NCBI GenBank assembly: GCA_013265495.1
Contig: MU058226.1
Location: forward strand, 272,741-336,740
Reading direction: 5' to 3'
DNA: 64,000 nt
DNA from: Vicugna vicugna
Lineage: Eukaryota
Shown here: positions 1-64,000 of the stretch, piece by piece
How positions within the stretch are numbered: the first letter of the stretch is position 1
Layout of the letters: each line of letters opens with the position of its first letter
Program-made: the position numbers and the translations under genes
The notes under the pieces: model-generated
What the model was told of the DNA's origin: nothing
Seen by the model: only the letters and a program-made list of their open reading frames with translations
Databases searched by the model: none

Positions 1-282
1 CTTACCCTTTTTTCTGCTTCCTTTGCTGAAGTATTTTAAACCAAATCCCAGACCTCATGACATTCACCCCTACATTCTTAAGTATGCATCTCTTTCTTTA
101 GAACGGAATATATTATTACATAATCATAATGCCATTGCACACCCGAAACATTAACAGTAACTGTGGTATAATCTAAAACCCAGTTGATGTTCAGATTTCA
201 TCAAATGTCTCAAATATGTCTTATTTACAGTTGATTTGTTCAAATCAGGATGCCAAGAAAATCAACACATTGCATCTTGATG

Positions 283-367
283 TCTTTTTCTTCTTTAATA
301 TGGAGGTACTGGGGATTGAACCCAGGACCTCATGCATGCGCTCTACCATTGAGCTATATACCTCCCC
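283..367 (-). mobile_element. tRNA-Ala-derived SINE (camelid Vic-1 type), internally deleted
   Basis: Reverse complement reads GGGGAGG-TATAGCTCAATGGTAGAGCGCATGCATGAGGTCCTGGGTTCAATCCCCAGTACCTCCA plus A-rich tail; A/B boxes present, anticodon loop missing. Confidence 0.75.
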
Positions 368-1559
368 TACCCCAATATCTCTTTAGTCTTTGTAATCTAC
401 AGTAGTTCCACCTCCTCTCTTTTCTTTCTCTCTCTTCTAATACCATCTACACAAAAATAATTCATTTGTCCTGTAGAATGTTCCTCCCCCTGGATTCGTG
501 TTTCTTCCTCAGAGCCTCATTTAACTTCTTCCTCCATCCCTTGTATTTCCAGTTATCAAAAAAGATCTAATTAGGTTCAGAGTCCATCTGAGGGGGGACA
601 AGATTCCTTTGCAGGGGCTTTGTGCTTCCTTTGGTGCCCCCTAAGGAAGCAAGCACTGTCTGCTTGCCCCTCTCAGAGTAAAGCTGAGATTGAGCCATGG
701 GTTCATATGGCCATAGCCTGACTCACCCCCTCTGTAAGATTTCCCCATCAACCTTTCAACTGAAAGTTTCGTTGATGGATGAGTTTTGCCTGAATCAGTT
801 ATTTCATGAGGGGTTGGGAAATGCTGGTTTTTAAATTCTGTTATTTTGTCCTCATGTATTAGGTAGAATTCTCCAGATTGAAAAAAAAAAAAAGCTGTCA
901 CTCATCCAGGCTGTCGGGTTACCATGAAGTGTGGTTTGCATGGGAAAGGCAGGATAAATGCTTAATTTCTCCCCTTTAATTGCCAGTTCGCAGAGTAAAC
1001 TGATGGAATACTTTACCTTGGCCAGCAAACCACATTGTTACCACACAGGACACACATGCAGAGGCAGAATCTGTGGGCCTGCCGGAGGAAACAGGGACAT
1101 CTGAGGGAGGAATAACGGAGAGAAACACAGGCAGCATGGTCATGGGGGTGGGGGGTCTGCCTCTCAAATACAATCGAGAAACAGATATGACCCAAGGAAG
1201 TATGGTGGGGGTGGCATATGCAGCAATTGGGATATCTGTTATTGACACTAAGAATTACACATCTGGTAAGTCCTTAAAATTTTATTTATCAGAAACATTG
1301 GAGGAAAGAGAGGAAATGATACCGTGAGTGTCCGACCCATGAGCTACTGCCTCGTGAAGTATATGTGACGGGGGGCTTATGAGGAAGTGACAGTGTTCCT
1401 TCTTCATAGCCAAGAACCCTCAGCTAAGAGAGAGGATCCTCAAGGAAGGATCTCCTCCTCAGAAGAGGGTGGGGAGGAGTCATTGGAAACCAGAGCCCTG
1501 GTCCCACCCCAGACCTGCCTGCAGGTTCAGTATCTCTGGAATCTGTCCAGGACCTTGTT

Positions 1560-1687
1560 TTTGGTTTTCGTTTGTTTTTTCTTTTTTTATAACAGATTTT
1601 TTTTTTTAATGGTGGTGGTACTGGGGATAGAACCCAGGACCTCATACATGCTAAGCATGCCCTCTACCCCTGAGCTATTACCCACCC
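1560..1687 (-). mobile_element. tRNA-Ala-derived SINE (Vic-1 type)
   Basis: Same tRNA-like head (TAGCTCAGGGGTAGAGGGCATGCTTAGCATGTATGAGGTCCTGGGTTC) with A-rich tail on minus strand. Confidence 0.8.
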
Positions 1688-1995
1688 TGCAACCTTGCAT
1701 TTTTAAAGGGAACTGCAGGAGAGTCTAACGCTGGGGTCTTTGGGCTGCACTTTGAGAAACTCAGACGTTTAGCCTAGACTTAGGAAGAATAGATTTCAAA
1801 ACACTGAAGAAAAGATCTCAAAAGAGAAATTGTTACAACAGTAAGAGTTTGTGTCTAAAAAACAATAGCCATAATAGCTGGCAGGGACCAAACCTGCCTA
1901 CTTACCCGGGCATCTTAAACCCCGCCATGACCTGGCACATGGTGGATGCTTAATACGGGAGGAAAGACAAGCCCAGGAAGGGTAAGGAGCTGGGC

Positions 1996-2184
1996 CAGTG
2001 GTTTTCAAAGTGTGGTCCCAGGTGGGCGGCAGCAGCCCCTGGGAACAGGTTGCTTGACCTCCCCCATCCCGACACCACCCCCTTCCCCGCACCTGCAGTC
2101 AGAAGCTCTGGGAGTGGGACGCAGCACTCAGAGTGTTACCAGACCCTCCAGGGGATTCTAATGCATATTCAAGTTTGAAAACCA
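1996..2184. mobile_element. MER5-like hAT DNA transposon remnant
   Basis: Starts CAGTGGTTTTCAAAGTGTGGTCCC and ends GATTCTAATGCATATTCAAGTTTGAAAACCAG, resembling MER5A termini. Confidence 0.6.
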
Positions 2185-3319
2185 GATTTGAACACAAGTC
2201 AGGGGTACAGAAAGGGTTGAAGAACTGTTGATTGTTTGGTTGGCTTTTTTTCTTATAATATAAAGGGGGAATTGGAAGGAGTGACAGGAAACTGAAAGGG
2301 GAAGGCAGAGTGCTCATTTCTACGAATGGGACAAAGTGAACTTGGAAGACTACAGCATGGTGAGTGCCACCTGGGTCAGCAGCCAGATTCTAACCTGGAG
2401 CTCCCACCCCCCAGCACGGGCCCTCCTGCTGGGCACACACTCTCACCCCTCCCCCAGCCCCTTGGCTCAGGATTGGAGGGGCTCTGGGCTCTCCTGTTTA
2501 CCAGGCTGCTCTGAAACAATGGAAAAAGAGCCCAACAAGTAATATTGAGCAGCAAACACCGGGGACCAGGCATCAGGTGCACTTTTTCACTAATTCAGTC
2601 CTGACAACCAGAAGTCATTATCGGGCAGAAGCAGGAGGTTGTCCATCATTTTTCCCAAAAGAGGATTAGGAAGGATTACCACAATGAAAGGGTAGGTCTT
2701 CCCTTTCCTAATGTTCTGGATAAAATATTTTTTAAAACACATTTTTAGCGTAAGGCTTAGCTGGTGAAAAGTAAGGAGAATCTTCAAAAACCATAAATAA
2801 TAGGAAGAACCTAGAAAAATGAGCCCTGGAGCTGGCATTTGCCCTGGGGACATCAGTCAATGCTCAGAGCTCAAGTCAGGATTTCAGCAGATCACAGATT
2901 TGGAGTCAGGGTACAAAACCAAGGTGTTGAGAAGTTCTGTAAGTTGTGAGTGGATGTCAAAATGGAGTCAGTATTGCTAAGAGAGCGCTCCAGAATGGAG
3001 CTAGGAGGCCATTAAGGAAGCATGACTTAAGCGGCTCTCAGCCTGGATGGACTCTCACCTTTTGGTCTTATGAAGTCATCCAGAACACCTGCCAGAAATT
3101 CAAGATACTTGTAAAATAACTCATGACAGTCCACTTATCAGACCCCTGCCCTAAAACAACTTGTGATTCTTTGTGGACACATATTTTCGGACTTAGTCAA
3201 TCACAATTCTCACCAGGCAACTTTTAACAACCTGTGGCTTTTTGTCTTTACGAGCCCCTGACTCTTTCACAGAACACTCTTTCAAGGTTACCCAAACCTG
3301 TGTCTCCCAAATTGTAATT

Positions 3320-3441
3320 TTTTTTTTCATTTTGTGGGGAGGTAATTAGGTTTATTTTTTTTTAATGGAGGTACTGGGGATTGAACCTAAGACCTTATAC
3401 ATGCTAAGCACATGCTCTACCACTGAGCTATACCCTCTCCC
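3320..3441 (-). mobile_element. tRNA-Ala-derived SINE (Vic-1 type)
   Basis: tRNA-like head plus CCTAATTACCTCCCC tail motif; flanking AAATTGTAATT duplication. Confidence 0.8.
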
Positions 3442-3524
3442 GCAAATTGTAATTCTTTTCTATTTAAAAAAAATTTTTCCCTAGATAGTGAGGTTCATTT
3501 TTAACTTTGTCTTCCTTTTATCCA

Positions 3525-3649
3525 GGGGTGGGGGAAGGTAATTAGGTTTATTTCTTAATTTTTTTTTTAGTGGAGGTGCTGGGGATTGAACCCAGGACCT
3601 CCGGCATTCTAGGCATGAACTCTATCACTGAGCTATACCCTCCTCCCCC
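3525..3649 (-). mobile_element. tRNA-Ala-derived SINE (Vic-1 type)
   Basis: tRNA-like head plus CCTAATTACC tail motif on minus strand. Confidence 0.8.
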
Positions 3650-4402
3650 AAACTGTAATTCTTAAGACCCCAAATAAACCATTCTTATTTGCAGCCTCCT
3701 GCACTGTTTTTTTTTAGGTGACAAAATTAAATAAGAGCCTTTTTCCAACCTGCTCTGCTCACGACATAGCAGTACTGCCTAGGGTGCAAAATTTAAAAGA
3801 ACACCAAAAAACTCAGGAATCCAGGTAAATCATATTTTAATGCAGTATATTTTTAAAATAACCTCGTGCATTCTAAGCATATAGTCTACCCCTGAGCTAT
3901 ACCTCCAGCCCACTAATGCAATATTTTTTTTTAAATCAAATTGGGAAACTACAGCTCACAGGCTGGCTACCTTTCTTTGTAAATAAAGTATCAAAAAGCC
4001 ACATCTTCAGTGGGTGAACTGGCCTCCATCTTTGCTGTGAATAGAGAGAGGAAAAAACAGTGGGGGGTGGGGCAGAATAAATAACAGTGTCTCTGGAAAA
4101 TTCCTAACAAAAGTTCACATTCCTGTGGGACTAATGCCAGAAATCACGTTTCCTGTGGCCCTCAAATCTGCAAGCCACGTATTTAGAAGTACTAGGTCTT
4201 AAGCTCAGTGGTGAGTATGTTGTTTTAGTCTCCTTTAAATTGTACAGAATTGTTATATACTCTTGTATATAATAATAGATAGAAAATAAAAAGTAAAATA
4301 AAATGAAATAGGGGGAGATAAACAAGTAAATAAACAGAAGGAAAAAGATAAATGGAGATCACTGGGTAACTTGGCAAAATACAGCCACAAAGGCGGTACC
4401 CA

Positions 4403-4830
4403 TGTTACTGACCAGGGTTCTTGGCCTCCTTAATCAATAAAAATTGATAAGATGCCAGATGAGAAATTAAGGCAAGACTTTGCTGGGACTCCTGCTGCAG
4501 CACAAGGGAGCGAAAATAAGTAACAGTTTCCCTTGCTCACTCCCTGGTGAGCTGGTACCTTAAGAGGGGTGAGGGTAGGGGCAGATCCAGGGGTAGGGCC
4601 GGAGCGGTGGCTTAGGTGGTCTGCCCACCCCCTTGGTGGTGCTGTGTGCAAGGATCACACACCAGTACCCTGCCTCTGCTCCCAGCATCTCAAAGTGGCA
4701 GTTGGGTCTTGGGTCTTTTTGTATCTTGTTCATAACTTGCCCCAGCCAACTGCTCATGCACAGTTATTTTTAGTGCCTTAATAGTTTCTTTTCTATTGCT
4801 CTGTCCCAATGCAAGCATTGCAGCCCAGAG
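4403..4830. mobile_element. LTR-like element (ERV1-type solo LTR, probably reverse orientation)
   Basis: Begins TGTTACTGACCAGGGTTCTTGG, resembling the reverse complement of an LTR end (...GGTAACA); distal boundary uncertain. Confidence 0.4.
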
Positions 4831-5432
4831 TCCCACATCGCAGCCTACGCAAGCACTGAGCAAAGGGCTCAGGCCCCATGTCCCAGCCTATCTCACCCAG
4901 AGTGAATGACCCAATGTGCATCAAGAGAGGGTGAGGATGAAAGGAAGAGTGAAGATGCAAAATCAACTTATTGTTTCGGTGTCTTCAGCCCAGCTAACTT
5001 TGCATTGTTCCTGTTACCCAGTTTAAGGGACGTGTGTTGTTTAACCTCCAGCAAGATTGGTAAGACATTAAGGTGCCCTTGCCATTGGAGGTGGGAGCCT
5101 GGTAGAGAGCAACTAACATGGGTTCCCTGGGATGTCCTGCCAGCCCCAGTGGCAGTTCTTTAGTCAAAGTTCTAAAAGGAGAGGTCAGAGGAAGGCCAGT
5201 GTCTCAGTATGTCTGAGTCTCAGTAAGGCACTTGATAAAGTCAAGGGGACCACAGGGAAATTTCCCACAAGGGGACCCATGTATACAAAAAAAAAGGGAA
5301 ATTCATTTGCCACCACTGAAGACACTTTTACACCAGCTCCTTACACTACTGTAAACACAGGAAAAGACTAAACCTTTCTCCTATCTTTGCAGTAGGAACA
5401 AGTAATTCAGGTTAGATAAAGTACTTAACCAC

Positions 5433-5885
5433 TTAACCAAGCAGGACCCTATGGGGACTTCCCAGGACAGACCTCTCCCCTATATCCTCTGCAGTAGCTC
5501 CTCTCTGAAATACTCAATAATGGTGTCTCATACATATTTCCTGAGGTTTTTTTCAGATGCTAAAACCCACTACCAAATGGAAGAAATTAACTACTTGATG
5601 ATTATTAGCAAAGAGCCCCCAGGCCTTCTGGCACCTAAGGATTGATTACCATCAACCAGAGAATTGTGCACAGCTGATTACATACCCTGGGACGCCCTCC
5701 ACACCTCAGCTGGCCTTTAAAAATTCCCAGCTGAAACCTTCCAGGGTGCTCGGGTTTTGGGGGCATTAGCCACTCATTCTCCTTGCTTAGCCCAGCAATA
5801 AACTTTTCTGTGTTCTAGACTCCAACTTTTTAGTATCTTTTTGGCCTCACTGTGCATTGGGCACAAGAACTTGTGATCAATAAGA
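5433..5885 (+). repeat. 5' LTR of ERV1 provirus
   Basis: Aligns by eye to 10226-10669; followed by PBS-like sequence. Confidence 0.8.
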
Positions 5886-8607
5886 ATTTTGGCAAGGCCA
5901 GCCTAGGAGTTTGTGCCAGTAACAGGTCCACCCTGGCCCAAAGCAGCCTCTATCCTGGGTCCCAGCAGCTGCTGGAGGCCTCTTTGCTTTAGGAACTGGG
6001 AGGGACTCTCCCTAACAGGCGCTAGCTGCCCCACAGCATGAGGCTGTTTGGAGCTGAAAAACATCCAGAGCTATGGTCCACATTCAGTGTCGCCTGGGGT
6101 GAGTCTGGGGTGAGTCGCTCCTGCTTGCACAGGCTGGGAACTCTCTGCACTCTATCTGGAGTCATTCCCTTGTGGGAAGGGAGCTGCTCTGGGCTCAGTA
6201 CAAGACACCCTGGGTCCATTCTCTTTTAGGAGCCAGGCCACTCTGGAATCCTCCGTCTGGGAGTGGAAATGAATTTTGAGGCTACACTTCATCTGACCTT
6301 TTATTTGTGGGACCATATTTGTTATCTCTGTGTGTTTTAGTACTTGCATTGATCAGTTGAGACATCTTTGGCAAGTAAAAGGGCTCACGGGTGACGACAT
6401 CCAGGTATCCTCTATTGCATTTGCTTCACCTGTAGCTCATCTTTGGTTGAGATTTTCCCTTTCTAGCCTTGGTCATTCATTCAGCTTCATCTCTGATGGG
6501 GCATTGGTTGGGAATCCCCCTTTTGGGGGCTAGGGAACTGTGACCGTGAGAGACCATTTTCTTGATATTTGATAACATCAGCTGTGAATAACGAAGTATG
6601 GATGATCGGAGCTCTGTTCCATCTTAACATCCCCCTAGGGTGTATTTTGCAAAACTGGGAGGCCTTCAGCTGTGCTCCTGAAAATTAAAGATCAATGAAA
6701 TTTTTTATTGTAACACTGTTTGGGCTCAGTACTCCCTCAGATCAGAACAATGGCCCCTCATGGGTCTGCTATTATATCAAAATGGGCCTTTTGCAATTGC
6801 TTTGGCTTTTATCTTGGCGGGGGGTGGGGGTGGGTTGAGAGTCTCAGTGGTACCTGAGTCCAAATCCTGCTCTCTCCTTCTGATTTTGCTAAAAGTGAGG
6901 CACGTGAGTATGAGCGAATGATACATATATTATTGTCTATTACTATTCTTTCTTTAAACTGAGGTGGCGATTTGGGAACTGGGGAAAAAAAATCCCTGAA
7001 AATAGCCAAGATGGTTGGGTTTTATAAAAGCAGTTAGAAGAGGAATTTGTATTTCTCTTCCTGTGCCTTTGAGATGTGGATGATCTACCTGAGCTGTCGA
7101 GGGAAAAAAAGAGGTTTTTAAAAAGTCAGTCGATTTCATTCAAATCTCTATTCCTCTAGGAAGGATTAAAATAAAAAACTAAAAAAAAAAAAAAAAGTCA
7201 GTCAGAACAACTGAGGTCTCTGGTTCTGTCTTTACGTAAAAAATTAACTTGTAAGTGAGTTCTACTTGATTGACTCGAAGGTCGGTGCTTGCAAATTAAA
7301 TACTTCTAAGTACAAAATAAGCTAGATAGAACAAATTTCAGGTTCATGGGATCTAAGAAATATTCAATATTGAGTTGATCTGATATGAACGCTAGCTTGA
7401 GCTTGTTGGTATAATCAATACAGACATGTCTTACTGTATTTAGGTTTACTACAGGTCAGTAGGTTCATGTTTCTGTTGCAGAGTTTCTCAGCAGAAAGAA
7501 AAAATTAACTTGGTATGAAATTCTTATAAGTAAATGAGATGCATATGAGATAAGAGCCTTTGGGTGAACTCTTTGGAAATAATTAGTTTTAGGAATGTCT
7601 ACTTAAAAATGATCTCTGCAGATATTTGGTAACTTAAAATTTTGGAGTTGTGCTAAATAAAGTTAAATGATGGAAATTTATTGAATAGTTGAACAGCAAG
7701 ATCATTCCCAAACAAAATAAGATACTGAAACATTCACTGGAGTTTAAGATTTTTAAGAATTGAGGATTCTAATTTAAATATGTAAATGAAGCTACTGGAA
7801 GTAATGGGAGAGACATTTCAGTGTATAGCAGTGTTTTGAGTTAAAATTTTAAAAAAAGGTATGAGGAATGGAATTGCATTTGTTGAGGGGAAAAAAGTGA
7901 TTTGTCCTAGAGCTGGGTGTTCTAGATGTGGACAAAAGGGGACACACTAATATGGATAGAGGAAGTTGAGGAAAGGTTGTTAAGAAAGGGCGCCCTGAAA
8001 AAGTTCTGTGCACGGTCAGGCTGAGATTAGATTAAACTTAATTAGGTAAATGGATTTTGTTATTCAAAGTAGGCTGGTGCAGGACTGGATTTGGTCCCTC
8101 TGTGTTAAGAGAACAAGTTTACTTAGAATACTTCTGATAATAGATTGTGTGAAACTTACGTGATATTTTTGACAGGCTTTCTATCAAATTCTAATTAAAG
8201 TTCTTTTGACTTCAGCTGGCTTTGGGATGCTTCAGAGGGCCCCTGAGACATCTCAGAAAAAAATATTTAACTGGTATTGGTTGGTATGTTGCATTGCACA
8301 GGAAGTATTGTCAAATGACTGATGAACCTCCTTGGATTATACATCATACAGCTGTTAATATGGGTACTCTAGAAATTATACAAAGTTTCTGAAATTTAGA
8401 TATGTGCTAGTATAATACTGTCAGGCATAATTCTGGTGGTTATCTTGGAATGTTGTATGTCACAGCAACCTGATTAAGCTTCTTTGTCAAAAACATTGTG
8501 ATCGGATCTCTTACCTTGTCTTTTTGGGTCTTCTGTCATTCATAGACAGTTAAGCTGATACTCTGCAGAACTACTTCATCTTCAAGAACATTCAAAAAAC
8601 AATTTAA

Positions 8608-8750
8608 GGGGGAGAGTACAGCTCAGTGGTAGAGTGCGTGCTTAGCACGCACAAGGTCCTGGGTTCAATCCCCACTACCTCCACTAAAAAATAAAAGATT
8701 AATTTAAAAATACATAAAGAAACGTAATTACCCCCCCAAAAAAAAGAAGA
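8608..8750 (+). mobile_element. tRNA-Ala-derived SINE (Vic-1 type) inserted in the ERV
   Basis: GGGGGAGAGTACAGCTCAGTGGTAGAGTGCGTGCTTAGCACGCACAAGGTCCTGGGTTCAATCCCC plus A-rich tail. Confidence 0.8.
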
Positions 8751-10225
8751 TTCATAAAAAGGACTTTTTGACAAGTACAGATTTCTTTTAAATCATACTA
8801 CTGAGCTAGGTAAGATATTTAAGAAGTCTAAAGAAAACTGATTTCATGAAACTGTTGAAGGGATTGTTTGCATAGGATTGAATGAACTGATGAATATGGT
8901 TATAATTTTTTGGTTGTCTGAAGTATTACTGGCTTTTAATCTATGTTTTATAATTGACCTGTTTATCAAATGTTTTTCTTCCTATCAATATTGCCCCCAG
9001 TGTTTAGGATATAAAGAATTCTCTGACGGAGTTGTCACAGAGTATAACTACTCATGATGTACAACAACGCTTGCTTTAAGTTTATTGCTAAAATCACATG
9101 AATCATGCTTGTGTAACAATTGGATGAGTGATCAAATGTTTAGCCTGTAAGTGTTACCTGATGAACATACATGTGAGCCTGTTCACAATGTCTGATTCGT
9201 TTTCCCCAATGTGGTTAACGAGGCAAATATAAAGGAGGCCTAGCAGCAAGGCACATGATCTAAACCTGGGCAGGAGCTACCACCCCAGCATCGAGGGACA
9301 GGTATTCTCATCATCAGTGCTTTCTATTGAAAGATTTGTAATCAAAAGGGGAAATGATGGGGAAATCTGCACATATTGAGATATGGGGGAGTCATTCTGG
9401 CTTATGTGTGCCTTGGCTTAAACTTTACTGACCAAAGAGGCCTGCTTTATGGTCTTTTGGACATGCATTGTACATCTGCTTTGGGCACTGAGGAGGAGAA
9501 TGCATTTGAAAGTGTAAATAGAGTAGCTGTGGTCCAAAGTAAAACTAGGTGGCCATTGTGGACGTGATTTCAGACACACTCCTGTGTTGTTAAGAACTCT
9601 AATTTTCTGAGCTGTGTCATACTCGGGACACCACCAGCCACTCTCAAAGCAGTGTCTGCTGGCTTATGGCAGCTGCAACCTCATGATCTCAAGGTCTCCT
9701 CTTGTAACTATTAAGTTTTTAGACAATAAAATTGCTTTAGATCAGATATTAGCAGAAAAAAGATGTGTAGTGACCAATAACTCTTGTTATATATAGGTTA
9801 ATACCACCTGAAAAGTTAAAACCTACTCAGATAAAAGTAGACAACTGGCTACCTGGCTACAAGTCTCCCCCAAAGTGCCAGGTAAGACTGGTTTTCAGGC
9901 TTATTCTCCTGAATTCCTCAGGGAATGAGATCTTAATCTTAATCATACAAGACTCTGATCCAGGACTTGGAACTCAGAAATATTTCCAACTCAGTGTCCA
10001 TTCCTCAAATCAAGGTAGGACTATGCCCCATTTAAGCAGGAAGCGGCCAGAGTGGCCATCACCCTACTCCCTGAAAGACTTGGGTTGGGATGAAACAGGA
10101 TTGGAGAGTGAAACTGAGTTCCTCTGCTGAGTTTATGATTAACCTCTCTGTCCAAAATACTATTCCCCTTCTTGTCCAGCACCTGATCTCCTCAAGTAGA
10201 GAAGTATCAAAGAAAAGCAGGGAAT

Positions 10226-10669
10226 TGTAACCAAGTAAGTCCCTATGGGGCCTTCATGGGACAGACCTCTCCCCCATATCCTCTGCTGCAGCTCCTCTCT
10301 GAAGTACCCAGGTAGTAGTATCTCATGTATATTTCCTGAGTTCTTCAGATGCTAGAAACCATGACCAAACAGAAGAAATTACTTGATCATGAGCATGTAG
10401 CCCCCAGACCTTCTGGGCCTAGGGATTGATCACCATCAACCAATCAGAGAATTGTGCACAGCTGATCACATACCCTGGGATGCGCCAGTCTCAGCTGGCC
10501 TTTAAAAATGCTTAGCTGAAAACTTCCAGGAAGTTCAGGGGTTTGAGGGGCTTGAGCCACCCATTCACTTACTTGGCCCAGTAATAAATCTTTCTCTGCT
10601 CCAAACTGTAACAGTTCAGTATCTTTTTGGCCTCACTGCGTGGGGCACAGGAACTTGCATTTGGTAGCA
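10226..10669 (+). repeat. 3' LTR of ERV1 provirus
   Basis: TGTAAC start directly after polypurine tract, AATAAA at ~10583, ends ...GGTAGCA. Confidence 0.8.
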
Positions 10670-10789
10670 GTACCAGTAGATGAGATGACATTACTTACTT
10701 GACAGAGGAATGTAGAATGTCAGTGAATAAGTGTAGGAAGAATAATCAAATTAGAAAATAATCATTTTGCAAACTTAAATGAAAATTTC

Positions 10790-11268
10790 CATTCTAAATG
10801 TGCCCTCCCTGAACGAGGAGGACGAGAAGTTGAGATGGGGAGAATTCTATACAAACAGAACTTGCTGAAGTATTTCTTGGCGAGGGTATAGCTCAGTGGT
10901 AGAGCGCGTGCTTAGCATGCAGGAGGTCCTAGGTTCAATTCCCAGTACCTCCATTAAATAAACAAAGAAACAGACCTAGGCCCTGCCCCGCACACACACA
11001 AGAACTTGTTAAAATACTTCCTATCTTCCATTAGCCTCCCCCACATAGTTTAGACACTTATCCACAATTGCATCTTTGATTCAACCTAACATAAAAACAA
11101 GTAGGTTTTGCCATGTCTTTGCATCTTTATTTCCCTACGACGTCTCCTGTGTAATGTAAAATTTACATTAAATAAGTGTGTGTGCTTTTCTCCTGTTAAT
11201 CTATGTCAGGTTGAAAAGACCCAGCCAGGGACCCTAAGAGGGTCAGGGAAAACGTTTTCCACCCCTAC
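10790..11268 (+). mobile_element. MER34/MER39-like solo LTR with nested SINE
   Basis: GTGTGCTTTTCTCCTGTTAATCT motif and ...CCCCTACA end; SINE inserted at ~10879-10990. Confidence 0.45.
10879..10990 (+). mobile_element. tRNA-Ala-derived SINE (Vic-1 type)
   Basis: GAGGGTATAGCTCAGTGGTAGAGCGCGTGCTTAGCATGCAGGAGGTCC...CCCAGTACCTCCA followed by A-rich tail. Confidence 0.8.
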
Positions 11269-11487
11269 ACAGGCAACGATCATCAGTAGATGCTAAAATC
11301 ATTAGATTAATGTTGATGGGGGCTGGATATTCTTTTTTTGTTGTTCAGTAAACATTTATTGTGCCCTGCTTTATGCCAGGCACTATTTTATGTGTTTGGA
11401 CTATATCAGAATATAACAGGCAAAAAAACTTGCCCTTGTAGCATTTATATTTCAGAGATGCATACTAATAGGAAGTGATTTAAATTA

Positions 11488-12315
11488 CTTTTTTAATTGA
11501 AGTATAGTTGATTTACAATGTTGATTACAATGTTGTGTTAGTTTTTGGTGTACAGCATAATGATTTGGTTATACATATATATATTCTTTTTCATATTCTT
11601 TATTTTAGGTTATTACAAGCTATTGAAAATAGTCCCATTCTATATAGTAGACCCTTCTTGTTTATCTGTTTCATATATAGTAGTTTGTATCTGCTAATCC
11701 CAAACTCTCAATTTATCCCTCCCCCACTGGATTTCCCCTTTGGTAAGTATAAGTTTGTTTTCTATGTCTGTGAGTCTGTTTCTGTTTTGTAAATAAGTTC
11801 ATTTGTGTCTTTTTTTTGGAGTCCATATATAAGTGATATCATGTATTTGTCTTTCTCTGACTTACTTCCCTTGGTATGATAATCTCTAGGTCCATCCATG
11901 TTGCTACAAATGGCATTATTTCATTCTTTTTTATGGATGAGTCAAGTAGCCCATGGTAGATATATATCACAACTTCTTTTTTTTTTTTATCAGGACTTCT
12001 CTCTTTATTTTTTTTTTTTATTTTTCATTGATTCATAATCCTTTTACAATGTTGTGTCAAATTCCAGTGTTCAGCACAATTTTTCAGTCATTCATGGACA
12101 TATACACACTCATTGTCACATTTTTTTCTCTGTGATTTATCATGACATTTTGTGTATATTTCCCTGTGCTATACAGTGTAATCTTGTTTATCTATTCTAC
12201 AATTTTGAAATCCCAGTCTATCCCTTCCCACCCTCTACCCCCCACCCTCAGATCACAACTTCTTTATCCAGTCATCTGTCGATGGACATTTAGGTTGCTT
12301 CCATGTCTTGGTTAC
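11488..12315 (-). mobile_element. L1 3' end fragments (older L1 with a second L1 3' end nested at ~12005-12250)
   Basis: Poly-T start TTTTTTAATTGAAGTATAGTTGATTTACAATG; TCTCTAGGTCCATCCATGTTG and GATGGACATTTAGGTTGCTTCCATGTCTTGG are typical antisense L1 3' sequence. Confidence 0.75.
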
Positions 12316-12647
12316 TGTGAAGAGAACACAGCCACTTTTTGGACATAGAAAGCTACGGGCTTCTATAGCTACATGGAACACGAAGAAGCCTATACTTTAG
12401 TTGCACCCATACAAAATGACAATTACAGCACCTTTCTCTTGTCTCCAATTACCTTTCCCCATGCTCCCCACACCTCAGCTTTATCCCATGAATATCCCAA
12501 GGCCCCTTGCCTTTTAGGAGGTGAATTTGATACTTGTTTGCTCATCTCTGGGGTTGGCTGCCTTGTGAATAAACTCCTTGCTACAAACCTTGGCATCCTT
12601 GAGTTTGGCTTGCTGCCCACCCAGCAAACAAACCTTGTTCGGTAACA
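12316..12647 (+). mobile_element. Solo LTR fragment
   Basis: TG start, AATAAA at ~12568, ends TTGTTCGGTAACA. Confidence 0.5.
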
Positions 12648-12817
12648 GCATCAAAGAATTAACACATCTTGCCACTCACAAAGGGAAAAAGTACCTCTAC
12701 AGTGAAGAAATCCTGGGGATCACTACTTTAACTGGGTGACCAAATTGAGATCCAGAAAAATGGGACAGCTAAAGGTTATGATCCCCCTGACACAAGACCC
12801 TGTGAAGTACATAGCAC

Positions 12818-13299
12818 ATGGCAGACTGAAAAATGATCCCCTAAAAGATATCCACGCCCTAATCCCTGGAACCTGTGAAGGTTATCTTATACAAGGATAA
12901 AGAGGGTCTTTGCAGATGTGATTAAACCAAGGATCTTGAGATGGGGAGATTATCCTGGATTATCTGGATGGGCCCTAAATGCAATCACATATATCATTAC
13001 AAGAGGGAGGCAGAGGAAGATTCAACACACAAGAGGAGGAGGTAGTATGACACAGAGGCAGAGATGTGAGTGATGTGGCCGCAAGTCAAGTTGTGCCAAC
13101 AGCCACCAGAAGCTGGAAGAGAAAAGAAACAGATTCTCCCCTAGGGTCTCTTTAGGGGCAAAGGCCTGTGGACACCTTAATTTTTTGCCCAGTGAAACTG
13201 TCAAACTGCTGGCCCTCAGAAGTGTGAAGGAATAAATATCCATTGTTTTAAACCACCTAGTTTGTAGTAATTTGTTACAGCAGCTACAGGCAATGAATA
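12818..13299 (+). mobile_element. MaLR LTR (MLT1D/E-like)
   Basis: Characteristic CTAATCCCTGGAACCTGTGAA, TTTGCAGATGTGATTAA, GATTATCCTGGATTATCTGGATGGGCCC, TTTGTTACAGCAGC motifs. Confidence 0.8.
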
Positions 13300-13954
13300 G
13301 TTAGCAGCATTCAAGAAGTATTGTTGCCCAAACCAGGTAACCAGAATTTAACTAGGCCTTTAGGTATAACTTCCAGGTTAAAGAAAGTGCAGAAAGTTAA
13401 GGAACAAGTTAAAAAATACCAAGAGGGGACAGTTAGACAAAGCCAGTATGTGTGGAACATTCTACAAGACAACTGGCCCAGTCTCTTCAAAAGAGCATTG
13501 TCACAGAAAGAAGGGGATTGTTCTAGAATTGAAAGACTAACCAGCTATAACAGTAAAATAAAGTGCTTAATCCTTGATTAAATGGATACTGGCTCTTTAA
13601 AAGCAAGTACCATAAAAGACATTTTGGGAACAACTGAAAAAAATCTGAGTATCGATTAATATTAGAAATTGTTAATTTTCTTAGGTATGATAATAGTGTT
13701 GTGTATATGCAGACGAAAGTCCTTAGAGGGGATATGCATGCTGAAATATTTAAACATAAAATGTCATGATCTCTATAATTCACATTGAAATGATCCTGAC
13801 ATATATTTTTAATATTTATATGCATGTATATATAAATATATATACACATATATTTTTGCCATTTGCCATATTTTCAAATATGTTAAAATGACAATTGTTG
13901 GATGAGGTGGTGGGTATGTGGGTGTTTATAATATTTTTATTTTACAAGTCTCAT

Positions 13955-14112
13955 GGGGGAGGGCATAGCTCAGTGGTAGAGCGCATGCCTAGCATGCACA
14001 AGGTCCTGAATTCAATCCCCAGTACCTCCATTAAAAAGTAAATAAAGATAAATAAGCCTAATTACCTCCCCCCTAAAAACAAAACCAAACAAAATAAAAA
14101 ATATAAGTTTAA
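13955..14112 (+). mobile_element. tRNA-Ala-derived SINE (Vic-1 type)
   Basis: GGGGGAGGGCATAGCTCAGTGGTAGAGCGCATGCCTAGC... with CCTAATTACCTCCCCCC tail. Confidence 0.8.
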
Positions 14113-14224
14113 AAAGCAATATTTTATAATTTCTCAGCCTCCTTTGGAAGAAATCAACCCAGTGTGGAACGCAGCCTCTCCCTGTGTACTTCAGGGTGGT
14201 ACCTGCCATTGTTGCAAAGCCCTT

Positions 14225-14351
14225 TATTTTTTTGTTTTTGTTTGGAAGGGATAGATAATTAGGTTTATTTATTAAATGTTGGTACTGGGGATTGAACCCA
14301 AGACCTCATTCTTGCTCAGCATGTGCTCTACCGCTGAACTATACCCTCCCC
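14225..14351 (-). mobile_element. tRNA-Ala-derived SINE (Vic-1 type)
   Basis: Antisense tRNA-like head and A-rich tail. Confidence 0.75.
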
Positions 14352-14615
14352 GCTGTAAGGCTCTTTAAAGACAGCTCCTGCTCCCAGTTTGGTACCTATC
14401 AGCACATAAAGGGGATGAATTATTGGCTGACACCTTTATCTTCACTATAGTGAGAATTTAATGCTTTAATGACAGTCTGAAATGTGGCCCATTTCCACCT
14501 GAGTTTCATCAGGGGGCAACAAAATTTAGTATTTTAAGAGTCAGCAGGTTCTTTAGCCCTTAGGATAATCTGTGTCCTTACTCTTTGGGAAATAACAAAA
14601 TTGAAAGACAATCAT

Positions 14616-14706
14616 GGGAGAGGGTGGGTACAGCTCAGTGGTGGAGGGCTTGCTTAGCATGCATGAAGTCCTGGGTTCAATCCCTGGTACCTCCATTAAA
14701 GAAAAA
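14616..14706 (+). mobile_element. tRNA-Ala-derived SINE (Vic-1 type) with clear target-site duplication
   Basis: Flanked by AAAGACAATCATGGGA direct repeats (~14604-14619 and ~14704-14719). Confidence 0.8.
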
Positions 14707-15548
14707 GACAATCATGGGAAAGGATGAGAACGCATGAGAAAGTACTACGATAAAGTAACAGATGGCCACAGATGCCACTGGGCAGAGCTAACGATGGGCC
14801 TGGGGCTGTTGTGGCTGCAGCATCAGAACCAACCAGCAAGGTGAGGGCGGCTCTAGCGATGCCAAATGTTGGGGCATCTCATTCCATCCTTCACTTCAAC
14901 TCCCTTTTCATATTATTCATCTGTTTTCTCTGCTCCACATCATGGATGATTTCTTCCAATTCACTAATTCTCTATCCAGTTGGTCTGTTATTTCACCTTT
15001 TTGTGTGTTTGTACTTCTTGTGTATTTGTTTAGCTCAATTCTAGAATTGCTGTTTCCCTTTCAAATCCATCTGCTCCATAATGCCCTGTTTACGTACAGT
15101 GGATTGCATTCTCTTTCTCTTTGAGTATCTTTGGTTTCTTAGCTGTAAAGTCACCTGTGACTGTACCTGCTGATTTGTTCTCCTGGGGGTGGACGGTTTG
15201 TTTTTATTCTGGCTCATCTTGGAAACGGTTGTGCTCCATGTGTGAGCGCTGGAGTCTGGAGTCACTAGGGGTGACTTAGCTTTTGCCTGTCCTTTTGCTC
15301 AGCCTTTTGGGATTCACAGGTCTCAAACCTTGGTTGGTTTGTTTTGTTTAGGGTTTTTCTCCCCCACCCCCACCCCCGCAGGGAAGATGAGACTAATATG
15401 TTCTTCACTGCTTAAACCTTTTGCATGGGAAGGAAAAAAACAACCACTGTAGACTAATTCTTTTAATGACAAATGTAAATTAAAATTTTTGCAACTCATA
15501 TGAGAAAAAAAGTCTAAGGTTCCTAGTACAAAAAGAGCACCTAGTTGT

Positions 15549-15678
15549 GGGGACAGTATAGCTCAATTGGTAGAGCCCATGTCTAGCATGCACAAGGTCC
15601 TGGGTTCAATCCCCAGTACCTCCTCTAAAAAATAAATAAAACGTAATTACCCCTGGCAAAAAAATAAATAAATAAAAA
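15549..15678 (+). mobile_element. tRNA-Ala-derived SINE (Vic-1 type)
   Basis: GTATAGCTCAATTGGTAGAGCCCATGTCTAGCATGCACAAGGTCCTGGGTTCAATCCCCAGTACCTCC plus tail. Confidence 0.8.
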
Positions 15679-18600
15679 GCACCTGGAAATAGGAAGAAAG
15701 AACCCAACAGAAAATATGTGAGAGACATTTACAGAAAGCATCTCTGAAATACTATTTCCACCCACTGAATTTGCAAAAATCCTAATGTTTTATACCACAC
15801 CCGGTTGGCTAGTCTGTGGAGACACTGTTGAACATGGCTGGTGGGGATGTAAATTGGTATTTCCATTATTATGGAGGGGAATGCGGCCTATCTATGAAGA
15901 ATTACAAATGCACAATTCCACTGCTGAGAATGTCCACTATGGCTGCAGGCAAGCAAAAAGGACACACGTAGGAGATTACTCATTCCAACAGTTTCCAAAC
16001 CTTGTTTTTTAACTTACTAAGAAATAATTCAGGAATACTAAAATATGAAGAATTATACAATGACCTCCCGTGGAGTCCTTGACTATATCGCTCTCCCTCC
16101 CAACCCCATCAGTCTGGGTAACTACTATGTTGAATTTAGCATTTAGCAATCCTATGCACTTCTTTTTGCTGTTACTATTATGATACTGAATTCTAGGCAA
16201 TACATTGTTTAGCTTGAAATGTTTTAAAACATTACTATTTTCCTGTGATTTGCCCTTTTTCTTCACATTGAGATTAATCCACGATAGTACATTAGCCATA
16301 CCACTGCTGCATGTAACACAATGCTGCTCTATAAAGTATATTTTATGAATATACCACAATTTGCCCACTTCCCTGTTGGAGAACACTTGGATTGTTTCCC
16401 CTTTTTCTCCCCTATTACAAACAGTACCATCAAGGACTTCCCTGTCCAATAACCCTTACATACGCATGTGAGTTTGTTTAGGGTATATTACCATAAGTGG
16501 AGATGCTGGGTTGAAGACAATACACCACCTCATTTTTATTAGGTGCTGAAAAATTATTTTCCAAAGGGATCCTTTAAAGTTACATTCCCAAAAGCAATGT
16601 CCAAAAGTTTTTATTTCTTGGCGCTAGGTTTCTGCACAAACCAAATTATATCCACAAGCCATTGGAGGCTGTTGCAGTCACATAGGTTAGCGATGCAAAT
16701 TTTAGTGTTAAGGTAGCGCCAGCATGATTTGCTGACAAATTGGACGTAGTAGGTGTGAACAAGAGTCCAACAGACTGCAGGGGTCCTGGCACAGCAGCTG
16801 GCAGGGTAGAGGTATTGTTCGGGAGGAGACTGCACACTGGCCAGTTGCTGAGGATTGCAGGGATGGGAGGCCAGGCCCTGGGAGGCTCACTGTCTTCAGT
16901 AGCTGAGGTGACAGGCCAGTCTCTGCTTAGACTAACTAGAGAACTGAGATCTGCATGGTGGGTTGGGAGGGGACTGGCTTCTTATGAATTTGCTCCCTTC
17001 CTAGAGCCTAAGGGGTGAATTTAAAAAGACTGCTTTAGGATAGGGGTCTTATCAAATCACTGTCACCCCTGTGGAGAGACTGTGGGGCTCAAGAATGCAG
17101 ACTGGAAAGTGATTCCCAAGCCTAGAATAAAGAAGTTCATGTTACCATCTTTACCATGGTTGTAGCTCAATCTTAGACCCTAAACCTGAAGCTAGCACAA
17201 GGAGGGTCCAAACACCTACAGGAGGACCTGGACCACACAAGTCCAGGTAGAGAATACAGAAGAGACCCTAGGGACAAGATGAAGTCCACCATCTAACAGC
17301 CATGTCAGGGATTAAGGATAGACAAGGTACTGACGAGGTTATCTATGTAAACTAATGTCTAAGCTATTTGGAGTAGTATAATTGTAGCCAATACCTAAAT
17401 AGGTTTACTATGTGGTAGGCAGTTTAGAGTATTTACATATATTTAATCCTAACAACTCTGAGTAGGTACTCAATCCGTTTACAAACAAGGAAATTGTGAT
17501 AGACTAGCTGTAAGTGTTCAGTTTGCTCCCAAATCTTAACCAATCCCCTATACTTCCTATGTGATACGGTCACCCTACAAAAATGCACTAATACAAGTCC
17601 TCATATACACTATTGAGACACCCATTATTCCAACGTTTTTTCAAAAATTAAAATGGACAGAAATGTGCGTGGAAGGGTGAAACCTAAATTAACTACAGGA
17701 ATATATTAAAATACCAAGCAAGTACGTAATTAGCCCCTATTTATGAAGCTCAAAAAGATACAAGACCAAACAGTATTGTTTAGGGATGAATTCAGAGTAC
17801 CAAGAAAAGTCAGAATGATACAGCTACAACTCAGCTGGGTGGTTTCCTCTGCATGGGAGAAAAATTGAATCAAAGGTAGGTTTGCCTCGTTATTGGTAGT
17901 CTTAAAGGTAGGTGGACAGGTACACAAGGGACGTTCACGACACAAGGAAGTTCAATGCTGACTGATACTCCTGATACTGTGATCTTAAGCAAATGATTTA
18001 ACATCCCTGAGCTTTCCCTTCCTTGCCTGCAAAGATAGATGTCTACTTTACAAGGCTGATTTTTTTTAAGGATTCAATAAAGTGAAGCACATAAAAAGCC
18101 TAGCACAGACTGAAGCACTAAATACATGGTGGCTGCTAAGATGATACAGACTCTGACTGGAGAATAGCAATGGGAGCCTGTCTGGTTAGGAGTACCAAAC
18201 AGAGCAATCTCAAAGAGGAAAAAAGGAAAACTGACAAAGGTGATTAAGGAAAATAAAGGTTGGGAAAAAATTTTTGCTGACAAGTGATGGGGACCAAGCT
18301 GGAAATGCTCAGTAGGAAGATGCAGATGAGTGGTTAGGTACATTGTTGCTAAAAAGTATTACCACTGGAATAGTGAGGGCAGGAATGGAGAAACAGGCAC
18401 TCTGAAGGGGCAGATGTTGAAGTGTAAACTGGACAACCTTATGGAACACACATTTTAAATGCCCAAATCCTGCCACTGACATTCTACTTTTGGAAATACA
18501 TTCAACACAACTTCACATGGGTGCAAATCAACAGGGAATCAGCACTGGTATACTACAGCATGACCAGAAATCTAATGCCGCCTAAAACAAACTGGATAAT

Positions 18601-19679
18601 TTATAGTACAGTCTAATAGCAGCATATTCTGTACATGCTGGTAGGGAACCACCTTTGTGATGTTGACAAGGAACAAGAGAGTATGCTTTTCCCCCAAAAA
18701 TTCCTATTACGGTGAAACACACATAAAATTTACCATCTTAACCTTTTTAAGCATACAGCTTGAGAGTAATAAATACATCTATTATACCATTCAACTATCA
18801 CTACCATCCATCCCCATGAATTCCTTTCATCTTGTAAAACCCTCTACCATTTAAACAATAACTCCTCACTCCTCTTTGCCCAGCCCTTGACAACCACCAG
18901 AAGTATATTCTTTTAAAATATACCTGAACAACCTGTTTTCACTAATTTATCAAAAGATAAATTGGATGCCTGTGTTAATGGTATCATGAAACTCTCAAAT
19001 ATAATATTTGGAAATCCTTAACATTAGTGTCAATGTGTAATAAACCTTAGTTTTTTGTACACAGCTGTAAAGGGGTCCAGCTAGACGTCAGCTGTGAGGC
19101 TCACTGACTAGTGGTGAACTTTCACCTCCCTAACCTTTCTGTATCATATTGTTTTCACTGAGACCAATCTATTTTTTATTTGCTTTAAAATATTTTATTG
19201 GAATCCTTTTGATAAAGTACTTAAGACAAAATAAAGGCTGTCTGATATTTAAGTGCCCCAAAATTTCTAGGCAGTTTCCCCTCCTCCAGTAAGCTGACAG
19301 CTGCCTACAAGGGTTACTGCAGGAAAGATGTATGCTTCCTAGGGTCTGTCCAACACCAGATAGGGGACATACTTTGTGTCAGCAAAATCCTGAAATTTCA
19401 TAAAAGCAACACATTAAAAACATGCAAATAGCTGGTATTAAAGCATGAATCTGTCATATATACCGAGAACAAACTAGTGGTTATAAGAGGGAAAGGGGGG
19501 TTGGGTAAAAAGGACCAACTGTATGGTTAACAGGTAGTAAATAGACTTATGATCACTTTCCAATATATGTAAATATCAAATTGTTATGTTATATACCCAA
19601 AGCTAATGCAGTTATGTATCATTTTAAAGAAAAAAGTCTGAGTAGGCAGGGGAGTTGCCACACAGCGTGCAAAGGAGCA

Positions 19680-19758
19680 TGAGTGGATCAGGTGGTTTCA
19701 AAGATCCTCAGAGAAATGCTCAGAGACTCTAGTCCAACCAGGTCATCACTACCACTCA
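19680..19758 (-). ncRNA. C/D-box snoRNA, SNORD52-family paralogue (last intron of SNHG32)
   Basis: Minus strand TGAGTGG-TA-GTGATGA(C)-CCTGGTTGGACTAGAGTCT-CTGA(D')-GCATTTCTC-TGAGGA(C')-TCTTTGAAACCAC-CTGA(D)-T-CCACTCA; 7-bp terminal stem; same D' guide core as SNORD52. Confidence 0.7.
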
Positions 19759-20080
19759 GAATGGAAGAAAAACCAGCAAAGAGACTTACTATAGTACCCG
19801 GGTAGAAGGCATGTGTCTCTCCACTTCTTGTCGCAGCCTGCTGTTGAAGTGGCAGGAACTATTACCTAGGCATCCCAACAGCACTTCTCCAAGAGAATTC
19901 CAAACCTTAGGCCTTCAGTCACCAGGCTAGCCCTCAGTTTCTGTGAAGGGGCACTGACCCTGGCTGGGCTTCCAAAGCTCTCATGCTACAAAGATGAAAA
20001 CAGGACAACTCATGAAAAAAGACAGTTACAGCCCTTCCATTAGCCTTTCTCAGAAATCCAAGTATCCAGGTTCCCCAAAT

Positions 20081-20147
20081 GGGTCAGAAATGAATTTTGA
20101 CATCAGGACCAGCATCAGAGACTCTAGTCTGAGAAATCATCATTCCC
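20081..20147 (-). ncRNA. SNORD52: C/D-box snoRNA SNORD52 (U52)
   Basis: Minus strand GGGAATGATGATTTCTCAGACTAGAGTCTCTGATGCTGGTCCTGATGTCAAAATTCATTTCTGACCC, closely matching recalled human U52; intronic, ~95 nt upstream of a 3' splice site. Confidence 0.92.
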
Positions 20148-20600
20148 AACTTAGAGAGACCTGGATCAATGGAAGCCACCACTGGAAGGGATCTAAAACA
20201 TTCAAAAACAACGGTCCCAGTATAAGGACCTAACATAATTATGAGTTCAGGGCTGGGATGTTCAAGAGGAGAAATGGAAAACAAATTTATAACTGCAGAG
20301 GATAGCGCCAGCTCCACCAGAGGAACCCAGCACGAAGAGAAGTTTGTATTTGAAAAAGGGGTGGAGGAAGCAGGTTTAAGCGGGCTTAGACAAAAATCTG
20401 AAGTTAAAAACATGATCTGGGACAGCCGCTGAGAGCGCCCGCAACCCTAATACTCACCTTTACTCAAGGGTAACACACTGGTGGACGTCTTAAACCCCTA
20501 ATGGAGAAACGACACACGAATAAGTGATCACTAAGGGTTCCTGGACATCAACTTCTCCCCAAGACCAACTACTAGTAATCCCGGCCCGGGGGATAGGGGT

Positions 20601-20663
20601 GTTCAGCGCGCTGCGGTGATGGCGTCAGCGAGACACTCAGAATCACCTGGGTTCATCATCACC
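20601..20663 (-). ncRNA. SNORD48: C/D-box snoRNA SNORD48 (U48)
   Basis: Minus strand GGTGATGATGAACCCAGGTGATTCTGAGTGTCTCGCTGACGCCATCACCGCAGCGCGCTGAAC, closely matching recalled human U48. Confidence 0.92.
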
Positions 20664-20806
20664 TCCGTCCTCCCCCAGTGCGACCGCCATCTCGCACACT
20701 ACACTCACCCCCATGGAGCTGCAGATCCGGCTTCCAGAATCAGGGCCCTGGGAAACAAACAGTCAGCAGAGGCTAGGCTGACTCCAGAGGAGTCCCCCCT
20801 GCCCCA

Positions 20807-20886
20807 GGCTGGGTCAGTTCCAAGCACTGGCGTCACAGAGACATCAGAAACTCTAGTCTGTAATGGCAGTTCATCCTGCTTAGCCC
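20807..20886 (-). ncRNA. Second SNORD52-like C/D-box snoRNA with degenerate box C
   Basis: Minus strand AGGATGA(C, one mismatch)-ACTGCCATTACAGACTAGAGTTT-CTGA(D')-TGTCTCTGTGACGCCAGTGCTTGGAA-CTGA(D); in its own intron ~65 nt upstream of the acceptor at 20748. Confidence 0.55.
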
Positions 20887-22522
20887 GAGAGTGCGGTCCC
20901 TCAATCAGCAGGGCCCCGAGGTACCTGCACGCGGGCAGCTGTGCAAAGATGGCGCAGGGTGCCGCCTTCCTCTAATTCGGGGAAAGGTCCGCAGCACGCT
21001 TGGCACACACCATACAGCTCCCATACCACCTACCCACGACTTCACCGCACAAAGAGAACCAAAAACGCTCGGCCGGGGCTATTTATGGCGGCGTGGGGTC
21101 GGGGGCCTGACGGGCATGGCTGTCTTCTTAGATGCCTGTCTTGATCCGCAGCATTTTTTCCATCGCTCGTCCAAACAAGACTGAAACAAAGTGAAAGAGA
21201 GGCTACGAGTGAATGTTTCACACTCTTCTGGGCAAATATTCGGAGATGTTTTGCGAGTTTTGAAAAACAAAAAACAGGTGACTTGACTGGCCAGGCCGCA
21301 CAAAGTCCCCGGCGCTGTCAGGTGCGCGCGCAACTGAGCGCTCTTCTTGGCGGTTTCTCAGCGAGTCCAGTCCTGTGTTGAGTAATGACCCCCGGACTTC
21401 TCTCTCGTCTTCACTTGTCCCAGGTTGGGTCCAGGTCACTCCGAGGGACTGTCAGCCCGCTCCGTCTAGCCAGCGAAATCTGAAATCGCCTCCTCATTCC
21501 AACCTGCAGACTTGTCAGGCACATTAACTTTCATGCCTCCTTTTTTTTTTGTATTAACTTTATTAAGGTATAGTGAACAAGTATTTAAAATACACAATTT
21601 GGTACATTTAAAAAAATTGTAAGCTTTTAACGTTTACAGTTCAATAGTGTTAACATTTTCATATTGTTGTGCAACCGATCTCCAGAACTTTTTCATCTTG
21701 CAAAACTGAAATTTGTGCCTATAAACAGCTATTCCCCATTTCCCCATGTCCTTTTCATGAGTAGTGCAGTAGTGCATGGCCTGGGACTTGGCCAGAAATG
21801 GTGGAAGTGTTCAGTACACTGTGAATAGCACTGTGAAGTTTCAGGTGGTTGGAAGCAAAACATGTTGGGGTGGAGGGCAACAGGCCCTATTCTCCCTCGG
21901 CTGGTTTTCACTCTCTCAGCAATCTAGTCACTTGCTCTTAATCCATCAACTCATATATTACCCCAGACCCTACTTTCCTGACCCCTTCTGTAACTGTTCA
22001 TTTATGCAGATAGAGTTTGGCGATGTGTGTTGATATCTTTTTCATCTTTTGTGAGAAAGTCCCATCTACCAGGATGATTTGGGAGTTCCGAGTTATGCGA
22101 AATCAGTCTTCTGAGTCACATAATTTAGGCACAGAGAGCACAGAGCAAAATTGGACGAAGGCAATCATGGGTGCAGGAAATGTATCCTTTTATTTTTTTC
22201 TCCTGCAATTATTGTTCAGTCTGCCCTCCCTCCCTCCAAGGCTTCAGGCATCCATCAAAAAGTCTTTTCCAAGAACCCTACAGTATTCACCTGTTTGTTT
22301 GACACATTTCTCAGCTTCCAGGGGTTGAGCCCTTCCTATCATTGATCTTGCAAAGTGATTTTAAGTTTCAAGAAATGTATAGGCGATGACTTCTCATATT
22401 CTGATGCTGCTTTCTAACGAACTACTTCCCTAATGAGAATTCATGAAACTAATTGGGCCAGCCTCAGAAACTCTTTTTTGGCTCATTTTGCTGTTGCTGG
22501 CCACTTCTCTAACCTTTATCAT

Positions 22523-22546
22523 TGCTGCTGCTGCTGCTGCTGCTGC
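22523..22546. repeat. (TGC)8 trinucleotide microsatellite
   Basis: TGCTGCTGC... eight units. Confidence 0.9.
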
Positions 22547-24318
22547 ATCAAAACTTTAAGACCTTTGAAGGCTTCTGGCTCTGGTTCACAGCAGAAAGCC
22601 CGTTGCCACCATCTGCTGCTCCTGGAAGCACTGACATCTTCCTGTCCTTACTCTCCAGTGACCCCATCCCTCTAAAAACAATCAGGAGTAGCCCCTGGTG
22701 CAGTGGTTTTTCCTAAACCTTGGCCGCACATTCAGAACAACCAGGCAGTTTTAATTCTATATGATGCCTTTGCCCAATCCCAGAGACTCTGACTCCTGGG
22801 GGACCTATCCCCGTCAAATGATTTCGGTATACACCATGACTCCAGTGGTTTGAAGTTAAAAGATTAATTCCCTGTACTGCCTGGCAGATTAAATTTTTAA
22901 AAAGTTAAGAAAGCCACCCCCCCCCATTTCTGCTGGTGCAGCAATTAAAACTGCATATACCATATGCTATGATCAGAGGGTATATTATAGTTCACCTATC
23001 TTGTGAGTAAAACCAGCCTTTGGGAACTGGTCCTGGAACCAATATGGTACTTTTTCCTTTGCAAGGTTTCCCACACTTTGTCATTCTTAAAATGTTTTAA
23101 TTTCCCAGAGGGGAAGCATTTATTGAAAAATAACACATGGAACTTTGATTTGGAGTAGATATTCTCAAGTTAAGTTTTTGGAAGAAAGGAGGTTGGGATT
23201 CTATCAGGCTAGAGAAACTCTTCAGGACATTTAACTGCTCAGGTGAGAAGAACCCCAAAGGGAAGGGCTTGTGTGAAAGGAAAGCCCATCTCCTCATCTT
23301 CCCAGCTCTATGCTGCACAGCTTTTATTTCCTCTTTTCATAATTAAATGTGCTATTAAAGTTGCTATTATTTTGAGATTGTCCATTAAAAGGAAAAAGAG
23401 GATACTGATCCTTAAAACTCAGGTAAAATCACCACTTAGATAGGAACCACCCAGGGCCAACCCCCGTGATCAGGTAGTGTGAAAAAACTATGGTTTCAAA
23501 ACCATCTCTTGTTGCTAATTTTGCCCTGGATATAGCTTAAGTGATCACCTCCATGTGCTAACCTATGAAAAATGCTTTAGAATACTTAGGGTAGAGAGTG
23601 GTGTGATGAAAATTACTGAGGATTTTGGGGGTGACTCAAAGAACCAGGTACAGTGCTTAGCCCATCCCTCTTTATTACTACGACCCCAAACTCAGTATCT
23701 CACTTCTCCAGACTCCTGGGTGGGTAACTGCAGCTCGTCATCATGGCTGAAGATGTTGCTTGCCTACAGCCCACTTCTAAGTGAAGCCATTCAAATGCTG
23801 TATTTTACAAGGAGGTGACCTAAACTAAAATACTAAATAATAAACTTGGTCACCCAGGTGGGATTTATAAAACCGAGTATGATTCTGCATCTTATTTACT
23901 GTTTTGCCCACCCCTAAAGTTGCTTAGAACTTACAGAAAAGACTGGAAGACTCACAGGTCAAATGAAAAAGGAATGCTCTGCACATTAGGTGCAAGAGAA
24001 TAAGGAACATGAACCCCTCTTAATACCACCTTTAAACCAACACCAGCCTCTCCTCCCCACAACCCTATTGCAGCCCCCATCCCCACTTTGCCCTGAAACA
24101 AAACCCACCAATCAAAATGGGCACATGGAATTTGTTTTCTGTCACAGATGTAATTTAGCACCTACAATAAAGTCCCTGCACAAATAAACATGGTGATGGC
24201 TCCTAATATGTGAATCTCCCTTCAAAAGCACTGCCCTTTCATGACCTGTGGAATTCAAACATTCCAAAAAGAGTCCATTACCCCTCTCCAAATAAAAGAC
24301 GACACACATATTTCACGT

Positions 24319-24330
24319 TTTATTTTTATT
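24319..24330 (-). terminator. HSPA1B polyadenylation signals (tandem AATAAA)
   Basis: TTTATTTTTATT on + strand, ~315 nt downstream of the stop codon. Confidence 0.7.
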
Positions 24331-24642
24331 CCTTAAGTATACAAATTAAAAATTCCATGAGCTTTGGTGTGTTTACAAAGCAAAAAATAAGAGAGGGTGG
24401 CAGTGTTGATGAGAGAGAGAGAGAGAAAGGAAAGCCACCCTTACAGTACCCACTTATGTGAAAGGCAGAGATATGAACACATTGGTTATAATACAAAGAA
24501 TAAAAAAAAAAAGAAAATTGTATGAAGTTACAACCTAACCTTACAATGAACTGACATAGTAGAGGACTAAAATACAGGCCATCATCAAAATCCTTGGGGT
24601 CTGCTCTATCTCAAACACAAAACAAAGGCAAAAATAAGGCCC

Positions 24643-26568
<1,926 letters not shown>

Positions 26569-26794
26569 GCCTGTGCCCTGCCTTTTCTCCGCCCCGCAAT
26601 GAGCTTCAGACCTGAAAACGGCTGACGGGATCGGTGATGAGGAGCTGAGTCGTTTATGGAGCCTGAAACTGAACGCGCCGGTGTCGTCCGGGGTGGTCCT
26701 CGGAGGCAGTGGGTCTGCCGAAGCTGCGCTCACCGACTACGCCACAAGTCCCCTCAGATTGTAGCTGGCTTGGGGTTTCTCTCAGGGTGGGCGG

Positions 26795-26980
26795 CTCTGT
26801 GTTTATAATTCTTCATGGAGCCCCGCCTTTTTCCTCTTCAGCCAATCACCGAGCTCGGCGGAGCTGCCAGGTCGGGAATTTTCCAGGGGTTTCGCCTCAC
26901 GTCCTGCCCCCTGGCTTTCTGGGACCAATCAGTGCCCTGTGTCCCGCCCCTCCCAGAACTCTCCAGAGTCTTCTCGGATT
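26795..26980 (-). promoter_or_regulatory. HSPA1B heat-shock promoter (TATA, CCAAT, GC boxes, two HSEs)
   Basis: TTATAAA at ~26802-26808, CCAAT at 26842 and ~26926, HSE GGGAATTTTCCAGGGGTTTC ~26874-26893, HSE AGAACTCTCCAGAGTCTTCT ~26955-26974. Confidence 0.85.
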
Positions 26981-28077
26981 CACGGGAGGAAACCGGAGTC
27001 CTAAGGGGAAGGAGGAGAGGCGCTGGAAAGGGTCATTGTTGACTCCGCCCACCCAGTCTCCGTTTTCAGGCGAGTGGTCAGCCAAGTAGTTTGAAGTTGA
27101 CAAGAAAGATCAGCACTAGACTTGTAATTGTAGGGCGATGAGAGGCTCCTGGGGCTCAAACTAGTTGGTGGTTTAAAGTAGGATTAAGGGCTACAGGACT
27201 CCGGGGACACCCAAAATACAGAAAGTTCCCGAGTTTCTCTAAGAGGGTAGGGTATCTGTGGGCCAAATTGGAGCCTGACGCTGATAGAAGGAGCCGCGGT
27301 TTGGGCCAGTGCGCGGAGGGGCGGGACTGCCTGTCTGGGCTGCGGGAGGATTGATTGCCTTGGTCTTGGCCGTCTGTGGCGTTTTTCCTATCCTATTTTT
27401 AAAATGAGAAGGACAAGGGAGGAGATAATGCAATATAGTTTTTGACGTCATCTTTAGCCCTATATAGATGGAATACCTGAGGATGGTGGAGTTTGAATTT
27501 TCACAAGAGAAGCAATCAGGTAAACGATTCTTAAACTGGAGAATATTCACAACGCCTTAGAAGGTTAAGGAGTGTGGGGAGGGAAGGGCCGGGCTGGATC
27601 CGCTGGGCACTGTCCCTGTCCAGAGCCACTTCCCTTTGCCTTGGGCTGGACTGGGGCTAGAGGGGGAAAAAAAAACTTTTTCTATAGATATTCAACTGTC
27701 TTTAGGCCTTTTGGGCTTCTTCCATTCCTCATCCTTCCCAGCCTGGGATGCGGGTCGCTACCCTCCCTATTTTCTGTCTCTTAATTCCCAGTTCAGCCTC
27801 TGATGATGGGTAGTGCCAGGGTTAACTTCAGGGTCGCGAATTTGGTCTTCTGCCCTGTCACTTGCAGCTGTCCTAGGTTGTCCACCACTTTTAAATAAAT
27901 GTGGTGTGGTGTTGAGCCTGCGGGGGGGTGGGGCAAGAACGTTCAGTCCTCTTTAACAGCGTCATATGTTAGTATTAGTTGGCAGGTGGTCCATTTTAAG
28001 CGGACTGGTCAGGACGATGCTGTAAGGTGGGAGAGACTGGCCAGACCCAGGTTCCAGCTCTCTTCTAAAAACTTTAG

Positions 28078-28203
28078 GTTCTTTTTGGGGACAGGGGTAT
28101 AATTAAGGTTATTTATTTAGTTGAGGTACTAGAATAGAACCCAGGATCTCATGCATTCTAGCCATGCACTCTACCACTGAGCTATATACCCTACCCCCCC
28201 CCC
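28078..28203 (-). mobile_element. tRNA-Ala-derived SINE (Vic-1 type)
   Basis: Antisense TATAGCTCAGTGGTAGAGTGCATGGCTAGAATGCATGAGATCCTGGGTTC. Confidence 0.75.
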
Positions 28204-29916
28204 CGAAAATTTCAGGTTATTTGCTGAGCGCTTAATTCATCCAATTAGTTTTTTATCCTAGATTTCAACTTTCTGTGCATATCCTCCTTGTTTTAAATAC
28301 AGTCAAATTTGGTAAAAATTTTTTTGGCTTTTGTTTCTTCACCCTTTGTGGGCAATACAAGACCCCTTGTTAGGTGCCTGAAAAGAAAATGTGAGGGATA
28401 GTAAAGCTAGAGTATGGGGCTCACAACCCTGCAAAATAGACTCATTTCCATACCCACATCTCTTGAGCACAGAGCACAAGTAGGAGGAGGCAGTTTTTGA
28501 TGAAGAGGAGAAATCTTGCTTTTGAACACTCTTGCTCAGTTGGCTTTCTTTACACACACACACACGTAGACACTTCTTCCTGGAATTCAGTTGTTTATTA
28601 TATAATTTGCTCAGGCTAATCTAAACTGATGTTGTAAAAAGTTTGCTTTTACAAACCTGTGTGTGTGTGTGTGTGCACGTAAGCGGTAACTTTTTTTTAC
28701 ATTCAGATGTGACTCCCTAATGACTCACCTCCTTAATCTAGTCGAACTGGTCAAACTTCAGGAACTTTCCATTTCTTTATGCAGTCCCTGGCTGGGGATT
28801 CCTCAAACTTCCATCTTAGCTGCCCAGTGTATGAACACTTCTAGAGACCCCTGACCTCACCCTCACCCCCCAAGCTTCCTCACCATCAGCTGGCTACCAG
28901 CAGCAGTTCTGGATTCACTCATTTCTTGTCTCCAAATTTGCAATTGTGTGTATGCCTCTGTCTTGAAGCAAAGGGCATCACTATCTCCACTGGCAGGTAA
29001 ACATGGTGATAGCGCATTAAATTTTGCTGCTGCTGGGGTACCAGAAAAAGAGCAATTCAAAAATGCTGTTTTCCATGAATGAGGCAGTCACATACATATT
29101 GTATTTGATCTACCTTTTATGTTGTCTCTCTTTGTGGACTAGTCTGGAAACCAAAAACATCTGTACTCCTTTTCCATATCCTACAAGGAGAAGGTCTCTT
29201 GAATTTCGTCTTTCCTTTTGCACTGGATGTTTCCCAAGGCAGAAACTCAGTTAAAGGTTTAACTGGTGTCCAAGGTGATCATAAAAATCCCAAGAGATTT
29301 TCCAGCATTTTAACTTGACTAATTTTGGAATTAGATTTTTATGGGGTTTGATGTTTGGAAAGATCAAAGCTCAGTTTCCCCAAGTCAGATGGGATGTCAG
29401 GTAAAATTTAAGGTGGGGTTGTGAAGAGAAAGTGTGGAGAATGCTGACTGCCAGCGGCAGGAAGTGTAGGGGAAGGGAGCCTTCCTCACCCTGTAACTGC
29501 AGGATCTTTTTCCTTCTCTCTCCTTTTTCCTACAGTTTTTCAAACAGTATCCTTTTCCCCTCAATTCTATTCATTTTTTTAAAAATGGTATAATTCTAGG
29601 TTTATCCAAAGAAAGCAAAAGAGCCAGGCTTTTTTTTTTTTAACTGCCAAATGGCAAATGCTTCAATGACTTGGGAACCCTGCAGATTTCCAGCAACATC
29701 GGAAAAAACCAGGGAAAGGGAAGACCTGGATTTGCATCAGGACTCTACTTCTGTCTCACATTCAAGAACACTTTCTTGTTGAGGCTGTTTTTCTTTTCTT
29801 TAACAATGAAGTTCTTGCAAGTCTCTATATCTCTAAGTTAGAATAAACAGTATATATGTCACAGAAATGTGGCATCAAAGATTACAATGATAATACTTAT
29901 GGTGAGGCCTTAGTAC

Positions 29917-30377
29917 TGTGAAGGAAAAACCGGGCTGGTCTAACAAGATAACTCACAAGTCCAGGAATTGTGAAGGAGAGGCTGGGCTAACAAGATAACT
30001 CACAAATCTAAGTATTGGAATACTGACCTGAGTTCTGCAAGACTAACTTGTAAATCTAGGTTAATTAGTGTTGGTTTGCTCTTCATGTTTTTTTGCTAGC
30101 CAGCTGGATTTTCAAAGATACGTATCTGGCTTTGGAATGTTGGTTTGCTGCCTCCCCACCTTCACTTTTGTGATGATAATGCTGCTAAGGCTGTTCCATG
30201 CCTATTTGCCGAATACCCCAAGCTTGTACTTTACCCTATAAAACCTCATGTGCACGTCTTGGAGGTGCTCAGAGCTTCGGAGCAGAAGCCCCTCTGAGCC
30301 CGCCGGCGTAATGCATCTGAGTACTCCAACCCTCCGAGTGGTGCTTGTTTCTTGACTGGCCTGTCATTTCCATAACA
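29917..30377 (+). mobile_element. Solo ERV LTR with 4-bp target-site duplication
   Basis: GTAC|TGTGAAGG...CCATAACA|GTAC; internal tandem duplication of CTAACAAGATAACTCACAA; TATAAA at ~30237. Confidence 0.8.
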
Positions 30378-30829
30378 GTACAGTTCCTCTATAGTGCTCA
30401 AAAGTTTTCTTTTAGTTCCATTCTTTTGTTGGGGTCCCACACTCTCATCTCTTACCTCAAACATTCTCACTGAGGCGCTTACAAGGATGAGGACTACTAC
30501 CAGGACTATGGTATTACTTTAAGTTTATCAAATAAACTATCTTAAAAACTTTCAGGCAGAGGCCATTCAGCCAAATCTTTCCATTTTCATAGATGAGCAC
30601 AAAGGATCAGTGGCTTAGTGGCTTGGTCTAGTCACCCGGACAGGTAATTACAGAACCGGTAATTGACCCACATGTCCTCATGCTCCCTGTTTTGGACTCC
30701 TGCCAATACTGACACAGATGCTATCAATTCACTCTCTAAAACGAGGAAAACAAATGGCCACAGAAGAGGGGAGTGAAGAGTGAATGTCAGGGCTCTGCGC
30801 CCATTAGGGGCACCACAGTGGTTTGTGAC

Positions 30830-31800
30830 CCGCGAGGGCCTCCCCTCCTGACTCCTGCTTCTCACTCACTACTATCGCCCCCACCTTTTCCACCCTTACA
30901 GCTTCTCCCAGCTCCGCCTCCCCTTCCCTTCATAGCAGACTGGTTAGTCAGAAAGAGGGGAAGGGAGGGGGAACTCTGTTACTATGGCTAGGCTGGCACA
31001 CAGTTCAGAGAATCTTCTGGAAACTAAATGTAGAGCCGTGACTAAGCTTGATGTTCTCGGGTAGAGTTGGGGGGTGGGGAGACTTGGGTGGACAGTTTGT
31101 TTGTTGAGGAGTGTTCCTACGAGCCAGTCCCCGCCTTCGAGCCCAGAGAACGCCAGGAAGTTCCAGGAACAGCCCGAAGCCGGCAAGGAGCCAGAGCCCG
31201 CAAGACCCCGATAGAGCGGGCGGGGAGGGGCGGAGCCGCCGCTGGGGCCTGACGGCGGGGCTGGCCGCGGAGCTGCCTGGCTGCGGAGCTACCTGGCTGG
31301 TGCCCGCGTTTTGCGGTGGTTTTTTCAAAATCGGATTAAAGGAGTGAATAAAGGGGGAATCCTGTGGAGTTTCACTCAACCTCGCTAACTTATTAGACGA
31401 AAACATTGGAAAATTTTGTAACTCATACAAGTAAGCCAGATGAATTGAGTGGCCAGACGCGAGAAGAGAAAGTCCCCGTCGTCCCTGAGGCGAAAGTGCC
31501 TTGGCCCTGGGCTGGGACGGGCCACAGACGGGAGGCTGCTGGTTTCTCTCTGCCGCCACCTCACCTCCCAACTCTAGTCCTGGTTCCCGTGGGGACGTTT
31601 AGAGGGTTAAAAAGGTCGAGGACCCTCGCAGGTGATTCTGGTCTCGTGGGTTTCCCCCGTCTTCCCAACCTGTGCGCCCTGTTGTGCCCTCCCCGATTCT
31701 GCACTGGGCGCGATCGGGGCCGGCGGGGTGGGGCGTGTTTACCTCGGCATCGTGAATTCATCGCTAATTCGCTCCGCTACCAGACCCCTTAACATCGTTT
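30830..31800. promoter_or_regulatory. Intergenic CpG island / putative heat-shock enhancer
   Basis: CpG-dense, GC boxes, perfect HSE aGAAtcTTCtgGAAa at 31009-31023; no recognisable gene. Confidence 0.6.
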
Positions 31801-34434
31801 TAATGAGCTGCAGCTAGGGGAAGGCGAAGGAACTGGTGAGGTTGCTCTGTCCCACTGAACTAAAGTGGATACTTTACCAGTAACCCTAAGGTGATTAGTT
31901 AAGAATTTTGACAGTTACCATTTATTATCCTTACGGTGAGGATCGTCCCTCACAAATCGCCAATATTGGGTTTTTACCTGAAATAACCTCTTTTAACCTA
32001 AAGCCTATGTTTCTGCCCACTTATCTCACATTAATAAGTTATTTGTTGTTGTTTTGGTATTTTTAAAATTTCTGATGGCAGAACCCTGTTAAACACCAGG
32101 AATAACAGTATGTGTGTTACTTATTTAATAAAGCGATACCCTGGGCTTTAAAGACATAAAATCAGTCACTTTACTAGAGCCATCTGCCTTCTGAGGGCTG
32201 GCATAGGGAAATAAGTGAGATTGGAATTAGGGAAGGTATTAGATTTTAAAAATTCTTTCATCTACAATTGTTTTTCCTCCATGCACCTCCTCTCCTTCAA
32301 AGTTCCTGCTGCTACGCAAAACACCACTTCCTCCAGAGATAGCACTACATTCTCCTTGCTCAACTTCATCTCCTGCAGCTTAGATTAAAGCTGATTATTT
32401 TCAAAGTACTCTGTACAAGGGTATGCAAGCAATACGATCTTCACTTTTTTAAAAAAAAATTCACTTCTTAATAAAACACCTACTCAGTAATCTTAATTGA
32501 CCTAGCCATAGGAACTCATTTTCTTCAAGGTAATTTCTGGAGATTTCCCTAACCTCTTTTTTCCCCCCTAACCTTTCTTAACAAAGGTGTTTGTCCTTTT
32601 CAGTCTCCACCCTCTTCTACCTACCCTCCCCATCCCCTGCCATCCCCCTCCTTCGCACCCCCCCCCCAAATGGAGTAGGTGCTGGCTTCAAGAGTTACTG
32701 TATTATATATAGATGACAGTCACAAATGCTCCTGCAACTCTAAGGGGTAGAGGAGGTCCTGCAGCAAGTGCACATCCCCATGAAGTTTGATTTACCTGTG
32801 GCTGGAGCCCACAGTGTAACAGTTGAGCTACTTTGAGGGTTAAATGTGTCGTTATAAGCTGGCCCGGAAGCCTAGCATCTCTTGGATTTCCATTTCTAAA
32901 CTTCCAGGACAAGGTCAACCTGTATGTGCCATTCCCATAATACTGGATTTTCTCCAAAGGCAAGTGTTTAGTAAAAGGTTTGGTGGGCCTTGAGGTACAC
33001 AAATACAAAGTGCTTTTGTAGAATGTTGATACAATTTTTTTTACTGTTTTTGTTGAAGTAAATTCACATAACATAAACCATTTTAAAGTGTACAGTTTAG
33101 TGCTTCCTAGTTCATACACATGTTGTGAAAACCATCACCTCTATCTAGTTCAAAAACATCTTTGTAACCCCTCAACACAACTGATTTTTATAGGGGCTCA
33201 CACCCCAAGCCTTGAGAATTGTGCCAAAAAAGAAGCTGCGGAGTAGATTATTTCTAGCATGCTAGCAGCTAGGGCATGAAGCATCTCAAAGGGAAGGAAG
33301 TCTTTGGCAAGTCTTCCTGCTACAGGGCTGCAGGTTTTTTCTCTCTCTTCTAATTTAACAAATACTAATCCTCTGCCATCATCCCTTGACACATTTGTCA
33401 AGGATTATACAGAGTAAAAGCAAGAAGTACTGACTGTAAAACCTAGCGTAGAAACAACTCAGAACCAGACACATACGAACAAAAGCCGTGTGGACTTGGG
33501 GCAGCATGACAAAAACTGATACAATCTGAGTTGGAATCCAGATCCAACATCTTTGCTGAACTGGTTGTTGTTTCTAACCTTGAAATAAATAATTTTAGTT
33601 AAGCAAGTATCTTTTAAGTCTCCTAGATGTTCATCTGTGCAAGTCAAACACTACTTAAACTCAGTGTGGTGGATGGGATGAGGATTAATAAACACCTACA
33701 AGGCCCCAGTACAGTGCCTGGTAGGCAAGAGCAATTAAATACTGGGATTCTCCTGTTGGGGCATAAAACACTCGACACCTCCCTAAGGTACTCATTGGGA
33801 TCCTTAAAATGTAGGTAGGTAACCACTGCTGGAAATTCTCAGCATTCTTTCAGAAGTAAGAACTACAGGCTGAGGCATCAGGCCAAATCCCTTCGTTTTA
33901 AAAATTGAAAACTAGGGACCACGGTGACTAACCCTACTTGTGTGTAACCAGGCAAGCCAGGGCTCGAATTCACACCTCCTCACTGTCAACTCAGGACTCA
34001 CCTCTTTCATGCAGAATTCAGATTAAGTAACAAGGCTTTAACATATCACAGGTACTCACAGGAAGAGGCAGCTATGACCATCTAACTGCCTCTCCTTTCT
34101 GTCTGCTTCTCCAGGAACACCCCCACTACCAAGCTCATTTTTAGGCCATTTTTACCCACGGTCACTCCCCTCAGCAGCCTTGAGGCAACCATGCTAGTTA
34201 ACCCTTGATATTTTGGGGCCCACCAACCCAAACCATTCAAAACAAGCAGTTTTATGCCTCCCCAGGATACTATTTGCCTAAAAGTGGATCACAATGCAGT
34301 GCTTAATTTCCAGATCACTAACCTTATCTAACAGGCACATTGCCATCCCATTTTAGACCCTGTAAGAAAGACAACCTAGGCAGACCATTCTGACCTCAAA
34401 ATAAATCAGGCAGACATCACTCAAATTATTTGAC

Positions 34435-34440
34435 TTTATT
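34435..34440 (-). terminator. HSPA1A polyadenylation signal
   Basis: TTTATT on + strand ~270 nt downstream of the stop codon. Confidence 0.7.
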
Positions 34441-34710
34441 CACTTTGAAGTAAACAGTCACACACACACACAAAAAGCCTGTGTTGACATGAATATTACA
34501 AAAAAGAAAATGAACAAAAGATGGCAGTATACATTCACCTCTACATTTAGACTCTGAAAAAATAGTTAGTTCATAACTTCACCAAGAAACACAGTTCACT
34601 TCAAAACAACTTGCATACTAGAGAGCTGATGAAAGGCAGCTATAAGGCAATGAGAAGTCTTGAACCCAACCGTCTCCATAACAAAACATGAGCTACCAGG
34701 GGAAGCACTC

Positions 34711-36636
<1,926 letters not shown>

Positions 36637-36859
36637 GCCTGTGCCCTGCCTTTTCTCCGCCCCGCAATGAGCTTCAGACCTGAAAACGGCTGACGGGATC
36701 GGTGATGAGGAGCTGAGTCGTTTATGGAGCCTGAAACTGAAGGCGCCGGTGTCGTCCGGGGTGGTCCTCGGAGGCAGTGGGTCTGCAAAAGCTGTCCTCA
36801 CGGACTACACAACGCACCTCGCGTCTCAGCTGGCTTGCAGTTGCTCTAGGGCGGAACGG

Positions 36860-37230
36860 CTGTGTTTATAATTCTTCATGGAGCCCCTCCTTTTTCCTCC
36901 TCAGCCAATCACCGAGCTCGGCGGAGCTGCCAGGTCGGGAATTTTCCAGGGGTTTCGCCTCAAGTCCTGCCCCCTGGCTTTCTGGGACCAATCAGCGCCC
37001 TGTGTCTCGTCCCTCCCAGAACTCTCCAGACTCTTCTGGGGCTTGCTGGGCTGGCACTGTCACCGGGAGGGGGAGGTGGAATGGGTAGAGAGTTAGTGGG
37101 GTCAGCCGGCTGCGGGGGCGGGGCGGCGGCGGGTTGGGAGAAGAGGGTGGGGCGTGAGTGTTGACGCTTCCTGCCGCCGAGTCGCGTTACAATGGAGATA
37201 CTGCCTCTGACGTCACGGACTATTAGGGAA
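36860..37230. promoter_or_regulatory. Bidirectional HSPA1A / HSPA1L promoter
   Basis: TATA at ~36865-36871 (minus), CCAAT 36905, HSEs ~36937-36956 and ~37018-37037, GC boxes, perfect CRE TGACGTCA at 37208-37215. Confidence 0.85.
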
Positions 37231-37274
37231 TCAGGAGGATAGGACTGAAGCCGGCTCAGAGTTGTAGGGTGGGC

Positions 37275-37336
37275 NNNNNNNNNNNNNNNNNNNNNNNNNN
37301 NNNNNNNNNNNNNNNNNNNNNNNNNNNNNNNNNNNN
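37275..37336. other. Assembly gap (62 N)
   Basis: Run of N flanked by G-rich sequence. Confidence 0.99.
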
Positions 37337-38074
37337 GGTGGGCGGGTGGGGGGTGGGGGGACACCGTCTGTGCAGTTTGAATATTGAGGGAGCCCCCAGC
37401 TACAGGGGCTCAGCAGTCCGAACCCTATCAAACTGGATCGAAGGCGGCGGGATACTAGGTGAGCCAAGAGGGCTCTGATTGAAATGAGCTGGGAAAAGGC
37501 AAGACTAGTAGGTCCTTGTTTGAGACAGTGCTGGAAAGTTACCTAGTTTGTTTAAGTCTAAGGTATGGGGGCGTTGGCCAACCAGGGAAGGTGGGGGGGA
37601 GGTCCTTTGAGGTGGCTGGGATTGGTCAGAGCTGCCGGAAAGAGGGAGGAGCCGGGCTGTTTTTGTCTCCAGATGACAGGAGTTTAATTTGTGAAAAGGT
37701 TAGAGAAAGAGACTGCCTTGAAGAGCAGCACCTCGCCTGAGAAAACCGTGAGGGCTTGATTGGGTTCCGAGCAGCCATCTTCAGAGTGGCCAGAATTTAC
37801 TCCCACTAATCCCTAAAGAGAGTAAAAGGAGACTAGGAGGTTAGCTAAACCCACGTGTGGAGATTGATGTCTCCTGGGGAGATCAGAACTGCAAATAATC
37901 TGAGCTCAGCAGGAGACAGGTACAATCTCAGAATAAAATTTGTCACAAAGAGGCAGTTGAGTGAGGCCCTGTGAGAAACTGAAAACAGCGGATGCCGTTG
38001 GTCTCCCACTCCCAGCTGGCCAGGAGTACTTTTGCCTACCTTGTCCAAAAAGCACTGTGCCACAAAAAAAAAAT

Positions 38075-38587
38075 TGTACACAGAAACGATATTTGAACAC
38101 AGAGTATGTGGCAGAGTTATTCACAATAGCCGTAAGGTGGAAGCAGCTCAAGTGCTACAGAGGGAATAAACGAATAAACAAAAAGTGCTACGTAACATAC
38201 AAGGAAAATTACTCAGCTTTGAAAGGGAAGGAAATTCTGACACATGGTGTAACATAGAGGAACTTGAAGTATTATGCTAAGTGAAATAAGCTGGTCACAA
38301 AAAGAAAGAATTAGTGTATAATTCTACTGATATGAGTGAGGTACCTAGAGTAGTCAAATGATGAGAGCCAAAAAGAATAGTGGTTGCCAAGGGCTGAGGG
38401 AAGAGGGGAAGGAGGAGTTGTTCAATGGGTCTAGAATTTCAGTTTTGCAAGATAAAAGATTCTGGAGATTGGTTGGACAACAGTGTGAGTGAACTTACTA
38501 CTGAACTGTGTGCCAAAAAATGATTAAGATGGTAAATTTCATGTAATGTGTATTTCACCACAATTAAAAATAAATAAAATTAAAAAG
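38075..38587 (+). mobile_element. L1 (L1MB-like) 3' end in the HSPA1L intron
   Basis: TATTCACAATAGCC, GGAAATTCTGACACATG, ATGCTAAGTGAAATAAG, GGTACCTAGAGTAGTCAAA, A-rich tail. Confidence 0.8.
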
Positions 38588-38637
38588 TTCTCAGCCAAAA
38601 GTTTATCTTATTCTCTCTCCACAGGCCTAGGAAAACC

Positions 38638-40563
<1,926 letters not shown>

Positions 40564-41799
40564 TCTTATCTGGAGCTGGAGGGTTCTAGGGTGCCTCTAA
40601 GATGAATTTTGTTTCCCTCATCTTCAAACATGATTATGATTCTTGAATTGACCTGAACCTAAATTACCATCCTTTTTGGATCATGAAGGAGGAGTTTCAT
40701 ATACCACCTTTTCACACTCCAACATCCTGTTTCTGACTCTGAAATGAGACTGTTAGGAAAACTAGGCCCCTCTCTGAACCATTTGCAGAATTTGAATGTC
40801 TGTTATTTATTTCTGGCCTCTCCAACTTTCTTCTTCCTGTGTAGATGGTTATTTGTCCCTCAGTAAATTTGTTCCTAAAGCAAATTGCTTCTGATATCTT
40901 TAGATTGTGTGTATCTTGAAAACTCGGGAAAAGGAGAGTTTGTAGAGAGAGCATGTGTGGTCTGCTTGTGAGCTAATTGTGAATGATTAAGCGGGTAAGG
41001 GCAAAGTATTTGAATTTTCATGGGCTAATTGTTTGAAGCAGGAAAACAACTTTGGATCATAAGGCACCTTTAACCCCAGTTAGAGGAGTTCCTAATTAGT
41101 TACTGCTAATATTTAGTGATAGACTGATCTAGGTGCTTAGGGTTCCACCTGGGGTTGGGGGCACAAACTTCTGCTAGATGTGCTGACGTCACTTAGGGGG
41201 GGGGTCTAGGAGATCCAGCACTCACAGAGTCCATTATTATATCCTTTAAATGCTGGAAATGTTTTTATAGCAAACTCCTAACAAACGGGTAGTTTTATGC
41301 AAGATGAAAAATGGAGGATTTAGTATGATCTTATTGAAAAACATTTCACCTGCTGTGTCATAATATCGCATACTTACAAAGCCTTGGGGACATGAGTATA
41401 GAAGTATGTGTAACTGCATTTGTGAACCTTTGAGAAGGCAATATTTGGATTTCAAATACTAGAATCGGTATTTCTATCCCCTGGCCAATCTGTTTAGTTT
41501 TACTCAGTCCTTTATAGGACAGCCCTAGGCAAAAGCGTAAAAGAAATATGGACTGAGGTTGGGTCCTCGGGAGGAATACAGTTATTGGGAACCTTTGATA
41601 AACTCAAGATTTGTACGCAGGCTCCTGATCTCGACGACTCAATATTTTTTTAACTTTTATTAAGTGTTACAAACATAGAAAAGTGTGCAAATCATTATGG
41701 TTTTTCACAAACTACCCAACAGTTTGCAATAGGAAATGTCTTTAGGGTGTGAGCAAATCATGCCGGGACTTCATTGTCATGGAGAGGAACAAAAACCTC

Positions 41800-42220
41800 T
41801 GAGAGGCGGTGAGCGGGCCTCTCTGACACCCGGGCAGCAGCTGAGGCCAGCGCCTGCGCGATGGGAGCCCGCCGCTCCGGGAGGAAGTCGAAAGGCAGGA
41901 AGCCCCGCCCCTTTCCCGGCTTTAGCGTCCCTTCTGCTCTACACCACCGGCTCTCCGCGAGTCCGCCGCGCGCTCTTCTCCATCCCTCGGAGCTCTCCGC
42001 GGCGCGTCCCGCTGCGCCTGCGCGACCCCGCCCCGTCCCACGCGCGGGCTCGCGCTCGAGTTCCCGCCCGGCCTCCGGCCCGCGGCACCCGGCCGTCGCC
42101 TTCCCGGTCCCGCAGGCAGCCCGCGGCGCAAGCACCATGGTGGGTACCGTGACGTCACAAGCGGGCGCCCTCGGGGAGCGCTGGCCTTTGGGACGGTTCG
42201 GGGCTGTGTGGGGGAACCCT
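41800..42220 (+). promoter_or_regulatory. LSM2 CpG-island promoter
   Basis: CpG-dense; ETS-like GGAAG sites, NRF1-like TGCGCCTGCGC, GC boxes, CRE at 42150-42157. Confidence 0.75.
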
Positions 42221-45200
42221 CTGGGGGCTTTGTTCCTCTGAGCTGGCTTTGGGCCCTAGGATTTTTCCCTCCATCCATAGCCTGCGCCTCCAGTTCTTTG
42301 AGGAGAGACCCGCCAGCAAATGGGACTTATTTTTCCCTTATGAGGGGGAAAATAAATAAAACCCGAGAGAGTAGGCAGGGAGAGCAGGAGGAGGAAAAGC
42401 TAGACTTTAAGGAGCATTTCCCTGACGGAGACTGGGCTTCGGGAGGGTGCGGGTGGAATACTTCCTACAGTTCACTGGGAGGCATGGGCAGGACCCCAGG
42501 AGAGGTGGTCTGTTGAGAGAACAGCCCTAGGCGTGCAGGGCAGAGCCTCTCTCTGGGGCTTTATGTCATGGACTCTAGGAAGTGTGCATAATCATCTGGG
42601 CTCCAGCCATTCATCCAAGTATTCTTTATGAAGTTATGGGAACTGCCAGAGATTGGCGGGGATCCCAATACCAGTAGTTGGTAATGCTGGCAGGGGGACA
42701 CGCCTCTTTCCATGTCCCTTCTCATATGATGATTTTTCACCCCCTCTCCCCCAATAGCTCTTCTATTCCTTTTTCAAGTCCCTTGTGGGCAAGGATGTGG
42801 TCGTGGAACTCAAGAATGACCTGAGGTAGGTACCTGTTCCAACAAGTCTGTAGGGGGTGGACGTACCTAGCATCCTGGAACTTCTTTATGTTGACAAGTA
42901 TTTGAGGGCTAGGCAAGGTAGGGGAGAGACAAAAGAAATGACTTTTGCCTTAAGCTCTCAGATTAGCTAGGAAATTGTATCTTCTATTGGAAAACAATAC
43001 AAAGAAATATGTAAGGAGTAAGTACTAAAGAGAAGTCAAGGCAGAGGCATCAGTAACATTTTTTACAAAACAGTTTTGTTTTTCTGATTAAATTATATGC
43101 TCCTTTGACCCAACTTTTAGAAACGTAAGTATTGGTTCCACAGGTAAAGACGTTTGTACAAGGATGTTGATGGTTTTGTTTGTAATAGCCAAAAATTGGA
43201 AACAAATAGCCATCACTAGGGAATAGGTTAGATTGTGATATAGCTGTATAATACAGCTGTCACATGGAAATAAGATGTATTAATATGGAAAGCTTTTGCA
43301 AAATAGTATATGTGGCATAGTCTCCTTTTTGTTGGAGAAAATTTAAAAGATAAACAGAAGACCAATGTGGTCCATTCTGTGTGTGCTGCTTTTCCATCCC
43401 CTACCTCCTTGTATCATTAGCTTTTAATCATCTTTCAGGACTTGTATTAAATGCTGTATCCTTGGACCTCAAATTGTGATTTATGGAAATATGTTTACTG
43501 TTTAGAGCTTGTCCTTCCTAAAGGGCCAGGACCATATTTAAGCTCACCATTGTATACTTAACATCTAGCACAGGCCTGGTATATAGTAGATGCTTAATAA
43601 ATGTGCTGAAGGAAAGAAAACTAGCTCATATTTGAGAACCTCCTATAGACTAAGCACTACTCTGAATACTTTACATTTATTAACTCATTTAATTCTCACA
43701 ACACCTCTACCTGACATATATGGTTGCTTTACACATGAGGATACTGAAGCTTGACTAGGTTAAACTTGGTTAAGTCTAGACAACTAGTAAAAGACAAAGC
43801 CAGAACTTAAATCCCATTCTGTCCCCCCTTTTTCTTTGTTTGTTTTTAATTAAAAATAGGGCATATTCTCTAAGCAGTTGGAAAACTTGCTTTCACCTAA
43901 CAGTATGTTGTGGATATTTTCCACGTTAATATAGTTCACCCTTAACATTATTAATGTCTGACTGGCATTTTTGTTAGCTGGCTAGAACTCATTTAACCAA
44001 GACCTTGCTGTTGGATATATAGGCTGTTTCCAAGTCTTTGCTTTTTACAACTGATGCTGCCCTGAACATCCTGAACATCATCATGCATACATCTTTGTAT
44101 ACATCTTATTTCTTTGGAAAAAATCCTTTAAACAAATGTACATTCAAAATATTGATGCATATTACCTGGTTGTCCTTTAGAAAGTTTGAATCAATGTATT
44201 CTCTTCCCAACAGTTTCTTCTACATTTTTCTGTGAGAATTTTTTAGTAGGGGAAGGGGGAGGGGAGATTTTAGATCAGAGATTTTGATTTGTGGCACTGG
44301 CAGTGCATCTTGTGTTGATGGCATATATATTGGATCCATATACAGTGATAAGTGTGGAAGCCACGACCATCCTTGGCAGTTCTGTGAGGTGACTTGTGTT
44401 TGATTTTCCTCTTTTCTCCTTCCTGGGCCCTCCACATGGCAAGAGTAACTGCTATGTTATAGCCCAGACCCTAAAGCAAGGACTTGTAAGATATGAAGAT
44501 ACTCCGTTGGGTTGGGAGAAGAGCTCTTTCTCTCATGCTTGTTGTCAGATCACTTTTGTGCCAGGTAGCTCATTCCTAAGGGACTGAATGAAATGACACC
44601 ACCTTATGCAGTTCCTTATGCAGACGTTGGTTGGCCCTGTCAAAGGCATTTTTCAGCAGCCAGCAATTTGGTGAAACCACCACTGAGGCAGTTGGTCTCA
44701 GACACTGGATTTCAAACAATAAGAATTTTACAAAAATTAGGGCTCAAAAGAGAATTGATATCTTTAATTTTGGCAAGATAAGGACATTTTAAACTGCCAT
44801 TTATTAAAATCATTTCATTAATTTTTTTTAATACAAAAAATAGGAAGGGCAATTAAAGAGCAGAGAGCAGTTATTCTTAGGGGAAAACTATTGACAACCT
44901 TTCGGACCTTACATACACACTATGCTAGCCTGTGTTTTCTCTTTTGTCATGGACTCATGAAACTAGCACATATCAGTGTTGAAAATCAGAGTTCTAAGGA
45001 ACTTAGAATCTGGTGATGATATGCAGGGTGGTTAGGATGAGGGCAGCCAGGTTGGAGACTAGCCTGGTTTGCAGTATAAAATCATACTAGAAAGAGAAGT
45101 GCAAAAATGTTAAAAAGACATCAGCAAAATGAAGGGGATTCATGGGACATGGAGGTGGAGAAGTACAACTTATAGGATTTGGGGTTGTGAAACTTGGTGT

Positions 45201-46255
45201 TGAAGCCATTGACAGAAATGAAGAAATTAAGAGAGGGGTAGCATGGTTTGGAGCACTGGTGTTTGGCTAGCATTCCTTATTAATGTTTCAGGAGGCTTGA
45301 GGAAGGGAGAGGGTATCTCTCATGCCTGCATCATCAAGAACATTGCTAGCAATTTATCTACTTTACATATGGGACTCTGGTTCCAAAGCAATACATACTT
45401 GAAAATACCTGATGGTTCTGAGAGAAAGGCTTAGAGTCCCTGTTTATTTGTTCTAAACTTGTGCAAATTATACAAACTTCCTGAGCCTGTGGATGGTTAA
45501 TAGCTACCTTATGAAGTGGCTGTAAAGATTACAAACACTATGCAGAATACAGGTCTAGCACATAACCATTGTTTAATGGTAGCTACTAAGAGTGAGTTGG
45601 TTTAGGGAGAGGAGCTGTGAGGTCTAAACACACTGCTCTGGAAGCACTTTCTTTTCCACTCCAGAGCTCAGGCATGACCCCTTTGGGTTCTACCATTTCT
45701 CGTTTCCTCATATCCTGTACTTACCCCAACCATGTTCTTACCTCTGCTCTGAAGTCATCTCTACATTGACTTTGGTATAAACTAACTTGGTTTTTCCCTC
45801 TCTGCCCCTGACAGCATCTGTGGAACCCTCCATTCTGTGGATCAGGTGAGCTATAGCAAGGGCCCTGAATCTGGTCTTGGGGAAGGAGAGGAGAGGGCTT
45901 AAAAAGGCAGGGTACTTGCATCTTGTCTCTAATACTAATGATGTTCATCTTCTTTTCTTAGTATCTCAACATCAAACTGACTGACATCAGTGTCACTGAC
46001 CCTGAGAAATACCCTCACATGGTGAGTTGTGGGTGGTACAGAAGAGGAAACACCTCTAAAAGCAGGAGGCCCTTGGGTGGATAGAGGGTATTTTTCAGGA
46101 TGTTTTCACATTTGTCTATCTCTGTCTAGTTATCAGTGAAGAACTGCTTCATCAGGGGCTCAGTGGTTCGCTATGTGCAGTTGCCAGCAGATGAGGTGGA
46201 CACACAGTTGCTACAGGATGCAGCAAGGAAGGAGGCCCTGCAGCAGAAACAGTGA
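42137..46255 (+). CDS. LSM2: U6 snRNA-associated Sm-like protein LSm2, 95 aa, 5 exons
   Basis: Exons 42137-42139 (ATG only), 42758-42825, 45815-45845, 45962-46021, 46130-46255 splice GT-AG to MLFYSFFKSLVGKDVVVELKNDLSICGTLHSVDQYLNIKLTDISVTDPEKYPHMLSVKNCFIRGSVVRYVQLPADEVDTQLLQDAARKEALQQKQ; AATAAA at 46598. Confidence 0.95.
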
Positions 46256-47159
46256 TGATTCCTTCTCCCTCCCTCTTCTTCCATTGATGACCCTTAACCT
46301 CATGTCCCAGCTCAGGATACCTCCCTCGCCTTACTTGAGGTGTTGGTTTTGTTTTTGTTTTTCATAGTGAAGGCTTTTTTTTTTAAAGGATAAGTGGATG
46401 AGAGGAATAATAGTGGGCAGCTGCTGTCCTCTGTTAAGAAGGGGAGGAAAAGTAGGCTGGGGAACTTCGAAGCTTTCCCAGTCCCCATCTCTTGCCTTTT
46501 TCGCTTCTCCTCTGGTGATGGTGGGAGAATCTCCCAGATCTCTCCAGGGTAGCATGTGATTCATTTTGGGGATGGAAGGAATCTGTCCCGCATCGGGAAT
46601 AAAATTTATGATGCAAAATCGTGTTCTGGTTGCGTGTGTGTTTTGGGAAGGTGGCTGGAAGGTGGGAAAGGGGTGTTAAATCCATCCAAGCCCTGTTACA
46701 CTCATTACCCCAGCCAAGAATCCAGCTTATCCTGGCATTACCTGCTACTGCTTTCCTTGGTATAAACCATAAAATACCCGAACTGCACTACAGCATGTTT
46801 CCTGAACATGCCCCTACCTGCAGGACCTACCTACCAGTCTTTCGCTTACACTGTATCTTGGAGTGCTTGCTGTCCTATTAACATGAAAGCCAATGAGATA
46901 CCAAAATGCATTTGATGCTGCTAGATTTATTCCTCAACCCAGCCAAATCGCAGATAAGTACAAACAAGTGACAAACACAATTTTTACTGTGGGGAGTTGG
47001 AATGAGGGATTTAACACTCCATTCAGCAAACGAGTTCTCGCTACAGATTATAGTTCTCAGCACGGAGAACCATCCAGTGCGACTCCCCTTTCTCACTGAA
47101 GAAGAAATGAGCCCCAGGGAGGAGGTGAACGCCAGGTGCCTTGGCCAAATGGACCCCAA

Positions 47160-47740
47160 TCCTTGCGTGTCGGTAACCGGCAGCATCCTCCCAGCCGCTT
47201 CTCCGGCTGCCCGCTGGGCGCCGCCCTCCCGCCCGGCCCGACCGAGGACCCAGGCGGGGTGCCCGCGGCGGCGCCTGACGGGAGTGAGGTTCCCCGGCGG
47301 TGCTCCCCCGACCCCCTCCCCGCGCCGGCGCCCCGCGTCGTTCCTCGCGAGTGCGGCCTGCGGCGGGCGGCGTGGTCTCCGGGCCAGGGTCGGGCAGGGC
47401 AGGCTCCGCACACGCAGGCGGGGTACGGCCGCCCGCGCCAGGACCCGCGGGTCCGGAAACGCTCGCGGTCACAAAGGGGGGAACACGTGGGCGCCGACGG
47501 CTCGGGCCGCTGTCGCAGGGAGCTAGGGTCGCCCGGAGAACCGCCTGCCGTCCCTGCCCGCCCTACTCCTCGGCCTCGGCCGCCAGGCCAGTCCAGCTTC
47601 GGCCGGCGCCCGGCTATGAGGTGGATGTTCGGCTCAGTGTGACTACTTCCCTTCCAGTACGTACCAGCAGCCCGAACCCGCGTCCTACCGGACGCCGAGG
47701 GGCTCCGACTAGCTTCTCACTCCCCAAGGACCCGCGATCA
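47160..47740 (+). promoter_or_regulatory. VARS1 CpG-island promoter / non-coding first exon region
   Basis: CpG-dense stretch upstream of the acceptor at 47929; E-box CACGTG at ~47484, ETS CCGGAA. Confidence 0.7.
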
Positions 47741-47856
47741 TGGGAAGTCCCCCACTGTCATTGCCACTCCAAGACCTGGGCCCTCAGCTCTTGAGACCCG
47801 ATCAGACCCTTAGTCCTGGGGGCTTCGAGCGCCTGAGGAAGAGGAGCTGCCGATAG

Positions 47857-60629
<12,773 letters not shown>

Positions 60630-61485
60630 TATACCCAGCTCCAACCCTCACAACCCCCAGTAGTCCACCATGGGGATGGCAGCAATAAAATATTTTGCCA
60701 CGAAACCATCTCTTGATTGTGTGTGTGGTGGGGCTGGGGAGGCAGTGCTGAGGGGCTGGATTCCTGAATCCTCAGGGGTGCCAGTGTGAACAATAGGATA
60801 GCAGCAGGCATGGGTAGGGCACTGGGTCCTGGTGGGGAGAGATGCATCTGTCTGGGTCTGGCCCTGGACCTGAGCCAGGCCTGAGTCATGCTGCTTGCCA
60901 CTCGCTGCTCACTCCCTCCTCCAGGCTCTTCGCCAGCCACTCACCTCCGCATTGCGGACAGTCAAGGGAGGCCCTCCCTGGTGCTGGCTGCTGCTGGTGG
61001 CCTTAGGCAGGCGAGAGAAGAGGGGCCAGGTGCTGCCCGTCCTGCCCCCACCGTGCTGGGGCCTCCCTCCGCCTCCACTGAGTCAGCCTAGGTTAATTAT
61101 AACTCTGACCTAAGTGCCCTGTGACGCCACGCCCCGGCGGCCCTGCCCAGAGACCCAGCAACCAGGTAGGGGAGAGGCCTAGAGAGGAGACTTTCTGTGT
61201 GTGTGTGTGTGGGGGGTCAGCCTGCGGGTGGGGAGGGGCCGCCTGGGGGAGGAGCCTCAGGCCCCTCCTCTGCAGGTGTAAGTCCCTGTTGGCCTGATAG
61301 GCCCTCAGGTTGTCTGGATGAGTGAAGGGAGAGGGCGGGGAAGCCAGCTGGAGCAGATAAGGTACTTGAGGCAAAGCGGAAAAAGGGAACAAAGCAGGTG
61401 CCCATGGAGACAAACAATGCCAGGCTTGCCCTGGAATTGCTGCTGCCTTCTCCTCCCTTCTGTCCCCCAGGTCCATGTCTCAGCT

Positions 61486-63613
61486 ATGCTCCCTGTGGAC
61501 GTGCCCCTATCCCACCTGGGCCCCTCAGTGCTGCTGCTGCTGCAGCTACTGCTCCCCCCGGCATCTGCCTTCTTCCCCAACATTTGGAGTCTCCTGGCTG
61601 CCCCCGGCTCCATCACCCACCAGGACCTGACTGAAGAGGCAGCTCTCAACGTCACCCTGCAGCTCTTCCTGGAGCAGCCGCCACCAGGTCGGCCCCCCCT
61701 TCTTCTTGAGGACTTCCTGGTGAGCCTCCCTGGGTCCCGTCAAATCCCAGCCGGATTCCCCCATTCCCAGGGACCTCTACTCCTTAAGGGCCCTGCCTGC
61801 TGAGAGAAGGGACCTCCCTCTCCCCTCTCCCTGCATCCCCTCCTCTCCTCCCAGTAGCAACAATACCCAGGAGTCCTGGGCTTAAAACCCAGGAGTCCCA
61901 CTTCCTCTAGGGCCCAGCACCCTCAAATCCTTCCATACCCAGCCTGAGTGCCAGTGCTGAGGAAACGTGGGCAGTGGTCCTATTCAAGGGGCTTCCCTGG
62001 AACCCCTATCCCCTACCACTCTCCCAGGGCCGCACCCTCCTGGCCGATGACCTCTTTGCTGCCTACTTTGGACCTGGGTCTCCCTCTCGGCGGTTCCGAG
62101 CAGCGTTAGGTGAGGTGTCTCGAGCCAATGCCGCCCAGGACTTCCTGCCAACTTCCAGGAATGACCCTGACCTGCATTTTGATGACGAGCGGCTAGGCCA
62201 GGGACGCACACGCCTGGTGGGGGCTCTACGGGAGACGCTGGTGGCAGCCAGGGCCCTTGACCACACCCTGGCCCGCCAGCGCCTTGGGGCTGCGCTTCAT
62301 GCCTTGCAGGTGAGAACAGGGCTGGGGTAATGGTCAGAGGGGTCTTTGCTTCCAGTCTTCCCTACTCCCCAATGGTGCCCTCTTAGTCAAGCCTACCCTA
62401 CTCAAGAAGGGCCTGGGTGCTGCTTGCCAATGTCCTGGAGCGATTCCCTAGTCCCCACCTCCAAACTGGCAGCACATCCCCTGGCAACAGCCAGGAGCCA
62501 TTGCAGATGGGGACAAGTGAGTGAGAGGACAGTGCTCAGGTTGAGGTGGGCCATGCAGGCCACTGAAAGGCCTTTGGTTGGACGCAGTGAGATAGGAAGA
62601 AACACTGGGAGACTCCCACGTCAGTGAAGCTCTATCCTGGGCAAGGGAGAGAGCAGGGGAGGGGACTTGGGGCGTCTGAAGGAGTGGTAGGGTAGAAGGC
62701 TTTCAGGGTGGGCAACTGGAAGGAGTGGGGAGTTAGGGCTGGAGATGGTGTGACCAGACTAGCACTTTGTTCCCCTTCTCTTCCTTTCCCTTGGGACCAG
62801 GATTTCTACAGTCACAGCAACTGGGTGGAAATGGGGAGGCAGCAGCCACATCCTCAACTCCTCTGGCCAAGGCAGGAGCTCCAGAGCCTGGCACAAGGTG
62901 CGGCCATGACCCCGGGAGTGAGGGGGGAGCCCACGGAGTCACCTCCTCTCAGCCCATCCAGCCACTGTGTCATATCCTAAGGTCACATAGGCTGTGACAT
63001 CACTTCATTTCTGGAACCACCTGTGAGGTCCCTCAGTTCAACCAAAGGCCACTTCCCCAAGGTCACACGGGGAAGGACAGAGCCAGCACCAGGTCTACGC
63101 CTCAGGGAGTTCTCTGTCATCCATGTGGCTTCCTCCCCTCACTGGATCACATGGGGCTTTCTCACTGTCCCTTCATCCTTCCAACTGATCTATGACCTGG
63201 AAGGTACCTCCTGCCTATTACAAGTTCACTTCACAAGCTCACAGAGGGCACGCTCCCTTTAGGATTGGTCCCCACACTTCTGGGTTTTCTAGCCCAGTCC
63301 CAGTCTCAAATGTTGAGTCTCATTGCTGGCCCATGAATTCCAGGTTTTAGTTCAGAAAGCCTAGAAGGGTAGCTTTGAGGGGTACCTATGGGCTTCCACC
63401 TTGTTCCAGTTGGGAGGAAGAGTTGAAGAAGTTTGGGTGGACAGGGATAAAGGTCAGGGGCAACAGAATCCTGAGTACCAGACCCCTGCCCTCTCTTCCC
63501 AGTGGACGATCCTACCTGCTCCGACTGTGAGGAGTTGAGCTGCCCTGGGAATTTGCTGGGCTTCACGCTCCTCACCTCTGGCTACTTTGGAACTCATCCT
63601 TCCAAACCTCCAG
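61486..63613 (+). CDS. VWA7: von Willebrand factor A domain-containing protein 7 (5' part; continues beyond the window)
   Basis: Exons 61486-61719, 62028-62309, 62801-62897, 63503-63613; signal peptide [49 protein letters not shown] motif; syntenic after VARS1. Confidence 0.9.
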
Positions 63614-64000
63614 GTACCAGACTGGAAAGCCTCCAGAAGGAGAGAAAGTCACTTCCTAGGGATCTCAGTTCTGTAGGCCCTTCCTTGTCCTGTTTCCTGT
63701 GGCATCACTTCCTGAAAGGAGAGGAGGTTGGGAAGGAGGTGGGCGGATGAAGGCCCATTGACGTGGCCATGATTGTTGGGGTTGGGGAGCAGCTTCTTAC
63801 TCAGTTGATAAAACTTCTCCATTGCCTGAAGGCAGCTTTTGGGGACTGATTGGAGGGACTAGGGGATTCACCTTGTGCTGTGATGATTGCCTATTCCAGA
63901 TTAACTCCAGATTTGCCCTCTACAAAATTTTCTGCTGATCCTTTGCTGAGAAATGAGAGGATCAGGCCAGGTCAGGAAGGGTCTCATTTTCTTAGGAGGC

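Follow-up and report, generated by a model that had tools for sequence, protein, structure and literature searches.

A Rfam scan of the window (the whole stretch of DNA that was analysed, 64,000 nt) returned 14 matches, comprising the C/D box small nucleolar RNAs (snoRNAs) SNORD48, SNORD52 and sno_ZL8 (hereafter ZL8) as well as 11 tRNA-like hits (Table 1). The tRNA-like hits are near-identical to one another, score 30–51 bits and occur on both strands between positions 301 and 28191; they probably represent the heads of a single tRNA-derived SINE family and not tRNA genes. The host gene of the snoRNAs is taken to be SNHG32/C6orf48 on the strength of SNORD48, SNORD52 and an HSP70-like reading frame lying upstream. 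The 3′ part of this frame, which is intronless and was recognised by eye (~24645–25500, minus strand), is positioned consistently with HSPA1B adjoining SNHG32, a neighbour named in a preprint on the human locus (bioRxiv 10.1101/2022.09.24.509301). By splice-site consensus, the acceptors that follow an upstream candidate element (described below), SNORD48 and SNORD52 lie 66, 105 and 98 nt past the respective D boxes, which suggests an arrangement of one C/D element per predicted host intron. ZL8 is flanked by sites likewise recognised by splice consensus, with a donor-like one at 19789 on its 5′ side and two acceptor-like ones, at 19638 and 19474, on its 3′ side. Because there is a further donor-like site at 19372, its placement in the last intron, as proposed in the initial annotation of this DNA, is not established. 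Of the 24 public runs listed, 20 cover some of this region and 4 are recorded as RNA; neither expression nor splicing can be read from these shares.

Table 1. Features of the putative SNHG32/C6orf48 locus, in window positions. WC, Watson-Crick; GU, G-U pair.
Feature	Position	Strand	Remarks
Inferred SNHG32/C6orf48 host gene	19175..21090	-	consensus scan only
Host TATA-like element; pyrimidine-rich start	near 21087; near 21058	-	
Host donors	20708, 20457, 19789	-	splice-site consensus
Host acceptors	20748, 20498, 19986	-	splice-site consensus
Host AATAAA signals	19199, 19180	-	
Candidate fourth C/D snoRNA with SNORD52 guide	20802..20890	-	predicted first intron; under every Rfam cut-off
Fourth element, box C variant AGGATGA	20877-20871	-	
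Fourth element, D' CTGA	20847-20844	-	
Fourth element, C'-like box	20836-20830	-	
Fourth element, D CTGA	20817-20814	-	
SNORD48 (RF00282)	20601..20663	-	88.5 bits
SNORD52 (RF00276)	20081..20147	-	91.2 bits; predicted intron preceding that of ZL8
ZL8 snoRNA (Rfam RF02725; human snoID_0697)	19679..19760	-	92.1 bits, model 1-83 of 83
ZL8 terminal stem, 5' arm TGAGTGG	19752..19758	-	7 bp
ZL8 box C, GTGATGA	19743..19749	-	consensus
ZL8 D' antisense element	19724..19738	-	+2 to +15 complementary to 28S (11 WC + 3 GU)
ZL8 guide core GGACTAGAGTCT	19735-19724	-	A at +5 = 19728
ZL8 +8 of D' element = T	19731	-	A in human and Rfam consensus
ZL8 box D', CTGA	19720..19723	-	
ZL8 box C', CTGAGGA	19705..19711	-	identical to human ZL8 annotation
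ZL8 segment before box D	19692..19704	-	no above-chance target; +5 (19696) unlike human
ZL8 box D, CTGA	19688..19691	-	
ZL8 terminal stem, 3' arm CCACTCA	19680..19686	-	

ZL8 has the architecture that defines the C/D class, namely terminal boxes C and D, internal boxes D′ and C′, and a kink-turn stem. All of these motifs, including the 7-bp stem, had been pointed out in the initial annotation and are present on the minus strand in the arrangement it described. The terminal stem consists of one U-U pair followed by 7 Watson-Crick pairs in the register of a kink-turn. The combination of an exact box C, a CTGA spaced as in snoRNAs and an in-register stem of at least 6 Watson-Crick pairs occurs once in the window, at ZL8, while the mean in 300 Markov controls is 0.007 per 64 kb; the arrangement is thus not a chance pattern. 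An antisense stretch of at least 10 nt to rRNA or snRNA, which is also expected of the class, is found before D′ and not before D. The folding energy of the whole molecule is ordinary (z 0.34), a measure of limited weight for C/D RNAs.

The element had been presented as an extra snoRNA, with the provision that Rfam scans might already call it and that existing annotation would remove its novelty. Rfam does call it, over the full length of the model and far above the gathering cut-off of 52 bits for RF02725, and this is the single match of the ZL8 model in the genome. The novelty is therefore gone. Human ZL8 was described in 2013 within C6orf48/SNHG32 (chr6:31805240-31805322) with small-RNA reads, and according to a figure legend and a probe table it was confirmed by Northern blot (Kishore 2013; PMC4053766). 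The same source gives phastCons values for its boxes of 0.938/0.832 across mammals and 0.665/0.337 across primates, and reports neither homologues outside mammals nor a predicted target. In Jorjani 2016 (PMC4914119), ZL8 appears as the eutherian-conserved snoID_0697, with RF00276 (SNORD52) as its best Rfam match (1.7e-5), and sno_ZL8, SNORD52 and SNORD48 are reported in the same order from the MHC region of the addax (PMC7053375).

The element in the window is virtually certain to be the orthologue of human ZL8. The two share the host gene, the four boxes and 57/62 positions (92%) from box C to box D in a by-eye comparison, and the distance from SNORD52 to ZL8 is 387 nt here, 387 nt in human and 407 nt in addax, so that the order and spacing of SNORD48, SNORD52 and ZL8 agree with what is reported from both species. 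These data support ZL8 as a genuine C/D snoRNA of SNHG32 that is conserved in placental mammals. The present copy departs from its human counterpart in a T for A at position +8 of the D′ element, which completes the pairing with 28S rRNA, an A for C at +5 before box D, and a cleaner 7-bp terminal stem. As a gene discovery ZL8 is unimportant, having its own Rfam family and having already been annotated in the MHC of another ungulate.

The target of the D′ element was sought in rRNA from the same genome (L024, L035). A large contig (L024/L025, G000:C7947:2759758-2763596) carries the 3′ part of the 28S rDNA as two partial tandem copies ~2.9 kb apart, and these served as 28S target. The ZL8 D′ element forms 14 unbroken base pairs with this 28S, and its +5 position lies opposite the same U as that of SNORD52, whose duplex comprises 13 bp (12 Watson-Crick). 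The predicted duplex energies are close (−21.3 kcal/mol for ZL8 and −21.0 kcal/mol for SNORD52), and ZL8 differs from SNORD52 in that the distal part of its guide pairs by G-U. Only 2/300 shuffled guides reached 14 bp in a scan of 3,372 nt of 18S, 3′ 28S, U2, U6 and U4atac, in which the 18S portion is of limited value because the 18S copies of this genome look error-laden or degenerate. The site number 3904 is borrowed from human papers and carried over via the common guide. ZL8 thus has the feature by which SNORD52 is recognised, D′ complementarity to the 28S U3904 site with an A at +5, and the SNORD52 guide core noticed in the initial annotation is borne out. The link to 28S-3904 was not new, since a supplementary table of Jorjani 2016 already gives this site as the best human target of the ZL8 element that, judged from the entry for SNORD52, corresponds to D′ (PMC4914119).

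Of the five differences from the human sequence, the one at position +8 of the D′ element is of consequence. In human ZL8 and, as a lower-case letter, in the Rfam consensus this base is A, which places an A-A mismatch within the duplex; the present ZL8 has T, as do SNORD52 and zebrafish SNORD52. Given the A in the consensus, a mismatch-free ZL8 guide may be atypical of the family.

In the present species, ZL8 may act at the SNORD52 site, Um3904, as a second guide of minor weight, a reading that we regard as marginally probable. ZL8 would be trimmed from the spliced intron, as is general for the class (production of the RNA is known from human), and would assemble with 15.5K, NOP56, NOP58 and fibrillarin via its C/D and C′/D′ motifs, aided by the terminal stem. 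Its D′ element would then pair with 28S rRNA and, by the +5 rule, direct 2′-O-methylation of the U that corresponds to human U3904. The four boxes, each canonical or close to it, speak in favour of such activity.

The human data point the other way. Deletion of SNORD52 in human H9 cells abolishes Um3904 entirely (bioRxiv 10.1101/2022.09.24.509301), so human ZL8 does not compensate, with the proviso that the deletion may also have affected ZL8 processing. Human ZL8 is also far scarcer than SNORD52, at 40.7 vs 4771 TPM/nt (~117-fold lower; PMC4053766), or 7,768 vs 6,665,262 in the expression column of a second study (~860-fold lower; PMC4914119). Human ZL8, mismatched at +8, seems not to act at Um3904, and redundant guiding by it is unlikely. 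The redundancy proposed in the initial annotation is thus contradicted in human by the SNORD52 knockout, and with the 14-bp duplex it is plausible in the present species.

A rival, which we regard as possible though doubtful, is that ZL8 is a low-abundance SNORD52 duplicate in slow decay, still assembled into a snoRNP but without a measurable share of Um3904 in any mammal, the guide seen here being a leftover. The optimal distance between box D and the 3′ splice site is ~70 nt; for ZL8 the candidate sites fall at distances of 50, 214 or ~297 nt and none at the optimum, which would agree with a copy in decay. The +8 mismatch in human ZL8 and in the Rfam consensus fits the same account, as do the scarcity of ZL8 in human (PMC4053766, PMC4914119), the uncompensated SNORD52 knockout (bioRxiv 10.1101/2022.09.24.509301) and the lower box conservation in primates (phastCons 0.67/0.34; PMC4053766). 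It sits less easily with the intactness of every box, the 92% identity to human, the reported retention of ZL8 in addax as well as in human and the present species, and the complete 28S duplex found here.

It is improbable that ZL8 has instead, via its D′ or D element, switched to a different RNA, be it U4atac snRNA or one outside the scanned set. Jorjani 2016 selected U4atac-25, and not 28S-3904, as the conserved target of ZL8 (ICI 1.75; PMC4914119). The D′ element forms at most 7 bp (5 Watson-Crick) in register with the single U4atac match of the present genome, against 14 bp with 28S, and U4atac was rejected as a target of ZL8 here. The segment before box D is near-identical to that of human ZL8 (12/13 by eye), which would be in keeping with a conserved function, although its +5 base, the one that would select the nucleotide, is not shared, with A here and C in the human copy. 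Against the same 3,372 nt of 18S, 3′ 28S, U2, U6 and U4atac, its best run was 7 bp, a length reached by 237/300 shuffles. In the human target scan of Jorjani 2016, this element had an ICI of 0.76 and nothing was selected (PMC4914119). In the "distinct D guide" of the initial annotation, the first A belongs to box C′, whose final base it is, and nothing about the segment points to a guide, its pairing being at chance level. The segment is most likely a spacer.

The 5′ guide segment of ZL8 is similar to that of SNORD52 (p 0.001), and outside the boxes and guide the two, compared directly, are no more alike than shuffled sequences (p 0.98); the strong divergence observed in the initial annotation is confirmed. 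On the SNORD52 model RF00276, a check which that annotation had proposed, ZL8 scores 28 bits (E 0.01 in 9 kb) under a cut-off of 45, and it is therefore SNORD52-like on paper and not a formal member of the family. It has in common with SNORD52 (U52) an 11-nt guide core before D′, the predicted target U and the host gene. In all likelihood ZL8 is an old SNORD52 paralogue. Its proposed origin as an intragenic duplicate, for which similarity outside guide and boxes is missing, is made likely by analogy with the multi-copy SNORD52 hosts of fish and frog. The zebrafish host FP101887 carries nine SNORD52-family copies in one gene (PMC7668251), and four SNORD52 copies are located beside SNORD48 on chromosome 8 of Xenopus tropicalis (PMC6984369 supplement). 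A host locus with more than one U3904-equivalent guide, as may be the case here, is thus a known and old arrangement. Human SNORD52, by comparison, has been called a singleton or single-member family (PMC8178906).

Many of the fish and frog copies have a second site: most zebrafish copies also guide LSU-C3916 (PMC7668251), and three of the Xenopus copies also guide 18S-U762, equivalent to human U799 (PMC6984369). The D element of ZL8 fits neither. As a remnant of the 18S-U762/U799 guide, with the site defined by the SNORD105 guide of the present genome, it is identical at 4/13 positions (p 0.49). At LSU-C3916 it pairs only at +1 and +8 to +13 (4 Watson-Crick in a row, 2 GU), and with +2 to +7 unpaired, guiding there is impossible and the trace of ancestry is too weak to claim.

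That ZL8 is not a SNORD52 duplicate and gained the same guide independently would agree with the lack of similarity outside guide and boxes (p 0.98) and with a 26-bit SNORD52 score produced by box C and guide alone in unrelated DNA, but is very improbable in view of the shared host gene, strand, D′ register and similar box spacing, of a 9-mer core that occurs three times within 1.2 kb against 0.5 expected across the whole window, and of the intragenic arrays of fish and frog (PMC7668251, PMC6984369). The 26-bit score comes from metagenomes, in which mammalian orthologues were sought in two scans; the first found 0 and the second 2 loci that are one stretch found twice (L081:2496-2573, L082:1307-1384). 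This stretch was rejected as an orthologue, having no SNORD48 or ZL8 match. It shows box C followed by the SNORD52 guide in unrelated-looking DNA, and may have arisen by chance or represent a distant guide that acts on the same rRNA position. In a second SNORD52 match of the present genome (L003:1501-1568, minus strand; G000:C10400:404457-404524; 68.2 bits), box C and D′ are changed, and the copy has a short A-rich tract and is bracketed by a 9-nt repeat; judged by eye, it looks like a retroposed pseudogene.

Upstream of SNORD48, a candidate fourth C/D element carries the SNORD52 guide (Table 1). Its D′ guide forms 12 bp (11 Watson-Crick) to the same 28S U, a length reached by 6/300 shuffles, and its flanking stem, in register, has 1 pair, 2 mismatches and 9 pairs (3 GU). 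A 17-mer of guide and D′, fitted to both copies, is matched exactly at 2 places in the 2.03 Gb, SNORD52 and the fourth element, 730 nt apart. As an estimated ~1 such match per genome is expected by chance, the signal is the proximity of the two. With one mismatch allowed, there are 74 matches against 91 for a control pattern, which is chance level, and only the 2 exact matches were used. The element scores 20.2 bits on the SNORD52 model. The change in its box C variant, AGGATGA, falls on the position that is normally U in the kink-turn, so the fourth element may be a weak or decaying copy. It is not among the three C6orf48 entries located in the Jorjani 2016 data (PMC4914119) or in the Rfam table of the addax paper (PMC7053375), and no mention of it was found in the literature searched, which is weak evidence. 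SNORD52 is reported to be duplicated in mouse (bioRxiv 10.1101/2022.09.24.509301), and that duplicate could be the fourth element or ZL8. The D′-C′ stretch of the fourth element (20828-20847) resembles 20620-20640 of SNORD48 on the minus strand (~18/21 by eye). A shared loop is not established (shuffle p 0.06), and the resemblance is a hint that SNORD48 might share ancestry with the SNORD52 array.

More tentatively, and with less probability than we give to ZL8 as a minor second guide, SNHG32 in the present species may keep three working Um3904 guides (SNORD52, ZL8 and the copy at 20814-20877) as the remnant of the fish and frog array, humans being reduced to one effective guide, with ZL8 crippled at +8 and no fourth copy catalogued. 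The remaining interest of the locus lies in the difference at +8 between human and non-human ZL8 and in the unannotated upstream copy, which, if real, would add to the snoRNAs that Rfam thresholds miss. If intact guides persist in non-human mammals, the function of the orphan-like ZL8 would be explained: it would be a SNORD52 paralogue whose match was lost in humans. Um3904 is reported to have an influence on neural fate in human stem cells. Should two to three intact guides persist in the SNHG32 of non-human mammals, the modification, dynamic and knockout-sensitive in human stem cells, would perhaps be buffered in other mammals, and knockouts of SNORD52 only would not be comparable between species.
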